This document shows, one piece after another, positions 1 to 64,000 of a stretch of DNA of 64,000 nucleotides. The notes below the pieces were generated by a model that was not told where the DNA came from, did no database searches, and was given only the letters and a program-made list of their open reading frames with translations. Origin of the DNA: Candidatus Spongiisociaceae bacterium (GTDB taxonomy: Bacteria; Actinomycetota; Acidimicrobiia; Spongiisociales; Spongiisociaceae); assembly GCA_965219685.1 (NCBI GenBank), contig CBDCOH010000002.1:2464001-2528000 (forward strand), read 5' to 3'. How positions within the stretch are numbered: position 1 is the first letter of the stretch; each line of letters begins with the position of its first letter. The translations under genes were made by a program, and so were the position numbers.

Positions 1-1498
1 GCGCATGGGCCAGGTAGACACCTTCGAAGGCCGGTTCGAGGAAGTGCTCGAAGCTGAGCCGGAACGGGGTGTTGACAAATCCGATCAGCACGGTGAGCAC
101 CCCCAGGACGACCAGCGGACCGGTCATGATCTTGGGAGACTCGTGCGGATGTACTCCGTCGTCCCAGCGAGCCTTCCCGTCGAATACCAGGAAGTACTGG
201 CGAGCCATGTAGAAGGCGGTCAGCAGCGCGGTCAGCAGCCCGATCCCCCAGAGGAGGGTGTAGTACCCGCCCTTGGCGAACAGGACGGCCAGTATCTCGT
301 CCTTGGACCAGAACCCGGCCAGGGGTGGGATGCCCGCTATCGAGAGGGTCGCCACCAGCATCGTCGCATGGGTGACGGGCATCTTGGACCGCAACCCTCC
401 CATCCGGGTCATGTCCTGCTCATCAGCCAGGGCGTGGATGACCGAGCCCGCCCCGAGAAACAGCAGCGCCTTGAAGACGGCATGGGTGACCAGGTGGAAC
501 AGGCCGGCCACGTAGCCGCCGATCCCCACAGCCATGAACATGTAACCGAGTTGGCTGATCGTCGAGTAGGCCAGCACCCGCTTGATGTCCCGCTGAGCGA
601 TGGCGATGGTGGCGGCGAGGAGAGCGGTCAGCGCGCCCACCGTCGCGACTACCCCGCCGGCCACATCCGAGAGCCCGTAGATGGCGCCGGTCCGGGCAAC
701 CATGTAGACACCGGCGGTGACCATGGTGGCGGCGTGGATCAGCGCGGACACGGGTGTGGGGCCCTCCATGGCGTCGGGCAGCCAGACGTAGAGCGGGAGC
801 TGAGCCGACTTGCCCGCTGCGCCGACCAGCAGCAGCAGCCCGATGGCGGTGGCGGTGGTCGCTCCGATCACCTGTCCCGGTTCGTGCAGCACCTCCGTGT
901 AGGAGAGGGTTCCGAACGAGGTGAACACCAGCATCAGCGCCACCATGAAACCGAAGTCGCCGATCCGGTTGACTACGAACGCCTTCTTTCCGGCCGCGGC
1001 GGCCTCGGGACGCGTGTACCAGAAGGATATGAGCAGGTACGAGCAGAGTCCCACCAACTCCCAACCGACGAACAGCAGGGCGAAGTTGTTGGCCAGCACC
1101 AGGATCAGCATCGACGCGATGAACAGGTTGAGGTACGTGAAGAACCGGCTGAACCGCGGGTCGCCGTGCATGTAACCCACCGCGTAGATGTGGATGAGGG
1201 CGCCCACCCCGGTCACCACGAGCGTCATCGTGGCCGACAGGGGATCCCAGAGCAGCTCCGCCGTGGCGCCGAGTCCCGGCATCCAGTCGAAGAGGTGGAC
1301 GACGGTGATCGCCTCTGCGGAGGCGCTCTCCGAGAGGAAGAAGTGGCGGGCGGCCACCGCTGCGTACGCGAAGGCGCCGACCACCGCCAGCACCGCGGGT
1401 CCGGCCGCACGCGGTTCGCCCATTCGACGACCGGCGAAGTGGTTGAGGAGGGCCGCCGCCAGAGGAAGGGCGATGACGATCCAGAGATAGTCGGTCAC
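1..1498 (-). CDS. nuoL: NADH-quinone oxidoreductase subunit L (3' end runs off the window)
   Basis: Manual translation from GTG at 1498 ([21 protein letters not shown]...) gives NuoL motifs such as GKSAQLPLYVWLPDAMEGPTPVSALIHAATMV. It lies downstream of nuoK and is absent from the ORF track because there is no stop in the window. Confidence 0.93.
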   Translation of the reverse strand, partial: MTDYLWIVIALPLAAALLNHFAGRRMGEPRAAGPAVLAVVGAFAYAAVAARHFFLSESASAEAITVVHLFDWMPGLGATAELLWDPLSATMTLVVTGVGALIHIYAVGYMHGDPRFSRFFTYLNLFIASMLILVLANNFALLFVGWELVGLCSYLLISFWYTRPEAAAAGKKAFVVNRIGDFGFMVALMLVFTSFGTLSYTEVLHEPGQVIGATTATAIGLLLLVGAAGKSAQLPLYVWLPDAMEGPTPVSALIHAATMVTAGVYMVARTGAIYGLSDVAGGVVATVGALTALLAATIAIAQRDIKRVLAYSTISQLGYMFMAVGIGGYVAGLFHLVTHAVFKALLFLGAGSVIHALADEQDMTRMGGLRSKMPVTHATMLVATLSIAGIPPLAGFWSKDEILAVLFAKGGYYTLLWGIGLLTALLTAFYMARQYFLVFDGKARWDDGVHPHESPKIMTGPLVVLGVLTVLIGFVNTPFRLSFEHFLEPAFEGVYLAHA

Positions 1499-1569
1499 GC
1501 CATGTCCTCGAGCGGGGAACCGTCCGTCGGACGTGACCCCGCGCGGGTCACGAGGATGTCCACCCTCAT
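1495..1569 (-). CDS. putative 24-aa mini-[27 protein letters not shown] bridging nuoK and nuoL
   Basis: Its ATG overlaps the nuoK stop (ATGA) and its TGA overlaps the nuoL GTG (GTGA), spanning the gap exactly. Confidence 0.4.
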
Positions 1570-1871
1570 CCCGACAGCTCCGACAGGTCGTCCACGGAGG
1601 CCGTCTGGCGGGAACGGAAGATCGACACGATGATCGCCAGGCCCACCGCTACCTCGGCCGCCGCCACCACCAGCACGAACAGCACCGCCATCTGCCCGCC
1701 GATGTCACCGTGGGCGCGGGCTGCCGCCACGAACGTCAGGTTCACCGCGTTGAGCATCAACTCCACCGACATGAACATCACCAGGGCGTTGTTCCGCAGG
1801 AGCAATCCGGCCGCGCCCACCAGGAAGAGGACCGCCGCCAGGGTCATGTACCAGTCCGCCGTTACGATCAC
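1566..1871 (-). CDS. nuoK: NADH-quinone oxidoreductase subunit K
   Basis: [20 protein letters not shown] and [12 protein letters not shown] motifs; GTG start overlaps the nuoJ stop. Confidence 0.95.
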
Positions 1872-2464
1872 GTCGAGCGCTGTCCCCGGTCGGGGCCGCC
1901 GCCGGCCGCGTCCTCCCCGTCCTTGCGACGCGGGCGATAGAAGGCGAGGGATATGGCTCCCACCGCCGCCACGACCAGCAGAAGCGAGGTCGCTTCGAAG
2001 GGCAGCAGCCATCGAGAGGCCCGCTGCCCGGCCGCCGAATCGGCGGAGATGAGGTTGGAACCGATCTCCTCCACCGTCCCCCGGACTTCGGCTGCCTCCC
2101 CCGATGTGATCACCCAGTCGAAACGGTCCGTCACCACCAGGACTCCGGCCAGGACCACCACGCCGACGAGGACCACCAGCGCGACGGGGCGCTGGACGAC
2201 CAGCTTCTCCGTCAGGCGTTCGGCGCGGTCGACGCCCACGAACATGATGACGAACAGGAACAGTGTTATCACGGCCCCGGCGTAGACGATCACCTGCACG
2301 GCCGCCACGAAGTGGGCCAGGTGGACCACGTAGAACACGGCCAGGGCGAACAGTGTCGCCATGAGTCCCATCGCTCCGTATACCGGGTTCCGGGCTCTGA
2401 CCACCGCGATCGCGCCGCCCAGGGTCACCGCCCCCATGAGGATGAAGACGACCAACTCGACCAT
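1868..2464 (-). CDS. nuoJ: NADH-quinone oxidoreductase subunit J
   Basis: [18 protein letters not shown] and [11 protein letters not shown] motifs; operon position. Confidence 0.95.
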
Positions 2465-3123
2465 CAGCCGTCGTCCTCACTCGAAGGCTGTTCGGTCTCC
2501 GCGGCCTCCGACTGGCCGACCTCCGGGGGTCGTACCCCCACACCGGCAGATCCGGACCAGGCGACCGAGCCCTCGTAGGCCGCCCGCCCCTGGGGCGCGG
2601 TGGCCCGCATCCATCCGTCGGCATCGGCCAACTCCTCGAAGTCGGCGAACCGGTCTGCCTCGAACATATGGTTGGGCCGACCGTCCTCGTCGACCAGCAA
2701 CTCCGTCTTCGTGTAGATGGCGTCCGACCGGTTGGTGGTGGACATCTCGAACAGGCGGGTGTGCGTGATGGCCTCGGTGGGGCAGGCCTCGACGCACAGC
2801 CCGCAGAAGATGCACCTCAGCATGTTGATCTCGTAGACGAACCCGTAGCGCTCCCCGGGGCTGACCGGGTCGTCGATCGGGTTGTCCGCGCCCCGCACGT
2901 AGATGCAACTGGCCGGGCACGCGCCGGCACAGAGCTCGCAGCCGATGCACTTCTCCATGCCGTCCTCGTAGCGGTTGAGCACATGGCGGCCGTGGAAGCG
3001 CTGGGGCTTCTCCCGCATCACCTTCGGGTACTTGGTGGTGACCAGACCCTTCCCGAACACGGTCGCGACGAACTGCCGCCCGGTTACCGCCATGCCCTTG
3101 ATGAACGCTTCTACAGGTCCCAT
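2464..3123 (-). CDS. nuoI: NADH-quinone oxidoreductase subunit I
   Basis: Two CxxCxxCxxxCP ferredoxin motifs ([24 protein letters not shown]). Confidence 0.95.
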
Positions 3124-3124
3124 A

Positions 3125-4210
3125 TCAACTCCACGGAAGGCCGAAATTGCGGAAGGCCAGCGCCCCACCGATGCAGAACAGCCAGACCAGGGACGCGGGA
3201 ATCAACCGCTTCCACCCGAGGGTCATAAGTTGGTCGTAGCGGAGCCGGGGAAGCGTCGCCCTCAGCCATACGAACAGGAACAGGAACACCACCACCTTGA
3301 GGAAGAACCAGACGGTCGGGAGCAGCCCGCTGACCAGTACCGGAAGGGACCCGTCCCAGGTGGGCCCCGACCAGCCGCCCAGGAACAGCGTCACCGCCAG
3401 AGCCGACATGGTGAAGATGTTGATGTACTCGGCGAGGAAGAACAGGGCGAAACGGAGGCCCGAGTACTCGGTGTGGAACCCGCCCACGATCTCCTGTTCC
3501 GCCTCGACCAGATCGAACGGGGCCCGGTTGGTCTCCGCTACCGCAGCCACGAAGAAGATCAGGAAGGAGGGCGCCAGCACGAACAGGTTCCAAGCGGGCA
3601 GCCCGAATGCCTGCCCCAGGAAGGTGAGCGTCGAGGACTGGGCAGCCACGATCTCCGATATGCGCAGAGATCCCGTGTAGAGCACCACCGGGACCAGCGA
3701 AAGACCCATGGCCGCTTCGTAGGAGATCGCCTGGGCGGTCGCCCTGACCCCACCGAGGAGCGGGTACTTGGATCCGGAGGACCACCCTGCCAGCACCACG
3801 GCGTAGACGGCCACCGAGGACATGGCGAGGATGTAGAGCAGGCCTACGTTGAGGTCGGCGCCCTGGAGGGGCACCCGCCTCGTCTCTCCCCCGAGCGTTA
3901 TCTCGAAAGGCCGGCCGAACGGGACCACCATGAACATGAGGAAGGCGGGGATGGCGGCCAGCATGGGGGCGGCAAGGTAGAGACCCAACTCGACCTTGCG
4001 GGGCGTCACCTGCTCCTTGAAGAACAGCTTGAGACCGTCGGCCAGGGTCTGGAGGACCCCCCATGGCCCGGCCCGGTCCGGTCCCACGCGGTTCTGCATG
4101 TCGGCGACGATCTTCCGCTCGAACCAGATCAGCAGGATGGTCACCACCAGCAGCAGCGCGAAGACCACGATCACCCGTGCAACCACCAGAACGAGATCGA
4201 TCCAGTCCAT
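3125..4210 (-). CDS. nuoH: NADH-quinone oxidoreductase subunit H
   Basis: [24 protein letters not shown] and [13 protein letters not shown] motifs. Confidence 0.97.
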
Positions 4211-6639
4211 CAGGACCCGTCCCCGATCTCGAAGCTGCTTCCCAGCGGCGGCACACCCGGCTGGTTGAAAGGCACGTACACGGTGCCGTCGTGGAGGGTC
4301 GGGTCGACGCGGACGGGCAGCGTCACCGAACGGCTCCCGAGGCCGAGACTGATCTCATCGCCGTCGCGCAACCGCAACGATGCCGCATGCGCGGGAGTGA
4401 TATGGGCGGCGGCACCGGGTGCCTGGCCGGACAGCGACGGGCTGTGCCGGAGCAGAACCCCGTCGTCGTACATGGTGCGGGCCAGATGGAGCGTGTACGC
4501 GCCGACCACTCCGCTGGAGTGGCGGTCCCGGGGCTCGTACTGCAGCGGCTGCACCGCCCCCGGGATGGGGACGACCGCGCCGTCGGGAGCATCCCACTCG
4601 AGGTAGTCCCAGGTGACCCCGGCATAGGCCGGCGCAACCCTCGAGATCTCGTCCGCGATGGCCTTCTCCGAGGTCAGACCGATCGGACGACCCATCCTCG
4701 CGGCCAGATCGTCGAGGATCGACCAGTCGGCTCGGGCCTGGCCGGGTCCGGGCACCAAGCGGTTGACCTTCTGCACCCGGCCCTCGAGGTTGGTGACGGT
4801 TCCCTTCTTCTCGGCAAACCCCAGCGCCGGGAGAACGACGTCCGCCCGCCTCGAGGAGTCGGTCAGGAACAGGTCGATCGCAACCACGAACCCGGCTCCG
4901 CCCAGGGCCGCACTCCCGTCGAAGCCGACCATGTCCCGGACCGGGTCGGCGCCGCACAGGATGAGGCACCCGATCCGGCCGGCCACCGACGAGGCAGCGA
5001 TCTCCAGCGCCCCCATGCCCGCCTCGGACGGGACGGGGCCCCAGGTCGACAACAGCTTGCCGGCTTCTCCATTCGCCGGGAGCGCGACGCGGCCCGGCAG
5101 GAGGTCCGGCGCCATCCCCATATCCAGCGCGCCGAAGGTGTTGCCGCGATGGACCAGCGGGAGGACGGTGGCGCCCAGGCCTCGGCTGAAGGCGGCCACC
5201 GACTCGGCCAGGCGAGGATCCTCCGCCAGGCCGGCACGGCCGACCAGCGCCACCACCGGGCCCTCGTCCAGGGCCTCCCTGACCGCACGGTGCGTTCCCT
5301 CACCTGCTTCGAGGCGCTGGAGCAACTCGGACCCGGTTCCCGGCCGGTAGGTGATCTTGTGAGCGGCGCGGTCATCCAGACCGGTGGCCCGGGGGTGGAC
5401 GACGATCAGGGTTGCGCCCAACTCCTGCGCGGCGCGGCGCACCCTCAGGTAGAGGATCGGATGCGTCTCCTTGAGGTCGGGACCCCACAGAAGGATTGTC
5501 CTGGCCGAATCCAGGTCGTCGATCCGGCCGCGCCCGACCAGCCCCGCCAGGAGTGCCGCTTCGAGACCGTCGCCGAGTTGAGCGTCGAGGTTGTTGGAAC
5601 CCACCGCCACCCGCATGAACTTGGACAGCGCGTAGGCGTCCTCGTTGGTTCCCCTGGCCCCGCCGAGAGCGGCCACGGCTTGAACTCCCCGGTCCGCGAT
5701 CACCGACCGCAGACGGTCCGCAACCACGTCCAGGGCCTCTCCCCAACCTGCCTCCCTGAAGCCGGAGCCCTCCTTGATCAACGGCGTCGTCAGACGATCG
5801 GGCGAACCGATGAACTCGAACAGGAAACGCTCCTTGTCCGATAGCCATCCCTGGTTGGTGGCTCCGTTGTCGACACCGAGAAGCCGCAACACCCGGTTAT
5901 GGGAAGAATGCACCGCGACGCTGCTCCCCTCCGTGTGGATCACGCCGGTGCTCTGGGCGACGCGCAGGTCCCAGGGCCGTGCCCTGAAACGGTACGGGAC
6001 GGCGGTGAGCGCCCCTACCGGACAGATCTGGACCGTGTTGCCGGAGAAGTAGGAGTTGAACGGTTCGTCGGGGAAGGTGAGCACCTGGGTGGTGTTGCCC
6101 CGGTTCTGGAACTCGATGAGCGGATCACCCGAGATCTCGTCGGAGAACCTGGTGCACCGGGCGCAGAGGATGCACCGCTCCCTGTCCAGGAGGACGAGGT
6201 CGCTGATCGGGATGGGCTTGGCGAAGTGCCGTTTCTCCTCGACGAAACGGCTCTCGCCCGGGCCGTAGGACATGGTCTGGTCCTGGAGAGGACACTCGCC
6301 GCCCTTGTCGCAGACCGGGCAGTCGAGCGGATGGTTGAGGAGGAGGAATTCGAGCACCCCCTCCTGGGCCTTCTTGGCGGCCTCGGACTCGGTGTGGGTG
6401 ACCATCCCGTCGGCGACCGGCTGCATGCAGGAGGGGACGATCAGCCGGCCCCTGGGGGTTTCGATCTCCACCAGGCACATCCGGCACATCCCGACGGGGT
6501 TCATGCGCGGGTGCCAGCAGAACCGCGGTATGTACGTGCCGTTGTCCTCGGCGGCCTTTATGAGAAGTTCGCCGGCCCGGGCCTCCACGTCCTGCCCGTC
6601 GATGGTGATGCGCACCTTGGGACGTTCCTGCGCGGTCAT
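4210..6639 (-). CDS. nuoG: NADH-quinone oxidoreductase subunit G
   Basis: IPRFCWH, GMCRMC, NHPLDCPVCDKGGECPLQD and CILCARC motifs; start MTAQERPK overlaps the upstream stop (ATGA). Confidence 0.95.
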   Translation of the reverse strand: MTAQERPKVRITIDGQDVEARAGELLIKAAEDNGTYIPRFCWHPRMNPVGMCRMCLVEIETPRGRLIVPSCMQPVADGMVTHTESEAAKKAQEGVLEFLLLNHPLDCPVCDKGGECPLQDQTMSYGPGESRFVEEKRHFAKPIPISDLVLLDRERCILCARCTRFSDEISGDPLIEFQNRGNTTQVLTFPDEPFNSYFSGNTVQICPVGALTAVPYRFRARPWDLRVAQSTGVIHTEGSSVAVHSSHNRVLRLLGVDNGATNQGWLSDKERFLFEFIGSPDRLTTPLIKEGSGFREAGWGEALDVVADRLRSVIADRGVQAVAALGGARGTNEDAYALSKFMRVAVGSNNLDAQLGDGLEAALLAGLVGRGRIDDLDSARTILLWGPDLKETHPILYLRVRRAAQELGATLIVVHPRATGLDDRAAHKITYRPGTGSELLQRLEAGEGTHRAVREALDEGPVVALVGRAGLAEDPRLAESVAAFSRGLGATVLPLVHRGNTFGALDMGMAPDLLPGRVALPANGEAGKLLSTWGPVPSEAGMGALEIAASSVAGRIGCLILCGADPVRDMVGFDGSAALGGAGFVVAIDLFLTDSSRRADVVLPALGFAEKKGTVTNLEGRVQKVNRLVPGPGQARADWSILDDLAARMGRPIGLTSEKAIADEISRVAPAYAGVTWDYLEWDAPDGAVVPIPGAVQPLQYEPRDRHSSGVVGAYTLHLARTMYDDGVLLRHSPSLSGQAPGAAAHITPAHAASLRLRDGDEISLGLGSRSVTLPVRVDPTLHDGTVYVPFNQPGVPPLGSSFEIGDGS

Positions 6640-8645
6640 CTCACCCCCCCGATGGCTACCGGGACCAGGTTGGCTCTCCACAGGTGCTCCTCGACCTCGT
6701 CGCGGAAGTGGCGGAGCAGCGAGACCACCGGTGACACCGCCGAGGGTCCGAGAGCGCAGATCGTGGTCATGGCCGGTGGCCAGCGCAGGCCCGGCGAGAT
6801 GTTGTCGGACACGTCCAGGAGCAGGTCGGCGTCCACGGGACGTCCCTGCCCGTCCATCACCCTCCGCAGGATCATGTCCAGCCACACGGTCCCCTCCCGG
6901 CAGGGAGTGCACTGGCCGCAGGACTCGTGGGCGAAGAAACGGACCAGGCGCTCGGCGGCCGCCACCATGTCGGTCGTCTCGTCCATGACGATCACCGCTC
7001 CCGAGCCGGTCATCGAGCCGAGGCCGTCGATGGCCTCCTTGGTCACCTCTGTGTCCAGGTGCAGTTCCGGCACGAACCACGGCGAGGAGGCCCCGCCCGG
7101 GACCCACGCCTTCAGCCTGTTCCCGTCCCGGATCCCGCCGGCCAGGTCGAATATCAGGTCGCGCCACGAGAGACCCTCGACGATCTCGTAGTTGCCCGGC
7201 CGGTTGACATGACCGGAGATCGAACACATGCGGCGTCCGGGCGAGCCGCCCGGGCCGATCGCCGCGTAGGCCGCCCCTCCGTTGTTGATGATCCACGGAA
7301 CATTGGCGAGGGTCTCCACGTTGTTGACGATGGTGGGCATCATGTAAAGGCCCTTCGCCGCCGGGAAGTAGGGCGGCTTCAGCCGGGGCTCGCCCCGACG
7401 GCCCTCCAGGCTGTTGAGCAGGCCGGTCTCCTCTCCGCAGATGTAGGCGCCGGCCCCGAGGTGTACGGTGAGCTCGAGGTCGTAGCCGGACCCGAGGATG
7501 TCGCGGCCCAGGTACCCGGCCTCGTACGCCTCCTCCACCGCGGTCCTGACCCGGCGCGCCGCCTTCGGATACTCACCCCGGACATATATGAACGCGTGGT
7601 GGACCTCGCTTGCGTAGGAGGAGATGATCACGCCCTCGACCATCTGGTGGGGATCGCGTTCCATCAGTTGGCGGTCCTTGAATGTCCCCGGCTCGGACTC
7701 GTCGGCGTTCACGACCAGATAGGACGGGCGGGCGGGAGCGAGGAAACCCCACTTGACACCCGCCGGGAAACCGGCCCCTCCGCGGCCGCGGAGCATGGAG
7801 CCCTTCACCTCGGCCGTGATCTCCCCCGGGTCCATGCCGGGGTCGCCCAGGACCTTCCGCAATGCCGAGTACCCGCCGGTCGCCTCGTAGGTGAACAGGG
7901 TGTTGCTGGTACCGGGATGCTCGTTCATCCGGGCGGTCAGGATCATCGGCGCGTCCCCGTTGCCGGAGGTCGGGACAGAGTCGTCGACGGGCGTAGGCCC
8001 GGCCGAAGGAAACGCCACCTCGGTCCCGAGCGGCGAGAAGGAGGGAACCGGCCCGGCGACCCCCACCGGGTCGGGGATCGCCCAGGGGAAGGAGGTGCGA
8101 CTCCCGAAACGAGCCTGCAGGTCATCGCCCGATACCGACTCGGGGCGATCAGATCGCAACCATCGCACCAGGTCCCGGGCCTTCTCCGGTGTCACCCCCT
8201 CCACGAACTCGTAGTTCACCTGGACGACGGGCGCCGCCCCGCAGGCGCCGATGCACTCGACGTGTTCGGGGGAGACCAGGCCGTCGGCGTCGGTGTGGCC
8301 GGAGGGTGTCCCCGCCTCGTCCTCCACCGCGTGCAGGACGTCGTCGGAGCCGCCCAGCCAGCATGAGATGGATGTGCACACCGACACCAGGTAGCGACCC
8401 ACCGGGCTCCGCTTGTACATCGTGTAGAAGCTGGCCACCGCCGACACCTGCGCCGGCGTCACGCCCACCAGTTCCGCCACCTTGCGCATGCCGTCGTCCG
8501 TGAGGCGATCGTTCCCCTGATCGAGGTCCTCGCGCATCGCTATGTACAGGAGCGGCATCATGGCGGAGCGGCGTTCGGGATACGCGGAGAGGACCGCGAG
8601 GGCACGTTGTTCCGCCACGGCCGACCAGGTGTAGGGCATATCCAC
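6636..8645 (-). CDS. nuoEF: fused NADH-quinone oxidoreductase subunits E and F
   Basis: N-terminal NuoE (VASFYTMY, CTSISC, CIGAC) is in frame with NuoF (GRGGAGF, NADESEPGTFKDR, GAGAYICGEET, ESCGQCTPCREG). Confidence 0.92.
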   Translation of the reverse strand: MDMPYTWSAVAEQRALAVLSAYPERRSAMMPLLYIAMREDLDQGNDRLTDDGMRKVAELVGVTPAQVSAVASFYTMYKRSPVGRYLVSVCTSISCWLGGSDDVLHAVEDEAGTPSGHTDADGLVSPEHVECIGACGAAPVVQVNYEFVEGVTPEKARDLVRWLRSDRPESVSGDDLQARFGSRTSFPWAIPDPVGVAGPVPSFSPLGTEVAFPSAGPTPVDDSVPTSGNGDAPMILTARMNEHPGTSNTLFTYEATGGYSALRKVLGDPGMDPGEITAEVKGSMLRGRGGAGFPAGVKWGFLAPARPSYLVVNADESEPGTFKDRQLMERDPHQMVEGVIISSYASEVHHAFIYVRGEYPKAARRVRTAVEEAYEAGYLGRDILGSGYDLELTVHLGAGAYICGEETGLLNSLEGRRGEPRLKPPYFPAAKGLYMMPTIVNNVETLANVPWIINNGGAAYAAIGPGGSPGRRMCSISGHVNRPGNYEIVEGLSWRDLIFDLAGGIRDGNRLKAWVPGGASSPWFVPELHLDTEVTKEAIDGLGSMTGSGAVIVMDETTDMVAAAERLVRFFAHESCGQCTPCREGTVWLDMILRRVMDGQGRPVDADLLLDVSDNISPGLRWPPAMTTICALGPSAVSPVVSLLRHFRDEVEEHLWRANLVPVAIGGVR

Positions 8646-10001
8646 CTACCGGTCCACGTCGCCCATCACGGGATCGAGCGAGGCGATACAGGCCACGGAG
8701 TCGGCGACCAGCGAGTCGGCCATCATGACCGGCAAGGCCTGGAGGTTCGAGAAGGACGGCGCCCTGGTGTGCATGCGCAGCGGCTTCCCGCCCCCGTCGG
8801 AGACGAGGTAGCAGCCCAACTCCCCGCGTGGGGACTCGATGGCCACGTAGGTCTCCCCGGCGGGCACCTTGAACCCCTCCGTGTAGATCTTGAAGTGGTG
8901 GATCAGCGCCTCCATGGACTCGTCGATCCGGCGCCTCGGGGGCGGGGACACCTTGCGGTCACCGGTCTTGTAGTCGCCCCGCGGCATGCCGTTCGCCACC
9001 TGCTCCACGATCCGCAACGACTGGCGCATCTCGCCGATGCGGACGCGGTAACGGTCGTAGACGTCACCATGCCGCCCGGTGACCACGTCGAACTCGTAGT
9101 CGTCGATGCCCGAGTACGGCTGGGACACCCTGAGATCCCATCCGACCCCGGTCGCCCGCAGGGTCGGACCGGTGATCCCGTAGGCCAGGCACTCCTCGGA
9201 GGTGATGATTCCCACGCCCTGGGTGCGACCCTTCCAGATCGAGTTCTCCTTGAGCAGGTCCTCGTAGTCCTGCATCGCCAGCGGTATCCGTTCCAGGATC
9301 TCCTCGACGTCCTCCTCCCACCCGTCGGGGAGATCGGCGGCCACGCCTCCCGGCCGGATGTAGTTGTGGTTCATGCGCAGACCGGTGGTCTTCTCGAAGA
9401 AGGAGAGGATCAGCTCCCGCTCGCGGAACCCGTACATCATCATCGACAGGGCGCCGATGTCCATCCCGTTGGTGGCCGTGGCGACGAGGTGGGACGAGAC
9501 CCGGTTGAGTTCGGTCATCAGCAGCCGGATCGCCTGGGCACGCGGGGGTATGTCCACACCCAGCAACTTCTCCACCGCGAGGGAGTAGCACAGCTCGTTG
9601 TGGAGCGGAGCCAGGTAGTCCATGCGGGTCACGTTGGTCCCGCCCTGCAGGAACGTCAGGGCCTCGGCGGTCTTCTCCATGCCCGTGTGCAGATAACCGA
9701 TGATCGGTTTGATCCGCCGGACGATCTCGCCCTCGAGTTCCAGGTTGAGCCGCAGCACCCCGTGGGTGGACGGGTGTTGGGGACCCATGTTGACGATCAT
9801 CCGCTCGTCGTCGGCCACCGTGTCGTCTATGACCCAGTCGTCGACGACCCGGGCGCCCCGCTGCTCGACCACCCGGGCCCGGGTCTCGTCGCGGTCCATC
9901 TCCTGGGCGCCCTCGTCGGTGCCGGCCACCATCCACTCGGCCACTTCCGGGACCTCGGTTCCGGACACCCACATGTCGGTGCTGGTGGTCGGCCCGGCCA
10001 T
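8646..10001 (-). CDS. nuoD: NADH-quinone oxidoreductase subunit D
   Basis: NMGPQHPSTHGVLRL, GYLHTGMEK, ESPRGELG and terminal GDVDR; start is ATG 10001 or GTG 10004. Confidence 0.96.
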   Translation of the reverse strand: MAGPTTSTDMWVSGTEVPEVAEWMVAGTDEGAQEMDRDETRARVVEQRGARVVDDWVIDDTVADDERMIVNMGPQHPSTHGVLRLNLELEGEIVRRIKPIIGYLHTGMEKTAEALTFLQGGTNVTRMDYLAPLHNELCYSLAVEKLLGVDIPPRAQAIRLLMTELNRVSSHLVATATNGMDIGALSMMMYGFRERELILSFFEKTTGLRMNHNYIRPGGVAADLPDGWEEDVEEILERIPLAMQDYEDLLKENSIWKGRTQGVGIITSEECLAYGITGPTLRATGVGWDLRVSQPYSGIDDYEFDVVTGRHGDVYDRYRVRIGEMRQSLRIVEQVANGMPRGDYKTGDRKVSPPPRRRIDESMEALIHHFKIYTEGFKVPAGETYVAIESPRGELGCYLVSDGGGKPLRMHTRAPSFSNLQALPVMMADSLVADSVACIASLDPVMGDVDR

Positions 10002-10501
10002 CACAGCACCCGGTGGGCTTCCTTGAACTGGACGGGTACGGCTCCCACGCCGAAGTCCCGCCTGAGGGGATGGCCCTCCCAGTCGTCGGGCATCAGGATC
10101 CGGGTCATGTCGGGATGACCGGTGAAGCTGATCCCGAACATGTCGTAGACCTCCCGCTCGAGGAAGTTCGCCCCCGGGTACACCGGCACCAGCGACGGAA
10201 CCAAGGGGTCGTCCTCGGGAACCGCCACCAGTATCCGGAGGCGCCGGTTGTGCGAGAGGGACAGAAGGTTGACCACCAACTCGAAACGGGTGCGGCGGAT
10301 GCCCTGGTAGTCCACGGCGGTGATGTCGGCGCACATCTCGAAACCGCTCGACCTGGCCGCGGCGGCCAGGTCGGCCAGAGAGGAGGGGGGCACCCGGATC
10401 ACGTCATCCCCCGCCGAAACATCCCGCTCGGACTCCGGCACCGCCTCCAGCAGACCGGACACCAAGTCGCCCGACCCTGAACCGTCGGTTCCAGCGGCCA
10501 T
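10001..10501 (-). CDS. nuoC: NADH-quinone oxidoreductase subunit C
   Basis: EREVYDMFGISFTGHP and WEGHPLRRDF motifs. Confidence 0.95.
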   Translation of the reverse strand: MAAGTDGSGSGDLVSGLLEAVPESERDVSAGDDVIRVPPSSLADLAAAARSSGFEMCADITAVDYQGIRRTRFELVVNLLSLSHNRRLRILVAVPEDDPLVPSLVPVYPGANFLEREVYDMFGISFTGHPDMTRILMPDDWEGHPLRRDFGVGAVPVQFKEAHRVL

Positions 10502-10971
10502 CAGCGGGCCAACTCCCCCGCCATCACCTTGTCCTGGAGGGTGAGGATGCCGTGCATGAGCGACTGCGGACCGGGCGGGCACCCGGGCACGTACACATCC
10601 ACGGGAACTATCTGGTCGACACCCTGGACGAGGGCGTAGTTGTTGAACATCCCCCCGGTGGACGCGCAGGCGCCCATCGATATCACCCATTTCGGATCGG
10701 CCATCTGGTCGTAGACCTGGCGCAGCACCGGAGCCATCTTCTGGGAGACGCGCCCCGCCACGACCATGAGGTCGGCTTGGCGGGGGGACGCCCGGAACAC
10801 CTCCATACCGAACCGCGCCAGATCGTTGTGGGCCGTTCCCGTTGCCATCATCTCGATCGCGCAGCAAGCCAGCCCGAAGGTGGCAGGCCACATCGACCGG
10901 GTCTGTGCCCATCGCATGGCCAGCCCCAGGGTGGTCGTCAGCAAATGTGGAGGGGTTGACAGGCGCGCCAT
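10501..10971 (-). CDS. nuoB: NADH-quinone oxidoreductase subunit B
   Basis: [17 protein letters not shown] and VYVPGCPP motifs. Confidence 0.96.
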
Positions 10972-11387
10972 CAGGCGGCGTACTCCCTGACGGGCTGAGC
11001 GTCCGCCCGGTACCGGGACCGGCGGGAGACGTTCCAGTCCAGGGCGCCCCGCTTCCACACGTAACCCAGCGTCTCGACGATCAGCAGCGTGAAGAAGGCG
11101 ATGGCGATGACCCCCGGCCATCCGAGGTCACCGAACACCGAAGCCCAGGCGAACAGGAAAATGATCTCGACATCGAAGATCACGAACAGGATGGCGACGA
11201 GGTAGAACTTGACCGGGAACCGCTGGATCGGCTCCGCCTCGGTGACGATCCCGCACTCGTACGGCTCCAGCTTCTCGGGCGTCGGACGCTTGTAGGAGAT
11301 CAGGTAGGAGACCACCAGCGACACGCCGGCAAACGCAGCGGCCAGCACCAACATGACCGCGATTGGGAGATAATCGGAAAGCTCCAA
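10971..11387 (-). CDS. nuoA: NADH-quinone oxidoreductase subunit A
   Basis: [19 protein letters not shown] and WKRGALDW motifs; TTG start. Confidence 0.95.
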
Positions 11388-11410
11388 CCCGCCCCTTCGT
11401 CAGGAATCTC

Positions 11411-11439
11411 AGCCTAGAAACACGGCCCGTCAGTGCCAA
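11411..11439 (-). promoter_or_regulatory. putative sigma-A promoter of the nuo operon
   Basis: Minus strand TTGGCA-17 nt-TAGGCT, ending about 24 nt upstream of nuoA. Confidence 0.55.
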
Positions 11440-11561
11440 AACGACGGCGCCGCCCAAACAGCCCGACGCGGCCTCGAGAGAGGTCGGACACGCTACGCAA
11501 CAAGGGTCAGGTCCCACCAACCGCGCCCACCCCGGACACGCCGGACCGGGACCAGAACACG

Positions 11562-11596
11562 CAACTAGTAACTAACAACTAGCAACCAACAACCAA
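11562..11596. repeat. degenerate heptamer repeat (CAACTAG/CAACCAA, 5 units)
   Basis: caactag taactaa caactag caaccaa caaccaa, just past the 3' end of the DUF2237 gene. Confidence 0.75.
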
Positions 11597-11602
11597 TGTC
11601 TG

Positions 11603-11977
11603 TCAATCCGGAGAGATCGGCGGGGCCTCGTGGGCTCGGAGTTCGGCCAGGCTCGCCCACTCGAGGGTCCGGGCGTGAGTCGCCTCGAGTACCACGTCCG
11701 GCGCCATGCCGGCTTCGTTCGCCTCGACCCACCGGGAGGCACACAGACACCATCGGTCGCCCGCTCTCAGGCCCGGGAAGCGGAAGGCCGGTACCGGGGT
11801 GGACAGATCGTTACCAACCGAACGGGAGAATTCGAGGAACTCGTCGGTGACCACCACGCATACAGTGTGCACACCGTAATCCCGAGCGTCCGTGTTGCAG
11901 CACCCGTCCCGCAGCCACCCGGTCAGCGGGTCGAGCGAGCATTCCTCCAGTTCGCTACCCAGAACATTGCGCGCCAT
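11603..11977 (-). CDS. DUF2237 family protein
   Basis: MARNVLG, PLTGWLRDGCC, GNDLSTP and GDRWCLCA motifs; leaderless-type TATCAT-6 nt-ATG. Confidence 0.88.
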   Translation of the reverse strand: MARNVLGSELEECSLDPLTGWLRDGCCNTDARDYGVHTVCVVVTDEFLEFSRSVGNDLSTPVPAFRFPGLRAGDRWCLCASRWVEANEAGMAPDVVLEATHARTLEWASLAELRAHEAPPISPD

Positions 11978-11989
11978 AGCCACATGATA

Positions 11990-12050
11990 GGTGGCTGGGT
12001 GGCTGGGTGGCTGGGTGGCTGGTGGATGGTGGATGGTGAATAGTGAATGG
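11990..12050. repeat. G-rich tandem repeats (GGTGGCTG x4, then GGTGGAT/GGTGAAT)
   Basis: Read directly from the sequence. Confidence 0.9.
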
Positions 12051-12063
12051 CGGAGCCACGCAC

Positions 12064-12140
12064 CACCACTCACCACTCACCACTCACCACTCACCACTCA
12101 CCACTCACCACTCACCACTCACCACTCACCACTCACCACT
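12064..12140. repeat. heptamer tandem repeat (TCACCAC, ~11 units)
   Basis: Read directly; abuts the stop of the minus-strand gene ending at 12139. Confidence 0.97.
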
Positions 12141-12501
12141 AAAAGCTTTGGCCGAAGCTGGAGATGCCGCGCAGGCCGAGACCCATCATGAATAGGAGGG
12201 CCAGGCCCCAGTAGAGGGTCGGGCGGTGCTCGAACTGCGCCCGGTAGATGTAGACGAACGTGAGAGTCAGCAGGATGACGATGCCGTAGAACATGTGGAT
12301 GCTCCCCGGTTCCAGATCCCGGGCGAACAGAAGCAGACCGATTCCCACCTGGAAGACCATGGCCACCACAGAGAGCAACACCACCCCTTTGAAGATACGG
12401 TCCGGACGGCGCCGTGAGAAGTGGTAGAACAGTCCGGTGACCCCGGCGAGCCCGCACACGATCACTGCCGCCCATCCCAGCCAGGTGTGAATCGATACCA
12501 C
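12139..12501 (-). CDS. hypothetical membrane protein (~4 TM)
   Basis: Four hydrophobic segments; plausible small actinobacterial membrane protein. Confidence 0.75.
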   Translation of the reverse strand: MVSIHTWLGWAAVIVCGLAGVTGLFYHFSRRRPDRIFKGVVLLSVVAMVFQVGIGLLLFARDLEPGSIHMFYGIVILLTLTFVYIYRAQFEHRPTLYWGLALLFMMGLGLRGISSFGQSF

Positions 12502-12514
12502 GGCGCAAACTCCC

Positions 12515-13117
12515 CTACGTGCCGACCCGGCGGTTGCCGTTGATCGCCGGTCGTGCCATGTGGTTTCGAGCCGCCTCGGTCATCGCCGCCGTGAGGTCCG
12601 AGACCTTAACGGGGTCACGGCGTAGATCCCGACCTATCTCGATCTGGACACCTCCGTGCGGCGGGATGTTCACCGGGTTGCAGGGATGGGATCCGCGGAG
12701 ATAGCGCGGTATCAGATCGAGATCGTCAACCACATCGAGACCGGCAACCCGCATGGCCCGGCCCAACCGCGTGGCGAACGGGCGGTTGCTTCCTCCCAGG
12801 GCTACCTGCTCGTTCATGTCGCGGCGGTTCATCCCATGAACCGACAGCACGACCCGGACCCGCCCGAGGAACGCATCCAGAGCGGGCGACTCGGCTCTGT
12901 GGTAGAGAGTGGATGTCAGATGTCCCTCCTTGTCCCTATGGCCCGGTTGCACGACCGCGTACAGGCTCGCACCGATCGCGTCGGCCACCTTCTGGGCGAT
13001 CCTGAACGTGGGTGGCTCTATGCCTCCATGGAGCGCCATCAGACCCAGCGATCCCCGGATGACCACCACCTCGCGTACGTCCTCGTGCGCGAGGAGTTCC
13101 CGGAGGGAGCGTGTCAC
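12515..13117 (-). CDS. poly-gamma-glutamate hydrolase family protein (DUF867/PghP-like)
   Basis: ALHGGIEPPT, HLTST, LSVHG, GSHPCNPVN and GVQIEI resemble the zinc-peptidase motifs of this family. Confidence 0.75.
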   Translation of the reverse strand: MTRSLRELLAHEDVREVVVIRGSLGLMALHGGIEPPTFRIAQKVADAIGASLYAVVQPGHRDKEGHLTSTLYHRAESPALDAFLGRVRVVLSVHGMNRRDMNEQVALGGSNRPFATRLGRAMRVAGLDVVDDLDLIPRYLRGSHPCNPVNIPPHGGVQIEIGRDLRRDPVKVSDLTAAMTEAARNHMARPAINGNRRVGT

Positions 13118-13121
13118 CGGA

Positions 13122-14735
13122 TCACCCCATCAACCGGTCCGAGTACCGCTCACGGATCACCTTCTTGTCGAACTTGCCGGTGCCGGTCTTCGGAACCTCG
13201 TCGACGAACAGATACTCGTCGGGCAGCCACCAGCGGGCGACCTTGCCGGTCAGGTGCTCCGCCAACTCCTCCCCCGACAGCTGCCGCCCTGGAAGCGGCA
13301 CCACCAGCGCAAGCGGTCGCTCCTGCCACTTGGGGTGCGGCACGCCGACCACCGCAGCCTCAGCGACACCGGGATGCCCCATGATGATGTTCTCTACGTC
13401 TATTGACGATATCCACTCCCCGCCGGACTTGATCACATCCTTGGAACGGTCCGTGATCCGGATGTAGCCCTCCGGCGTGATCTTGCACACATCCCCGGTG
13501 CGCAGCCAGCCATCCACCATCGTCTCGCTGGTGCGGGGATCCCGGATGTACTCCGCAGCTGTCCACGGTCCCTGGATGAGCAGTTCCCCGAAGGCCTCAC
13601 CGTCCTGGGGCAGCTCGTTGCCCTCGTCGTCGACGATCTTGACACGCTGGCCGGGGATCGGCAGACCGGCGGTCTCGAGGAAGTCGAGTTGCCGTTCCCA
13701 GTCCCAGGATTCCATCTCGGGTCCGAGGTTGGCGATCGATGCGACAGGATTGGTCTCCGTCATCCCCCAACCCTGGACGACCTTGATACCGCGGCTCCGC
13801 CAGTACCAGTCGATCATTGCCCGAGGAACCGCCGAGCCGCCGCACACGAAGGAACGCACCGAGGAGGTATCGCGGTACGGGTTGGCCTCCAGGTAGTTCT
13901 GCATGCCCAGCCAGACGGTGGGGACCCCGGCCGAGAAGGTCACCCGTTCGGCTTCGATGAGGCCCGCGAGCGCGGGAGCGGAGAGATCGTGACCCGGGTA
14001 GGTGAGCTTGGCGCCCGCCGCGGTCGCCATGAAGGGATAGCCCCAAGCGGCGGCATGGAACATCGGCACCACCGGCATGACGTTGTCCGCCGCGGAGAGT
14101 GGCGTGAAGGCCATATTCGAAATGGTGTGCAGGTACGTGGAGCGCTGCGTGTAGGCCACTCCCTTGGGATTCCCGGTCGTGCCGGAGGTGTAGCAGTACA
14201 TGTGGGGCGACCCTTCGTCCAGCAGCGGCCAGTCGCCGACCGGCTCGGCATCGCAAATGAGGTCCTCGTAACGGATGGCTCCCGGGAGCGAGGTATCGGC
14301 GGGGTCACCGCCCAGCAGGATCCAGTTCGTCACGTTGGGCAGGCTGGGAGCCAACGGCTCAACCAACCCGACGAGGCTTCCCTCCACGAAGACCGCCCTG
14401 TCGCGTCCATGCTCGATGATGTAGTGGATCTGTTCGGGGAAGAGCCGGATGTTCACCGTGTGGCAGATACGCCCGGAGTTGGCGGTCGCCCAGTAGATCT
14501 CGTGGTGAAGGTGGGTATTCCATGCGAGGGTACCCACCGGGTCGCCGGAGTCGATCCCGAGGGCGTCCAGGGCCGCCGCCAGTTTGCGGACCCTGGCATC
14601 CGTCTCCCCGTAGGTGGTCCGGTGGAGTTGGCCATCGGGCCCGACCGACACGATCTCCCGGTGCGGATGGATCCGGACCGCCCGCTCGTACAACGTCGAC
14701 AGGAGGAGCGGGTAGTCCAGCATGTGCGGCGGCAT
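13122..14735 (-). CDS. fatty-acid--CoA ligase (AlkK/DmdB-like)
   Basis: YTSGTTGNPKG, PVVPMFH, QGWGMTE, DRSKDVIKSGGEWISS and GKFDKK motifs. Confidence 0.92.
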   Translation of the reverse strand: MPPHMLDYPLLLSTLYERAVRIHPHREIVSVGPDGQLHRTTYGETDARVRKLAAALDALGIDSGDPVGTLAWNTHLHHEIYWATANSGRICHTVNIRLFPEQIHYIIEHGRDRAVFVEGSLVGLVEPLAPSLPNVTNWILLGGDPADTSLPGAIRYEDLICDAEPVGDWPLLDEGSPHMYCYTSGTTGNPKGVAYTQRSTYLHTISNMAFTPLSAADNVMPVVPMFHAAAWGYPFMATAAGAKLTYPGHDLSAPALAGLIEAERVTFSAGVPTVWLGMQNYLEANPYRDTSSVRSFVCGGSAVPRAMIDWYWRSRGIKVVQGWGMTETNPVASIANLGPEMESWDWERQLDFLETAGLPIPGQRVKIVDDEGNELPQDGEAFGELLIQGPWTAAEYIRDPRTSETMVDGWLRTGDVCKITPEGYIRITDRSKDVIKSGGEWISSIDVENIIMGHPGVAEAAVVGVPHPKWQERPLALVVPLPGRQLSGEELAEHLTGKVARWWLPDEYLFVDEVPKTGTGKFDKKVIRERYSDRLMG

Positions 14736-14863
14736 GAACTCCTCCACAGGTCCCGGGTGGGCCGGCCGACCGTTGCTGCAACGTTTCCGACGGCGCCGCC
14801 CCACCGCCCCGAGATGGTAGCCGCAGCCGGACCCCGCCTCCCGGCGGTTAGTCTGCGGGCATC

Positions 14864-16462
14864 ATGCGCCCCGTATACAGGACCGAGTTGACCCCCCTGT
14901 CCTTCCTCGAGCGCTCCTCGCTCGTGTACCCGGACAAGACGGCGATGGTGGACGGTGACCGGCGGATCACCTACCGGGAGATGGCCGATCAGGCTACCCG
15001 CCTGGCCAACGCCCTGGCAGCCTCCGGGATCGGACCGGGCGACCGGGTGGCCTTCCTCTGCCCGAACATCCCCGAGATGCTGCTGGCCCACTTCGCAGTC
15101 CCGCTGATCGGGGCAGTTCTCGTGGCGGTCAACACCCGCCTGTCCCCCCTGGAGGTCCGCTACATCCTCAGACATTCGGGATGCAAGATGCTGGTCGGGG
15201 AGACGGAGTTGCTGGCGCCCCTCGCCGGGGTGATAGACGATCTCCCGGAACTCCGCGAAGTGGTCTCGGTCGACCGCTCGGGGGCCGGGACCGGATACCC
15301 GACCACGCCGTACCGGCATTTCCTGGCCCGAGGGTCGGATCGTCAACTCCCGTGGACTGTGGACGATGAGGAGCGCACCATCTCGATCAACTACACGTCG
15401 GGAACCACCGGGCGGCCGAAAGGGGTCATGTACACGCACCGCGGGGCCTACCTGAACGCTCTCGGGGAGATCATCCACTCCCGACACTCACCGCGTTCCG
15501 TCTACCTGTGGACGCTTCCCATGTTCCACTGCAACGGCTGGTGCACCACCTGGGGCGTCACGGCGATCGGCGGGACCCACGTATGCCTGCCGCTCATCGA
15601 CCCGGCCGCCATATGGTCGCTCATCGACTCGCAGGGAGTCACCCACTTCAACGCGGCGCCGACCGTACTGATCAGCCTGGTGAACGCGCCCGAAGCGCAC
15701 CCCTTCCCCCGACCGGTGACCATCACCACCGGCGGAGCGCCGCCCAGCCCCACCCTGGTCGAGGCCTTGGAGGAACTCGGGGCGGAGATCGTCCACCTGT
15801 ACGGGCTGACGGAGACCTACGGACCCCACACCGTCTGCGAACTCCAGCCCGGTGTCGAGGACATGCCGGTCACGGAAAGAGCCGCCTTCATGGCTCGCCA
15901 GGGTGTGTCCTACATCATCGCCGACCCCATACGCGTGGTCGATGATGAGATGCAGAACGTCGCGACGGACGCGACCGCCATGGGCGAGGTGGTCATGAGG
16001 GGCAACAACGTGATGAAGGGCTACTTCGAGAGTCCGGAAGCCACCGGCGAGGCCTTCCGGGGCGGTTTCTTCCACTCCGGCGACATCGCCGTATGGCACC
16101 CCGACGGCTACATAGACCTCCGGGACCGCTCGAAGGACATCATCATCTCGGGTGGCGAGAACATATCCACGATCGAAGTCGAGAGGGCGATCGCCAACCA
16201 CCCGGCGGTCCTCGAGTGCGCGGTGGTGGCGGTCCCGCACGAGCGCTGGGGAGAACGTCCCAAGGCCTTCGTGGTCCTCAAGTCCGGCCAGAGCGCAGGG
16301 CCAGGGGAGATCATCGAACATGTGAGAGGGCGCCTGGCCCGCTTCAAGGCGCCGGACTCGGTGGAACTGGTCGAGGCGCTTCCCAAGACCTCGACCGGGA
16401 AGATCCAGAAATTCGTCCTCCGGGACAAGGAGTGGGAGGGCTGGAACCGCCGGATCAACTGA
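14864..16462 (+). CDS. acyl-CoA synthetase (AMP-forming)
   Basis: LTPLSFLER, NYTSGTTGRPKG, LPMFHCNGW and PKTSTGKIQK motifs. Confidence 0.93.
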   Translation: MRPVYRTELTPLSFLERSSLVYPDKTAMVDGDRRITYREMADQATRLANALAASGIGPGDRVAFLCPNIPEMLLAHFAVPLIGAVLVAVNTRLSPLEVRYILRHSGCKMLVGETELLAPLAGVIDDLPELREVVSVDRSGAGTGYPTTPYRHFLARGSDRQLPWTVDDEERTISINYTSGTTGRPKGVMYTHRGAYLNALGEIIHSRHSPRSVYLWTLPMFHCNGWCTTWGVTAIGGTHVCLPLIDPAAIWSLIDSQGVTHFNAAPTVLISLVNAPEAHPFPRPVTITTGGAPPSPTLVEALEELGAEIVHLYGLTETYGPHTVCELQPGVEDMPVTERAAFMARQGVSYIIADPIRVVDDEMQNVATDATAMGEVVMRGNNVMKGYFESPEATGEAFRGGFFHSGDIAVWHPDGYIDLRDRSKDIIISGGENISTIEVERAIANHPAVLECAVVAVPHERWGERPKAFVVLKSGQSAGPGEIIEHVRGRLARFKAPDSVELVEALPKTSTGKIQKFVLRDKEWEGWNRRIN

Positions 16463-16582
16463 GTCGGCACGGGCCCTTGGCGCTGATCCCCCCTCAGCAC
16501 CCATCCGATCCACAATCGCAACGGGCGCTCCCCGCCGTTGTTCCTATCTTGGCGATGCACGCCGTGGATAGCGATCGGGCGG

Positions 16583-16632
16583 AAAACGACAAACCCCGAG
16601 TGAGCCTCTCAGCCCTCTCGGGGTTGCCGTTC
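16583..16632 (-). terminator. intrinsic terminator-like hairpin of the ncRNA candidate
   Basis: AACCCCGAG-AGGGCT-GAGA-GGCTCA-CTCGGGGTT followed by TGTCGTTTT. Confidence 0.7.
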
Positions 16633-17008
16633 GTCTCGCCCGCACCGCTGCCTGAGCACCGGTCCGGCCAAGCCGTCGGAAGCACAGCCCTGAAGCTCGC
16701 TCCCTCCGCCACTCGTCGGCCTGTGGCAGCGCTACCACCTGCTTCCGGGTTGCGGTCTCCGTCGGGAACCGGAGTCCCCGCCGGAAGTGCGTTCCCCTCC
16801 TGGATGCATCGCTGCAACCGCTCAGGTCCCGCCGGGTCCTTCTCGTTCGGCGACCGGAGCCGCTTCCTGATCCGAGCCCTTGCACCCCGCCGAGAGACAT
16901 CGCTGCCGCTCCGCAGAGCGGACCTTTCCTGACTCAACGGCCCGGGTACCGGAGCACCCGTACCACTGATCCTGGTCCGGTCGCCGGTCGGGTTTCCCCT
17001 ACCGGTAT
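16583..17008 (-). ncRNA. candidate large structured non-coding RNA (~430 nt), family not recognised
   Basis: Bounded by a promoter and a terminator. It contains four c(UNCG)g and three GNRA tetraloop hairpins plus long-range helices, and has no credible ORF. Confidence 0.72.
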
Positions 17009-17014
17009 GTAGGA

Positions 17015-17043
17015 AAAGTACGCCCTTCGGGGACGGATAGCAA
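17015..17043 (-). promoter_or_regulatory. sigma-A promoter driving the ncRNA candidate
   Basis: TTGCTA (17043-17038)-17 nt-TACTTT (17020-17015). Confidence 0.7.
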
Positions 17044-17164
17044 GGCTAGGGACCCCAAATATTTCGCGGCTCACCGATTCTTTTCGCGATTGTGGAACGT
17101 CGGCCCGATGCGACAGTTCGCGGAACCCGTCTTTCGGGATAAGCCGCAAGGGAGCACTGGCTTC

Positions 17165-17186
17165 TGTCACGAGTGACCCGTATAGT
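17165..17186 (+). promoter_or_regulatory. RecA-NDp/PafBC-type DNA-damage promoter
   Basis: TGTCAC-N10-TATAGT, ending 7 nt before ATG 17194. Confidence 0.65.
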
Positions 17187-17193
17187 TACAGCC

Positions 17194-18042
17194 ATGTCAT
17201 TAGCCACCAGGACCGATCAGTTACTCGACCGAACTCGAGCGGAGGCCTGCGGCCACGCCGTTGGCGAGACTACCCCTGAACCGAGACCCTCGACACTCGA
17301 GACCCTGTCACCGAGCCGTGCCGCCGATTTCAAGCAATGCCCGCGACTGTTCCGCTTCCGCAGCATCGACCGCATTCCGGAGACCCCGTCCACGTACCAG
17401 GCGCGGGGAACCGCGGCGCATCTGGCTCTCGAGCGATTGTTCGACCTTCCAGCAGCGCAACGTACCGCCGGCCGCCTGTTCGACCTGTTTCGAGAAGCCT
17501 GGACGAGCCTTCGCACGGAGACCGAGTACTCGGGACTGTTCGCGACCCTGGAGGAGGAGCGGGCCTGGGGTATCGAGAGCCTGGGGGTGATCGCCAACTA
17601 CCTGACCCTCGAGGACCCGGTATCGATCAGCCCGCTGGACAGCGAACTCGAGATGTCGGAAGAGGTCGGCGACATAATCATCCGCGGGATCCTCGACCGC
17701 CTAGACGAGCGGCCGGACGGCCACCTCGTGATAACCGACTACAAGACCGGCTCCGCTCCCCCCGAACGCTACGCTCTGACGGCTTTCTTCGCTCTCAAGA
17801 TCTACGCCTTGCTGGTCAGGAGCCGGTTCGGAAGGACGCCGGCGGAGATCCGCCTCATGTACCTCGGCAACTCCACGGTCTACTCGATCCCGGTCAGCGA
17901 CCGGATGCTGGACGGTATGGAACGGCAAATCCTGGCTCTGGCCACAGCGATCAGGCGCGCCATCTCCCGGTACGACTTCCCCCCCAGACCATCGGTCCTG
18001 TGCGGTTGGTGCTCGTTCCAGGACATCTGCCCGGCGTGGTGA
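17194..18042 (+). CDS. RecB-family (Cas4-like) PD-(D/E)XK exonuclease with 4-Cys Fe-S staple
   Basis: LSPSRAADFKQCP, RGILDRLD, ITDYKTG and CGWCSFQDICP motifs; start moved to 17194 on promoter geometry. Confidence 0.9.
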   Translation: MSLATRTDQLLDRTRAEACGHAVGETTPEPRPSTLETLSPSRAADFKQCPRLFRFRSIDRIPETPSTYQARGTAAHLALERLFDLPAAQRTAGRLFDLFREAWTSLRTETEYSGLFATLEEERAWGIESLGVIANYLTLEDPVSISPLDSELEMSEEVGDIIIRGILDRLDERPDGHLVITDYKTGSAPPERYALTAFFALKIYALLVRSRFGRTPAEIRLMYLGNSTVYSIPVSDRMLDGMERQILALATAIRRAISRYDFPPRPSVLCGWCSFQDICPAW

Positions 18043-18156
18043 ATGGTGAGTGGTGAATAGTGAATGGAAAGGTATTCTAGCGTACTAAATCGTTACTATA
18101 AGATCTTATTAGGCGTCCACCACACCAGCTCACCACTCACCACTCACCACTCACCA
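18037..18156. repeat. inverted pair of heptamer tracts (GGTGAAT-type / TCACCAC) flanking an AT-rich core between convergent genes
   Basis: G-rich units at 18037-18067, AT-rich core at 18068-18112, TCACCAC units at 18130-18156. Confidence 0.85.
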
Positions 18157-18157
18157 G

Positions 18158-19456
18158 CTAGGGGTATACGCCACGGACCAGCTTGGCGTCCGCCACCCGT
18201 TTGATGCCCTTCATAAGAGCCGCGGTTCGTAGGTCGACCTTGTGTCTGATGCTCACCTCGAGCACCTCTTCGAAAGCCCGGATCATGATCTCCCGCAGCC
18301 TGCTCACGATCTCGTTCTCGGACCAGAAGTAGTTCTGGAGGTCCTGGACCCACTCGAAGTAGGAGACCGTCACTCCGCCGGCGTTGCAGAGCACATCGGG
18401 CACCACCAGCACACCTTCGTCCTGCAGCGCCTGGTCTGCCTCCAGGGTGGTGGGGTTGTTGGCGCCTTCGAGGATCAGCTTCGCCCTGATCCCGCCCACG
18501 TTGGCGCCCGTGATGACGCTACCGACCGCCGCAGGGATGAGCACGTCGCATTCCAGAGCGAAGAGCTCATCGTGGGTGATGGGATCGGCGCCCGCAAACC
18601 CCGCCACGCCTCCGGTCCGGTCGACATGGCGGGCGAGACGGCCCACTTCCAGACCGTTGCCGTTGTGGATGGCGCCGCTCAGGTCTTCCACCGCGATCAC
18701 TCGGCAGCCCAACTCCGCCGCTGCGATCGCCGCGTAGCGGCCTACGTTCCCGAATCCCTGGATGACCACTCGCGCCCCATCGACCGAGACACCGCACCGG
18801 AGAGCCGCTGACGGGAGCAGGCTGATGATGCCCCGGCCGGTGGCCTCCCGGCGAGCCACCGAGCCGCCGAGCGCGGGGGGCTTCCCGGTCACGACCGCGG
18901 GGACCGCATATCCCTGGTTCTGGCTGTAGGTGTCCATGATCCATGCCATGACCTGCTCGTCGGTTCCCAGGTCGGGGGCCGGGATGTCTTTCTGGGGTCC
19001 GATCATGTCGATCACCTCGGCGGTGTAGCGCCTCGTGACCCGTTGCAGCTCCGTCCTCGACAACTCGTGGGGATTGATCCTCACCCCGCCCTTGGCGCCA
19101 CCGAACGGGAGCCCGACCAGCGCGCACTTCCATGTCATGAGCATTGCCAGCGCGGCCACCTCGCCAAGATTCACATCGGGCGCGTACCTGATCCCACCCT
19201 TGGTGGGTCCCATGGTGAGCACGTGCTGGACCCTGTATCCGAACGCGGTCCGAACCTTCGAGTACTCGTCGGTGCGGTAGGGAAAGGTAACGACCAGCGA
19301 CCGCTGCGGCCTGGAGAGCCTCTCCCGGACGTTGTCGTCGAGATTCATCAGCTCTGCGACCTTCTCGAACTGGGCGGCCGCCTCCCGATACATCGCGGAG
19401 TCCCACTCCATCTCGTCGGTGATCGCGGCGTCATGTCCGGGGCCGGCGAGCGTCAC
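18158..19456 (-). CDS. gdhA: Glu/Leu/Phe/Val dehydrogenase (glutamate dehydrogenase)
   Basis: GPTKGGIRY, GGAKGG, DIPAPD, QGFGNVG and NAGGVTVSYFEWVQ motifs. Confidence 0.93.
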   Translation of the reverse strand: MTLAGPGHDAAITDEMEWDSAMYREAAAQFEKVAELMNLDDNVRERLSRPQRSLVVTFPYRTDEYSKVRTAFGYRVQHVLTMGPTKGGIRYAPDVNLGEVAALAMLMTWKCALVGLPFGGAKGGVRINPHELSRTELQRVTRRYTAEVIDMIGPQKDIPAPDLGTDEQVMAWIMDTYSQNQGYAVPAVVTGKPPALGGSVARREATGRGIISLLPSAALRCGVSVDGARVVIQGFGNVGRYAAIAAAELGCRVIAVEDLSGAIHNGNGLEVGRLARHVDRTGGVAGFAGADPITHDELFALECDVLIPAAVGSVITGANVGGIRAKLILEGANNPTTLEADQALQDEGVLVVPDVLCNAGGVTVSYFEWVQDLQNYFWSENEIVSRLREIMIRAFEEVLEVSIRHKVDLRTAALMKGIKRVADAKLVRGVYP

Positions 19457-20772
19457 CTGTCGGGCCCTCCCTCATCCGCCCGACCTGGACGCGCGCCCGG
19501 AGCCGCTGCCGTGACATCCGTCCGGACCCAACGCACCACGAACAATCCCGAGCGGGGCTTGGGGGTGAACCACGTCGACTTGGGCGGCATCAGGCGACCC
19601 GCGTCGGCAACCCCCATGACATCTTCGATCTGGGCGGGATGCATGCTGAAACCCACACCACCAGGATACGCCGCCACGGAACGTTCGAGGCGCTCGGGCG
19701 AGTCCCCGCCTACCACGTAGGACAGGCGTGGGTCCTCGTAGGAGGGCACGCCGAAGACCGGCCCCAGGACCCGCTGGTGGAGCAGGCTCACATCCAGGCT
19801 CTCGACGGGATCCTCGGAGCGTTCGCCCCGGAAGGACAGCCGGTACCACACACCATCCAGCAGCATCACCAGGTCGCCTCTGGTCCTCGGCAGGTATTCG
19901 AGCCCACCGGCAGGGCCGAGTTCGGTCGCTTCCCAGTCGGACCCCAGCGATCTGGTCACCTGCTCGGCCGAAGGGACCTGATCCAGTCTGACCATCCGGT
20001 TGTACTCGAGGGCGTTCAAGTGATCGGCCGGGAACAGTATCGCCAGGAACCATCCGGGACCCACACCCGGCATCGATGCGGCGGCCACCCGGTGGTGACC
20101 GTCTGTGATGTACATGGCGCCGATCCGCTCGGTGGCCTCCCGGATCTCGACGAGATCCTCGGGGCCGTCCACCACCCAGAGCCTCTGCCTCACCCCGTCG
20201 ATTCCCGTGAAGTCTCTGATGGGAAGCCTCAAGGCGAGGCGCTCCATGAGCCGCCGCTGGTCTCGGTCCGCCTGGTATGCCAGCGCGACCGGGCTGGAGG
20301 CCAGCCGCGCGGCCCGCGAGAATGCGGCGAGATCCGCGACACGATCGCCGATGGTTCCTTCGTGTCCGATCACCCTTCCCTCGGCTACGCACGAGACCGG
20401 CACCCCACCCACGATCCCCAACTGGCGGTGCCCACCGGCGTCGAGTTGATACAGCAGGAACCCCTTGGTCGGCAGGGTCTCGAACAACCCCCTCTCCATC
20501 ATCCCCGCGAAGTGATCGGCGGCTCTCATCGCTACCTCGGACCTGGACGGCGCGGGCTCGGGAAAGTCCCTCACTGAGAGGGTGATGTTCACGAAGGAGT
20601 CAGGACGCTCGGCCGCGAACCGGTACCGTCCGGCCGGTGGTATCGCATCGTATTGGGGCGCCACGATGTCGGATGCCCGGTCGGCCCGGGCTACCAAGGC
20701 TTCGATCGGGATGGCGGCTCTCATAGGCACTCCGCGGTGGTCGTCGATTGATGCCGTAAGGATGGCCGACAC
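19453..20772 (-). CDS. DUF1015 family protein
   Basis: PQYD, YITDGHHR and MPPKSTWFTPKPRSGL motifs. Confidence 0.88.
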   Translation of the reverse strand: MSAILTASIDDHRGVPMRAAIPIEALVARADRASDIVAPQYDAIPPAGRYRFAAERPDSFVNITLSVRDFPEPAPSRSEVAMRAADHFAGMMERGLFETLPTKGFLLYQLDAGGHRQLGIVGGVPVSCVAEGRVIGHEGTIGDRVADLAAFSRAARLASSPVALAYQADRDQRRLMERLALRLPIRDFTGIDGVRQRLWVVDGPEDLVEIREATERIGAMYITDGHHRVAAASMPGVGPGWFLAILFPADHLNALEYNRMVRLDQVPSAEQVTRSLGSDWEATELGPAGGLEYLPRTRGDLVMLLDGVWYRLSFRGERSEDPVESLDVSLLHQRVLGPVFGVPSYEDPRLSYVVGGDSPERLERSVAAYPGGVGFSMHPAQIEDVMGVADAGRLMPPKSTWFTPKPRSGLFVVRWVRTDVTAAAPGARPGRADEGGPDR

Positions 20773-20921
20773 GGCTCGACAGCTTCGGTTAGGGCAACAT
20801 TACCGCTTCCCGATGCCCTTCCCGGCTCAAGGCCGACCGGGACCGGTGCAGGGCTTCCCGATGCCCGCCGCTCGGCGTATCATCGCGCGTGGCCGGCCCG
20901 GCAGTGGTTACTCGGCGTCTG

Positions 20922-20943
20922 TGTCACACCCCGTTGATAACTT
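20922..20943 (+). promoter_or_regulatory. RecA-NDp/PafBC-type DNA-damage promoter
   Basis: TGTCAC-N10-TAACTT, ending 7 nt before ATG 20951. Confidence 0.65.
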
Positions 20944-20950
20944 CGGAACC

Positions 20951-21094
20951 ATGAAGAAAGAACCGAGAGAAGAACAGACCAACGAGGTCCAGATCTTCGC
21001 CGAGGCCGAGCGCACGCTGCTCACGGCGGGGATCGGGTTTACCGTGGTCGAGGGACCGACCCCCCAGCCCGCCGAGCCACCCCTCGCAGCCTGA
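20951..21094 (+). CDS. 47-aa small protein of unknown function upstream of adnA
   Basis: MKKEPREEQTNEVQIFAEAERTLLTAGIGFTVVEGPTPQPAEPPLAA; the ATG sits at the predicted TSS of the promoter above. Confidence 0.6.
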   Translation: MKKEPREEQTNEVQIFAEAERTLLTAGIGFTVVEGPTPQPAEPPLAA

Positions 21095-21233
21095 CGTCCT
21101 GCAGGTGGAGCGGGAGTACCGGCACCGGTACGAACGGCCGGCGACCGGGCGGCGTCTGAACGGGACCGAGTAGTCCGGCTCGTATCGGCCTCGCCTGCGA
21201 AGGATGGCGATGCAACGCCGGGGAGGATAGGGA

Positions 21234-24200
21234 ATGGGCGACGGTACGAGGACGGTGGCAGAGACGAGGCTCGCGGCTGGTCGACCAGACGTCCGGGAGC
21301 CGGACGCCGGCATCGTTGAGCGAATCCTCTCCCCGACGGAGTGGCCCGAGGCTGTGGCCACAACCGAAGGTCCGCAGTTGGTGGTGGCAGGCCCGGGCGC
21401 CGGCAAGACCGAGTTTCTGGTTCGGCGCGTCTCTCACCTCGTCGAAGAGCGCGGCCTGCCCGGTTCCCACATCCTCGCCCTCACGTTCTCGAGGCGATCT
21501 GCTGCGGACCTGCGCGAGCGCATCGGCTCGGCGACCGGCGGGGCCTGGGGAGCCGTAGCCGCTTCCACCTTCCACTCATTCGGTCATCGCCTTCTGGAAC
21601 TCTATGGATCCGACGCCTTCGGTTGGACCGAGGTGCCCTCGGTGCTCACCGGGCCCGAACAGGTCGACCTGGTCTCCGAACTGCTGTCAGCCGAACCTCC
21701 CGACCAGTGGCACCCGGCTCTGCGCAAACTTCTGGGCAGCAGGACCCTTGCCACCGAGGTAACCGAGTTCATCCTCAGAGCCCGGGAAGGAATGCTGACC
21801 ACGTCCGAGCTGCTGAGGCGAAGCGCCGAGCGCGACTACTGGGCGGCCCTGCCGGCCTTCGTGGCCAGCTACGACGCGGCGCTCGCACGGATCAACCGCC
21901 TCGACTACGGAACCCTGCTGACCAGGGCGATCATGGTCCTCGAGACCGAGGAGGCGCTGGAGACGATTCGGGAACAGTACCGGTACCTGCTCGTCGATGA
22001 ATACCAGGACACCACCCCGGTCCAGGCGACCCTCCTCAGAGTCCTGTCAAGGAGAAACCGCAACCTCACGGTGGCCGCCGATCCCTACCAGTCCATCTAC
22101 GCGTTCCGGGGAGCGGCTCTATCCAACGTCACCGGGTTCGTCGACGACCTCCCCCGGTCCGGATCCGAAACACTGCACAAGTGGATACTGGGAACCTCAT
22201 TCCGGCTGCCGCGAGAGATCCTCGAAGCCGCTGAACGACTCACCACCGGTGTATCCCTTCCGGGCGCCACCGGGCATGTCCAGCCGGCGCCCCATCCTGG
22301 TCTCGTGGAGATACGCGTCTTCGACCAGGAGTCGGAGGAGTCGGACTGGATCGCCGCGGAGGCTGGTCGCCTCCATCTCGAACAGGAGATCCCCTACCGG
22401 AGGATGGCCGTGCTGGTGCGGACCAAGCGGCGGCTGCTGAAGGAACTCTCCCGTGCCCTCGAACGGAGGGCGATCCCGCACGACCGTCCGGACAGGCGGT
22501 TGGTGGACCATCCTGCTGCCCGGATGGTCTTCGACCTGGCGCGAGCGGCCCGGGCGCCCGACCGGCGAGCCACAGGCCCGCCCGTCCGCCGCCTGTTGCT
22601 CGGACCCCTGTTCGACCTCGGCATCGGAAGGTTTCGCCAGATGGAGAGGGACATGGAGTCGGCGGACACGACCTGGCCCGCGATGATCCGCGGTGAGGTG
22701 GAAGGTGGGGAGCCTCTGGCAGCCCTCCTGGAGGATCCGGCCTGGACATGCCGTCGCGCGATCGACGCCTTCTGGCACGTGTGGACCCGGCTTCCCCAGT
22801 TCGGTCCGATGGTGACCGACCCGGACCGGGACGAGTTCCGCGCCGTGTGGACCAGCCTCGCGCAGACCCTCGTGAGCCTGGAGGAACGCAGTCCGGCCAC
22901 CACCCTCGCCGACTACATACGGATGGTCGAGTCGGACGACTTCGAGGCCAGCCCGCTCCTCAGCTACCGGAACCCCGCCGAGGACAGGATGTCCCTCACG
23001 ACCATGCACCAGGCCAAGGGTCTCGAGTTCGACATCGTGTTCATCGCCGACGCAGTGGAGGGAGTGCTACCCGATCTGCGGCGCAACCAGTCACTGCTGC
23101 AGACCGAACTGTTGGATCTCGAGAGTACCGGGGGACACGGCTCGGCAACCCGGCGCCTCGAGGAGGAGACCCGCCTCATGTACACGGCGATGACGCGGGC
23201 GCGCAGCCGCGTGGTGGTCACCGCCACCAGCGCCGGCTTCGACGAGGAGCACCGGCGCCCCAGCCGGTTCCTCGAGGCCGTAGCCGGGGACCGGCTGGTC
23301 ATCTCCACTGCCACGCCTCGCCGGGCGCGGCCCCTGACCATCAGGGAAACCGAGTCATGGCTCCGCACGGTCCTCGCCGATCCGGCCGAACCCGGCCATC
23401 GCCGCCTCGCCGCTGCCCGCGTGCTCGCCGCCGGCGCCGGCTTCGGGCTGCGAGAGCCCGCCCTCTACGCCCCGATACACCGTCCCGGCGCTGACACGGG
23501 TCTCGTGCAGTCCGGACGGCGCCTGTCTCCCTCCGACGCAGTCACCTACGACGCCTGTCCCAGGCAGTTCGCCTTGCAGAGGGTGTTGAAGGTGGACCGT
23601 CCCCCCGGCCCCTATCTCACATTCGGGATCCTCATCCACCAGGTGCTGGAGATGGTCGAGAGGCTCGCAAGCGAGGATGATCGCCGCTCCACCCTCGAAG
23701 AAGCGCTCGGGCGGTTGGACGAACTCTTCGGTGACTTCGACTTCGGGAGCGGGTCCATCAACGATGCCTGGCTGCGAAGGGCTCGCATGCTCCTGACCCG
23801 GTTGTACGAAGGCTGGCCCAATCCCGAAGCTGTCCCCGTGCTGCTCGAACACCCGGTAGGCGTGGAACTGGGCGGCATGGCCTGGCGGGGGCGCATCGAC
23901 CGCATAGAGCGTGACGCCGACGGCGCTCTTCGTATCGTCGACTACAAGACCGCCAAGACACCACCGCCATCCCGCGAGGCGGCCACGTCATTGCAACTCG
24001 GCTTCTACTCGGTGGCGGCTGGGGAGAACGAAACCGTGGAGATCCACGGACCGGTTACGGAGGCCGAGTTCTGGTACCCGCTGGCCGACTCGCCAACGCG
24101 CAGGACCCTCCGCTTCAACCGTTCCGCTCTCGAGACAACCCGGCGCCGCCTGGCGGACATCGCCCGGCGGATCGCCCGCGACGAGTGGGCCCCCAGGCCG

Positions 24201-24278
24201 GGCGGCGCCTGCGACCGGTGCCATGTCAGGCTGGTGTGCCCGGCCTGGCCGGAAGGGCAAGAGGCGTACCGGCGATGA
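21234..24278 (+). CDS. adnA: UvrD-type helicase-nuclease, AdnA-like
   Basis: AGPGAGKT, VDEYQD, HQAKGLEF and YTAMTRA motifs, plus a C-terminal nuclease (GRIDRIE, VDYKT, CDRC...CP). Confidence 0.85.
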   Translation: MGDGTRTVAETRLAAGRPDVREPDAGIVERILSPTEWPEAVATTEGPQLVVAGPGAGKTEFLVRRVSHLVEERGLPGSHILALTFSRRSAADLRERIGSATGGAWGAVAASTFHSFGHRLLELYGSDAFGWTEVPSVLTGPEQVDLVSELLSAEPPDQWHPALRKLLGSRTLATEVTEFILRAREGMLTTSELLRRSAERDYWAALPAFVASYDAALARINRLDYGTLLTRAIMVLETEEALETIREQYRYLLVDEYQDTTPVQATLLRVLSRRNRNLTVAADPYQSIYAFRGAALSNVTGFVDDLPRSGSETLHKWILGTSFRLPREILEAAERLTTGVSLPGATGHVQPAPHPGLVEIRVFDQESEESDWIAAEAGRLHLEQEIPYRRMAVLVRTKRRLLKELSRALERRAIPHDRPDRRLVDHPAARMVFDLARAARAPDRRATGPPVRRLLLGPLFDLGIGRFRQMERDMESADTTWPAMIRGEVEGGEPLAALLEDPAWTCRRAIDAFWHVWTRLPQFGPMVTDPDRDEFRAVWTSLAQTLVSLEERSPATTLADYIRMVESDDFEASPLLSYRNPAEDRMSLTTMHQAKGLEFDIVFIADAVEGVLPDLRRNQSLLQTELLDLESTGGHGSATRRLEEETRLMYTAMTRARSRVVVTATSAGFDEEHRRPSRFLEAVAGDRLVISTATPRRARPLTIRETESWLRTVLADPAEPGHRRLAAARVLAAGAGFGLREPALYAPIHRPGADTGLVQSGRRLSPSDAVTYDACPRQFALQRVLKVDRPPGPYLTFGILIHQVLEMVERLASEDDRRSTLEEALGRLDELFGDFDFGSGSINDAWLRRARMLLTRLYEGWPNPEAVPVLLEHPVGVELGGMAWRGRIDRIERDADGALRIVDYKTAKTPPPSREAATSLQLGFYSVAAGENETVEIHGPVTEAEFWYPLADSPTRRTLRFNRSALETTRRRLADIARRIARDEWAPRPGGACDRCHVRLVCPAWPEGQEAYRR

Positions 24279-27200
24279 AGTTCGTTCCCTCCGCCGAGCA
24301 GTCGGCCATCATCGACCATGGACCGGAGCCGCTGCGGGTCGTCGCCGGCGCCGGGACCGGGAAGACCACCACGCTCGCCTACCGGGTGGTCCGACTGGAG
24401 GAACGCTTCGGCATCCTGCCGGCCGAGGTCCTTGGCGTAACGTTCACCAACAAGGCCGCCGGCGAACTGGCCCAGCGGATCCGCGAGGCCCGCTCGCGCC
24501 CCTTCACTCCGGGCCACGAGGTGGACGTGTTCACGTATCACGGTTTCGCCGGACACCTGCTGGGCACCTACGGCGCCCTGGTCGGATTCGAACGCGACAC
24601 CCGCATCATCACGCCCACCCGCACGCGCCAGATCCTGCGCGAATGCCTCCCCGGCGCCCGATTCGAGGCGGTGGACGTCACCCACACCTCCGGAGTGGTG
24701 GACCGCCTGGTCAGCCTGTCGAGCGAACTTGCCGATAACCTGATGCGACCTGCCGATCTGCTGGAGTTCCCCCCCGAGGAAGAGGTGGAGACACGCCGCG
24801 CAGAACTCGCCACGGCCCTCGTGCGATTCGAGAGGGCCAAGACCGAGTTGGGCGTCCGGGACTACGGTGACCTGATCCGTCTGGCGGTCGAACTGGTACG
24901 GGCGCATCCCGAGGTGGCGGAGCGGATCCGCAACCGTTACAGGTGCGTACTGCTCGACGAGTACCAGGACACCAATCCGGCCCAGAGGGAACTGTTCGCC
25001 GGCTTGTTCGGACGGCATGGGGCGGTCACGGCCGTCGGCGACACCGACCAGACCATCTACGAGTGGAGAGGCGCCAGCCCGGCCAACTTCGAAGGTTTCC
25101 CCGACCGGTTCCGCCGCGCGGACGGCTCCCGGGCGCGGACGCTCCGCCTGTCCTTCAACCGCCGCTCCGGGCAGCGGATCCTGGACGTGGCCAACCGTAT
25201 CCGGACCAGGATCTCCGCGCCCGGTAGGTCCGGGAGGCTGATGGCGCTGCCGGGCACGCCAACGGGAGAAGTTCACACCGCCTGGTACGCGGATGCGCGG
25301 CGCGAGTCCGAGGAGATCGCCCGTGAGCTGCACCGCCTCCACGAGACCGGGATGGAATGGTCGGAGATGGCAGTGCTGTTCCGCCGGAACCGCGACATGG
25401 AACTGGTGAGGTTGGCCCTGGAGGAACACGATGTGCCGGTGCAGGTAGCCGATCTCGGTGGGCTGATGCAGGTGCCGGAGATAGTCGAACTCCATGCGTG
25501 GCTCAGACTGCTGGCAGACCCCGAGGACAGCCCGGCTCTGGTCCGCATCCTGCTCGGCTCCCGGTTCCGGCTAGGAATGTCAGGCTTGTTACCCCTATCC
25601 CGATGGGTGCTCGAGCGCACCAGAACCGCCGGCGACGGCGGGGCCGTCCACACGCTTGTCGAAGCCCTCGAACACCTGGACGCCATGAACCTGGATGAGA
25701 GCACGCGTGAGTCACTCCGCGGTTTCCACCTCCTCTACCGTGCCCTCCTGGCCGAGTCGCAGGGCACGAGCCTCTCGGAGTTGACCCGCATGATCCTGTC
25801 GAGAACCGGCGCCTGGCAGGAGATTGACTCCATGCCGAGCCCCTCGGACATCTCCGCGCGGCTCAACGTGTACCGGTTTCTCGATTTCACCGAGCACTGG
25901 AATCCGCTCAAGGGCAGATCGTCCCTGGAAGCCTTTCTGGAACATCTGGAATTGCTGCAAGAGGATCCAGGCGAGCAGCTAGACACGGCAAGGATCGGCG
26001 ACGGCGACGCCGTGACCCTCATGACCGTCCACCGGGCGAAAGGACTCGAGTGGCGCGCGGTGTTCCTGCCCGCTTTGTTCCGTGGGAACTTCCCCGCCGG
26101 TCCCCGGCGGCTTCTGGACCCGTCGCGGTTCGAGTTCACCGTCCCGGCAAGGCTCCGGATCGATGCCGAGTACCGGACCAACCTGGATCCCTCGCTCGAC
26201 GCCGAGACACGGCGAGCATGGCTGCGCGCCCGGCACTACGACCAGGAGTGGCGGCTCGCCTATGTGGCCTGCACCAGAGCCAAGGAAATCCTGTACCTGA
26301 GCGGGGCGCACTGGTACGGGGTACCCCAGACGCGCAAGAACCCTTCAAAACCCGGCGAGCTTCTGGGGCTTGCCCGCCAGGTGGACGGGGTGGTGACCGC
26401 GGATGACTGGGCTTCCGAACCCCCGCCCCGACCCGAAGACCTCAGGTTCCCCCTCTCCCAACCCGGTCCTGACCCGGTGCTGGGGATGAGCTGGGAAGAG
26501 GCCCTCCACATCGTATCGGAGGATCAGGGCTGGGCGGCTCGCCGCGCCCACGACCTGGGCATCCAAGACCTATACGATGGGGCTGTGGACGAGTTCGAGT
26601 TGACCCTTCTTGATCTCCCGGAGCCCGCCGGTACCGATCCCCCGACGGACCGGTCCGCGGTGAGCGTCACGGGCCTGGTCACCTACGCGACCTGCCCCAA
26701 GCGCTACTACTGGACGGAGGTCGACCGGCTTCCCAGGCGACCGGGTCCATCCGCTCGCCGCGGCACCCGCCTTCACCGGAGGATCGAACTGCACAACCGG
26801 GGCATGGTCCCGTTCGACGACCTCGACCATGACCTGTACGACCGGTCGCCCGGCGAGGACTCTGCAGGCGACGGTGTCGCGGAGGGTCGCTGGGAGGCTT
26901 TCCTCGGATCGCCGTACGCGAACCGGACCCCCGTCCACGTGGAAGTTCCGTTCGAGATCAGCCTGGCGCCTGATGTCCGCATCCGGGGAAGGGTGGATGC
27001 GGTCTACCCGAGTGGTGATCACGGCTGGGAGATCGTCGATTTCAAATCCGGACGCCGTCCCCGTCCTGCCCCTGACGACATCCAACTGCAGGCGTACGCC
27101 GTAGCAGCCCGGGACGGCGGGTTCGGCGCGAAGGCTCCCGAGTCCCTGAGCGTCTCCTTCGTCTACCTGGGCGGCGGGTTGGATGTCATCGGCCAGGACG

Positions 27201-27364
27201 TGGACGAATCCTGGCTGCAGGCGGCGACGGACCGCATCCTCGAACTAGTAGGGGACATCCGCGCCGAGCAGTTCGATCCGGCGCCCTCCCCGGCCTGCCG
27301 CTCATGCGACTTTCGCCACGTCTGCCCCGAAGGCAAGGACTGGCTGGGGAGTGGTGAGTGGTGA
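24275..27364 (+). CDS. adnB: UvrD-type helicase-nuclease, AdnB-like
   Basis: AGAGTGKT, LDEYQD, HRAKGLEW and YVACTRA motifs, plus a nuclease (GRVDAVY, VDFKSG, CRSC...CP); ATGA overlap with adnA. Confidence 0.87.
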   Translation: MKFVPSAEQSAIIDHGPEPLRVVAGAGTGKTTTLAYRVVRLEERFGILPAEVLGVTFTNKAAGELAQRIREARSRPFTPGHEVDVFTYHGFAGHLLGTYGALVGFERDTRIITPTRTRQILRECLPGARFEAVDVTHTSGVVDRLVSLSSELADNLMRPADLLEFPPEEEVETRRAELATALVRFERAKTELGVRDYGDLIRLAVELVRAHPEVAERIRNRYRCVLLDEYQDTNPAQRELFAGLFGRHGAVTAVGDTDQTIYEWRGASPANFEGFPDRFRRADGSRARTLRLSFNRRSGQRILDVANRIRTRISAPGRSGRLMALPGTPTGEVHTAWYADARRESEEIARELHRLHETGMEWSEMAVLFRRNRDMELVRLALEEHDVPVQVADLGGLMQVPEIVELHAWLRLLADPEDSPALVRILLGSRFRLGMSGLLPLSRWVLERTRTAGDGGAVHTLVEALEHLDAMNLDESTRESLRGFHLLYRALLAESQGTSLSELTRMILSRTGAWQEIDSMPSPSDISARLNVYRFLDFTEHWNPLKGRSSLEAFLEHLELLQEDPGEQLDTARIGDGDAVTLMTVHRAKGLEWRAVFLPALFRGNFPAGPRRLLDPSRFEFTVPARLRIDAEYRTNLDPSLDAETRRAWLRARHYDQEWRLAYVACTRAKEILYLSGAHWYGVPQTRKNPSKPGELLGLARQVDGVVTADDWASEPPPRPEDLRFPLSQPGPDPVLGMSWEEALHIVSEDQGWAARRAHDLGIQDLYDGAVDEFELTLLDLPEPAGTDPPTDRSAVSVTGLVTYATCPKRYYWTEVDRLPRRPGPSARRGTRLHRRIELHNRGMVPFDDLDHDLYDRSPGEDSAGDGVAEGRWEAFLGSPYANRTPVHVEVPFEISLAPDVRIRGRVDAVYPSGDHGWEIVDFKSGRRPRPAPDDIQLQAYAVAARDGGFGAKAPESLSVSFVYLGGGLDVIGQDVDESWLQAATDRILELVGDIRAEQFDPAPSPACRSCDFRHVCPEGKDWLGSGEW

Positions 27365-27431
27365 ATGGTGAATGGTGAATGGTGAATGGTGAATGGTGAA
27401 TGGTGAATGGTGAATGGTGAATGGTGAATGG
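27350..27431. repeat. heptamer tandem repeat (GGTGAGT/GGTGAAT, ~11 units)
   Basis: Starts inside the last codons of adnB and provides its stop. Confidence 0.97.
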
Positions 27432-27470
27432 TTGTCCGTTGGCCACAAGCCACAAGCAACCGGCGACCGG

Positions 27471-27926
27471 TTAGACTACTCGGCCGCCGACGGTCTCCAC
27501 CATCAGCGTGAACGGCCCGTTGTTCCGTAGATCCAGCTCCATCATCGCGCCGAAGCGGCCACAACCGACCTCGACACCATACGACTCCACGGCGCTCACG
27601 AACTCGTCCACCAGGCGCTCGGCGTGATCGGGGCGAGCCGCCTCGGTGAAGCTGGGCCGGCGCCCCCTCCGCACATCGGCGAACAGCGTGAACTGGCTCA
27701 CCACCAGCATCGCTCCTCCGACATCCTGAAGAGATAGGTTGAACCTGCCCCGCTCATCCGGAAAGATCCTAAGACCCACTAGCTTCTTCGCCAGCGCCCC
27801 CACGTCGGTCTCGGTGTCGGCCCTACTCACGCCCACGAGCGCCACGAGACCATTGCCTACACGGCCGACCACCTGGCCATCGACCCTTACCGAAGCGTGG
27901 TCCACACGTTGGATGAGCGCTCGCAT
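27471..27926 (-). CDS. dtd: D-aminoacyl-tRNA deacylase
   Basis: [25 protein letters not shown] and NNGPFT motifs. Confidence 0.96.
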
Positions 27927-28028
27927 AGGGAGAATCTAGCGGTCGCATCACACCCCCAGCCCGACCGACGCGGACGAAGGCCGGGCCGACTCCTCCGGCC
28001 GGCAGCCCCATCCCTTAGAATCGATCGG

Positions 28029-29936
28029 GTGTCCGTTCCAAGATTCCGGTCGCGAACTGAATCACCTCAGGGACGCACCCGGCGCCCGGGATCCGCCCTC
28101 CGCCGCATCCGCCGGCCGGTTATGGAGGACTTCCTGGCGGACAGCGAATTCGGATCGGCCGTGGAGCGGATCGCCGGCGCGCAGCACCGAACCACCGACG
28201 AAGCACTCCGCAGCGCCGAGGGCTACTTGAAGGAGATCGCGGCCCGGCCGTCGCGGCTCATGGTGTGCGTCGCGGCCGTTCTGGGCCGTTTCCTCTACCG
28301 ACGGGCGTACGGCGTGATCCACTACGACCGTGACGCTCTGGCCGCTGTGTCCGAACTGAGCGCCCGCCACCCGGTGGTTTTCCTGCCCTGCCACAGGTCC
28401 AACCTGGACCGACCGGTCATGCACTACCTGCTCTGGAGAGACAGGCTCGGACCGAACTTCACCGCCGGGGGCATCAACATGAACTTCTTCCCCATCGGTC
28501 CGATATCCCGCCGGGCCGGGGTCTTCTTCATCAGACGGAGTTTCGCCAACCGTCCGGTCTACAAGCTGGTACTGCAGACCTATTTCGCTTACCTCGTGGA
28601 GCAACGCCTAGCCCTGGAGTGGTACATGGAGGGAGGCCGGAGCCGGACCGGCAAGCTCCGTTCCCCCCGCTACGGACTTCTGGGTTACGCGGCCGACGCG
28701 CTGGCAGCAGGCAAGAGCGAGGACATCTACCTGATCCCCACTTCGATCAACTACGACCACGTGCTCGAAGTCGGTGACTACGCGGCGCAGGAGTGCGGTT
28801 TCGCAAAGGAGAGGGAGACGTTCGGCTGGCTGGTCAAGAGCGTGCGTTCCCTCCGGAAACGCTACGGAGACATTCACGTCCGCTTCGGCGAGCCTCTGTC
28901 GATGGGCGCCATGATCGGTCGGGACCGGACCGGAAGCGAACGGCGGCAAGACCTGCAGCAACTGGCCACCACCGTCTGTCAACGCATCAACCAGGTCACA
29001 CCGATCACCCCGGCATCGCTGGTTGCGGTTGCGCTCCTGGCGGCGCCCGACGGCGGGACTCGCCGCCGCACCCTCGAGGCCACGGTTGCGGAACTCGTCG
29101 AGCATGTCGAGTCCCACAACCTCCCCACGAGCGAACCACTCTCCCCGCTCCGGACCCGCCAAGGCCTCGACGATGTGGTCGGAACCCTGGCCGACCTCGG
29201 AATCGCGGTGGTCGGGAACGAACAGCCGGGGTCGCAGGAGCTTGAGGCCTTCTACGGCATCGCCAAGGGACAGCGCCTCGCGGCCGCTTACTACCGGAAC
29301 ACCATCGTCCACTTCTTCCTAACGCCGGCGATCGCCGAATTGGCACTGGCCGCGGCTGCTCAGGATGGCACGGCCGGCGGGCCGGTCCAGACCTTCTACG
29401 AATACGTGGCCATGCTCAGGGATCTGCTGGCCAACGAGTTCTTCTTCGAGGAGTGCGACCACTTCCTCGACGAGGTAGTGACACAGCTCGATCGGCGCCT
29501 ACCCGGATGGCGGAACCGGCTCGCCGAGGGGAGCGGACCCGAGGCCGTGGCCAGCCTCCGGCCGCACAGAGCGCCATGGGCGCTCCGATCGTTCCTGCAG
29601 GCCTACCTGATCGCCGCGGAGAGCCTTGCCGAACTCCCGCCGGAACACCCTTGGAACAAGGGCTCGTTTCTGGCAGGGTGCCTCGATCGCGGGGCCGAGT
29701 ACGTGTCAGCGGGACGGATCGCAGCCGAATCATGCTCTCTCAGCCTGTTCTCCAACGCGGCGCGCGTTGCGGCGCGACGCGGCCTGCTCACACCGGGCCT
29801 GGAAAACCTGACCGACCGGCGAAGGTCCTTCGCCTCCGAGCTGGATCACCTCCTGGCATTGGCGGGCTCACTCGACTCGGCTCCACCATCCGGGACCGTC
29901 GCGGCATCCGGGGACAGACCTAGGATCCAGTCATGA
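28029..29936 (+). CDS. plsB: glycerol-3-phosphate O-acyltransferase
   Basis: PCHRSNLD (HX4D), FFIRRSF, MEGGRSRTGK and YYRNTI motifs; GTG start chosen 7 nt after TAGAAT. Confidence 0.85.
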   Translation: MSVPRFRSRTESPQGRTRRPGSALRRIRRPVMEDFLADSEFGSAVERIAGAQHRTTDEALRSAEGYLKEIAARPSRLMVCVAAVLGRFLYRRAYGVIHYDRDALAAVSELSARHPVVFLPCHRSNLDRPVMHYLLWRDRLGPNFTAGGINMNFFPIGPISRRAGVFFIRRSFANRPVYKLVLQTYFAYLVEQRLALEWYMEGGRSRTGKLRSPRYGLLGYAADALAAGKSEDIYLIPTSINYDHVLEVGDYAAQECGFAKERETFGWLVKSVRSLRKRYGDIHVRFGEPLSMGAMIGRDRTGSERRQDLQQLATTVCQRINQVTPITPASLVAVALLAAPDGGTRRRTLEATVAELVEHVESHNLPTSEPLSPLRTRQGLDDVVGTLADLGIAVVGNEQPGSQELEAFYGIAKGQRLAAAYYRNTIVHFFLTPAIAELALAAAAQDGTAGGPVQTFYEYVAMLRDLLANEFFFEECDHFLDEVVTQLDRRLPGWRNRLAEGSGPEAVASLRPHRAPWALRSFLQAYLIAAESLAELPPEHPWNKGSFLAGCLDRGAEYVSAGRIAAESCSLSLFSNAARVAARRGLLTPGLENLTDRRRSFASELDHLLALAGSLDSAPPSGTVAASGDRPRIQS

Positions 29937-30901
29937 CCCCGCTCCCGGATCCGCTATGTCTGGAACTCCATCACTGGATGAGGCTCACCCGAACATTCGA
30001 TGACCAACTGATCTCTTTGTGGAAGCAGGGGCGGGGCGTGGGAGCGACGTTCAACCAGAGGGGACACGAGGCGATCAGCGTCGGAGCAGGGGCTGCCCTC
30101 CGACCGGAGGATGTGGTAGCGCCGATGCATCGCGATCTCGGCTGCTACCTGATCCGCGGCATGACCCCCCGGCGCATCATGGCCAACCAACTCGGACGCT
30201 CGACCGGGGTTACCGGCGGTCGCGACGCCAACCTGCACGGATGCGGTGACCTATCGCTGAACATCATCGGATTCATCAGCCATCTCCCACAATCAATGCC
30301 TGTGGCCCTGGGGGCGGCCATGTCGTTCATCTACCGTGACGAACCCCGGGTGGCGATGACCTTCGCAGGAGACGGCTCCTCTTGTGCAGGCGTGTTCCAT
30401 GAGACCCTGAACCTCGCCGCCGTCTACGGAGCACCCTTCGTGGTGATCGTGGAGAACAACCAGTACGCCTACTCGACACCCCTCCGCCAACAGATGGCCA
30501 TCGACGACATCGCCCAGCGCGCAAACGCGCACGGGGTGCGATCCGAGATCGTCGACGGGAACGATGTGGAGGCGGTGTATCGAGCGACGGACGCAGCCAT
30601 CTGCCGGGCCCGCGAAGGCGGAGGCCCCAGCCTGATCGAAGCCAAGACAATGAGGATGCTGGGTCACGCCATCCACGACGGCGCCGAGTACGTACCTGCT
30701 CGATTGCTGGACGAGTGGCGATCGCTCGATCCGCTTCTGCGACTCGAGGAAACCATGCTGGCCCGTCGATTGGTCGACCGGGAGCAACTAGAGGAGGTGA
30801 CCGATGAGTGCCGGCAGATCGTCGCCGATGCGGTGCGGTTCGCCGAGTCGAGCCCGTGGCCCGATCGCAGCACGGTCAGGGAAGGGGTCTACGCACCTTG
30901 A
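29933..30901 (+). CDS. 2-oxoacid (pyruvate/acetoin/branched-chain) dehydrogenase E1 alpha subunit
   Basis: GHEAISVG, TPP motif GDG...ENNQYA and RMLGHA. Confidence 0.92.
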   Translation: MTPLPDPLCLELHHWMRLTRTFDDQLISLWKQGRGVGATFNQRGHEAISVGAGAALRPEDVVAPMHRDLGCYLIRGMTPRRIMANQLGRSTGVTGGRDANLHGCGDLSLNIIGFISHLPQSMPVALGAAMSFIYRDEPRVAMTFAGDGSSCAGVFHETLNLAAVYGAPFVVIVENNQYAYSTPLRQQMAIDDIAQRANAHGVRSEIVDGNDVEAVYRATDAAICRAREGGGPSLIEAKTMRMLGHAIHDGAEYVPARLLDEWRSLDPLLRLEETMLARRLVDREQLEEVTDECRQIVADAVRFAESSPWPDRSTVREGVYAP

Positions 30902-31953
30902 GGGGCGAGGAACGGCGGGAACGGAGCGAATTCGAGAGCATACCGCCGGAACCTATGGAGGGGGCGCGTCCTCCCGGTACCCGGAGGATGACGTACCTCG
31001 AGGCGATCAGCGATGGTCTGCGGACCGAGATGCGCCGGGATCCCAGCGTTCTGCTGATGGGTGAGGACATCGGTGGCGACTTCGGAGGCGCATTCAAAGT
31101 GACGAGGGGTTTCGAGGCTGAGTTCGGCGCCCACCGGGTCATCAACACGCCGATGGCTGAACTCGGCTTCATAGGAGCAGCAACCGGGATGGCGCTGATG
31201 GGACTGCGGCCCGTCATCGAGGTGCAGTTCGCCGACTTCATCTCGACCGGTTTCGACGCCATCGTGCAGTACGCAGCAACGACCCACTACCGCTGGGGGG
31301 GTTCGGTCCCCTGGGTGATCCGCGCTCCGGCTGACGGTGGCCTTCGTTCGGGCCCCTTCCACAGCCAGAACCCCGAAGCCTGGTTCGTGCACACCCCAGG
31401 CCTCAAGGTGGTGGCCCCGAGCACCCCCTCGGACGCCAAGGGCTTGCTGCTGGCCGCGATACGCGACAACAACCCGGTCATCTACTTCGAGTCGAAGCCC
31501 CTCTACCGGAGCCTCCGGGGGGAGGTTCCCCTGGGAGACGGTGCCGTTTCGATCGGAAAGGCCCGGATAGCCCGGGCCGGCTCCGACGTTACCGTTATCA
31601 GCTACGGCGAGATGGTGAGGCAGGCTGTTGCGGCGGCCGATCAGGTCAGCGCGGACATCTCAGCGGAAGTGATCGACATGCGCTCACTGAAACCGCTGGA
31701 CCGAGAGGCGATACTCAACTCGGTTCGCAGGACCGGCCGGGCAGTGGTGGTGCACGCCGCCAACCGGTTGAGCGGCATCGGGGCCGAGATCGCCGCCGAG
31801 TTGGGGGAACTTGCATTCGAGTACCTGGACGCGCCCATCAGCCGGTTGGGGGGTCTCGACATACCCGTTCCGTTCAGCCCGTCGTTGGAGGACGCCTATC
31901 GCCCCGATGCGGCCAGCATCGCCACCGCGATACGCGAGTCGGTCGCGTTCTAG
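30898..31953 (+). CDS. 2-oxoacid dehydrogenase E1 beta subunit
   Basis: MGEDIG, NTPMAE, EVQFADF, FHSQNPE and LDAPI motifs; start uncertain (TTG 30898 overlapping the upstream stop, or a later ATG). Confidence 0.92.
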   Translation: MRGEERRERSEFESIPPEPMEGARPPGTRRMTYLEAISDGLRTEMRRDPSVLLMGEDIGGDFGGAFKVTRGFEAEFGAHRVINTPMAELGFIGAATGMALMGLRPVIEVQFADFISTGFDAIVQYAATTHYRWGGSVPWVIRAPADGGLRSGPFHSQNPEAWFVHTPGLKVVAPSTPSDAKGLLLAAIRDNNPVIYFESKPLYRSLRGEVPLGDGAVSIGKARIARAGSDVTVISYGEMVRQAVAAADQVSADISAEVIDMRSLKPLDREAILNSVRRTGRAVVVHAANRLSGIGAEIAAELGELAFEYLDAPISRLGGLDIPVPFSPSLEDAYRPDAASIATAIRESVAF

Positions 31954-31998
31954 GCCGTTGCCCGTCGCCCGTGAACGGCTACCACACCTAATGGGGGT

Positions 31999-32190
31999 CC
32001 ACCACTTCTGCCGGTGTTTCTGGGAGGGTGTGGTGGTTGAGCTGGCTGGCCGGTGAGTACTGATGGCACCCGGAACGTTGATTCCTAGAGCTAGAGCGTA
32101 CCCCGGCCGGTTCGCGAGGGTGCTTGTAGCGCTCATGGGGTGTCGTGCCGTAGAGCACTGATCCATTAGGTCGCCGCCGGGTGTCCCTCG
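31999..32190 (+). ncRNA. IS110 bridge RNA (5' stem-loop, target-binding loop, donor-binding loop)
   Basis: TGGGGTGTC (32136-32144) equals the right end 33470-33478. CCATTAG (32163-32169) is the reverse complement of the left end 31988-31994. AGCTAG (32089-32094) is the reverse complement of core plus right flank. Confidence 0.85.
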
Positions 32191-32236
32191 AAGCTCTCTG
32201 ACAATGTTTTGGGACTGTTTCTGAAGGAGGCAGCAG

Positions 32237-33457
32237 ATGATCTTTGTGGGAGATGACTGGGCTGAGGCGCATCACGATGTGTGTCTGATGGACGAGGCGG
32301 GAACTCGGTTGGCTGGACGGCGGCTGCCGGAGGGCCTGGCGGGGGTGGCCCAGTTGCATGAGATGATCGCCGAGCACACATCGGATCCGGCCGAGGTGGT
32401 GTTAGGCATCGAGACCGATCGGGGCCTCTGGGTCGGTGCTCTGGTCGCAGCGGGCTATCAGGTATATGCGATCAACCCCAAGGCGGTGTCCCGTTACCGG
32501 GATCGGCACAGCATGGGCGGAGCGAAATCAGACCGTGGCGATGCCAAGGTGTTAGCCGATCTGGTACGAACCGACCGTCACAACCATCGTCCCGTGGCCG
32601 GGGACAGCCCAGAAGCGGACGGGATCAAGATCATGGCCAGAGCGCATCAGAACCTGAAATGGGCCCGGGTGCGTCACACCAACCAGATGCGCAACGCCCT
32701 CCGCGAATACTATCCCGCAGCGTTGGAAACGTTCGATGACCTGGCCCATCGCGACGCCCTTGCCGTCCTGGGCAAAGCACCCACCCCCACCCTGGGCACC
32801 CGCCTGACACTGCCCCAGATCAGAGCAGCCCTCCAGAAAGCCGGGAGGCGACGCAACCTCGACAAGGTTGCCCGCCGCATCCAGAAAGGCCTCAGAGGTG
32901 CCCACCTCACCGCACCGGAGCCGGTTGAGAACGCACTCGGGACAACAGTTGCATCACTGGTCAACATCATTGTGGAAACCAACCACCAGATCGAACAGCT
33001 CGAGCAAACCCTCGAGACCCGTTTTAGAGAACACCCGGACGCCGTCATCTACCACTCCCAGCCAGGACTCGGTACCGTGCTCGGCGCCCGGGCGCTCGGT
33101 GAGTTCGGGGACGACCCCCAACGCTACACCAGCGCCAAGTCTCGCAGGAACTACGCCGGCACGTCGCCCATCACCATCGCATCAGGCCGCAAACACGCCG
33201 TCACGGCCCGCCACGTCCGCAACCGGAGACTCTACGACGCCCTCGACCAATGGGCATTCTGCACCCTAACCCGAAGCCCAGGCGCCCGAGCCTTCTACGA
33301 CCAACGACGAGCAGCCGACGACGAACACCACCAAGCCCTCCGAGCCCTCGCCAACCGACTCGTAGGCATCCTCCACGGCTGCCTCAAACACCGAACCCCC
33401 TACAACGAACACACCGCCTGGGCCCACCGAACCGCCCTCGACCGAGCCGCAGCTTGA
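32237..33457 (+). CDS. IS110 family transposase (DEDD RuvC-like recombinase)
   Basis: FVGDDW, GIET, INP, AKSDRGDA, PGLG and AGTSPITIASG motifs; SD AAGGAGG. Confidence 0.96.
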   Translation: MIFVGDDWAEAHHDVCLMDEAGTRLAGRRLPEGLAGVAQLHEMIAEHTSDPAEVVLGIETDRGLWVGALVAAGYQVYAINPKAVSRYRDRHSMGGAKSDRGDAKVLADLVRTDRHNHRPVAGDSPEADGIKIMARAHQNLKWARVRHTNQMRNALREYYPAALETFDDLAHRDALAVLGKAPTPTLGTRLTLPQIRAALQKAGRRRNLDKVARRIQKGLRGAHLTAPEPVENALGTTVASLVNIIVETNHQIEQLEQTLETRFREHPDAVIYHSQPGLGTVLGARALGEFGDDPQRYTSAKSRRNYAGTSPITIASGRKHAVTARHVRNRRLYDALDQWAFCTLTRSPGARAFYDQRRAADDEHHQALRALANRLVGILHGCLKHRTPYNEHTAWAHRTALDRAAA

Positions 33458-33542
33458 CATTTACGCTCCTGGGGTGTCTAGCTAGCTCATCGTGGTCGTC
33501 GTGGTCGGTCCTGGCTCGGTAGTCGAGTACCCTCCGGAGTTA

Positions 33543-33610
33543 CCACCATTCACCATTCACCATTCACCATTCACCACTCACCACTCACCACTCACCACTC
33601 ACCACTCACT
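33543..33610. repeat. heptamer tandem repeat (TCACCAT then TCACCAC, ~9-10 units)
   Basis: Ends directly at the -10 box TAACCT of the downstream gene. Confidence 0.97.
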
Positions 33611-33621
33611 AACCTTAGGGT

Positions 33622-34584
33622 ATGCGAAGGTTCACGATTGACCTGAAGGGACCGTTTCACGGGATCGAGTTCGGTGGCGAGGGCCGGCTGGTGCTCCTCG
33701 TGCATGGTCTGAGCGGATCGGCCGTCAATTGGGTGGAAGTGGGGGATGGACTGACTGTCTACGGCAGAGTCGTTGCGCCCGAGCTCCCAGGATTCGGACG
33801 CACTCCCCCGGCCGGGCGCCGTGCGTCGATCGAAGCGCAGGCGGAGATCTTGGCCGAGTTCATTCGGAGGCAGTCGGACAGACCAGCTCTCATCGTCGGC
33901 AACTCGATGGGGGCGATGGCCGCAATGATCCTGGCGGGACGTTATCCCGAACTGGTGAAACGGCTCGTGCTGATCGATTCACCAGCGCCATCACCCTCCG
34001 CTATCGGCATGGCGCCGGTGTGGATGCTGGTCATGGTCCTGTACCTGATCCCCGGGCTGAACAAGGCCTTGCTGACCTGGATGCACAGCCAGGGCTCACC
34101 CGAGGAGCGCACGGAGGCGGGAATAGACCTGATCGCCGCCCGTGCCGACCGCATCCCCAGATCGACGCGCCTCCTTCATGCCCAAGTGACTGCCGAGCGC
34201 AACATGATGCCGTGGACACACGATGTGCACCTCGAGGCTTACCGCTCGATAATCCGGACCCTTGTCCCCTACTCGCGCTTCGACCAGATGGTGCGTCGGA
34301 TCACAGTACCGACCCTTCTGATACACGGGACCACGGACATCGTGGTACCGGTAGCAGCGGCCGAACGCCTAGCCTCCCTTCGTCCCGATTGGACCTACCG
34401 ACCGTTGGTGGATACCGGGCACATCCCCATGATGGAGTCCCCCGAGTTGTGCCTGGAGTTGATCGGCGAGTTCATGGCGGCGACGGGACTGACTCCGGAA
34501 CATGGAACCGGCAGCGTGGCAGCCGTCAGCCATAACGGCGCCGCCGACTCCAATCCAGAAAGCGTTCGAGCGGCCAGGTATTAG
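33622..34584 (+). CDS. alpha/beta fold hydrolase
   Basis: LVHGLSG, PGFG, nucleophile GNSMG, HGTTDIVV and GHIP motifs. Confidence 0.92.
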   Translation: MRRFTIDLKGPFHGIEFGGEGRLVLLVHGLSGSAVNWVEVGDGLTVYGRVVAPELPGFGRTPPAGRRASIEAQAEILAEFIRRQSDRPALIVGNSMGAMAAMILAGRYPELVKRLVLIDSPAPSPSAIGMAPVWMLVMVLYLIPGLNKALLTWMHSQGSPEERTEAGIDLIAARADRIPRSTRLLHAQVTAERNMMPWTHDVHLEAYRSIIRTLVPYSRFDQMVRRITVPTLLIHGTTDIVVPVAAAERLASLRPDWTYRPLVDTGHIPMMESPELCLELIGEFMAATGLTPEHGTGSVAAVSHNGAADSNPESVRAARY

Positions 34585-36274
34585 CGATCCGGTCCCGCTC
34601 GAGCCAGCCTCGCTGAGCCTGGCGGACTCCCCATTTCGACTGCTCCAGTTCCTCAACGCGGTGGGCGTCGGTCGAGATGACGAGATGGACCCGACGGGTT
34701 CGCGCCCGTGATAGGACCTCGACCGAGGCGTCGAGGCGGTCCAAGTGGGAGTTGATCTCGATGGCGGTCCCGGTCGCCTCCGCCGCTTCCAGCACCGTTC
34801 CCAGGTCGAGGTCGATCCCGGGACGGCGGCCGATGCGGCGACCCTGCAGGTGACCGATCACATCGACGGCCGGGTGCCGGATGGCCTTCACGACACGGGC
34901 CGTCTGATGCCCGATCGGCAGGTCGAAGTAGCTGTGCACCGAGGCGACGCACCAGTCGTAGTCCATTAGGAAGTCATGGTCGTAGTCGAGCGAGCCGTCC
35001 TTGCCGATGTTGAGCTCAACTCCGTGAAGTATGCGCATCGTGGGGTAGCGCTCCTGGAGGGAGGCGATCCGGCGGCGCTGAGACAGCATCTCCGACCTAC
35101 CCACTCCGTTGATGGCCAGATCCTCCGCGTGGTCGGTGATCGCAACGTACTCGAGACCTAGGGCCGAGGCCTTATCGAGCATCGCCTCCAGAGAGTCGTC
35201 ACCGTCCCCCGACATATCGGTGTGGACATGCAGATCACCTCTGAGATCCCCGTCGACTACCAGATCCGGGAGCCCACCCGACTGGGCCGCCTCGATCTCA
35301 CCGGTATCTTCACGGATGGTCGGAGGTATCCACGGCAGTCCCAGAGCCTCGTATATGCCGTCCTCCGTCTCCTGGGCGACGATCCCCCCACCCTCCGCCT
35401 CGTACAGCGAGTACTCGCTGAGCACCCACCCCCGCTCGATCGCCAGCCGGCGCAACCGGATGTTGTGCTCCTTGGAACCTGTGAAGTACAGCAGCGCAGC
35501 ACCCCACTGCTGCATGGGGACTACCCGGACGTCGACCTGGAGACCCGAATGGGTGAGCATCGATGTCTTCGTGTCCCCCGATACCACCACATGGCGGACC
35601 CAACCCATCTTTACCAGCCGCTGCGTCACCGGCGCAGGATCGGGCGTCGCCACCAGGATGTCGAGATCGGCAACCGTGTCCCGGAAGCGGCGCAGGCTCC
35701 CGCAGTAAGCAGCTTCCTGAACACCGGGCAGCGTCCGGACTTCGGACACGATCCGCCGGGCGAGCCGCATCGCCGCCAGGATCGGAGTCCGGCGGTCCTT
35801 GCCGGACCACCCGAGCCGGTCGATGGCCCGGCGCAGGTTCTCCTCGGTCTTGGGACCGAAGCCGGGCAGTTGCCGGACCGCCTCCGCCTCGAGGGCCACG
35901 ATGAGGCTCTCCACCGAGTCCACCCCCAGGGCCGTGCGCAACATGACGGCTCGTTTCGGTCCCAGGCCCGGAACCCGCACGAGCTCGCGGAAATGGAGCG
36001 GGAACTCCTCCCGGAGTCGATCGAGCCTGTCGATCCGACCGGTCTCGACGTATTCGCGTATGTAGGACGCCGAGGACTTCCCGATGCCGGAGACCCTCAG
36101 CAACTCCCCACCGGACAACCCCGCCACTCGATGGGGAAGCCCCTCGAGAGCCTTGGCGGCCGCCTCGTATGCTCTGGCACGGAAGGACTGAGCGCTGCCA
36201 TCCTTGATACGGGTGAGTAGGGCGAGTTCCTCGAAGAGGGCGGCGACCTCGATGTTGGTCACCAAGACGACCAC
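34526..36274 (-). CDS. polX: DNA polymerase X / PHP-domain 3'-5' exonuclease
   Basis: GSLRR, DLDIL, QVDVR and YFTGSKEHN, plus PHP motifs DLHVHT, ITDH and STDAH; exact start uncertain. Confidence 0.93.
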   Translation of the reverse strand: MVVLVTNIEVAALFEELALLTRIKDGSAQSFRARAYEAAAKALEGLPHRVAGLSGGELLRVSGIGKSSASYIREYVETGRIDRLDRLREEFPLHFRELVRVPGLGPKRAVMLRTALGVDSVESLIVALEAEAVRQLPGFGPKTEENLRRAIDRLGWSGKDRRTPILAAMRLARRIVSEVRTLPGVQEAAYCGSLRRFRDTVADLDILVATPDPAPVTQRLVKMGWVRHVVVSGDTKTSMLTHSGLQVDVRVVPMQQWGAALLYFTGSKEHNIRLRRLAIERGWVLSEYSLYEAEGGGIVAQETEDGIYEALGLPWIPPTIREDTGEIEAAQSGGLPDLVVDGDLRGDLHVHTDMSGDGDDSLEAMLDKASALGLEYVAITDHAEDLAINGVGRSEMLSQRRRIASLQERYPTMRILHGVELNIGKDGSLDYDHDFLMDYDWCVASVHSYFDLPIGHQTARVVKAIRHPAVDVIGHLQGRRIGRRPGIDLDLGTVLEAAEATGTAIEINSHLDRLDASVEVLSRARTRRVHLVISTDAHRVEELEQSKWGVRQAQRGWLERDRIANTWPLERFLDWSRRRRYG

Positions 36275-36673
36275 CCCATCGCTACTCCTCTCCGCACCGG
36301 ACTGAAAGATAGCCACTCGAGACCGGAAGTTGCCGACGTTGCCCCCTAGACGAGCAGGCCAAGTCGGACCAGAAGCGACGGTACTCTACGATCGCTACAC
36401 AACGCTGTACAACCCATCCGTAACTCGTGTGCCCTGTTCCTGGACTCGGACCACGGGGCTGCCATTTCGTGACGAGCCACCCGCCGCGCTGAGGCGGGAC
36501 CCAAATAGCGCGATGGAGGATGGTAAGTGATCCGATTGAACGCTAACCACTGAACACCAACTAGAAACTATAGACCACCGACTACGAACTGATCATCTAA
36601 CCGGCGTAGTCGGCCGGCGTGGCCTGGTAACGCGGTAACCTCTCGTGGCGCCTCCCCGTCAGAAGGGTTCAAC

Positions 36674-38059
36674 ATGACTTTGGCCAGCGCCGGATACTCG
36701 GTGACCCTCCGTATCCACGTCCCCGCCGAGGACGAGCGGGCCATCGGGCGGATCACGACCGCCATCGGGGAGGCAGGTGGCGTGGTCACTGCCCTCGACT
36801 TCGTAGAGTCCGACTCGAACCGGTTGGTGCTCGACATCAGCGCCAACGCCCGTGGGGTGGAGCACTCCGGCGACATCACGGCTGCCGTGGACTCGGTGGA
36901 CGGGGTCACGGTCCACCACGTCTCGGACCGTACTTTCCTCATCCATCTGGGTGGCAAGCTCGAAGTCAGGAGCAGGGTCCGCCTCCGCAACCGCGACCAG
37001 CTCTCGATGGCGTACACCCCCGGCGTCGCGCGGGTGAGCCTGGCGCTGGCCAAGCATCCTGAAGACGCCCGCAACCTGACCGTCAAGGGAAACGCGGTGG
37101 CGATCGTCACCGATGGAAGCGCGGTGCTGGGCCTGGGAAACATCGGGCCGGTGGCGGCCCTTCCGGTTATGGAAGGAAAGGCCGCCCTGTTCAAACGTTT
37201 TGCCGATGTGAACGCCTGGCCCATCTGTCTCGACTCCAACGACTCCGACGAGATCGTGCGGGCCGTCGAGATGTTGGCCCCCGGATTCGGGGGGATCAAC
37301 CTCGAGGACATAGCCGCTCCCCGCTGTTTCGACATCGAGGCCCGCCTGCGGGACTCGCTCGACATCCCGGTGTTCCATGACGACCAGCACGGAACCGCCA
37401 TCGTCGTGCTGGCGGCTCTGACCAATGCGCTCAAGGTCGTCGGGAAGAAGATCGTCGACGTGAGGGTGGCCATGAGCGGCGCCGGAGCCGCCGGAGTCGC
37501 GGTAGCCAAGCTCCTCAAGGCCGTCGGTACACCCGACATCGTCGCCCTGGACAGGGGCGGCATCATCGGCCCCGACCGCACCTTCGTCGACCGGTCGAAG
37601 CGCTGGATGCAGGAACACACCAACCAGGACGGTCTCTCGGGGGGGATCCTGGATGCCCTCGAAGGGGCAGATGTGTTCGTCGGGGTGAGCGGCCCGGACC
37701 TGTTCGACGCGGCCGAGATCCGACGGATGGCGCACGACCCTATCGTTTTCGGACTCGCCAACCCCGATCCGGAGTTCGATCCTCAACGGGCGCGGGATTT
37801 TGCACCGGTGGTGGCAACCGGCCGATCCGACTTCCCCAACCAGATCAACAACGTGCTCGCCTTCCCGGGTGTCTTCCGGGGAGCGCTCGACGCGCGCGCC
37901 AAGTCCATAACCGATTTGATGAACGTGGCAGCGGCCCGGGCTATCGCTTCGGTGGTCAGGCCGGAGCAGTTGAACGCGAGCTACATCATCCCGTCGGTCT
38001 TCAATCCCGAAGTGGTCGACGAGGTCGCCAAGGCCGTGAGGGCTGCAGCCTCCGGCTGA
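36674..38059 (+). CDS. NAD(P)-dependent malic enzyme with N-terminal ACT domain
   Basis: AYTPGV, TDGSAVLGLG, INLEDI, FHDDQHGTA, GAGAAG and GRSDFPNQINN motifs. Confidence 0.94.
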   Translation: MTLASAGYSVTLRIHVPAEDERAIGRITTAIGEAGGVVTALDFVESDSNRLVLDISANARGVEHSGDITAAVDSVDGVTVHHVSDRTFLIHLGGKLEVRSRVRLRNRDQLSMAYTPGVARVSLALAKHPEDARNLTVKGNAVAIVTDGSAVLGLGNIGPVAALPVMEGKAALFKRFADVNAWPICLDSNDSDEIVRAVEMLAPGFGGINLEDIAAPRCFDIEARLRDSLDIPVFHDDQHGTAIVVLAALTNALKVVGKKIVDVRVAMSGAGAAGVAVAKLLKAVGTPDIVALDRGGIIGPDRTFVDRSKRWMQEHTNQDGLSGGILDALEGADVFVGVSGPDLFDAAEIRRMAHDPIVFGLANPDPEFDPQRARDFAPVVATGRSDFPNQINNVLAFPGVFRGALDARAKSITDLMNVAAARAIASVVRPEQLNASYIIPSVFNPEVVDEVAKAVRAAASG

Positions 38060-38061
38060 GC

Positions 38062-39318
38062 TCAGAAGGCCCGATCCCCAGGGACCGAGGGGACCCTTAT
38101 GCGAAAGGTGGAACCCTGACCCAGCCGGCTCTCCACCTCTACCCGGCCCCCGTGCAACTCGGCCACGTGTTTCACGATCGCCAAGCCCAGACCCGTCCCG
38201 CCCGTGGATCGGGAACGGGCTGGGTCGACCCGGTAGAACCGCTCGAAGATCCTCGGTAGGTCGGATGCGGGGATCCCGGAACCGGTGTCGGAGACCACGA
38301 TGGTCACCTCTCCGTTCCCGGAAGCGACGGATGCGGCAACCAGCCCTTGCTCCGGGGTGTGACGGACCGCGTTCTCCAGGAGATTGCGGAAAGCCAGCGC
38401 CAGATCGGACGGACTACCGATCATCGGGGTCGGAGCCGCCGCGAAGTCGATGGCGGGAAGCGAAGAACTGAACCGTTCGACCTCCTCGTCGAGCACGTCG
38501 GCAAGGTCGAACGGCTCGACGTGAGGACTGTCCGACTCCAGCCGGGACAGATCCAGCAGATCGGTCACGATCCTCGACATGCGCAGAGCGTTGTCGAAGA
38601 TCCTCCCTGAGAAGTCGAATACCGCCTCGGGATCCTCATCCATAGCGACCAGGATGGTCTCGGCAGCAGCCCTTATCGCCGCTACCGGTGTCTTCAGCTC
38701 GTGGGAAGCGGCGACCACGAAGTCCTGGCGCGTCCGGTCGGCCTGCACCCGCTCCGTGACATCGAGCAGATGGAGCACTATCACATCGTCGCTCCGCGAC
38801 GCGTGCCCGCACACCTCCACGATCCTGCGCGGCAGCCCCTGGGACAGACGCTTGGTGGCGGATCGACCCCTGGTCGCCGCTTCGATCACCTGGCGGACCG
38901 GCGTCGGTATGGGCGCTCCCGCCTCGGTGATCCGCTCGCCGAGGAACTTGGCGGCTGCCGCGTTCGCATACACGGGCCGGTCCGACCTGACCGCCACGAC
39001 CCCGATCGGCAGCGAGGCGAGGAGTTCTGCCTGGAACTCATCCCGGATCTGAAGCGCTTGGTTGTCGACCTCCAGGCTCTCGATCCTACGCCGGTCGGCA
39101 GCCGAGCGCAGGCGGTGGCGCCGGGCCAGCCACACGATCGACCAGATGGCCACGGCACCTGCCAAGCCTCCGATCCAGGACCACGGCGGATGCGCCCTCA
39201 GCGCTGTGAAGCCTGCCAGAGCCACCGCGGCCAGACCCGTGTAGTGGAGCGTCGCGAGACCGAGCCGTCCCGTTGGGGTGGAGAAGCTTGGCTCGTCCGG
39301 GGATGCAGGGCCCGTCAT
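38062..39318 (-). CDS. senX3: sensor histidine kinase, SenX3/PhoR-like
   Basis: SHELKTP, NLLENA, DTGSGI, IFERFYRVD and GTGLGL motifs; downstream of a RegX3-like regulator. Confidence 0.85.
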   Translation of the reverse strand: MTGPASPDEPSFSTPTGRLGLATLHYTGLAAVALAGFTALRAHPPWSWIGGLAGAVAIWSIVWLARRHRLRSAADRRRIESLEVDNQALQIRDEFQAELLASLPIGVVAVRSDRPVYANAAAAKFLGERITEAGAPIPTPVRQVIEAATRGRSATKRLSQGLPRRIVEVCGHASRSDDVIVLHLLDVTERVQADRTRQDFVVAASHELKTPVAAIRAAAETILVAMDEDPEAVFDFSGRIFDNALRMSRIVTDLLDLSRLESDSPHVEPFDLADVLDEEVERFSSSLPAIDFAAAPTPMIGSPSDLALAFRNLLENAVRHTPEQGLVAASVASGNGEVTIVVSDTGSGIPASDLPRIFERFYRVDPARSRSTGGTGLGLAIVKHVAELHGGRVEVESRLGQGSTFRIRVPSVPGDRAF

Positions 39319-39434
39319 ACCGGCCGGGCGGGCGGACCGGTCGGCCCGCGCCGTCTATTCGGGTGGGGACCCCGGCGACTAGTTGCAGCGCCGATCAACG
39401 GCCTCATGATTATCCGTCCAGCCGCACATCCCCA

Positions 39435-40124
39435 CTACCGATCGTCGGCGAACTTGTACCCGAGGCCTCTGACGGTGACTATCCACTCCGGCGAGCGTGG
39501 GGTCTGCTCGACCTTCTCCCGTAGCCGTCGGATATGGACGTCGAGGGTCTTGGGATCGCCGAAGAACGGCACCCCCCATATCTCCTCGAGAAGGATCTGG
39601 CGCGGCACCAGCCTCCCCTTGCGCGCCAGCAGGGCCTCGAGGAGTTCGAACTCCTTGGGACGGAAGTCGACCAGTTCACCGCCGATACGGACCTCGTGCC
39701 GGTCCACATCCAGCGAGACGGGCCCGCCTTCGAACACCAGCGAGTCCATACTGCGCGGGACCCGCGACGCCCGGCGGAGGATCCCCCGGATCCGCGAGAT
39801 CAGCTCGCGCATCGAGAAGGGCTTGGTCACGTAGTCGTCGGCGCCCAACTCGAGTCCGGCAACCACGTCGGCCTCGGCGTCCTTGGCCGTGACCACCACC
39901 ACCGGGACGTCCGACGAGGAGCGTATCTGGCGTAGGACATCCAGCCCGCCCACTCCAGGCAGCATCAGGTCCAGGACCACGAGATCGATGGCTCGTCGAT
40001 GGTAGGACTCCACCGCGAGACGGCCGTCGGCCACCACGGTCACCTCGTACCCCTCCCTGGCCAGGTTGTATCGGAGGGACTCGGCGAGCGTCTCCTCGTC
40101 CTCCACTACCAGGATCGAGACCAT
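39435..40124 (-). CDS. regX3: OmpR-family response regulator, RegX3-like
   Basis: LDLMLPG, GADDYVTKPFS, KTLDVHIRRLR and VRGLGYKF motifs; located in the pst cluster. Confidence 0.87.
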   Translation of the reverse strand: MVSILVVEDEETLAESLRYNLAREGYEVTVVADGRLAVESYHRRAIDLVVLDLMLPGVGGLDVLRQIRSSSDVPVVVVTAKDAEADVVAGLELGADDYVTKPFSMRELISRIRGILRRASRVPRSMDSLVFEGGPVSLDVDRHEVRIGGELVDFRPKEFELLEALLARKGRLVPRQILLEEIWGVPFFGDPKTLDVHIRRLREKVEQTPRSPEWIVTVRGLGYKFADDR

Positions 40125-40127
40125 CCG

Positions 40128-40817
40128 CTATCCGTCGCCCCGGGCCAGCACCCAACCCTCCGGGAACTCGCGGAACTCCCCGGTCAGTAGGAAGGCAACC
40201 TGCTCACCGATGTCGACCGCTCGGTCGCCGACCCGCTCGAGAGCTCGCGAGACGAGCATCATCTGCACCGCCCACTCGAGCAGGTCCGAGTCGGGAGCGC
40301 AGGCGGCTACCTCCCTCCACATGTTGTGGTTGAGCCAGTCGGCTGGATCGTCCATCTCGGGCAAGCGCAGCGCCAGATTGAGATCTCGCTTGATCAGGGC
40401 TTCCATGGCGGTCTGGACCATGGGCACCACGATGGACCGCATCTCCCGGATATGGAGCAGGATGGTCTCGTTCCTCGGGCGTCCAGCGGTCAACTCGACG
40501 GTCCGGGCGATGTTGGCCGCCTGGTCGCCCATTCGCTCGATGCTGTGCCCGGCTTGGAGGATCAGGGACATGAGGCGGAGGTCGGAGGCAACCGGGGTCT
40601 GCCGGGCCATGACCACATGCCAGCGTTGTTCCACATCGACGTACAACCGGTCAATCCTCCGGTCGTCAACCACGACTTTGCGGGCGAGTTCGACATTACC
40701 CGTCAAGAGGGCATCCACGGCGTCGACGATCTGGGCTTCGGCCATCTCCGCCATGTCGAGCAACAGGACCTCGAGCTGGTTCAGCTCGGCGTGGAACTGG
40801 CTGCGGACCTCGGTCAT
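40128..40817 (-). CDS. phoU: phosphate signalling protein PhoU
   Basis: [16 protein letters not shown] and LERVGD motifs. Confidence 0.94.
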
Positions 40818-41661
40818 CCGAACCGACCCGTGATGTAGTCCTCGGTCTCGACCTTGGCGGGCCTGGTGAAGACGGCACCGGTCGTCCCCGCTTCGACCAC
40901 GTAGCCGGCCCGGTCACTGTCCATGTTGAGAAACACCGTATAGTCGGAGGCTCGAGCAGCCTGTTGCATGTTGTGGGTGACGATGATGATCGTGTAGTTG
41001 ACCTTGAGTTCTTGGACCAACTCCTCGATCCTGAGCGTAGCCACCGGGTCGAGGGCCGAGGTCGGCTCATCCATGAGGATGATCTCGGGCTTGACGGCAA
41101 TCGCCCGCGCTATACAGAGGCGCTGCTGCTGGCCCCCCGAGAGGGAATAGCCACTCTCATCCAGCTTGTCCTTGACCTCGTCCCAGAGGGCGGCTTGGCG
41201 CAGGGACAACTCGACCAACTCATCCAAGTCGTCCTTCCAACCGTTTATCTTGGCGCCCCAGGCCACGTTCTGGTAGATGGTCTTCGGGAAGGGATTCGGC
41301 TTCTGGAAGACCATCCCCACGCGCCGCCGCAACTCCACCGGGTCGACCGACGGATCGTAGACATTCTGCCCGTGGAAGAGGACTTCCCCTTCCACGCGGG
41401 CGGACGGAACCAGGTCGTTCATCCGGTTCAGGGCCCTCAGCAGGGTGCTCTTCCCGCACCCAGACGGTCCGATCAAGGCAGTGATATGGCGGTCCCGGAA
41501 AGGCAGGGTCACGTCCTTGACCGCCCGAAATTTCCCGTAATACGCACTCATGTTCACGGCTTCCATGGCAACGCTGCCAGGTCCGACCGGTGTTTTCGCT
41601 TCCGTTTGAACGGTCAAGTCGGTCATCACCCTTCCAGTCGATCGGGCTTCGTCAATCGTCA

Positions 41662-41662
<1 letters not shown>
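40814..41662 (-). CDS. pstB: phosphate ABC transporter ATP-binding protein
   Basis: [31 protein letters not shown] and DYITGRFG motifs. Confidence 0.96.
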
Positions 41663-43022
<1,360 letters not shown>

Positions 43023-43023
<1 letters not shown>

Positions 43024-43964
43024 TATTCGTACACCTCCCGGAACCGGGCCACGAACCGGCGGCTGAGGACGTTGAGCGCCAGGGTGATGACGAACAGCGC
43101 CAGGCCGATGGCGAAGATGGAGTTGTAGTCGATCGAGGCGTAGCTGAGGTCACCCCCGCTGATCCGCACGATGTGCCCGGTCATGGTCTCGCCGGCTACG
43201 AATGGGTTGAGGATGTACCCGAACAGGCTGTCCTCGCCGAAGTTGAAGTTCTTGGGGCCTGCGCCCGCGGCGATCGCCACGACCATCGTCTCCCCGATCG
43301 CCCTGGAGATCGAGACCACGAAAGCAGCGGTGATTCCCGACAATGCAGCCGGCAGGACCACCCGCAGGGAGGTCTCCAGCTTGGTCGCCCCCACACCGTA
43401 CGATGCCTCCCGCAGAGACAAGGGCACGGCGTGCAGAGCATCCTCGGACATGGAGCTCACCAGCGGGATGATGAGAATCCCCACCACTATCCCTGCCGAA
43501 GCGGTGTTGAAGATCTCGACAACGCTCACGCCGAGAATCGATCGGAGCAGCGGGGTCATGAACGTGAGGGCGAAGTAGCCGTAGACAACCGTGGGGATTC
43601 CTGCCAGGACCTCGAGGACGGGCTTCATAAACCCCCGCACTCGGGATGAGGCGTACTCGCTCAGGTAGATGGCGGTGGCCAAGCCCACGGGTAGGGCGAC
43701 GATCATCGCCGTCACCGAGGTCATCAAGGTCGCCAGGACGAGCGGCCAAATACCGAAGTCGAGGATGGCGGGCTGCCACTCCGTCGAGGAGAGGAACTCG
43801 GCGATCGACGCTTCCTCGGAACGGAAGAAGAGCAACGCCTCCTTGCCCAACTCGAAGACGATGCCCACCGTGGTGAGAATCGACAGGGCAGCCGCCACGA
43901 AGAGCAGGCCGCCTATCAGCGCCTCGCCCGGCCGCCTCCTCTTGCGTAGCGAAACCGGCACCAC
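43023..43964 (-). CDS. pstC: phosphate ABC transporter permease PstC
   Basis: AIYLSEYA, LAGIPTVVYG and SRAIGETM motifs. Confidence 0.95.
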
Positions 43965-44122
43965 CGCGTGATCGCCTGTTGCATGCGTTACGATCTCGTC
44001 ATCTCCTTTCGGACGGGCCTAGGCAGCGGATGCCTCGGCGCATCCAATCGAACTCACTCGACCCTGGCCCCGTTGGCTTCCCTCTCGGGTCGACCACCCA
44101 CAGGACGCACCTGAACCGGGCC

Positions 44123-44153
44123 GAGCGGGCCGGTGTCAGACACCGGCCCGCTC
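44123..44153. terminator. strong intercistronic stem-loop between pstS and pstC
   Basis: Perfect inverted repeat GAGCGGGCCGGTGTC-A-GACACCGGCCCGCTC; no U-tract, so it may be a stabiliser rather than a terminator. Confidence 0.65.
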
Positions 44154-44209
44154 CTACGAGCCCTCGGCGGGGTCTCACCCCGTTCAGTCTTCTCATGGAC
44201 TACCCGACC

Positions 44210-46279
44210 TCAGAGTGCAGCTCCGAGCTCGTCGGCGGCGGCTTGGAGAACCGCGTCGGGGGCGGGGAAGTACCCGACCTCACCGATCTCCTCGTTCACG
44301 AACTGCAACACGAAGCTCAGGAACGCTCCCACCTGGGGCTTCTCCGCGATGATGGAAGCCGTCGAGTACATGAACAACGGACGGGCCAACGGATACGTAT
44401 TCGCATTCACCGAGTCAACCGTCGGCTCAACACCCTCGATGTCCAACACGCTCAACCGGTCACTGTTCTCTGAGTAATACGCATACCCGAAGAAACCAAC
44501 CGCGCAAGTCGTCGACACACTCGACGGGTCACACCCGTCACCGGAAATCCCCTGCACCAACACGTTGTCATCCTCCGACAACTGCGTATTCCCAGCCGCC
44601 AGGATCGGACCCTCATCCTCGTCGAACACCTCCTCCACGAAATAGTCGAACGTGCCCGAATCCGTACCCGGAATGAACCGCTGGATCGCATTAGCCGGGA
44701 ACTCCGCCCGGACATCCTGCCAAGTCGTCGCAGTCGAGAACAACACCGACAACTCCTCAACCGTCAGATCGGTAACGAACGTGTTACCCGGCGACACCGT
44801 CACCGCCAGAGCATCGGTACCCACCCGGAACTCGATCGGATCCCTACCGATCGCCCGACACGACTCGACCTCCGCGTCCTTGATCGGCCTCGAAGCATTC
44901 GAGACATCCGACTCACCTGCCACGCAGAACCGCTCGAAACCGGCACCCGAACCGATCGAATCGATCGTGATCAAACCCGAATAACCCTCGTCCTCGAACC
45001 GGGCCGCCATCGCCTCCGCCAACGGGAACACCGTCGACGAACCAGCAACCGCAACATCACCCGACACCGACAACGGATCGACCACGGGCAGGCCCCAGAG
45101 ACCCTCGTCCGCCATCATCGTCATCGCCTCTCCAGTGATGGCCGCGTGAAGCTCGTTGGCGGCGGCTTGGAGAACCGCGTCGGGGGCGGGGAAGTACCCG
45201 ACCTCACCGATCTCCTCGTTCACGAACTGCAACACGAAGCTCAGGAACGCTCCCACCTGGGGCTTCTCCGCGATGATGGAAGCCGTCGAGTACATGAACA
45301 ACGGACGGGCCAACGGATACGTATTCGCATTCACCGAGTCAACCGTCGGCTCAACACCCTCGATGTCCAACACGCTCAACCGGTCACTGTTCTCCGAGTA
45401 ATACGCATACCCGAAGAAACCAACCGCGCAAGTCGTCGACACACTCGACGGGTCACACCCGTCACCGGAAATCCCCTGCACCAACACGTTGTCATCCTCC
45501 GACAACTGCGTATTCCCAGCCGCCAGGATCGGACCCTCATCCTCGTCGAACACCTCCTCCACGAAATAGTCGAACGTGCCCGAATCCGTACCCGGAATGA
45601 ACCGCTGGATCGCATTAGCCGGGAACTCCGCCCGGACATCCTGCCAAGTCGTCGCAGTCGAGAACAACACCGACAACTCCTCAACCGTCAGATCGGTAAC
45701 GAACGTGTTACCCGGCGACACCGTCACCGCCAGAGCATCGGTACCCACCCGGAACTCGATCGGATCCCTACCGATCGCCCGACACGACTCGACCTCCGCG
45801 TCCTTGATCGGCCTCGAAGCATTCGAGACATCCGACTCACCTGCCACGCAGAACCGCTCGAAACCGGCACCCGAACCGATCGAATCGATCGTGATCAAAC
45901 CCGAATAACCCTCGTCCTCGAACCGGGCCGCCATCGCCTCCGCCAACGGGAACACCGTCGACGAACCAGCAACCGCAACATCACCCGACACCGACAACGG
46001 ATCGACCGGATCCAGGCCGAAGGCACCCGATCCGGACGTGCCCGGTGCCGAGGCCTCGCCGGCGTCCGTCGCCTGCGCCTCGGTGGTGGCCGTACCGCTC
46101 TCCGCCGTCTCGCCGTCATCCATGGCAGCCTCGTCCGTGGCATCGGACGGCGTCTGCGTGGCGGCTGTGGTAGCGATCGTGGTGATGTCAGCTCCGTCGC
46201 CGTCGCCTCCGCAGGCCACGGCAACGAGCGCCAGAGCGAGCAACAGGGGGAACGCGCGCCAACTCATGCGGTGTGTCAT
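44210..46279 (-). CDS. pstS: phosphate-binding lipoprotein PstS with two tandem binding domains
   Basis: Lipobox VAVAC and a Thr/Ala-rich linker, then two copies of AGSSTVFP...GSGAGFERFC...DSGTFDYF...YPLARPLF. Confidence 0.93.
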   Translation of the reverse strand: MTHRMSWRAFPLLLALALVAVACGGDGDGADITTIATTAATQTPSDATDEAAMDDGETAESGTATTEAQATDAGEASAPGTSGSGAFGLDPVDPLSVSGDVAVAGSSTVFPLAEAMAARFEDEGYSGLITIDSIGSGAGFERFCVAGESDVSNASRPIKDAEVESCRAIGRDPIEFRVGTDALAVTVSPGNTFVTDLTVEELSVLFSTATTWQDVRAEFPANAIQRFIPGTDSGTFDYFVEEVFDEDEGPILAAGNTQLSEDDNVLVQGISGDGCDPSSVSTTCAVGFFGYAYYSENSDRLSVLDIEGVEPTVDSVNANTYPLARPLFMYSTASIIAEKPQVGAFLSFVLQFVNEEIGEVGYFPAPDAVLQAAANELHAAITGEAMTMMADEGLWGLPVVDPLSVSGDVAVAGSSTVFPLAEAMAARFEDEGYSGLITIDSIGSGAGFERFCVAGESDVSNASRPIKDAEVESCRAIGRDPIEFRVGTDALAVTVSPGNTFVTDLTVEELSVLFSTATTWQDVRAEFPANAIQRFIPGTDSGTFDYFVEEVFDEDEGPILAAGNTQLSEDDNVLVQGISGDGCDPSSVSTTCAVGFFGYAYYSENSDRLSVLDIEGVEPTVDSVNANTYPLARPLFMYSTASIIAEKPQVGAFLSFVLQFVNEEIGEVGYFPAPDAVLQAAADELGAAL
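44226..46007. repeat. near-perfect direct repeat of ~858 bp (44226-45083 and 45150-46007; period 924)
   Basis: Only two differences were noticed by eye (44233/45157 and 44471/45395). Confidence 0.93.
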
Positions 46280-46347
46280 AGATCCTCTCCTCGTCCAAAG
46301 ATCGCAGCGAAAGTTATGCGGTCGGTGTTACAGAGCGTCCCCCCCAC

Positions 46348-46365
46348 GGTGAACGAGGGGTAAAA
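46348..46365 (-). promoter_or_regulatory. putative PHO box upstream of pstS
   Basis: Minus strand TTTTACC-CCTC-GTTCACC: two units 11 nt apart resembling the actinobacterial GTTCACC direct repeat. Confidence 0.55.
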
Positions 46366-46437
46366 AGTGAGCTATGAGACAGGTAGTGGCCGATCGGGCC
46401 CGGCAGGAAACTCTCGGTTGGTGCGGGAGGTAGGCGA

Positions 46438-48612
46438 TCAGAGATCGGGCAGATCGACCTTGTGGGTGAGAACCGCCAGGTCCGGGCCGGGTGATACGAC
46501 CGTGTAGGGCGCTACGATCCGTACCTGTTCGAACAGACAGATCTGCTCCGCCACGGCCTCGCAGTAGACGATCGAGATGTCCCCGGTCAGAACACCCTGC
46601 CCAGCCGTCAGGTGCACATCGAAGGTTCGTGGGAAACTCGGGTCGAAAACCGAACCGGACGCGTCCGGCGCCACCGTCATGCCCTCACCGTCCACCGACC
46701 ACACGAAGCGGCTCGGAGCATCCGGGTTCACCTTGTATCCGGCGGGTAGTTGCACGTCCAGGCTGATGGTTCCCTGACCCTCCCCCAACATCAGGGGCTC
46801 ATGCTCGACGACGATCCCCGCATAGCTGTCACTGTCCGGGCCGGCCATGAACGCCTCTATCCCCGCCGGCACCAGGGTGGACACCTCTCCCGTGTCGATG
46901 TCCACCACCCTGATCGAGTGGTTGTTGGTGTCCGCCACGAACAGTGTCGACCCCAGCGCGTCGATCCCGCCCGGCTCGTAGAACAGGGGCGCCACCCCGT
47001 CCCGCCATCCCGGCGTGTCGCCCCACAGTGTCGAGACCTCCCCGGTTCCCAGATCGACCGCCTTCAGCTTCGAGTTGTAGGTGTCGGCCACGTAGAGCGT
47101 GTCTCCGACCACCACCACGCCCAGCGGATGCTGCAAACGGGCTTCCGTACCCACTCCGTCCAGATCACCGAAGGAGAACAGATCGGCGTCGCTCCCCGCG
47201 ATCACTCCCACCGTGTGCTCGGGCGACTCCGTGTCCACCCAGCGGATGGCGCTGCTCTCCGAGTCGGCGAAGAACAGGCGTCCGTCGGAGGCCAGCGCCA
47301 GACCACTCGGCTGGGCCAGGGTGGCCTCGTCACCCGGTCCGTTGACCGTGCCCTCCCCACCGCTACCGGCATAGGGACCCACCGATCCCTCATCCGGATC
47401 GAAGAACCAGATCTGATGCGTCCCGGCCATGGCCACATAGAGGAGGCCCGTTCCAGGATCGAGTTCGACATCCCAAGGGGATGCCAGGGGGGTTGTCAGG
47501 GCCGATCCGCGTCGAGGTGGCCAGGCCCGCTCTCCGGTACCGGCCACCGTGGTGACCTCACCGCTGGCCAGATCGACCACGCGCAGAGCGTGGTTTCCGG
47601 TGTCGGCGACGTATAGCAGGCTCCCATCCATCGACAGAGCAGTGCCCTGCGGATCCTTGAATGTGGCTTCGCTCGAAGGCCCGTCGGTGAATCCCTCCAG
47701 ACCGGAGCCGTACACCGCCTCCACCCGGCCTTCGAGATCGGTGCGGACGATGCGGTGGTGGTTGCTGTCGGAGATGTACAACTTCCCGTTCGGGTCCACC
47801 GTCACCTTGCCGGGGAAGGAGAACACGGTCTGGGGCAGGCCCTGCCGCTCGAGCCGCAGAGCCAGAGGGGTCCGGTCGATGGAGCCGGCGAACTCCTCCA
47901 GGAGTTGGTCCAGAACCGGCTTCACCACCTCGTAGACGCCCTCACCGCTGTGATATCCCACCACGCCGCCGGCCGGATCGATCACGTAGGCGGAAGGCCA
48001 GGCACGGACCCGGTACGATCGCCAGATGTCGAAGGCGGCGTCGTTGACCACCGGGTGATGCACGTCGTACCTCAACACCACCCGGCGGATGTTCTCTGTG
48101 GCCGCCTCCTGCTCGAACTTGGCGGAGTGGACGCCGATCACCACCAGTTCGTCGGCGAACTCCTCCTCCAGCCGTTCGAGGTCGGGTATCACGTGAATGC
48201 AGTTGATGCAGCCGTAGGTCCAGAAGTCGAGCAGCACGATCTTGCCCCGCAACGACTCGATCGTCAGCGGGTGTTCCGTGTTCAACCAGTCGAGGCCGGT
48301 CGGGAACTCGGGGGCGGGTTGGCGCCAGCTGACGGGGACGGGCTCGGCGGCGGTCGCTACGGGATCCTCAGAAGCCCCTTCATCAGGAGCCCCCTCATCG
48401 CCCGGCGCCATCTCCTCGTCACGGGATGCGGGCGCCGTGCCAGGCGCCGGAAGCTCGGAGGCAACGGCGACCCCCGACTCGGGTACAGTCGTGGCGGTCG
48501 TTGCACCGGCTTCGACATCGAACACCTCGCCTCCGGGCGATCCGCATGCAGCTACCACGAGCGCCACTGCGAGCAGAAACAGACCCTGCCGTAGTCGTGT
48601 CGGCCGTCGCAT
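46438..48612 (-). CDS. lipoprotein with thioredoxin-like domain and NHL-repeat beta-propeller (NHLRC2/SOQ1-like)
   Basis: Lipobox VVAAC, LDFWTYGCINC, GVHSAKF, repeated YVADT/PxG NHL units, LQHPLG and ADSESS. Confidence 0.88.
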   Translation of the reverse strand: MRRPTRLRQGLFLLAVALVVAACGSPGGEVFDVEAGATTATTVPESGVAVASELPAPGTAPASRDEEMAPGDEGAPDEGASEDPVATAAEPVPVSWRQPAPEFPTGLDWLNTEHPLTIESLRGKIVLLDFWTYGCINCIHVIPDLERLEEEFADELVVIGVHSAKFEQEAATENIRRVVLRYDVHHPVVNDAAFDIWRSYRVRAWPSAYVIDPAGGVVGYHSGEGVYEVVKPVLDQLLEEFAGSIDRTPLALRLERQGLPQTVFSFPGKVTVDPNGKLYISDSNHHRIVRTDLEGRVEAVYGSGLEGFTDGPSSEATFKDPQGTALSMDGSLLYVADTGNHALRVVDLASGEVTTVAGTGERAWPPRRGSALTTPLASPWDVELDPGTGLLYVAMAGTHQIWFFDPDEGSVGPYAGSGGEGTVNGPGDEATLAQPSGLALASDGRLFFADSESSAIRWVDTESPEHTVGVIAGSDADLFSFGDLDGVGTEARLQHPLGVVVVGDTLYVADTYNSKLKAVDLGTGEVSTLWGDTPGWRDGVAPLFYEPGGIDALGSTLFVADTNNHSIRVVDIDTGEVSTLVPAGIEAFMAGPDSDSYAGIVVEHEPLMLGEGQGTISLDVQLPAGYKVNPDAPSRFVWSVDGEGMTVAPDASGSVFDPSFPRTFDVHLTAGQGVLTGDISIVYCEAVAEQICLFEQVRIVAPYTVVSPGPDLAVLTHKVDLPDL

Positions 48613-48689
48613 GAACGGGATTGTGCCACGGTCGGCGAACTTCCTTCCCACGAACCTCGTCGGAGGCGCGCGGCGGCGCGGGGGAACTG

Positions 48690-49319
48690 TCAGCCCTTCT
48701 TGGAAGCTGCGTAGTAGGGGTTCTCGCCGCCCTGGTGGTCGGTGACGTCCACTATCTCGACGATCTCCGGGATGGCCTCGCGCAGGATCCGCTCGATTCC
48801 CTGCCTCAAGGTCATGGCCGCCATGCCGCAACCCTGGCAACCGCCTCCCAACTGGAGGTACACCACACCGTTCTCCTCGCTGACGAGACGGGCCTGGCCG
48901 CCGTGGGCAGCAATGGCCGGGTTGACCTGTTGGTCCAGAACCTGGGCGACCTGTTCGGCCAGCGGGCCTGTAAGATCGCCGTCGGGTACGTCCGGAATCT
49001 GGGGGGACGGGTTGTTCGGGTTGTCGATCGCGAGGCCCGGCGTCATCGGATCGGAAGACATCGCCAACCTGGCCCCGGTCATGTTGTCCGTGTCGACCGA
49101 CGGGATGATGACGGTCAGATCCCCATGGCGTTCAACATGATCGCTGGCCCCGGTCTCGCCGAGCGGCACGAAGGACAGGGAGTAACCGAACTGGGTTCCC
49201 TGCAACCCGGTGATCTCGATCAGCAGGCCATACTCGTCGTCGCCGGGCTCTTGATCGCGGATCTCAACGATGCGTTCGAGGGCTTCCCCGCTGAAACTCA
49301 TCAAGGCTTGGGTATCCAT
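48690..49319 (-). CDS. nfuA: Fe-S biogenesis protein NfuA
   Basis: Degenerate ATC domain plus NifU-C domain (VNPAIAAHGG, GGGCQGC, DVTDH, NPYY). Confidence 0.92.
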   Translation of the reverse strand: MDTQALMSFSGEALERIVEIRDQEPGDDEYGLLIEITGLQGTQFGYSLSFVPLGETGASDHVERHGDLTVIIPSVDTDNMTGARLAMSSDPMTPGLAIDNPNNPSPQIPDVPDGDLTGPLAEQVAQVLDQQVNPAIAAHGGQARLVSEENGVVYLQLGGGCQGCGMAAMTLRQGIERILREAIPEIVEIVDVTDHQGGENPYYAASKKG

Positions 49320-49359
49320 GGCCCATAATCCTAGCTGCGGGGGACAAGGAGCGGAACGC

Positions 49360-50592
49360 TTGGACGATCATCGAGATAAGCGGGAACCACCTGTCGTGGC
49401 TCTGGTCGTGCCTTCGGAGGCATACCGGGCGGACGACTGGATTCAGGCGGCGGGCCGTCTCGGTGTGGAGGCCGCAGTGGCCACAGAAGGTCACCACTCA
49501 CTCGCCGAGGACATGGGTCCCAACATTATTCCCGTCGACTTCGACGACCCCGAGGGTTCGGCTCTGCGCATAGCTTCGTCGAGCCTGCCGATCGGGGCGA
49601 TCCTCGCCATCGACGACCGTGGAGTGAAGATGGCCGCTCGGGCGGCCAGACTCAGGGACTTGCCACACAACCCGGTGGAGACGGCAGACGCGACCAAGGA
49701 CAAAGCGGCGCTCCGGCAAAGGTTGGACGGGGTGGTAAACCAGCCCCGGTTCGTCGTCCTCGAAGCCCGTCAACCAGGCCAGGATGCCCGGTCGTTGGGC
49801 GTACCGGTCGTGGTGAAGCCCGTCGACCTGTCGGGATCGGTCGGCGTAATCCGCGTCGACGACCCGGCTCGACTGCAAGAGACGGTTGAGAGGGTTCGGA
49901 AGATCGCGACCGATCGGGGCGCACATCCCGACTCCCCCGTTCTCGTGGAGCGATATGTTCCGGGGGCCGAAGTGGCCGTGGAGGGAATGGTGACCGACGG
50001 GCGCTGGGATACGCTGGCGGTATTCGACAAACCGGACCCTCTGAAAGGTCCCTACTTCACCGAGACGCATTACGTCACGCCCTCTCGCCTCACGGAGGAG
50101 GTCTTGGTCGAGATAGAAGCTGCCGCAGAGAGGGCAGCCTCATCCCTGGGAATCGTCCGGGGGCCGGCACATGCCGAGTTACGGGTTGGTGATGGAGTGG
50201 TGCTCCTGGAATTCGCCTCCCGCCCAATCGGGGGATTGTGCGGCCGCTCGCTGCGCTTCGGCCTCGCCGATACCCCGCTGGAGGAACTGTTGATCCGAAA
50301 CGCGCTGGGGGTACGGGTCCGGGGGACACGGCTAGCTCCGGGGGCTTCGGGAGTTTCCATGATTCCGGTTCCCGAGCGCGGAGTGTTCGCAGGTATCGAC
50401 GGGGTCGAAGCCGCCCGGAATACAGAGCATGTCACCGGCATAGAGGTGAGCCAAGTAGTGGGTCGTCCGGTCGCTCCTCTCCCGGAGGAATCGACCTACC
50501 TGGGTTTCGTGTTCGCCAGGGCACCCCATCCGGAGCAGGTGGAGACAGCTCTCCGGGCAGCCTGCGAGGCGTTGACGGTGCGGATCGAGTAG
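49360..50592 (+). CDS. ATP-grasp domain protein
   Basis: PVVVKP..LSGSVGV, VERYVPGAEVAVE, HAELR and EFASRPIGG motifs; TTG start after AAGGAG. Confidence 0.85.
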   Translation: MDDHRDKREPPVVALVVPSEAYRADDWIQAAGRLGVEAAVATEGHHSLAEDMGPNIIPVDFDDPEGSALRIASSSLPIGAILAIDDRGVKMAARAARLRDLPHNPVETADATKDKAALRQRLDGVVNQPRFVVLEARQPGQDARSLGVPVVVKPVDLSGSVGVIRVDDPARLQETVERVRKIATDRGAHPDSPVLVERYVPGAEVAVEGMVTDGRWDTLAVFDKPDPLKGPYFTETHYVTPSRLTEEVLVEIEAAAERAASSLGIVRGPAHAELRVGDGVVLLEFASRPIGGLCGRSLRFGLADTPLEELLIRNALGVRVRGTRLAPGASGVSMIPVPERGVFAGIDGVEAARNTEHVTGIEVSQVVGRPVAPLPEESTYLGFVFARAPHPEQVETALRAACEALTVRIE

Positions 50593-50673
50593 TGAATGGT
50601 GGACGGGCAACGGACAACGGACCAACGGACATCAGGTCGGCGCTGACCGGGACACCTGGGTTACAGTCCTGTA

Positions 50674-52098
50674 ATGAGAGTTCCGTGCACCGGCATCCGA
50701 ACCTCGAGATGGGCCACTTCCGCGGTCTTGGCGGTCGGGGTGCTGGTGGCTGCTTCCTGTTCGGCGCCCGAAGAGGTGGTGTTCGAAGGCATTCCCGCAC
50801 CATCGACCGAGGCTACGCCGGCGAGTACCGACGGCGAGGCAGGCGCCGCTCCGCCCACGCCTACATCCGGACCCGGGCCCACCTCGACCACGGCTGCGGC
50901 GTCCGCGCCGGATGGCACCACCGTCGCTACGACTTCCGCGGCGACCAGCCCTGCGGCCACCCCCTCGACGCTGGCCGTCTCGGAGACAAGCATCGAGAGA
51001 CTCCCGGGACAGATCGTGGTCAACGACCTTCGTTCGAGATCGGTCACCATCCTCGGTCCGGAGGCGGAGCAGTTCGAGCCGTTCGCGAACCCCGGCGAAG
51101 AGGTCCATCAACCCACATGGTCGCCCGATGGCACGCGGCTGGCCTGGTCCCGCGCCACGAACGAGGGGTTCTCGGTGGTAGTCAGCTCGAATACCGGAGG
51201 CCCCGCCACCGCGTATGACACACCGTTCGGAGTCTTCTACATGCAGTGGCGACCCGATGGCAGAGCCATAGCGCTCCTGGGCGCCTCGGAGCCCGGGCGG
51301 GTAGGCCTGGCGATCCTCGATCTGGACAGCCGGAGAGTCACCACGCTCAACTCGTCCACGTCCTACTACTTCCACTGGTCGCCCGATGGGGACGAGATGA
51401 TCACCCATCTCGACGGCACCCGGCTGGAGCAACTGGACCCGTCGACGGGGGACACATCCCTTCTGGAGACCCTCGACCAAGTCACCTCCGCTTTCCAGGC
51501 TGCCGCCTGGACACCCGACGGTCGGTCCATCCTGTACGTCCGCCCCTCCCCGGCGAACGCAGCGGGATCCGGGGGCGAACTGGTTACCCACGATCTGACA
51601 ACGGGGGAGATCGAAGTACTGGCCAGAGGTACCGGCTTCTTCAACTTCGCCATGTCACCCGACGGGACCGCGGTTGCGTACTCGATCCGGAGCCTGGAAG
51701 GGTCGGCATCCATGGGGATCGTCGATCTCGCCGGCGGCCGCACCGAAGAGATCGACGCGCCCTTCACCCTGGCATGGCAGTGGAGTCCGGACAGCCGCAA
51801 GATCCTGTTGCTGGGCGCCGGGGATAACGCCATGACGGTGAGCGTCTACGAATCAGGAGCGATCACCCGATACCAGGACATCCTCCCCACCGCGACCTTC
51901 GTGCAGAACTACCTGTACTTCTGGAGCCAGTACGACCTGAGCCATAGCCTCTGGGCGCCGGACAGTTCGGCCTTCGTGTTCCCGGCGTTCGACGGCAACG
52001 CCGACTTGGTGTTCCTCCAGTTCCTCGAAGAGGAGTTACCGATCCTGATCGGCCCCGGCTCCATGGCTGTCTTCTCGCCCGCGAGCAACACCCCCTAG
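50674..52098 (+). CDS. TolB-like (PD40 repeat) beta-propeller lipoprotein
   Basis: Lipobox VAASC, a Thr/Pro/Ala linker and repeated WSPDG-like motifs. Confidence 0.85.
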   Translation: MRVPCTGIRTSRWATSAVLAVGVLVAASCSAPEEVVFEGIPAPSTEATPASTDGEAGAAPPTPTSGPGPTSTTAAASAPDGTTVATTSAATSPAATPSTLAVSETSIERLPGQIVVNDLRSRSVTILGPEAEQFEPFANPGEEVHQPTWSPDGTRLAWSRATNEGFSVVVSSNTGGPATAYDTPFGVFYMQWRPDGRAIALLGASEPGRVGLAILDLDSRRVTTLNSSTSYYFHWSPDGDEMITHLDGTRLEQLDPSTGDTSLLETLDQVTSAFQAAAWTPDGRSILYVRPSPANAAGSGGELVTHDLTTGEIEVLARGTGFFNFAMSPDGTAVAYSIRSLEGSASMGIVDLAGGRTEEIDAPFTLAWQWSPDSRKILLLGAGDNAMTVSVYESGAITRYQDILPTATFVQNYLYFWSQYDLSHSLWAPDSSAFVFPAFDGNADLVFLQFLEEELPILIGPGSMAVFSPASNTP

Positions 52099-52104
52099 GG
52101 CACC

Positions 52105-52839
52105 ATGGCGACCCGATCCGGGAACCCGGCCGCAACGGCAGGCGGAACGAGCCACGATGTCAAGCACCCGACAGCGGCACTAGGCAGTGGCTCCCGCCCG
52201 CACGGAGTGACCATCGCCCACGTCCTGGCAGGTGGCGAACCGATGCCGGCACGGCGACTGCTCGACCTCGGGAGAGCCGACATCGTGATCGCCGCCGACT
52301 CGGGAGCGGAGAGCGCGGCAGCGGCCGGGGTGTTCGTCGATGTCCTGGTCGGCGACCTCGACTCGATCACGAAGCAGACCCTGGATCAGGTCATCGATGA
52401 GGGAACCAGCATCGAGGCGCACGATCCCGACAAGGACGCAACCGATCTGGAACTCGCGCTCGCGACAGCGGTCGAACGAGGGGCCGACGAGATCGTGGTC
52501 GTCGGCGGAGGGGGTCGTCGACTCGATCACCTGCTCGGCAATGTGGCGGTTGTTGCCAGCCGGGCCCTCCGACATGTCCCCGTCCGGTGGGAACTGGAAC
52601 GGGAGACAGCCTATGTCGTCCACAGGCGCCGCGCCATCCCGGTCGCGGCCGGTTCCACCTTCAGCTTGATCCCGATCGCGGGCGACGCGCATGGCGTAAC
52701 GCTCACAGGATCGAAGTGGAACCTCCGCGACGCCAAGCTAGATGCAGGAACCTCGCTCGGAATCAGCAACATAGCTGTCGCCTCCGAACTCCGTGTAGAG
52801 GTCCGCAAAGGAACGCTACTGGTAGTGGTTGGTGGCTAG
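52105..52839 (+). CDS. thiN: thiamine diphosphokinase
   Basis: IAADSG, VGDLDS, DKDATDLELAL, RLDH and GISN motifs; start may be downstream (GTG 52207). Confidence 0.92.
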   Translation: MATRSGNPAATAGGTSHDVKHPTAALGSGSRPHGVTIAHVLAGGEPMPARRLLDLGRADIVIAADSGAESAAAAGVFVDVLVGDLDSITKQTLDQVIDEGTSIEAHDPDKDATDLELALATAVERGADEIVVVGGGGRRLDHLLGNVAVVASRALRHVPVRWELERETAYVVHRRRAIPVAAGSTFSLIPIAGDAHGVTLTGSKWNLRDAKLDAGTSLGISNIAVASELRVEVRKGTLLVVVGG

Positions 52840-52990
52840 TGGTTGGTGGCTAGTGGCGGGGTATACCATAAACTAAATACTACTGCTAGCACATAACATC
52901 CATACCATTCACTATTCACTATTCACTATTCACCATTCACTATTCACCATTCACTATTCACTATTCACCATTCACCATTCACCATTCACC
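52825..52990. repeat. G-rich tract, AT-rich core and heptamer repeat (TCACTAT/TCACCAT, ~12 units) between convergent genes
   Basis: GTGGTTG/GTGGCTA units at 52825-52858, AT-rich core at 52860-52902, heptamers at 52903-52990. Confidence 0.92.
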
Positions 52991-53960
52991 AATACACTTC
53001 GGGGTTGGCGCAGTAGGGCATCTTGCTGCCGCGCAAGGCCGCGATCAGGTTCTCCGCGGCCCGCTCCGCCATGAGCCTGCGGGTCCTCACGGTGGCACTC
53101 CCTATGTGCGGCACTACGAGGCAGTTCGGGAGGGACACGAGCCGGTGGGACGAGGGCAACGGCTCAGGGTCGGTGACGTCCAGCCCCGCCGCGGCGATCC
53201 ATCTGCAGGTGAGAGCCTCCACGAGCGCATCGGTGTCTACCACCTGGCCCCTGGATGCGTTGACTAGGGTGGCGGTCGGTTTCATCATGGCGAGCGCGCT
53301 CCGATCGATCAGCCCGTAGGTTCCTGGGTTGAGACTGGTGAGCACCACCACATGGTCCGACTCCGCGAGAAGGGCTTCGAACGAGCGGAACTCGACTCCC
53401 AGCCTCTCCTCGGCGAGGTGGTCGCGCGACCGCTTGTTGTAGAGCACCCGCATCCGGAAGCCGCCCGCCCGCCGGGCCACCGCCCTCCCGATGCGGCCCA
53501 GTCCCACGATGCCGAGGGTGGAGCCATGCAGGTCGCGACCGAGCAGCGCAGCCGGATCCCATTCCCCCCATCGACCCTCTAAGACGTCTTCCATGCCCTC
53601 CCGGAACCTCCGGGCTGCTGCGATCAGCAATCCGAACGCCGTGTCAGCGGTCGTCTCGGTGAGAACATCAGGCGTGTGACCCACCGGGATTCCGCGTTCG
53701 GTGCAAGCGGACAGGTCCACGTTGTCGACGCCCACCGCCATCTGGCTGACCGCGGCCAGCCGCGGCGCCGCAGCCAGCAACTCTCGATCGATCCCGTCGG
53801 TGAGCATGCAATACAGGCCCTGTGCATCACGCACCCTCTCCAACAGCTCATCCCTCGGAATGGCTCGATTCTCAGGCCACATCCAAACGTCCGACACCGG
53901 CCTGAGCCGCTCGACGATGGATCCAGGCGGGTTCCTTGTCACAACGACCTGCGGCGGCAC
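52986..53960 (-). CDS. D-glycerate dehydrogenase / glyoxylate reductase (D-2-hydroxyacid dehydrogenase)
   Basis: AVGVDNVD, GLGRIG, NASRG, GLDVTDPEP and PHIGSAT motifs. Confidence 0.93.
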   Translation of the reverse strand: MPPQVVVTRNPPGSIVERLRPVSDVWMWPENRAIPRDELLERVRDAQGLYCMLTDGIDRELLAAAPRLAAVSQMAVGVDNVDLSACTERGIPVGHTPDVLTETTADTAFGLLIAAARRFREGMEDVLEGRWGEWDPAALLGRDLHGSTLGIVGLGRIGRAVARRAGGFRMRVLYNKRSRDHLAEERLGVEFRSFEALLAESDHVVVLTSLNPGTYGLIDRSALAMMKPTATLVNASRGQVVDTDALVEALTCRWIAAAGLDVTDPEPLPSSHRLVSLPNCLVVPHIGSATVRTRRLMAERAAENLIAALRGSKMPYCANPEVYW

Positions 53961-54043
53961 CAGCCCTCCAATCCGATCAGGCGCACCAATCTACCGATGG
54001 CCGCCCTCCAAGCCTTGGGATCGAGTCCCCGGAGGCGGGAAGA

Positions 54044-55894
54044 TCAGTCTCCGTACAGCTTCTCGATCTCGACCGAGTACCGCTCCAGAACCACGCGGCG
54101 CTTCATCTTCAAGGAAGGTGTGAGCTCGCCGGTCTCGGGCGACCAGGCATCCGGAGCCACGAACCACTTCCTGGCTTGCTCGACCCGGGCAACCTGTTCG
54201 TTGGCCGATTCGACGATACCTTGCACCTCCTCAAGAACTTGAGGCGCCCGGCTGAAGTCCTCGAAACTCCGATACTCCATCCCGTTACTCTCGGCCCACC
54301 CTGGCGCCATATCGGGATCGAGCGCCACCAGCAAGGTGAGATACCGGCGTCCGTCACCGACGACACATGCCTGCGAGACCAGAGAATGCTTGTTGATGAG
54401 GTTCTCCAATCTGGCCGGCGCCACGTTCTTCCCGCCGGCAGTGATGATGATCTCCTTCTTACGGCCGATGATGGTGAGGAACCCACGGTCATCCAGACGG
54501 CCCAGGTCACCGGTGCGCAGCCATCCGTCCTCGCCGAATGCCTCGGCAGTCCCGGCCTCATCCTTGTAGTAGCCCCCCGTGACCAGGCCGCCGCGGATGA
54601 GGATCTCGTCGTCCTCGGCCGTGGCGATCTCGACGCCGGGCATGGCGCAGCCGACAGTCCCGATCCGGTCGAGACCGGAACGGTTTGTCGTGCCAGGGCC
54701 CGACGACTCGGTCATCCCGTAGAGCTCGTACACGGGAATGCCGATCCCCCTGAAGAACATCAGAAGGTCAGCCGAGATCGGTGCAGCAGCCGAGATGGCC
54801 AGTTTGAGTTCATCCAGACCCAAGCCATGGCGGATCTTCGAGAAGACCAGATGGTCGAAGAGACCGAGCTTGATCCGGTCGATCAATCCGGGTCGCCCTC
54901 CGGCAAGCCGGATGCGCTGTGCCTTTGCAGCCAGTTCCACCGCGGCGAGAGCCAGAGCCCGCTTGCGGGCGTTCGGGTTCTCGTTCAGCTTGGCCATCAA
55001 GCCGGCATGGAATTTCTCCCACACCCGGGGGACGGCGAAGAAGACCTCAGGTCGAGTCTCCTGTACAGCCGGGGCTACCTGGGTGATCTCAGGGACATAG
55101 CGCACCGATCCGACGAACCACATCCCCGCGTAGTGGCTCACCATCCGCTCACCGATATGGGCGAGGGGCAGGTAGGAGATCAGCCGTACATTCTCGGGGA
55201 TCTCCGAGAAGGTCCGGTTGACACACTCGAGCGTCCACAGCACGTTGCGGTGGCTGATCATCACCGCCTTGGGTGTTCCGGTGGTACCGGAGGTGTATAT
55301 GAGGGTGGCGAGGTCGTCCTGGGAGACCTCCGCCGAGGAGCGCTCGACCAGCCCGGAGTCCTTCTCCAACTCGGCCTGTCCCCTGGCAACGAGGTCGTCC
55401 CAGGAGATAACACCATCGCTCGCCGCGCCGTCCGGCGGATCCATCACGACGACATGGCTGAGATCCGGCAACTCTCCTCGGATCTGGCCCCACCGCTCGA
55501 GGTATCCGGCGTTTTCGACGATGGCTACCTTGGCGGAACAGTGATCGGCGATGTAACGGATCTGAGACGGCGCGAGAGTGTTGTAGAACGACACAGGCAC
55601 CGCCCCCGCACAAACGGCGCCAAGATCCGCAATGACGTGCTCGGGCCGGTTGCCGGCCATCAGGCCCACGAAGTCACCCTTGCCGACACCGAGGGATCGC
55701 AGGCCCGCGGCGACCTCCCTCACTTTCTGGCGATACGCCGCCCAACTCAGCGTGCGGAGTCCGTCGTGTGCCGACCAGCGGATGGCGGGAAGGCTGCCGA
55801 AGCGCTCCGCGTTCCGGTCGAGCAGGTCCACAAGGGTCATGTCGCCGATCGTCTCGGCGATCTCTCGTCGTTCCCGTTCTATGTCCCTCAGCAT
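54044..55894 (-). CDS. long-chain fatty-acid--CoA ligase (FadD15/Faa1-like)
   Basis: YTSGTTGTPK, SYLPLAH, YGMTE, GRKKEIIITAGGKN and ELTPSLKMKR motifs. Confidence 0.93.
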   Translation of the reverse strand: MLRDIERERREIAETIGDMTLVDLLDRNAERFGSLPAIRWSAHDGLRTLSWAAYRQKVREVAAGLRSLGVGKGDFVGLMAGNRPEHVIADLGAVCAGAVPVSFYNTLAPSQIRYIADHCSAKVAIVENAGYLERWGQIRGELPDLSHVVVMDPPDGAASDGVISWDDLVARGQAELEKDSGLVERSSAEVSQDDLATLIYTSGTTGTPKAVMISHRNVLWTLECVNRTFSEIPENVRLISYLPLAHIGERMVSHYAGMWFVGSVRYVPEITQVAPAVQETRPEVFFAVPRVWEKFHAGLMAKLNENPNARKRALALAAVELAAKAQRIRLAGGRPGLIDRIKLGLFDHLVFSKIRHGLGLDELKLAISAAAPISADLLMFFRGIGIPVYELYGMTESSGPGTTNRSGLDRIGTVGCAMPGVEIATAEDDEILIRGGLVTGGYYKDEAGTAEAFGEDGWLRTGDLGRLDDRGFLTIIGRKKEIIITAGGKNVAPARLENLINKHSLVSQACVVGDGRRYLTLLVALDPDMAPGWAESNGMEYRSFEDFSRAPQVLEEVQGIVESANEQVARVEQARKWFVAPDAWSPETGELTPSLKMKRRVVLERYSVEIEKLYGD

Positions 55895-56089
55895 GTATTC
55901 GCTCCTCGAAGACGGTCCGGCCCGCCGAGTCTACCGAGGTCGCCCTGAAATGGCGGGCAATGAGTGGCGATTCGATTCGGACTCTCCCGCCTTACGAGCC
56001 GGGATCAAGCACCCGAAATACGGTTGGGATCTATCGAGCTCCTGAATCGGACGAGGTCCGCTGCCGGACCCGGAGCGCCGGGCAGTTGG

Positions 56090-57955
56090 TCAACTGCAGT
56101 ACATCTGTTCGATCCGAGGGAAGTAGCGCTCCAATACAACGGCCCGTCTCACCCTAAGAGTGTGCGACAGTTCCCCGGTCTCGGGCGACCATGCGTCGGG
56201 GATGATGCACCAACTCTGGACCTGGTCGGCAGGATCCACCCGGCTGTTGGCAGAATCGACTACCCGCCCTACTTCGTCGAGCACCTGCTGCGCCCGGCTC
56301 AGGTCCTCGAGATCGTCGAATTCGATCCCCCTGCTGGTCGCCCAGCCCGGAGCCAGGCGAGTATCGAGAGCGATCAACATCGTCAGGTAGTCCCGCCCCT
56401 CACCTACCAGACAAACCTGCCCTATGGGGGTGTTCCAACCAACCATCGTCTCCAACTCGAGAGGCAACACGCCGCCGCGGGTGGTCTGAATCAGATCGTC
56501 CTTGCGACCGAGATAAGTAAGGAAGCCGCTGTCGTCGATGCGCCCCAGGTCGCCCGTGTGGAGCCACTCGTCCTTGTCGATTGCCTTCCGGGTCGCCTCG
56601 GGATCGCCGTAGTACCCGCTGGCCACCAACCCGCCACGCATGAGTATCTCGCCGTCATCGGCCGTCGCGACCTCCATGCCGGGCAAGGGATGGCCGACGG
56701 AGCCGAAACGGTTGGAACCGGGGAGATTGGTACAACCGGTGCCCGAGGCCTCGGTGAGGCCATAGAGTTCGAACAACGGAACACCGATTGCAGTGAAGAA
56801 GAGGAGCAGGTTGCGGGAGATGGGCGATCCGGCGGAGATGGCCACTTCGACCTCGTCCAACCCCAGCGCCTCGCGAATCTTCGAAAAGAGGACCCGTTCG
56901 AAGAAACGGAGCTTCGTCGCCTCGACCAATCCCGGCCGCTCCCCGGCCTGCTGCTTCCTCGTGACCGCCACTGCCAGTTCGATGGCCTCCGCGGCCATCG
57001 CGCGCTTGCGGGCGCTGGGCTCTTCCTCCATGCCGGCGACCAGGTGTCCGTGGAAGATCTCCCAAACGCGGGCAGGAGCGAAAAAGGCGGTCGGTCGGGC
57101 GTGACGTATGCCATCGACAAGATCGTCGGGATTCGGAATGCACCGGATCGAACCCGCGATGCACAACGAGTTGTAATGGTTCGCCATTCGCTCGCTGATG
57201 TGAGCCAAGGGCAGGTATGAGATGAGCCTCAAATGAGGCTTCACGTGCGGGAAGGCGAGCCGGGAGCACTCGACGAGCCAGATAGCCTGGCGATGGGTGG
57301 CCATTACGCCCTTCGGCGGACCCGTCGTCCCGGGTGTGTACGAGACCGTTAGCAGGTCGTCCTGCATGACCTCGGCCGACGAACGGTCGACCATCTCGGG
57401 ATCCTCCTCCATGGCGGCTGCTCCCTTCGCCACCAGTTCCGCCCAGGAGATCACTCCGTTGCCTCCGGCCTCCGGTGCCAAGTCCAGAACTACCAGGTGC
57501 TGGAGTTGCGGGAGTTCTTGCCTGACCTCCTCCCACCGCCTCAGGTGCTCCGCGTTCTCGACCACGACCACCTCGGCTTCGCAATGGGCTGCGATGTAGG
57601 ACATCTCCGGCGGTGTCAGGCTCTCGTACAGGGACACGGGGAACGCGCCTGCATGGACAACGCCGAGATCGGCGATGAAGTGCTCGGCCCGCGTGCTCAT
57701 CATGAGACCTACGAAGGCGCCGCTCTCGATCCCCAGAGCTAGGAGGCCGGCGGCGAACTCCCTGGCCTTCTCACGGTAAGCCGCCCATGTGATGGTCCGG
57801 ACACCCTCATCGGTGGACCACTGGAGAGCCGGGAGGTTGCCGTAGCGGCGGGCGTTGCGATCCAACAGATCGACGAGCGTCCGGTCGCCGACAGATTCGT
57901 CTATTTCGCGGCGTTCTCGTTCGATGCCCCGCTTGTATCTAGGCCTGAACAACAC
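56090..57955 (-). CDS. second long-chain acyl-CoA ligase paralogue with degenerate motifs
   Basis: Collinear with the neighbour at 54044-55894 but has YTPGTTGPPKG and ELSHTLRVRR; start uncertain (up to 58012). Confidence 0.85.
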   Translation of the reverse strand: MLFRPRYKRGIERERREIDESVGDRTLVDLLDRNARRYGNLPALQWSTDEGVRTITWAAYREKAREFAAGLLALGIESGAFVGLMMSTRAEHFIADLGVVHAGAFPVSLYESLTPPEMSYIAAHCEAEVVVVENAEHLRRWEEVRQELPQLQHLVVLDLAPEAGGNGVISWAELVAKGAAAMEEDPEMVDRSSAEVMQDDLLTVSYTPGTTGPPKGVMATHRQAIWLVECSRLAFPHVKPHLRLISYLPLAHISERMANHYNSLCIAGSIRCIPNPDDLVDGIRHARPTAFFAPARVWEIFHGHLVAGMEEEPSARKRAMAAEAIELAVAVTRKQQAGERPGLVEATKLRFFERVLFSKIREALGLDEVEVAISAGSPISRNLLLFFTAIGVPLFELYGLTEASGTGCTNLPGSNRFGSVGHPLPGMEVATADDGEILMRGGLVASGYYGDPEATRKAIDKDEWLHTGDLGRIDDSGFLTYLGRKDDLIQTTRGGVLPLELETMVGWNTPIGQVCLVGEGRDYLTMLIALDTRLAPGWATSRGIEFDDLEDLSRAQQVLDEVGRVVDSANSRVDPADQVQSWCIIPDAWSPETGELSHTLRVRRAVVLERYFPRIEQMYCS

Positions 57956-58236
57956 GGTGGCATCAGCTCCCCGGTTGACAAATGCCCCTAGCCCGAAGAT
58001 TACCTCAAGCACCTATAGGAATTGCCCTATTCGTTGAAATCAGGCTGCAGACCTCCCCTCGAGACCCTCGTGATCGAACTATCACTGCAACATGCGCTGC
58101 TGGATCCCGCGACCGAGCGATGGTCCCGGCCGGGCGGAACTGTCCTACGAAGCTATCATCCGGTTGCCGACCGTCACCACTCGGACACCATCCGCGGGGC
58201 GGGCGGGCCGCCTACACAAGCCACCCCCGAGGCACC

Positions 58237-58791
58237 ATGAGACAGGTCTCTTTTTCCCGTATGGAGGACGGCACCAGGGAGGACTACGAACTCCTCGACC
58301 GGCTCGAACGGGAACTCCATACCGATTACGCCGATCGCCTCCTCGAGTGGGTGCAGTGGAACGAGGGCGAAACCGGATACAGGATCAGCCGGTTCGAACA
58401 CGTCCTTCAGTCGGCGACCCGCGCCTACCGCGACGGGCGGGACGAGGAGTTCGTCGTCTGCTGCCTGCTCCACGACATCGGAGACCTCATCTCCCCCTAC
58501 AACCACAGCCAAGCCGCCGCGGACATCCTGAGGCCCTACGTATCGGAGAAGAACTACTGGATCATCCGCCACCACGGTCTCTTCCAGGGGTACTACTACT
58601 TCCATCACTTCGGCGGGGACCGCAACGCCCGAGATGCCTACAGAGATCACCCCTGGTACCACGACACGGTCGAATTCTGCGCGAAGTACGACCAGAACTG
58701 CTTCGATCCCGACTACGAGTCGCTACCGCTGGACTTCTTCGAACCCATGGTGAGACGGGTGTTCAGCCTCCGCAGGCAAGATACGTGGTGA
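58237..58791 (+). CDS. HD-domain metalloprotein (PhnZ-like)
   Basis: EHVLQSA, LLHDIGD, NHSQ, RHHG and YDQ motifs. Confidence 0.85.
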   Translation: MRQVSFSRMEDGTREDYELLDRLERELHTDYADRLLEWVQWNEGETGYRISRFEHVLQSATRAYRDGRDEEFVVCCLLHDIGDLISPYNHSQAAADILRPYVSEKNYWIIRHHGLFQGYYYFHHFGGDRNARDAYRDHPWYHDTVEFCAKYDQNCFDPDYESLPLDFFEPMVRRVFSLRRQDTW

Positions 58792-58880
58792 GTGGTGAGT
58801 GGTGAGTGGTGAATGGTGAATGGTGAATGGTGAATGGTGAATGGTGAATGGTGAACACCTAGCACCTAACCCCTAACACC
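58785..58880. repeat. heptamer repeat (GGTGAGT/GGTGAAT, ~10 units) meeting an opposing CACCTAG/CACCTAA/CCCCTAA tract
   Basis: Lies between the convergent HD-domain and IclR genes. Confidence 0.95.
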
Positions 58881-59612
58881 CGACGAGATTCTTCCGGCGG
58901 CGTCGGCTACCACCGCGGCGATCGCGTCAGGATCCGCCTGGCCCGGGAACCGGTACGCGGGCCCGTGGACATGGATGGCGGCTTCGACCCGTCCGTGACC
59001 GTCATATACCGGGGATGCGACCGAACTGATGCCCTCGGCGAACTCCTCCACGACCCATGCGGACCCGTCGCTGCGGATCCGTTCCAACCGCTCCCGTAGC
59101 AGCCTCGGGTCGGTCACCGTGTTTCGCGTGTAGGCGTTCAACCCGCCACCGATGTAGCTGTCCACTTGTTGCTCGGGCCAATGGGCCAGGATGACCAGGC
59201 CTGATGGCACCACGTGCATCGGGAGCAGGGTTCCCGTCCAATCCCGAACCTGGATGTTGTTAAGCGCGTCCTCTTGAGCCACGTAGTGGACCTTGTTCCC
59301 GTCGGGTACCGACAACCCTGCGTCCTCCCCAACCTCGCGGGCCAGCATCGCGAGGTGCGGGCGCGACCTGAAGACCAGGTCGGCGACCCGGTTCGGGCCT
59401 GCGCCCAGACCGAAGACCCTCGGACCGATGCGGTAGGTGGCGTTCGGATCGACGCGCTCGACCGCCTTCAAGTCCAGCAGGGTGTTGACGATCCGGGCCA
59501 CGGTGCTCTTAGGCATCTCCAACCGCACAGCCAACTCGGTGACGCCCAGCTCGGAAGCGGATATGGCGTCGAGCAACTGAAACGCCCGTGCGATCGACTG
59601 GACTCTGGCCAT
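58866..59612 (-). CDS. IclR family transcriptional regulator
   Basis: VQSIARAFQLL and KSTVARIVNTL HTH, plus effector domain GISSVASPV. Confidence 0.93.
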   Translation of the reverse strand: MARVQSIARAFQLLDAISASELGVTELAVRLEMPKSTVARIVNTLLDLKAVERVDPNATYRIGPRVFGLGAGPNRVADLVFRSRPHLAMLAREVGEDAGLSVPDGNKVHYVAQEDALNNIQVRDWTGTLLPMHVVPSGLVILAHWPEQQVDSYIGGGLNAYTRNTVTDPRLLRERLERIRSDGSAWVVEEFAEGISSVASPVYDGHGRVEAAIHVHGPAYRFPGQADPDAIAAVVADAAGRISSGVRG

Positions 59613-59643
59613 CGGCCTCTCCCGCGACTGTCAGTCCTTGAAA

Positions 59644-59660
59644 GTACCACATGGTGGAAC
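59644..59660. promoter_or_regulatory. putative IclR operator
   Basis: Imperfect palindrome GTACCAC-ATG-GTGGAAC upstream of the IclR gene. Confidence 0.5.
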
Positions 59661-59767
59661 AGTCTCGAAGAGCGGAACATGAGGGAGTCGGCGCTGATGA
59701 GGACGCTGCCCCGAGTGTTGACATCCGGCGTGATTGGTAGGCTCGGAGCCGGAAAGGAGACATCCCC

Positions 59768-60484
59768 TTGGCTACACCCCACATCTCGGCGCCCGAGGGT
59801 GCCTTTGCCCCATCCATCCTGTTGCCCGGCGACCCCCTTCGTGCCCGCTACATCGCCGAGACCTTCCTCGACAATGCCGTCGAGGTCACATCGGTCCGCA
59901 ACATGCTCGGATTCACGGGTTCCTACCGCGGAACCGCCGTGTCGACCATGGGCACCGGCATGGGTATGCCGTCGGCATCGATCTACCTGACGGAGTTGAC
60001 CCGCTTCTACGGAGTCAGGCGCCTTGTCCGGGTAGGTAGCTGCGGCGGTATCTCCACGGATGTGAAGATGCGGGAAGTGATTCTCGCCATCGGCGCCTCC
60101 ACCGATTCGGGGACCAATCGAACCCGTTACAACGGGTGGGACTACGCCGCCACGGCGAACTTCGATCTGCTCAGGGCAGCCTCCGACGCGGCCTCTGCGA
60201 TGGGGATCCGGACCCACGTCGGGAACCTGCACTCATCGGACCTCTTCTACAACAGCTATCAGAACTCTCTGGAGGTCTGGCAGCGCATGGGGATCCTCGC
60301 GGTGGAGATGGAGGCCGCCTCCCTCTATGCGATCGCCGCGGAGGAGCGGGCCCAAGCGTTGGCCATCGTCACGGTGTCCGATCACCTGGTTACCGGTGAG
60401 GAAACTTCCTCGGCTGAACGCGAACGAACCTTTGACAGCATGGTGAAGATCGCTCTGGAGGCTCTGCACGGTGGTGAGTGGTGA
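59768..60484 (+). CDS. deoD: purine-nucleoside phosphorylase
   Basis: TPHI, LPGDPLRA, GMGMPS, RVGSCG, AVEMEAA and VSDH motifs; TTG start after AAGGAG. Confidence 0.96.
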   Translation: MATPHISAPEGAFAPSILLPGDPLRARYIAETFLDNAVEVTSVRNMLGFTGSYRGTAVSTMGTGMGMPSASIYLTELTRFYGVRRLVRVGSCGGISTDVKMREVILAIGASTDSGTNRTRYNGWDYAATANFDLLRAASDAASAMGIRTHVGNLHSSDLFYNSYQNSLEVWQRMGILAVEMEAASLYAIAAEERAQALAIVTVSDHLVTGEETSSAERERTFDSMVKIALEALHGGEW

Positions 60485-60506
60485 GTGGTGAGTGGTGAGT
60501 GGTGAG
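60470..60506. repeat. heptamer repeat (GGTGAGT, ~5 units)
   Basis: Overlaps the deoD stop codon. Confidence 0.93.
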
Positions 60507-60579
60507 TTGTTGTCCCCTCCGTTGTCCGTCTCCGTGAGCTGGTAACTATCCTTGCCTGACCCCGCGTGGAAGGACTCCG

Positions 60580-61032
60580 ATGTTTGAGATTCTGCTGTTC
60601 GTTCACCTACTGGGGGTAGCAGCGTGGTTTGGCGCCAATCTGGCCCGGGCCTTCGCTGGTGGTCCCATGTCGAAGGCAGACCCGGCGACCGCGGCGAGTT
60701 GGCACCGAGCGACGGTCTCCATGGGGAGGGTGATCCACACTCCCGCGGCGATAGCGGTGTTCATCACCGGCTTCGGTCTCGTAGGCCTGTCGGAAGGTGT
60801 CTACGAGATGACTGCCCCCTTCGTCATAGTCGGCATCGCGGTGGTTGTGGTGGGGGCGGTTCTCGCCATGAGCGTGCTCGGGCCGAACGGAAGACGGATC
60901 GCTTCGGCATACGAAGCTGGCGACAGCGCTCTCGCCGAGACTGTAGCCCGCAGGTCTGCCGTGGTCGGTTGGGTCGATACGCTGCTGCTCGCCTTCGCGA
61001 CCCTGGTAATGGTGCTGCGCTGGGGGGCTTGA
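60580..61032 (+). CDS. DUF2269-like membrane protein
   Basis: LFVHLLGVAAWFG, four TM segments and a C-terminal MVLRW. Confidence 0.7.
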   Translation: MFEILLFVHLLGVAAWFGANLARAFAGGPMSKADPATAASWHRATVSMGRVIHTPAAIAVFITGFGLVGLSEGVYEMTAPFVIVGIAVVVVGAVLAMSVLGPNGRRIASAYEAGDSALAETVARRSAVVGWVDTLLLAFATLVMVLRWGA

Positions 61033-61081
61033 GCCCGTTGTCCGCTGTCCGTGCGGAAAAACACAGATTAGCAATCGTTAG

Positions 61082-61113
61082 TCACCACTCACCACTCACC
61101 ACTCACCACTCAC
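61082..61113. repeat. heptamer repeat (TCACCAC, ~4 units)
   Basis: Overlaps the stop of the minus-strand oxidoreductase. Confidence 0.93.
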
Positions 61114-62219
61114 CTGAGCCTGTCAGGAGAATAGTCCTCAACCCGCACCCCGAATCGCAGATAGTCATCGGGCGGCTGTCCGTTGACGATTATGGACGCG
61201 GCGAGGCGACCGGCTCCTGGCGAAGTCTGGATACCCGTGCCTCCCTGTGCAGCGAGCCAGAAGAACCCGTCGGTAGACCTATCGAACCCGATAACCATCG
61301 AGCGGTCGGCAACGAACGACCGCAGACCGGTCCAAGAGGAGCGCACGGTGCGGATGCCCAAGGACGTCGCTCGATTGATGCGGTCGATGGCCAACGCTAT
61401 GTCGACTTCTTGGGGACGGGCATCGCACGGAGGGGAGGGCTTCTCTTCTGCCGGAGAACAGAGCAATTGCTCGCCATCGGGCTTGAAGTACCAACGTTGG
61501 TCTATGTCCACCACCACGGGCCAGTCGGACCACTCCGGCCGGCCGGGAACCATGAACGCGGTACGACGCAGTGGGGTCAGTCCGATCGGCTCGACCCCCG
61601 CCATCTCGGCTACGAGATCGCACCATGCCCCTGCCGCGTTGACCACCACCGGGGTGGTGATGGTGTCTCCGGGAACGTGCACCTTCCAGCAACCATGCGA
61701 GCGGGTCAGGGCCTTGACCGGAGAAGATGTCCGGATCGTCGCTCCCGACCGGCGCATGCCCCGGACGAACGCCTGGTGAAGACCGGCGACATCCAGATCA
61801 GCAGCCTGAGGCTCCAGGAGGGCGCCTCCAAGCAGTTCGGCCCTTATCACCGGTACCATCGCACGCACCTCGGAAGGGCTGATCGATTGGAGGCCAATCC
61901 CGTGTGATGCCTCAGCTCTCAGGCTCTCCATCTGGCTCGGGCGCGCCACCAGGAGCACTCCCCTCTTCGTGACCAGCGGGACATCGACCAGCGCTTCGGG
62001 TGGACTTCTGAGAAAGCCGAGACTCGCCATGGTGAGTCTCTGGTTCGCCCGGGTACCGTAGCTCTCGTACAGAACCGCCGCCGACCGGCCGGTGGTGTGA
62101 GAGGCGAGTTGCGGCTCCTGCTCCACCAGTATCACGGTACGCCCCGCCTCGGCCAGGTAGTGACCCACGGACACTCCGGCGATCCCGCCGCCGATCACCA
62201 CAGCATCTGCATAGACCAT
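61110..62219 (-). CDS. FAD-dependent oxidoreductase (DAO / D-arginine dehydrogenase-like)
   Basis: IGGGIAG, TTGRSAA, NAAGAW, WTGLRSF and QGGTGIQTSP motifs. Confidence 0.92.
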   Translation of the reverse strand: MVYADAVVIGGGIAGVSVGHYLAEAGRTVILVEQEPQLASHTTGRSAAVLYESYGTRANQRLTMASLGFLRSPPEALVDVPLVTKRGVLLVARPSQMESLRAEASHGIGLQSISPSEVRAMVPVIRAELLGGALLEPQAADLDVAGLHQAFVRGMRRSGATIRTSSPVKALTRSHGCWKVHVPGDTITTPVVVNAAGAWCDLVAEMAGVEPIGLTPLRRTAFMVPGRPEWSDWPVVVDIDQRWYFKPDGEQLLCSPAEEKPSPPCDARPQEVDIALAIDRINRATSLGIRTVRSSWTGLRSFVADRSMVIGFDRSTDGFFWLAAQGGTGIQTSPGAGRLAASIIVNGQPPDDYLRFGVRVEDYSPDRLR

Positions 62220-62618
62220 CGAAGGAGCTTAGGAGAACGCCCAGCGAACCGCTCCGACCTGGGTACGCCGGCCACAGGGTCCCGCTCCTCCTCGAAGGCA
62301 GACTCGATGTTCTGCGATAGAAGGTGCAGGCTCAAAGCCGGAAGGCTATCCTGACCTCGGGTTCCCGAGGTTCATCACCCGCTCTGCGTGGGCTCTGAAC
62401 CTCTGGTTCCGTCCCGCCCCGTCCTTCGGAACGATACGAGGAGGTCCCACCAGACCCACATCGGCCGCCGAACACCCGCACCCGATCGGCCCGGGCTCGC
62501 CGAGTCCCCGCACGTGGCCGGTCCACGACCCGGTCCGCTCTCAACACCAACAAGCTGATATAGTCGGGTCCGGTGCGTGCGTCTCCATCACACACCAAGA
62601 AGCTAGAAAGGAAGAGCC

Positions 62619-62957
62619 GTGGCAATTAGCACTGAACGGGAAGGCTGGGTGCTGGTCATCAAGGCTGAGGGCCGGATTGACGGCTCCAATGCCGCACAGT
62701 TCCTAGAGTCCGTCGAAGGCGTCATCGACCAGAACGACAACGCCGTAATCCTGGACTTCACCCAACTAAACTACATCAGTAGTGCTGGACTTAGAATCAT
62801 CCTGCTGATCGCTAAGGACCTTCGCCAACGGAGCGTGAAGTTCGCCGTCTGCTCGCTGTCAAGCTCGGTTCACGAGATCTTCATGATAAGTGGATTCGAT
62901 CAGATTATCGACCTCTATGATGATTCTGCATCCGCTGTTTCAGCAGTGCAGAGTTAG
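62619..62957 (+). CDS. STAS-domain anti-sigma-factor antagonist
   Basis: GRIDG, LDFTQLNYISSAGLR (phosphorylatable Ser) and IFMISGF motifs. Confidence 0.92.
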   Translation: MAISTEREGWVLVIKAEGRIDGSNAAQFLESVEGVIDQNDNAVILDFTQLNYISSAGLRIILLIAKDLRQRSVKFAVCSLSSSVHEIFMISGFDQIIDLYDDSASAVSAVQS

Positions 62958-63040
62958 TCACTCTCTCCTAGCACCTTCTCCGACATCATTAACGGAGGGT
63001 GTTGCCACACCGAATGCGACGAGAGTACAGGAGTTCCTAG

Positions 63041-64000
63041 GTGGCTAAATACAAGATCCTGGTCGTTGACGATGAGCCGGATCTAGAACCCCTGATTTTA
63101 CAGCGAATGCGTCGTGCAATCAGAACGGGGCGCTATTCGTTTGTCTTTGCTCGGAATGGGGTTGAAGCCCTTGAGAGGTTGGCTGAGCAAGAGGACATTG
63201 ATATGGTCCTCTCTGATATCAACATGCCCCGCATGGATGGCCTGACGCTACTTGAGCAGATACCCAAGGTAGACCCTAACATCCGCTCAGTGATCATATC
63301 TGCTTACGGCGATATGAAGAATATCCGTACTGCCATGAATCGCGGAGCGTTCGACTTTGTAACCAAGCCATTGGACTTCAAGGATCTTCGCCATACGATT
63401 GATCGTACCCTCAAGCACCTAATAGAGTGGCGATCTGCCCTTGCCTCCCGTGACCAGCTTGTCGCGATCCAAAACGAACTTGACGTAGCCAGCAAGATCC
63501 AGCAATCCATACTTCCCACCCGATTCCCTAAGACGGCAGAATACGAAGTCTATGCGAATATGGAACCGGCTCGTAATGTAGGCGGTGACTTCTACGACAT
63601 TCTTTCATTGGAAGGCAGCTACATTGGGCTAGCGATTGCTGATGTCTCCGATAAGGGCGTTCCGGCCTCCCTATTCATGATGTCGAGCCGTACGCTTTTA
63701 AAGGGCACGGCCATAGGCATCCCAGAGCCGGGTAACGTGCTGCAGGATGTTAACGATCTTCTCTATGAAGAGAACGACACTTCCATGTTTGTAACCGTTA
63801 TATACGCCATCTATTCCCCCGATACTGGAAGCTTTGTATATGCAAACGGTGGTCACAACCCGCCTCTAGTTATTCATAGCGATGGAAGCTCAACTTTGCT
63901 ACCACTAATCGGTGGTATCGCCCTAGGTATCGCTCCTGGAATGGCCTTCCCACAGAAAACCGTGATACTCGAGCCTGGGGATATTCTGATGCTATATACC
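63041..64000 (+). CDS. response-regulator receiver plus PP2C/SpoIIE phosphatase, RsbU-like (runs off the window end)
   Basis: Manual translation from GTG 63041 gives KILVVDDE, SDINMP, FVTKP, IQQSILP, VGGDFYD, ADVSDKG and NGGHNPP. Confidence 0.92.
   Translation, partial: MAKYKILVVDDEPDLEPLILQRMRRAIRTGRYSFVFARNGVEALERLAEQEDIDMVLSDINMPRMDGLTLLEQIPKVDPNIRSVIISAYGDMKNIRTAMNRGAFDFVTKPLDFKDLRHTIDRTLKHLIEWRSALASRDQLVAIQNELDVASKIQQSILPTRFPKTAEYEVYANMEPARNVGGDFYDILSLEGSYIGLAIADVSDKGVPASLFMMSSRTLLKGTAIGIPEPGNVLQDVNDLLYEENDTSMFVTVIYAIYSPDTGSFVYANGGHNPPLVIHSDGSSTLLPLIGGIALGIAPGMAFPQKTVILEPGDILMLYT

What the first reader, a model, noticed from the sequence alone, without database searches (positions are those of the whole stretch)
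16583..17043. Unrecognised ~430-nt ornate non-coding RNA with its own promoter and terminator
Seen (minus strand): promoter TTGCTA-N17-TACTTT, predicted TSS ~17008, and a terminal hairpin with U-tract ending ~16583. Four hairpins are capped by c(UNCG)g loops (16949-16954, 16911-16916, 16854-16859, 16769-16774) and three by GNRA loops (GAAA 16993, GCGA 16809, GAGA 16607). Longer-range helices are GGACC/GGTCC, CTTCCGG/CCGGAAG and CCTGAGC/GCTCAGG (16820-16826 with 16651-16657). The tetraloops and G-U pairs read correctly on the minus strand. There is no downstream gene to regulate because the neighbour is convergent, and I could not find tmRNA, RNase P or SRP signatures. Inference: a stand-alone structured RNA, possibly an Ms1/6S-like RNA-polymerase-binding RNA of this lineage or a new large ncRNA class. 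It lies back-to-back with a Cas4-like nuclease gene, but a functional link is speculative.
Basis: partly seen in the sequence, partly recalled or inferred. Interest (0 to 1): 0.87.

Follow-up and report, generated by a model that had tools for sequence, protein, structure and literature searches.

The report
Abundant modular small RNA of Acidimicrobiia
This is a real, highly structured non-coding RNA gene, an enlarged member of a previously unclassified small-RNA family found throughout one order of Acidimicrobiia, and its function is still unknown.

Summary
On the minus strand, about 17008-16583, lies a stand-alone gene for a roughly 425-nt RNA. It has a conserved -10 box, an intrinsic terminator and 11 hairpins, nearly all capped by GNRA or UNCG-type tetraloops. 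Folding is strand-specific (z -4.56 against -0.97). No frame is conserved, and no Rfam 15 family matches.

It is not a lone oddity. It is an expanded member of an unnamed family whose usual form is a 150-190-nt chain of four hairpins. That family occurs in 188 of 251 genomes of the same order, often in two to five neighbouring copies. It was found in 0 of 114 genomes of other orders of the class. Family-wide covariation is strong: 39 of 47 pairs show double changes.

Shared features:
- two CGCGAAA boxes 20 nt apart, upstream of a SigA-type promoter;
- a 5' GNRA hairpin;
- a terminator helix whose sequence hardly varies.

The window copy grew by triplication of a roughly 90-nt two-hairpin module. 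One small metatranscriptome holds deep contigs over the RNA only, not over its flanks.

Function is unproven. I favour a trans-acting, protein-binding RNA. An RNA-polymerase partner, as for 6S, Ms1 and CoRP, is possible but untested.

The parts
17081..17088 (-). Upstream box 1, CGCGAAAA (distal box of a direct repeat)
   Evidence: Conserved across genera and across families of the order.
17062..17068 (-). Upstream box 2, CGCGAAA, starting 20 nt after the start of box 1. Likely a site for a transcription factor, or a promoter-upstream element.
   Evidence: the strict pair CGCGAAA-N12-15-CGCGAAA occurs only twice in the 4.42-Mb genome; a pair (at most 1 mismatch per box) lies upstream of 50 of 63 family copies. 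In 17 of them it ends 46-52 nt before the start of the model match.
17038..17043 (-). -35-like hexamer TTGCTA
   Evidence: TTGCCA and TTGCCT sit at the same place in the two closest relatives. In the short forms of the family it reads TTGACG or TTGACA, followed by 17 nt and TAnnTT.
17015..17020 (-). -10 hexamer TACTTT
   Evidence: TAnnnT at the homologous place in 16 of 16 family RNAs. In the sister genus, conservation rises sharply from this box onwards.
16583..17008 (-). Predicted RNA, about 425 nt. Neither end has been mapped by experiment.
   Evidence: strand-specific folding. (block of conservation). (contigs of an RNA library cover 16699-16998 and none of the flanks). (no conserved reading frame).
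16984..17005 (-). Hairpin 1: CCGG-UA-GGG-GAAA-CCC-GA-CCGG. It is the homologue of hairpin 1 in the family model.
   Evidence: consensus fold. (the 5' end fits positions 1-30 of the model consensus; weak overall at 8.3 bits). (pair 10-44: CG in 13 sequences, UA in 3).
16883..16969 (-). Module 1: UCCG-capped hairpin (16969-16934) plus GCGA-capped hairpin with loop motif CAGCGAUG (16920-16883)
   Evidence: The counterparts in the sister genus are helices 5 and 7.
16802..16863 (-). Module 2: UCCG hairpin (16863-16850) plus GCGA hairpin CAGCGAUG (16819-16802)
   Evidence: (direct repeats D1 and D2, spaced 85 and 91 nt).
16719..16786 (-). Module 3: UCCG hairpin (16786-16757) plus GCGC hairpin UAGCGCUG (16742-16719)
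   Evidence: repeat D3, spaced 180 nt from module 1.
16635..16708 (-). Two hairpins, capped UUCA (16708-16677) and UCAG (16672-16635). They align to hairpins 2 and 3 of the family model.
   Evidence: The counterpart of the second hairpin in the sister genus (helix 17) has 3 pairs with double changes.
16594..16623 (-). Terminator hairpin with a GAGA loop. It is the signature of the family, and the sequence of its lower stem hardly varies.
   Evidence: unique in the genome.. (helix 9: 3 pairs never vary and 4 vary on one side only, while all other helices covary)..
16583..16593 (-). U-rich tail UUUGUCGUUUU
17173..18042 (+). Divergent neighbour: a PD-(D/E)XK nuclease, Cas4- or AddB-like. The true start is probably the ATG at 17194. 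Not shown to belong to the RNA's function.
   Evidence: PF12705, 126.6 bits. (cas4 model at 36.1 bits, below its cut-off of 65). (found in 59 of 61 genomes of the order).
14864..16462 (+). Convergent neighbour: an acyl-CoA synthetase. It shows that the RNA has no gene downstream.

Best explanation
Shown:
- This is a stand-alone gene for an abundant, highly structured non-coding RNA of about 425 nt on the minus strand.
- It belongs to an unnamed RNA family confined, as far as I searched, to one order of Acidimicrobiia. The window's genome groups with the sponge-associated Candidatus Spongiisociaceae.
- The family's basic unit is a 150-190-nt chain of four tetraloop-capped hairpins that ends in a terminator.
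- The window copy keeps the first hairpin and the last three. It carries an insert of three roughly 90-nt modules, each made of a UNCG-type hairpin and a hairpin with the loop motif YAGCRAUR.

Inferred:
- Transcription starts from a SigA-type promoter. An activator probably binds the two CGCGAAA boxes, 20 nt apart, centred roughly 60 and 80 nt upstream of the predicted start.
- Transcription probably stops at the GC-rich hairpin and its U-rich tail.

Most likely mode of action (inferred, about 0.6): the RNA works in trans through its shape, as a protein-binding RNA with several binding sites. The repeated modules would multiply those sites. The conserved GNRA loops and the unvarying terminator helix would serve as recognition or docking surfaces. 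It probably does not work by base-pairing with mRNAs.

The leading single candidate for the partner is RNA polymerase, by analogy with 6S, Ms1 and CoRP (about 0.2-0.25).
For: Real gene and correct strand:
- Folding z is -4.56 on the minus strand and -0.97 on the plus strand.
- The covariance model scores 41.3 bits on the minus strand. On the plus strand it scores only 15.0 bits, on the hairpin alone.
- The G-U pair at alignment columns 318-345 is kept in 62 of 64 sequences.
- TAnnnT sits at the same place in 16 of 16 relatives.
- In the sister genus, conservation runs from the -10 box to the terminator.

Not coding:
- No frame stays open across relatives.
- 12 of 13 gap runs are not multiples of three.
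- Variable columns fall 41/38/40 by position modulo 3.
- The ORFs in the region have no Pfam match.

Family and structure:
- The terminator signature is in 188 of 251 genomes of the order. The backwards control pattern gave 1 hit.
- Model R1 hit 36 of 151 genomes of the class. All 36 are in the order (the window's own genome plus 35 of 36 others), and 0 of 114 are elsewhere.
- Among 13 short forms, 20 of 42 predicted pairs show double changes.
- Across 65 distinct sequences, 94.0% of cells are paired against 73.4% in shuffles. 39 of 47 pairs show double changes. The covariation score is 0.510 against 0.193. In each measure 0 of 500 shuffles reached the observed value. Slid controls gave 36-57% paired.

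Abundance:
- In one small RNA library (X1, 7.3 million letters of contigs), 11 contigs were laid and 8 are listed, at depths 18-90. They come from several variants and cover 16699-16998 only.
- The flanks 16200-16698 and 17020-17400 had no cover in X1.

Shape rather than a base-pairing seed:
- At 90% identity or more, the only conserved unpaired positions are tetraloop letters, one bulged A and one U after the stem. There is no conserved single-stranded run.
- Only the terminator's lower stem is fixed in sequence, while every other helix covaries.

Modular growth:
- Direct repeats are spaced 85, 91 and 180 nt.
- The loop motif occurs 2-3 times in 13 of 16 family RNAs, against 0.00-0.055 expected per sequence.

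No Hfq or CsrA: neither Pfam model found a match in the genome, which is 96.7% complete.

The niche for a polymerase-binding RNA is open:
- The 6S model found nothing in this genome or in 151 genomes of the class.
- Actinobacteria are reported to use lineage-specific abundant polymerase-binding RNAs of very different sizes: Ms1 about 300 nt, scr3559 about 230 nt, CoRP 516 nt (PMC9130861, passages; PMC11077062, sections 27, 28 and 33 read).
Against: - No experiment or read-level data shows the strand, the ends or the length. Contigs cannot show these, and only one RNA run held the sequence.
- Covariation within the nine closely related long forms is weak. 97.6% of cells are paired against 97.2% in shuffles (10 of 500 reach it). 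The count of pairs with double changes, 5, is matched by 166 of 500 shuffles.
- The strong family-level figures come from an alignment fitted to the model, which leans towards the structure.
- Protein binding is an inference from the pattern of conservation. No partner is identified.
- The chain-of-hairpins architecture does not resemble the rod and bubble of 6S or Ms1.
- Several copies per genome and a 150-nt basic unit are unlike the 6S and Ms1 RNAs I read about. [quoted passage not shown]
- The fixed terminator stem could instead be a hidden seed, or a requirement of termination or processing.
- In some families the copies lie upstream of, and point the same way as, an acyl-CoA-synthetase-like gene. 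A cis role there is not excluded.
Confidence: 0.55

Rival explanations
1. A base-pairing regulatory sRNA. Several paralogous copies would be driven by one transcription factor bound at the direct repeats, as with other multi-copy sRNAs under a response regulator (csRNAs, Qrr; both recalled). Part of the unvarying terminator stem, or a purine-rich linker, would act as the seed.
For: - Several copies per genome, each with its own promoter and its own pair of boxes.
- A sequence-invariant block, CCCCGAGAGGG ... CUCNCUCGGGG.
- Purine-rich linkers that resemble Shine-Dalgarno sequences, seen by eye.
Against: - There is no conserved unpaired run; the fixed block is base-paired.
- Conserved tetraloops together with freely covarying stems are the signature of shape-dependent RNAs.
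- No Hfq was found.
- Growth by whole hairpin modules would be an odd way to alter a seed-based regulator.
Confidence: 0.2
2. An RNA partner of the neighbouring PD-(D/E)XK nuclease, acting as cofactor, guide or regulator. The conserved back-to-back arrangement would reflect that joint function.
For: - The nearest RNA copy lies within about 1.6 kb of the nuclease gene, on the same contig, in 24 of 25 other genomes with both places known. These span seven families of the order (f2, f4, f6, f7, f10, f11, f12). This is my arithmetic.
- In the window the boxes lie between the two divergent starts.
Against: - The nuclease is a single-copy core gene, found in 59 of 61 genomes of the order.
- The neighbourhood is conserved in general: the glutamate dehydrogenase gene stays beside the nuclease in 19 of 30 loci.
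- In several genomes another gene lies between the RNA and the nuclease, with gaps of about 1.4-1.5 kb.
- RNA copy number and length vary widely while the nuclease does not.
- I did not test whether the nuclease occurs in the orders that lack the RNA.
Confidence: 0.05
3. A cis-acting leader or attenuator (riboswitch-like) for a neighbouring acyl-CoA synthetase gene. It would have been left stranded in this genome by an inversion.
For: In other families some copies sit about 85-100 nt upstream of, and point the same way as, an AMP-binding-enzyme gene that is about 29% identical to the window's.
Against: - In the window and in its whole family the downstream gene is convergent.
- Each tandem copy has its own promoter and a strong terminator.
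- No alternative anti-terminator pairing is evident.
- The RNA accumulates on its own in the RNA library.
Confidence: 0.04
4. A protein-coding gene, or a chance GC-rich fold with no function.
For: Long stop-free frames exist on both strands: 147 aa and 118 aa on the minus strand and 279 aa on the plus strand. This is usual in GC-rich DNA.
Against: - The open frames differ from one relative to the next.
- Indels are 1-2 nt long, and substitutions show no three-base periodicity.
- There is no Pfam match.
- Folding is strand-specific and the family covaries strongly.
Confidence: 0.01

Closest known systems
Ms1 RNA (MTS2823 / scr3559) of Actinobacteria
   Same: Both are abundant, lineage-specific, stand-alone structured RNAs of Actinomycetota, which lack a detectable 6S. 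Homologues differ greatly in length and sequence between lineages (PMC9130861, passages read).
   Different: - The paper describes Ms1 as 6S-like, with a central bubble plus two short hairpins, about 300 nt long (about 230 nt in Streptomyces), lying beside a HAD-IB hydrolase gene.
- Here the consensus is a chain of four or more hairpins. The neighbours are a nuclease and an acyl-CoA synthetase, and the gene is often present in several copies.
- Binding to polymerase is untested.
6S RNA (Rfam RF00013)
   Same: Both are abundant stand-alone sRNAs. Bacillus has two paralogues (6S-1 and 6S-2; PMC11077062, section 33).
   Different: - The model finds no match in the genome or in 151 genomes of the class.
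- No rod with a central bubble is seen.
CoRP RNA of Corynebacterium
   Same: Both are large (CoRP is 516 nt), abundant, genus-restricted structured RNAs that were missed by homology searches. CoRP binds RNA polymerase core and holoenzyme (PMC11077062, sections 27-28 read). It sets a precedent for new classes of polymerase-binding RNA in this phylum.
   Different: - CoRP lies between tRNA genes. No tRNA gene is found here in 15000-19000.
- No sequence comparison was possible, because the CoRP sequence is in a supplement.
- CoRP is not described there as occurring in several copies.
CsrB/RsmZ-type protein-sequestering sRNAs (recalled)
   Same: In both, length varies with the number of repeated hairpin modules, paralogous copies occur, a terminator sits at the 3' end, and a transcription-factor site lies upstream of the promoter.
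   Different: - The loops here are GNRA or UNCG tetraloops, not GGA motifs.
- No CsrA was found in the genome.
Orphan large structured bacterial RNAs (raiA, OLE, ROOL, GOLLD; recalled; raiA paper seen only in a search listing)
   Same: All are structured RNAs rich in tetraloops, with strong covariation and unknown biochemical function, found by comparative genomics.
   Different: - No Rfam model of those classes matches.
- This family is restricted to one order and has a small basic unit.
- It grows by module duplication and by tandem gene copies.

Membership tests
Unnamed family defined here (covariance model R1) | Terminator hairpin with the signature CCCCGAGAGGG ... GCUCNCUCGGGG and a U-rich tail | tested here: met
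   The window has it at 16623-16594 and it is unique in the genome. The same signature is in 188 of 251 genomes of the order.
Unnamed family defined here (covariance model R1) | Match to the covariance model built from 13 short forms of other families | tested here: met
   Window 16582-16730 on the minus strand scores 41.3 bits, with E 8.1e-9 over 226 kb and 1.6e-7 per genome. The 5' hairpin gives a weak match of 8.3 bits. The middle 270 nt has no counterpart in the model.
Unnamed family defined here (covariance model R1) | Promoter preceded by two CGCGAAA boxes 20 nt apart | tested here: met
   The window has them at 17088-17081 and 17068-17062. A pair lies upstream of 50 of 63 family copies, and 13 have none within 650 nt.
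6S RNA | Match to Rfam RF00013 | tested here: not met
   The model did find 6S in 4-5 of the 14 control genomes.
6S RNA | Long, mostly double-stranded rod with a large central bubble | tested here: not met
   Both the consensus folds and the single folds give a chain of separate hairpins.
6S RNA | Binds the sigma-70/sigma-A holoenzyme and serves as template for pRNA | not testable with these tools
   Needs RIP-seq or in-vitro binding.
Ms1 RNA | Conserved neighbourhood: a HAD-IB hydrolase gene and an oxidoreductase gene (PMC9130861) | tested here: not met
   The neighbours are an AMP-binding enzyme and a PD-(D/E)XK nuclease. The paper's criteria were read.
Ms1 RNA | 6S-like fold with a central bubble plus short hairpins at the 5' and 3' ends, about 230-300 nt | tested here: not met
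   The window RNA is about 425 nt with 11 hairpins. The basic unit is 150-190 nt with 4 hairpins.
Ms1 RNA | Binds RNA polymerase core | not testable with these tools
CoRP RNA | [quoted passage not shown] | tested here: not met
   No tRNA gene in window 15000-19000. The organism belongs to the Acidimicrobiia (record titles).
CsrB/RsmZ-type sponge | Many GGA motifs in hairpin loops, and CsrA/RsmA present in the genome | tested here: not met
   The loops are GNRA or UNCG. The CsrA model PF02599 finds no match in the genome.
Intrinsic (factor-independent) terminator | GC-rich hairpin directly followed by a U-rich tract | tested here: met
   Hairpin at 16623-16594 and UUUGUCGUUUU at 16593-16583. 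The scan flags the inner stem with the tail GGTTTGTCGT. Termination itself has not been shown.

The most novel reading that the evidence does not exclude
This family is the missing abundant RNA-polymerase-associating RNA of this Acidimicrobiia order. That would make it a fourth structural class after 6S, Ms1 and CoRP. It would be built as a chain of tetraloop-capped hairpins with an unvarying terminal helix. Lineages would tune its capacity by duplicating the gene (two to five copies) or by duplicating internal 90-nt modules, as in the window's 425-nt form. Its synthesis would be switched by a factor that binds the phased CGCGAAA boxes.
Probability: 0.2. Interest if true: 0.8.

Novelty: new variant of a known kind. 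Interest (0 to 1): 0.62.

Why it matters
Acidimicrobiia are abundant in the sea, in soil and in sponges, and they are mostly uncultured. Almost nothing is known about their RNA-based regulation.

This finding gives a well-defined new RNA family with four useful properties:
- it is found across one whole order;
- it covaries strongly;
- it appears to be highly expressed;
- it has a recognisable promoter module.

The family can be added to RNA databases and used to annotate hundreds of genomes assembled from metagenomes.

Its evolution is unusual. It has a fixed terminal helix. It also grows both by tandem gene copies and by duplication of internal modules. This makes it a natural test case for how multi-site structured RNAs change their capacity.

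A published proposal holds that every bacterium has some abundant RNA that associates with RNA polymerase (PMC11077062, section 33). If the partner here proves to be RNA polymerase, that proposal would extend to a deep branch of the phylum through a new architecture. The CGCGAAA boxes also point to a still unidentified regulator.

Tried and rejected
Known RNA families:
- Rfam 15 gave nothing on the whole window at gathering score except an unrelated Ms_AS-4 hit.
- On the region, the best E-value was 1.3, far below any gathering score.
- Eight related loci gave nothing at E 0.1 or better.
- The second box locus gave nothing.
- ARAGORN found no tRNA or tmRNA in 15000-19000.

Chance hit dropped:
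- One of the 15 hits of the exact-pattern scan (L028, a genome assembled from a metagenome and labelled Acidobacteriota) has no U-tract and no similarity upstream. I left it out of all alignments.

Alignment problems:
- A MAFFT alignment of all 16 long forms gave only 54 consensus pairs, because whole hairpins come and go between genera. I therefore used the nine alignable sequences of one genus and a covariance model of the short form.
- mafft-qinsi was not usable in the script box, so I used L-INS-i.

Second box site in the genome:
- C2:2114352-2114398 has three boxes.
- I found no promoter hexamers at the family's spacing, no match to model R1 and no Rfam match. I left it as a note.

6S as a complementary pattern:
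- The 6S model finds nothing in any of 151 genomes of the class.
- Its absence therefore says nothing specific about this order.

Literature:
- Searches for Acidimicrobiia with 'small RNA' and 'intergenic' gave nothing on this RNA.
- So did Acidimicrobiales with 'noncoding RNA' and 'covariation'.
- So did 'Spongiisocius' (0 papers).
- So did Acidimicrobiia with 'ncRNA' and 'metatranscriptom' (0 papers).
- I read only the listings.

Sequencing runs:
- Only one RNA run held part of the sequence (X1, share 0.06). X2-X5 are near-identical holders of unknown kind and may be the source sample; X2-X4 were laid, and I do not count any of these runs as independent support.
- X1 has no cover over 16583-16698, the 3' quarter of the RNA. 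I draw no conclusion from that gap.
- Contigs show neither strand nor ends.

Closed or unavailable:
- I do not know whether Rfam 15 holds an Ms1 model.

Unpublished genomes:
- G028, G039, G196 and G249 were flagged as unpublished.
- They enter only the tallies and the table.
- I left their loci (L057, L065, L090) out of the extraction and out of the searches and alignments made with the model.
Full report
**What is at the coordinates**

- TTGCTA lies at 17043-17038, then a 17-nt spacer, then TACTTT at 17020-17015.
- A 30-nt GC-rich hairpin lies at 16623-16594, followed by UUUGUCGUUUU at 16593-16583.
- Between them lies a dense series of hairpins capped by UCCG, UGCG, GAAA, GCGA and GAGA loops, at the stated positions.

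The fold is strand-specific.
- The minus strand folds at -219.9 kcal/mol with z -4.56; 0 of 100 dinucleotide shuffles fold as well.
- The plus strand gives z -0.97; 17 of 100 shuffles fold as well.

The simple consensus scan found no sigma-70-like promoter, because these hexamers fall below its threshold. It did flag the inner terminator stem.

The neighbours are these.
- A convergent acyl-CoA synthetase at 14864-16462 on the plus strand.
- A divergent PD-(D/E)XK nuclease at 17173-18042 on the plus strand. It matches PF12705 at 126.6 bits. The cas4 model reaches only 36.1 bits, below its cut-off of 65.

**Not a known RNA and not a protein**

Rfam 15 has no match.
- At gathering score the only hit in the window is an unrelated Ms_AS-4 element at 33058-33139.
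- With permissive settings the best E-value in the region is 1.3.
- ARAGORN finds nothing.

The genome's RNase P RNA and tmRNA lie elsewhere. The 6S model finds nothing in the genome.

Stop-free frames exist on both strands, as expected in GC-rich DNA. They are not conserved.
- The open frame differs from one relative to the next.
- 12 of 13 gap runs among nine close relatives are 1-2 nt long.
- Variable columns fall 41/38/40 by position modulo 3.
- The two longest ORFs have no Pfam match.

**Relatives in the same family of bacteria**

A blastn search of 41 related genomes found the region in 12, counting the window's own genome.
- One match was nearly full-length at 92% identity, and one was partial at 72%.
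- In eight others only the 3' end around the terminator hairpin (40-50 nt) matched; the last two matches, both weak and both in the window's own genus, fell on other short stretches of the RNA.

Eight of the 12 loci, counting the window's own, carry both flanking genes and a ninth only the nuclease, so the intergenic region is syntenic. Their alignment shows four conserved features:
- the hairpin;
- a 5' GNRA hairpin;
- a TAnnnT hexamer;
- two upstream CGCGAAA boxes.

The hairpin signature is unique in the 4.42-Mb genome.

An exact-pattern scan of 185,579 species genomes returned 15 stretches.
- Five records are titled Candidatus Spongiisocius or Spongiisociaceae, seven Acidimicrobiia bacterium and two only 'bacterium'.
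- One is an Acidobacteriota assembly. I dropped it as a chance hit, because it has no U-tract and no upstream similarity.
- The organism is therefore an Acidimicrobiia bacterium of the sponge-associated Spongiisociaceae group (taxonomy).

After removing duplicates, 16 distinct RNAs of 301-433 nt remain. All 16 have TAnnnT at the same place.

In nine sequences of one genus (82-96% identical), conservation is high from the -10 box to the terminator and much lower in the flanks, apart from the two boxes and the start of the nuclease gene.

**Structure of the long form**

A consensus fold of the window RNA with its two closest relatives gives 11 hairpins. In window coordinates they are as follows.
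- 17005-16984, capped GAAA.
- 16969-16934, capped UCCG.
- 16920-16883, capped GCGA.
- 16863-16850, capped UCCG.
- 16819-16802, capped GCGA.
- 16786-16757, capped UCCG.
- A small hairpin at 16755-16745.
- 16742-16719, capped GCGC.
- 16708-16677, capped UUCA.
- 16672-16635, capped UCAG.
- The terminator at 16632-16584, capped GAGA.

Direct repeats spaced 85, 91 and 180 nt show that the middle consists of three roughly 90-nt modules. Each module holds a UNCG-type hairpin and a hairpin with the loop motif YAGCRAUR.
- The motif occurs 2-3 times, about 85-93 nt apart, in 13 of the 16 RNAs. Shuffles predict 0.00-0.055 per sequence.
- The three RNAs without it are L004, L005 and L008.

Covariation among the nine close relatives is only modest, because they differ little.
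- There are 141 pairs, and 97.6% of cells are paired against 97.2% in shuffles (10 of 500 reach the observed value).
- The covariation score is 0.103 against 0.096 (9 of 500).
- Five pairs show double changes, which is not better than shuffles (166 of 500).
- Slid controls give 34-51% paired.

Most single changes swap G-C or A-U for G-U, which fits the minus strand only.

- The closest relative changes U to C with no compensation.
- The partner strand lies in a local hairpin whose counterpart in the sister genus has three pairs with double changes.

**The family is order-wide**

The nuclease is a core gene, found in 59 of 61 sampled genomes of the order.

Upstream of it in other families I found the same kit:
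- two CGCGAAA boxes 20-21 nt apart;
- a TTGACN-N17-TAnnTT promoter;
- a GNRA hairpin;
- a few more hairpins;
- the same terminator signature.

There, however, the RNA is only 150-190 nt long. These short forms fold into four hairpins.
- Hairpin 1 has a 2x2 internal loop and a GNRA cap.
- Hairpin 2 has a GAGA cap.
- Hairpin 3 has a UUCG cap and a purine-rich internal loop.
- Hairpin 4 is the terminator.

No Rfam family matches eight such loci at E 0.1 or better.

The signature pattern, with at most one mismatch, occurs in 188 of 251 genomes of the order.
- Among high-quality genomes it is in 145 of 177, and by genus in 79 of 89.
- The backwards control pattern gave 1 hit.
- Many genomes have two to five copies on one strand, 260-700 nt apart. 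Examples are G068:C24 at 20168, 20431 and 20694, and G049:C69 at 160765, 161458 and 162151.

Long forms of 400-550 nt also occur in other families and look like independent expansions. I judged this by eye.

**Covariance model**

RNAalifold on 13 short forms from several families predicted 42 pairs, of which 20 show double changes. I added the outer stem of hairpin 1 and built model R1, with 159 positions and 47 pairs.

In the sequences I held, R1 found 104 matches at E 0.01 or better. These include low-scoring opposite-strand echoes of the hairpins.

For the window:
- 16582-16730 on the minus strand scores 41.3 bits over the whole model;
- the plus strand scores 15.0 bits, on the hairpin only;
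- the true 5' hairpin matches the consensus of hairpin 1, in a weak hit of 8.3 bits.

The window RNA is therefore hairpin 1, then about 270 nt of inserted modules, then hairpins 2-4.

On the 72 best matches (65 distinct) the structure is very well supported.
- 94.0% of cells are paired, against 73.4% in shuffles.
- 39 of 47 pairs show double changes, against a shuffle mean of 30.4.
- The covariation score is 0.510 against 0.193.
- In each measure, 0 of 500 shuffles reached the observed value.
- Slid controls give 36-57% paired.
- One caveat applies: the alignment is fitted to the model.

A survey of the class with R1 hit 36 of 151 genomes.
- The 36 are the window's own genome plus 35 of 36 other genomes of the order.
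- None of 114 genomes of other orders had a match.
- 32 of the 35 had two or three matches.
- The window's genome has one.

**What is conserved**

Every helix covaries except the lower stem of the terminator, where 3 pairs never vary and 4 vary on one side only.

At 90% identity or more, the only conserved unpaired positions are letters of the UUCG loops, one bulged A and one U after the stem. There is no conserved single-stranded run that could act as a seed.

A pair of boxes, with at most one mismatch each, lies upstream of 50 of 63 copies that have enough upstream sequence.
- In 17 copies it ends a fixed 46-52 nt before the model start.
- In 33 copies it lies further away (long forms, or the boxes of a neighbouring copy).
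- 13 copies have none within 650 nt.

In the window's genome the strict pair occurs only at this promoter and at one other intergenic site.

**Expression**

One RNA run held part of the sequence. I laid it on 16200-17400.
- This small metatranscriptome (X1, 7.3 million letters of contigs) has 11 laid contigs from several sequence variants.
- Eight are listed, at depths 18-90, and all lie within 16699-16998.
- None lies over the synthetase or nuclease flanks that were laid in the same call.
- That pattern argues against DNA carry-over and for a very abundant RNA.
- Contigs show neither strand nor ends, and this is a single study.
- X2-X4 are near-identical holders of unknown kind and may be the source sample. 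I do not count them as support.

**How it probably works**

Shown: a stand-alone, conserved, structured and apparently abundant RNA gene of a new, order-restricted family.

Inferred:
- a SigA-type promoter, helped by a factor bound to the phased boxes;
- intrinsic termination at the hairpin.

The pattern of conservation points to function through shape, most simply protein binding, rather than through mRNA pairing. That pattern is:
- fixed tetraloops and one fixed helix;
- free covariation in all other helices;
- no conserved seed;
- growth by whole modules and by gene copies.

Neither Hfq nor CsrA was found in the genome.

From recalled knowledge, GNRA loops often dock into the minor groove of C-G-rich helices. 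That could explain the fixed CCCC/GGGG stem.

- No 6S is detectable in any of 151 genomes of the class.
- Actinobacteria use unrelated, lineage-specific abundant polymerase-binding RNAs: Ms1, scr3559 and the 516-nt CoRP. The authors propose that further classes exist (PMC11077062, sections 27, 28 and 33; PMC9130861, passages).

Nothing in the structure resembles 6S or Ms1, however, and binding is untested. I put that reading at about 0.2.

The linkage to the nuclease is old: 24 of 25 genomes by my arithmetic. But the whole neighbourhood is syntenic.

**Verdict**

The RNA is new to Rfam 15 and, as far as four literature searches show, to the searchable literature.

It is a new family of a known kind of element, a stand-alone structured bacterial sRNA, with an unusual modular architecture. 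Its function is open.

Noticed in passing
own genome C2:2114352-2114398 (locus L068:1353-1399), outside the window: This is the only other strict occurrence of the box pair in the genome. It holds three boxes (CGCGAGAA, CGCGAAAA, CGCGAAAA) spaced 20 nt apart, in a roughly 300-nt gap between two convergent ORFs. There are no promoter hexamers at the family's spacing, no match to model R1 and no Rfam match. It may be a second target of the same unknown factor.
   Followed up: partly
window 33058-33139 (-): A full-length Rfam Ms_AS-4 match (79.8 bits) lies antisense inside an IS110-family transposase ORF (32237-33457 on the plus strand; DEDD_Tnp_IS110 plus Transposase_20). It probably reflects conserved transposase sequence rather than a separate sRNA gene.
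   Followed up: partly
window 17173-17200 (+): The nuclease ORF is listed from a GTG at 17173. The conserved start is more likely the in-frame ATG at 17194, with a -10-like TATAGT 6-7 nt upstream. That would suggest a leaderless mRNA. The sister genus has TATGAT followed by ATG in the same arrangement. This is an inference from alignments only.
   Followed up: no
loci L047, L051, L058 (G049, G029, G040) and others of the order: Long forms of 400-550 nt in other families carry their own repeated hairpins, for example repeated ACGAGAGGC units. The family therefore seems to have expanded independently several times. In some genomes whole RNA genes are repeated at exact spacings (693 nt in G049).
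   Followed up: no
loci L048, L050, L052, L054, L063 (family f8) and L044, L045: In these families the last RNA copy lies about 85-100 nt upstream of, and points the same way as, an AMP-binding-enzyme gene that is only about 29% identical to the window's synthetase. An acyl-CoA-synthetase-like gene is thus a recurrent second neighbour, in differing orientations.
   Followed up: partly
locus L006 (G011, same family as the window, another genus): This genome carries both a short form (146-304, 95.5 bits) and a long form (1396-1545, 45.6 bits at its 3' end). Short and long forms can therefore coexist. The window's genome has only the long form.
   Followed up: no
window 16524-16545: A separate GC-rich hairpin (CAACGGCGGGGAGCGCCCGUUG on the minus strand) lies between the end of the RNA and the stop codon of the synthetase gene. 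It may be the synthetase gene's own terminator on the plus strand.
   Followed up: no

What the first reader, a model, noticed from the sequence alone, without database searches (positions are those of the whole stretch)
31981..33485. IS110 element with a fully decodable bridge RNA
Seen: the left non-coding end folds into a 5' hairpin (CCACCAC/GTGGTGG) and two large internal loops, each with a central mini-hairpin (GGAA/TTCC; GTGC/GCAC). Donor loop: TGGGGTGTC matches the right end 9/9 and CCATTAG is the reverse complement of the left end 7/7, specifying the circle junction TGGGGTGT-CT-AATGG. Target loop: AGCTAG is the reverse complement of CT-AGCT (core plus right flank, 6/6), and ATGGCACC (32063-32070) against the left flank ACCACACC gives 5 matches, 2 wobbles and 1 mismatch. 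Known: this is the IS621-type bridge RNA architecture for RNA-guided recombination. Inference: a new, apparently intact programmable recombinase with preferred target about ATGGCAC-CT-AGCT and tolerance for left-guide mismatches.
Basis: partly seen in the sequence, partly recalled or inferred. Interest (0 to 1): 0.85.

Follow-up and report, generated by a model that had tools for sequence, protein, structure and literature searches.

The report
Intact IS110 element with bridge RNA
This is a complete, apparently active IS110-type jumping gene whose left end encodes a bridge RNA that spells out both its own ends and its insertion site, an ordinary but cleanly readable new member of a known RNA-guided recombinase family.

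Summary
Window 31988-33479 is a 1.49-kb IS110-group insertion sequence. It consists of a CT core, a 247-nt non-coding left end, a 406-aa DEDD/Tnp recombinase, a 20-nt right end and a second CT core. Chance is excluded by comparison. Across 69 related elements, one per unique guide, the left target guide matches its own left flank 4.62 of 7 against 2.21 on permutation. The right guide matches 4.39 of 5 against 1.92. In both tests 0 of 10,000 permutations reached the observed value. The handshake guides, donor guides, helices (23 of 44 pairs compensatory) and a promoter split across the right-end/left-end junction all behave as published for IS621. A second, 100% identical copy elsewhere argues for recent activity. 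No RNA, circle or activity data could be obtained. It is a new member of a known kind. One side finding is less ordinary. Relatives carry 17 short scars that keep only the first 20 nt of the left end, sit at cognate targets and all end at one internal CT.

The parts
31981..31987 (+). Left target half (LT, 7 nt, ACCACAC) of the interrupted target site
   Evidence: The same 7-mer precedes a single CT in the unoccupied paralogous repeats. It pairs with the left guide at 4 of 7 identities, or 6 of 7 counting wobble pairs.
31988..31989 (+). Left copy of the CT core
   Evidence: CT is present once in the empty paralogous sites and twice around the element. CT precedes AATGG in all 5 full-length copies of the genome.
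31990..32236 (+). Non-coding left end (247 nt) that encodes the bridge RNA. The first bases AAT supply the 3' half of the junction -10 box.
   Evidence: The CTAATGG terminus is found 223-272 nt upstream of the ATG in 69 related elements.
31999..32036 (+). 5' hairpin (arms 31999-32005 and 32030-32036)
   Evidence: fold. Helix 1 has 7 pairs, 4 of them with compensatory change, and 95.2% of cells paired.
32041..32116 (+). Target-binding loop with its closing stem and the central mini-hairpin (32072-75 with 32082-85)
   Evidence: Helix 3 has 14 pairs, 8 compensatory, 99.3% paired. Helix 4 has 4 pairs, 2 compensatory.
32063..32071 (+). Left target guide: ATGGCAC followed by the core-pairing positions CC
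   Evidence: Across 58 unique elements this segment equals the element's own left flank at frequencies of 0.55, 0.59, 0.60, 0.64, 0.86, 0.83 and 0.97 for positions -7 to -1. The null frequencies are 0.25-0.57. With one row per guide the mean is 4.62 of 7 against 2.21.
32088..32094 (+). Right target guide (GAGCTAG). It is the reverse complement of the core plus the right flank, with 4 of 5 flank positions matched here.
   Evidence: in 55 unique elements the match frequencies for RT5 to RT1 are 0.53, 0.73, 0.93, 0.96 and 1.0, against nulls of 0.25-0.73; mean 4.39 of 5 against 1.92.
32095..32096 (+). Handshake guide of the target loop (AG). The A can pair with the last right-end base T (33477).
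   Evidence: A opposite donor position 7 = T in 61 of 62 unique elements. The concept comes from passages of PMC11208158.
32117..32193 (+). Donor-binding loop with its closing stems and the invariant mini-hairpin (32145-48 with 32155-58)
   Evidence: Helix 5 has 8 pairs, 5 compensatory. Helix 6 has 3 pairs, 1 compensatory. Helix 7 has 4 pairs that never vary.
32136..32144 (+). Left donor guide TGGGGTGTC, identical to the right end plus the first core base
   Evidence: Guide and right end are identical in 45 of 62 unique elements, and both A-A and G-G states occur at position 5. Ten more differ only at wobble-compatible positions.
32163..32169 (+). Right donor guide CCATTAG, the reverse complement of the core plus AATGG
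   Evidence: The segment is conserved with the CTAATGG terminus across the family.
32170..32171 (+). Handshake guide of the donor loop (GT), complementary to target positions 7 and 6 (C31987, A31986)
   Evidence: the first base is Watson-Crick to target position 7 in 63 of 65 unique elements, with three pair types (G:C 46, C:G 14, T:A 3).
32237..33457 (+). Recombinase gene, 406 aa. The putative catalytic residues are D7, E59, D99, D102 and S316.
   Evidence: Pfam DEDD_Tnp_IS110 at 9.9e-37 and Transposase_20 at 6.5e-10. IS621 is the only PDB sequence hit (1.7e-5). The residues are invariant in 24 homologues. The best fold matches are ISCro4 and IS621.
33454..33459 (+). TTGACA, the -35 box of the promoter that would be completed only in the circular (right end joined to left end) form. 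It overlaps the stop codon.
   Evidence: a TTGAC[A/G]-like hexamer lies 17-18 nt upstream of T|CT|AAT in 52 of 52 unique end pairs. A junction promoter is published for IS621 (passages read).
33458..33477 (+). Right end (20 nt). Its last 8 nt, TGGGGTGT, form the left donor half.
   Evidence: The motif TGGG[A/G]TGTCT (up to 1 mismatch) lies about 15 nt after the stop in 64 of 69 elements.
33478..33479 (+). Right copy of the CT core
33480..33484 (+). Right target half (RT, AGCTA)
32008..32009 (+). Internal CT, 20 nt inside the left end. This is the point at which the short left-end scars in this and related genomes end.

Best explanation
Window 31988-33479 is a complete insertion sequence of the IS110 group, carrying a bridge RNA and its recombinase.

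Proposed cycle:
1. The recombinase and the RNA join the two CT cores. This releases a circle whose junction reads TGGGGTGT-CT-AATGG.
2. The junction assembles a near-consensus promoter: TTGACA, 17 nt, then TCTAAT.
3. That promoter transcribes a structured RNA of about 190 nt, starting near 31996-31999, and then the recombinase gene.
4. The donor loop of the RNA holds the circle junction. [quoted passage not shown]
5. The target loop holds a chromosomal site of the form ATGGCAC-CT-AGCTC. ATGGCAC-C pairs with the bottom strand on the left, and GAGCTAG pairs with the top strand on the right.
6. Strand exchange at CT inserts the element without any duplication beyond the shared CT.

Shown here: the anatomy, the protein family, the exact boundaries, the empty site, guide-to-flank and guide-to-end covariation across relatives, conserved handshake positions, the conserved split promoter, and a second identical copy.

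Inferred by analogy with IS621: the RNA itself, the circle, the chemistry and the reprogrammability.

In the integrated state no promoter is visible. Expression probably depends on read-through from the same-strand upstream gene, which ends at 31953.
For: - Protein: both IS110 Pfam domains. IS621 is the only PDB sequence match. D7, E59, D99, D102 and S316 are invariant in 24 homologues. The predicted fold is closest to the ISCro4 and IS621 synaptic-complex chains, E 3e-8 to 1e-7.
- Boundaries: 5 full-length copies in the genome share sequence exactly from CT-AATGG to GGTGT-CT and differ outside.
- Empty site: two unoccupied paralogous repeats carry the exact 14-mer ACCACAC-CT-AGCTA with one CT.
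- Target guides: the left guide matches its own flank at a mean of 5.03 of 7 (58 unique rows) against 2.29. The right guide matches at 4.15 of 5 (55 rows) against 2.05. In both, 0 of 10,000 permutations reached the observed value. The result holds with one row per guide (39 and 31 rows).
- Within this genome: the 82%-identical copy at L003 has different guides that fit its own flanks 7 of 7 and 5 of 5.
- Handshake positions: 63 of 65 and 61 of 62 complementary, as described for IS621.
- Donor guide and right end covary at position 5.
- Structure: 23 of 44 pairs are compensatory, and 0 of 500 shuffles reach that.
- Split promoter: conserved in 52 of 52 unique end pairs. There are 0 sigma-70-like sites in the integrated context 31700-33700.
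- Recent mobility: a second copy is 100% identical over 1,499 nt at another locus whose flanks also read CAC-CT-AGCT.
Against: - No RNA, circle or activity evidence was obtained.
- The left guide fits both real insertion sites poorly at distal positions: 4 of 7 and 5 of 7 identities.
- Its second core-pairing base is C, not U. U is found in 72% of 58 relatives.
- The genome holds no site within 1 mismatch of the guide-ideal 14-mer (0 sites; 17 sites at up to 2 mismatches).
- Two identical natural 14-mers remain unoccupied.
- The folding energy of the single sequence is unremarkable (z = -1.25).
- The structure model is only moderate (pLDDT 64.7, low in both catalytic loops). TM-scores to IS621 are 0.38-0.48.
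- The covariation rows are related elements, not independent events.
Confidence: 0.93

Rival explanations
1. The element is a genuine IS110 member but a crippled or nearly silent copy. The guide no longer has a cognate site in this host, and the C at the second core-pairing position weakens target pairing. On this view the element persists rather than transposes.
For: - 0 sites lie within 1 mismatch of the guide-ideal 14-mer.
- There are only 2 copies of this type, while 2 identical natural targets stay empty.
- The left guide has 3 and 2 distal mismatches at the two occupied sites.
- No promoter is visible in the integrated state.
Against: - The two copies are 100% identical at different loci, which needs a recent transposition.
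- The ORF is full length with all putative catalytic residues.
- 28% of the 58 relatives also lack U at that guide position.
- Distal left-guide mismatches are common in the family.
Confidence: 0.2
2. The left end is only a structured 5' leader that regulates translation of the recombinase. Target choice is made by the protein, and the complementarities are a by-product of terminal sequence conservation.
For: - The donor guides and the ends are both conserved, so their match alone could be shared ancestry.
- The ribosome-binding site and ATG follow the structured region directly.
Against: - The target guides are hypervariable, yet they follow flanks that are not part of the element.
- The donor-loop handshake base changes with target position 7 through three pair types.
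- Close copies that differ in their guides sit in different, matching sites.
Confidence: 0.02
3. It belongs to the IS1111 (seekRNA) branch, or has another architecture in which the guide RNA lies in the right end.
For: The two branches share the same protein domains.
Against: - The right end is only 20 nt and the left end 247 nt.
- All four guides lie in the left end.
- This is the IS110-group arrangement described in PMC11208160 (passages read).
Confidence: 0.01

Closest known systems
IS621 of Escherichia coli (bridge RNA and recombinase; PMC11208160, PMC11208158, PMC13626964)
   Same: - The order of parts is the same: CT core, long left end with the RNA, DEDD/Tnp recombinase, short right end, CT core.
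- The RNA has two internal loops with left and right guides, and the strand rules are the same.
- The left target half is 7 nt.
- The handshake bases follow the right guides. As in IS621, a G follows the right donor guide opposite a donor T at position 7.
- Left-donor position 7 tolerates mismatch.
- The promoter is split across the right-end/left-end junction.
- The catalytic residues align.
   Different: - The protein is 406 aa against 326 aa, with about 17% identity in the structural alignment. Sequence similarity is weak (E = 1.7e-5), and the extra length lies mainly in the helical middle part.
- The right target guide covers 5 flank bases in the natural elements. The natural-element analysis of PMC11208160 counted a four-base guide (passage read).
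- The donor sequence differs.
- The host is a high-G+C actinobacterium.
- Nothing has been tested experimentally.
ISCro4 bridge recombinase (PDB 9t56)
   Same: It is the best fold match of the predicted structure (E = 3.3e-8).
   Different: About 17% identity over the structural alignment. I read no paper on it, so only the PDB title was seen.
Unnamed IS110-group elements of Rhodococcus, Mycobacterium/Mycolicibacterium, Smaragdicoccus, Nocardia and Acidimicrobiia assemblies (loci L009-L088)
   Same: - The recombinases are 59-85% identical.
- They share the CTAATGG and TGGG[A/G]TGTCT termini, the RNA scaffold and the split promoter.
   Different: - Their target guides and 5' hairpins differ.
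- The nearest proteins in the large database are 89% identical and unnamed.
- I could not check ISfinder names.
IS1111-group elements with seekRNA
   Same: They share the recombinase family and the principle of RNA-guided target choice.
   Different: In that group the RNA lies in a long right end and the subterminal inverted repeats are long (passages of PMC11208160). Here the RNA lies in the left end.

Membership tests
IS110 family, IS110 group (bridge-RNA insertion sequences) | Recombinase with an N-terminal DEDD (RuvC-like) domain and a C-terminal Tnp (Transposase_20) domain | tested here: met
   PF01548 at 9.9e-37 (residues 4-160) and PF02371 at 6.5e-10 (residues 274-354). Fold matches to IS621 and ISCro4.
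IS110 family, IS110 group (bridge-RNA insertion sequences) | Catalytic D, E, D, D and Ser (IS621 D11, E60, D102, D105, S241) | tested here: met
   D7, D99/D102 and S316-G317 align with the IS621 residues. E59 was placed by motif (GIET against CIEA), because the HMMER alignment is offset by two residues there. All five are invariant in 24 homologues.
IS110 family, IS110 group (bridge-RNA insertion sequences) | No terminal inverted repeats. The element is flanked by the same dinucleotide core, which is present once in the empty site. | tested here: met
   CT lies on both sides and occurs once in two unoccupied paralogous sites. The boundaries are fixed by 5 copies.
IS110 family, IS110 group (bridge-RNA insertion sequences) | Long non-coding left end and short right end | tested here: met
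   247 nt against 20 nt.
IS110 family, IS110 group (bridge-RNA insertion sequences) | The left end folds into a stem-loop followed by two internal loops supported by covariation | tested here: met
   7 helices, 96% of cells paired, 23 of 44 pairs compensatory, 0 of 500 shuffles as high.
IS110 family, IS110 group (bridge-RNA insertion sequences) | First-loop guides complementary to the target: the left guide to the bottom strand, the right guide to the top strand, both including the core | tested here: met
   In the window copy the left guide gives 4 of 7 identities (6 of 7 with wobble) plus the first core base. The right guide matches the core plus 4 of 5 flank bases.
IS110 family, IS110 group (bridge-RNA insertion sequences) | Second-loop guides complementary to the joined right end and left end | tested here: met
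   9 of 9 and 7 of 7 in the window. Family table.
IS110 family, IS110 group (bridge-RNA insertion sequences) | Handshake bases after the right guides pair with position 7 of the other DNA | tested here: met
   63 of 65 and 61 of 62.
IS110 family, IS110 group (bridge-RNA insertion sequences) | Promoter reconstituted across the circle junction | tested here: met
   This was tested by sequence only. TTGACA, 17 nt, then T|CT|AAT in the window; conserved in 52 of 52 unique end pairs.
IS110 family, IS110 group (bridge-RNA insertion sequences) | The RNA is expressed and bound by the recombinase | not testable with these tools
The runs found are held as contigs only.
IS110 family, IS110 group (bridge-RNA insertion sequences) | Circular intermediate and RNA-dependent, reprogrammable recombination | not testable with these tools
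   The only indirect evidence is two identical copies at different cognate-like sites.
Rfam bridge-RNA model | A match to a curated covariance model | tested here: not met
   No Rfam 15 family hits 31988-32236 at E up to 10. I did not establish whether Rfam holds a bridge-RNA family at all.

The most novel reading that the evidence does not exclude
The short left-end scars may be a natural footprint of bridge recombination, in a family regarded as scarless.

What was seen: in 8 of the 29 same-family genomes searched, this one included (the 21-nt left-end start itself occurs in 12), 17 sites keep only element positions 1-20 plus a second CT. They sit between left and right target halves that fit the guides of full copies of the same clade. 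They all end at the same internal CT (window 32008-32009).

The boldest reading is that the recombinase recurrently uses this internal CT as a pseudo-core. It could do so in a partial excision that pairs the internal CT with the right-end core, releasing a defective circle. Alternatively it could do so in an abortive two-step 'direct transfer'. Either way this would leave a countable fossil record of element loss or failed insertion.
Probability: 0.5. Interest if true: 0.65.

Novelty: new member of a known kind. Interest (0 to 1): 0.4.

Why it matters
For the element itself the value is practical. It is a fully annotated bridge RNA and recombinase pair from a high-G+C actinobacterial lineage, with a recombinase 80 aa longer than IS621. 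Sister copies in the same and related genomes differ mainly in their guides, which amounts to a natural reprogramming series. Such pairs are candidates for genome-editing tools in G+C-rich hosts.

The data also give a clean natural estimate of which guide positions matter. The three proximal left positions and four proximal right positions match in 83-100% of elements, whereas the distal left positions match in about 60%.

The scars, if they are made by the recombinase, would bear on how these elements are lost and on off-pathway products. That is a current question in the field (copy-out against cut-out, half-match recombination, partial circles).

Tried and rejected
- Rfam scan of 31500-34000 at E up to 10. 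Nothing hit the left end. The only real hit was Ms_AS-4, antisense inside the gene.
- Thermodynamic test of the single RNA. Not significant, so not used as support.
- Orthologous empty site in relatives. The upstream gene is found in 34 of 41 genomes. In the nearest relative (G007) the intergenic spacer is a different repeat of about 95 nt without the element. This shows only absence of the element there, not the exact empty site. The exact empty site came from paralogous repeat copies instead.
- Public runs. 20 of the 24 runs listed hold the stretch or part of it, 4 of them half of its words or more, and all are kept as contigs.
- Half-match explanation of the scars. The idea was that the right donor guide binds the sequence after the internal CT. 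It was rejected as sufficient, because the element holds better CTNNTGG sites (32060, 32132, 32285) that are not used.
- Microhomology deletion as the source of the scars. Judged unlikely, because only TCT is shared and 17 sites have the same end point.
- Scars in the Rhodococcus/Mycobacterium relatives. There were 19 hits in 5 genomes: 15 full elements, 1 longer fragment and 3 one-mismatch hits that look like chance. No scars were found, but the pattern needed 20 nt of left end, so shorter scars would be missed.
- Literature on scars. One search (IS110, bridge RNA, footprint, scar, remnant, solo; at least 3 terms) listed one relevant preprint, 10.64898/2026.08.14.744561. Its passages describe partial circles that reuse one terminal boundary, not genomic scars. 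PMC13626964 has 0 occurrences of 'scar', 'footprint' or 'imprecise'. Supplements are closed and could hold such data.
Full report
WHAT IS THERE. The region reads as the first-stage reader said. The left flank ACCACAC (31981-31987) is followed by CT (31988-89) and then the left end, starting AATGG at 31990. The non-coding left end runs 247 nt to the ATG at 32237. A 406-aa ORF ends at 33457. A 20-nt right end finishes with TGGGGTGT (33470-77). A second CT follows (33478-79), and then the right flank AGCTAGC. The ORF carries both IS110 domains, PF01548 at 9.9e-37 and PF02371 at 6.5e-10. Its only sequence relative among solved structures is the IS621 recombinase (1.7e-5).

The residues corresponding to IS621 D11, D102, D105 and S241 align as D7, D99, D102 and S316. 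E59 corresponds to E60 by motif, because the HMMER alignment is offset by two residues there. All five are invariant in an alignment of 24 homologues of 70-89% identity. An AlphaFold model is only moderate, with pLDDT 64.7 and both catalytic loops below 50. Its best PDB matches are nevertheless the ISCro4 and IS621 synaptic-complex chains (E 3e-8 to 1e-7, TM 0.36-0.48), followed by Nop5 proteins.

BOUNDARIES AND EMPTY SITE. The genome (4.42 Mb, 2 contigs) holds eight matches to the element:
- the window copy;
- a second copy, 100% identical over 1,499 nt;
- three copies of 82-83% identity;
- two fragments and a 29-nt match.

All five full-length copies share sequence from CT-AATGG to GGTGT-CT and diverge outside it. 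Two of the diverged copies (L004, L005) have the ORF cut at 91 aa. The window copy sits in a dispersed intergenic repeat. Two unoccupied members of that repeat read ...GGCTACCACAC-CT-AGCTAGCTCATCG... with one CT. In the nearest relative the orthologous spacer is a different repeat without the element.

THE RNA. I fetched 80 related loci (59-85% protein identity) from Rhodococcus, Mycobacterium/Mycolicibacterium, Smaragdicoccus, Nocardia and Acidimicrobiia assemblies. Together with the five own copies, 69 elements have the CTAATGG terminus 223-272 nt upstream of the ATG. Of these, 64 have TGGG[A/G]TGTCT about 15 nt after the stop.

The 59 distinct left ends align over a conserved scaffold. On the 54 of them given to the alignment tool (5 near-duplicates left out), RNAalifold predicts the two loop-closing stems and the two mini-hairpins. 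I named a structure consisting of those helices plus the 5' hairpin, without four guide-to-guide pairs. It has 96.0% of cells paired and 23 of 44 pairs with compensatory change. Shuffles give 12.4 +/- 2.1 (0 of 500 as high), and slid controls give 10-15. The folding energy of the single sequence is not exceptional (z = -1.25).

GUIDES. The segment aligned with 32063-32069 equals each element's own left flank at the following frequencies for positions -7 to -1, over 58 unique rows: 0.55, 0.59, 0.60, 0.64, 0.86, 0.83 and 0.97. The nulls are 0.25-0.57. The mean is 5.03 of 7 against 2.29.

The segment aligned with 32088-32092 is the reverse complement of the right flank at 0.53, 0.73, 0.93, 0.96 and 1.0 for RT5 to RT1, over 55 rows. 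The mean is 4.15 of 5 against 2.05. None of 10,000 permutations reached either mean. With one row per distinct guide (39 and 31 rows) the means are 4.62 and 4.39, against 2.21 and 1.92, again 0 of 10,000. The rows are related elements, so these are not independent events. But the flanks are host DNA, and guides and flanks change together.

Inside this genome the 82% copy L003 has guides that fit its own flanks 7 of 7 and 5 of 5. The window copy scores 4 of 7 (6 of 7 with U.G and G.T pairs) and 4 of 5. Its identical twin scores 5 of 7 and 4 of 5.

The donor guide TGGGGTGTC is identical to the right end in 45 of 62 unique rows, with both A and G states at position 5. Ten more rows differ only by wobble-compatible changes. 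The base after the right donor guide is Watson-Crick to target position 7 in 63 of 65 rows (G:C 46, C:G 14, T:A 3). The A after the right target guide faces the last right-end T in 61 of 62 rows. These are the handshake guides described for IS621 (passages of PMC11208158). Strand rules and loop order are as in PMC11208160 (passages).

PROMOTER. The right end carries TTGACA (33454-59). Seventeen nt downstream, the last right-end T, the core CT and the first left-end AAT would read TCTAAT once the ends are joined. A TTGAC[A/G]-like hexamer 17-18 nt upstream of T|CT|AAT is present in 52 of 52 unique end pairs. The integrated context has no sigma-70-like site and no terminator-like site. A junction promoter, and dependence of excision on read-through transcription, are published for IS621 (passages). 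Here the upstream gene (a transketolase-fold E1 beta subunit) is on the same strand.

VERDICT ON THE FINDING. The element is an IS110-group member with an IS621-type bridge RNA, and by sequence it is intact. What is missing is any direct evidence of the RNA, the circle or activity.

There are points against full activity:
- The second core-pairing base of the left guide is C, where 72% of relatives have U.
- No genomic site lies within one mismatch of the guide-ideal 14-mer.
- Two identical natural targets are unoccupied.

Because thousands of such RNAs have been predicted (PMC11208160 passages), this is a new member of a known kind.

SIDE FINDING. The 29-nt match is a copy of the same flanking repeat. 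It carries only the first 20 nt of the left end between two CTs. Searching the 21-nt left-end start in 29 genomes of the family gave 67 places in 12 genomes:
- 37 full left ends;
- 9 at contig edges;
- 4 longer fragments;
- 17 short scars ending at the same internal CT.

Of the 17 scars, 14 read ...CACTT-CT-A..., and the other 3 are consistent with later small changes. The scar flanks fit the guides of full copies of the clade, for example LT 7 of 7 with RT 5 of 5 at L127, L131 and L134. The mean RT match is 3.65 of 5, against 2.0 for a control 20 nt further on. Some scars are orthologous or duplicated, leaving roughly 14-15 distinct loci. No right-end scars were seen in the own genome. No solo left-end starts of 20 nt or more were seen in five genomes of the Rhodococcus/Mycobacterium relatives, which lack this internal sequence.

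A half-match of the right donor guide does not by itself explain the site. Two published phenomena could be related. One is partial circles that reuse one terminus (10.64898/2026.08.14.744561, passages). The other is half-match recombination (10.64898/2026.08.31.748434, abstract only), together with a two-step direct transfer (10.1101/2025.10.25.684509, section 8). I found no description of such genomic scars in the searches named under Tried and rejected.

Noticed in passing
own genome C2:3481222-3481242 (L008), C2:638887-638907, C2:101387-101407 (L105); 14 further sites among L104-L161: There are 17 short scars that keep only the first 20 nt of the left end plus a second CT. All end at the internal CT that corresponds to window 32008-32009. 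They are flanked by target halves that fit the guides of full copies.
   Followed up: partly
window 33058-33139, minus strand: Rfam Ms_AS-4 (RF02464, 'Actinobacteria sRNA') matches at 79.8 bits, antisense to a conserved part of the recombinase gene. The family may simply track the coding conservation of IS110 genes.
   Followed up: no
window 31954-31987 and 33480-33621; many other places in the genome: The element sits in a dispersed intergenic repeat with a conserved core flanked by heptamer arrays: GTTGCCC-like units on the left and CACCATT/CACCACT units at about 33541-33610 on the right. BLAST of the right flank gave well over 100 hits in the genome.
   Followed up: partly
L119, L128, L149-L154 (genome G002, same genus): Sister elements have nearly the same left guide (G[A/G]UGGCAC-CC or GACGGCAC-CC) but different right guides (AGUGCCAG, AGUGUCAG, AGUGCUAG). 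Several of them lie in CTGACAC heptamer arrays. This is a natural retargeting series.
   Followed up: partly
own genome C2:3.08-3.15 Mb (L003-L007): The three 82-83% copies and two fragments cluster within about 70 kb. L004 and L005 have the ORF cut at 91 aa. L005 has a duplication of about 26 nt in its right end. L007 is a left-end fragment joined to inverted flanking sequence of L003.
   Followed up: no
L004, L005, L084 (donor loop): A variant right donor guide, CUGCUAG, is kept in three copies from two genomes although the left end is still CTAATGG. With G.T and U.G pairs it still pairs at 6 of 7 positions.
   Followed up: partly
L002 (own genome C2:130164-131662): The identical second copy lies next to a minus-strand ORF (L002 797-1585) whose listed start falls inside the element's left end. 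The copy may therefore have interrupted a gene or replaced its start.
   Followed up: no
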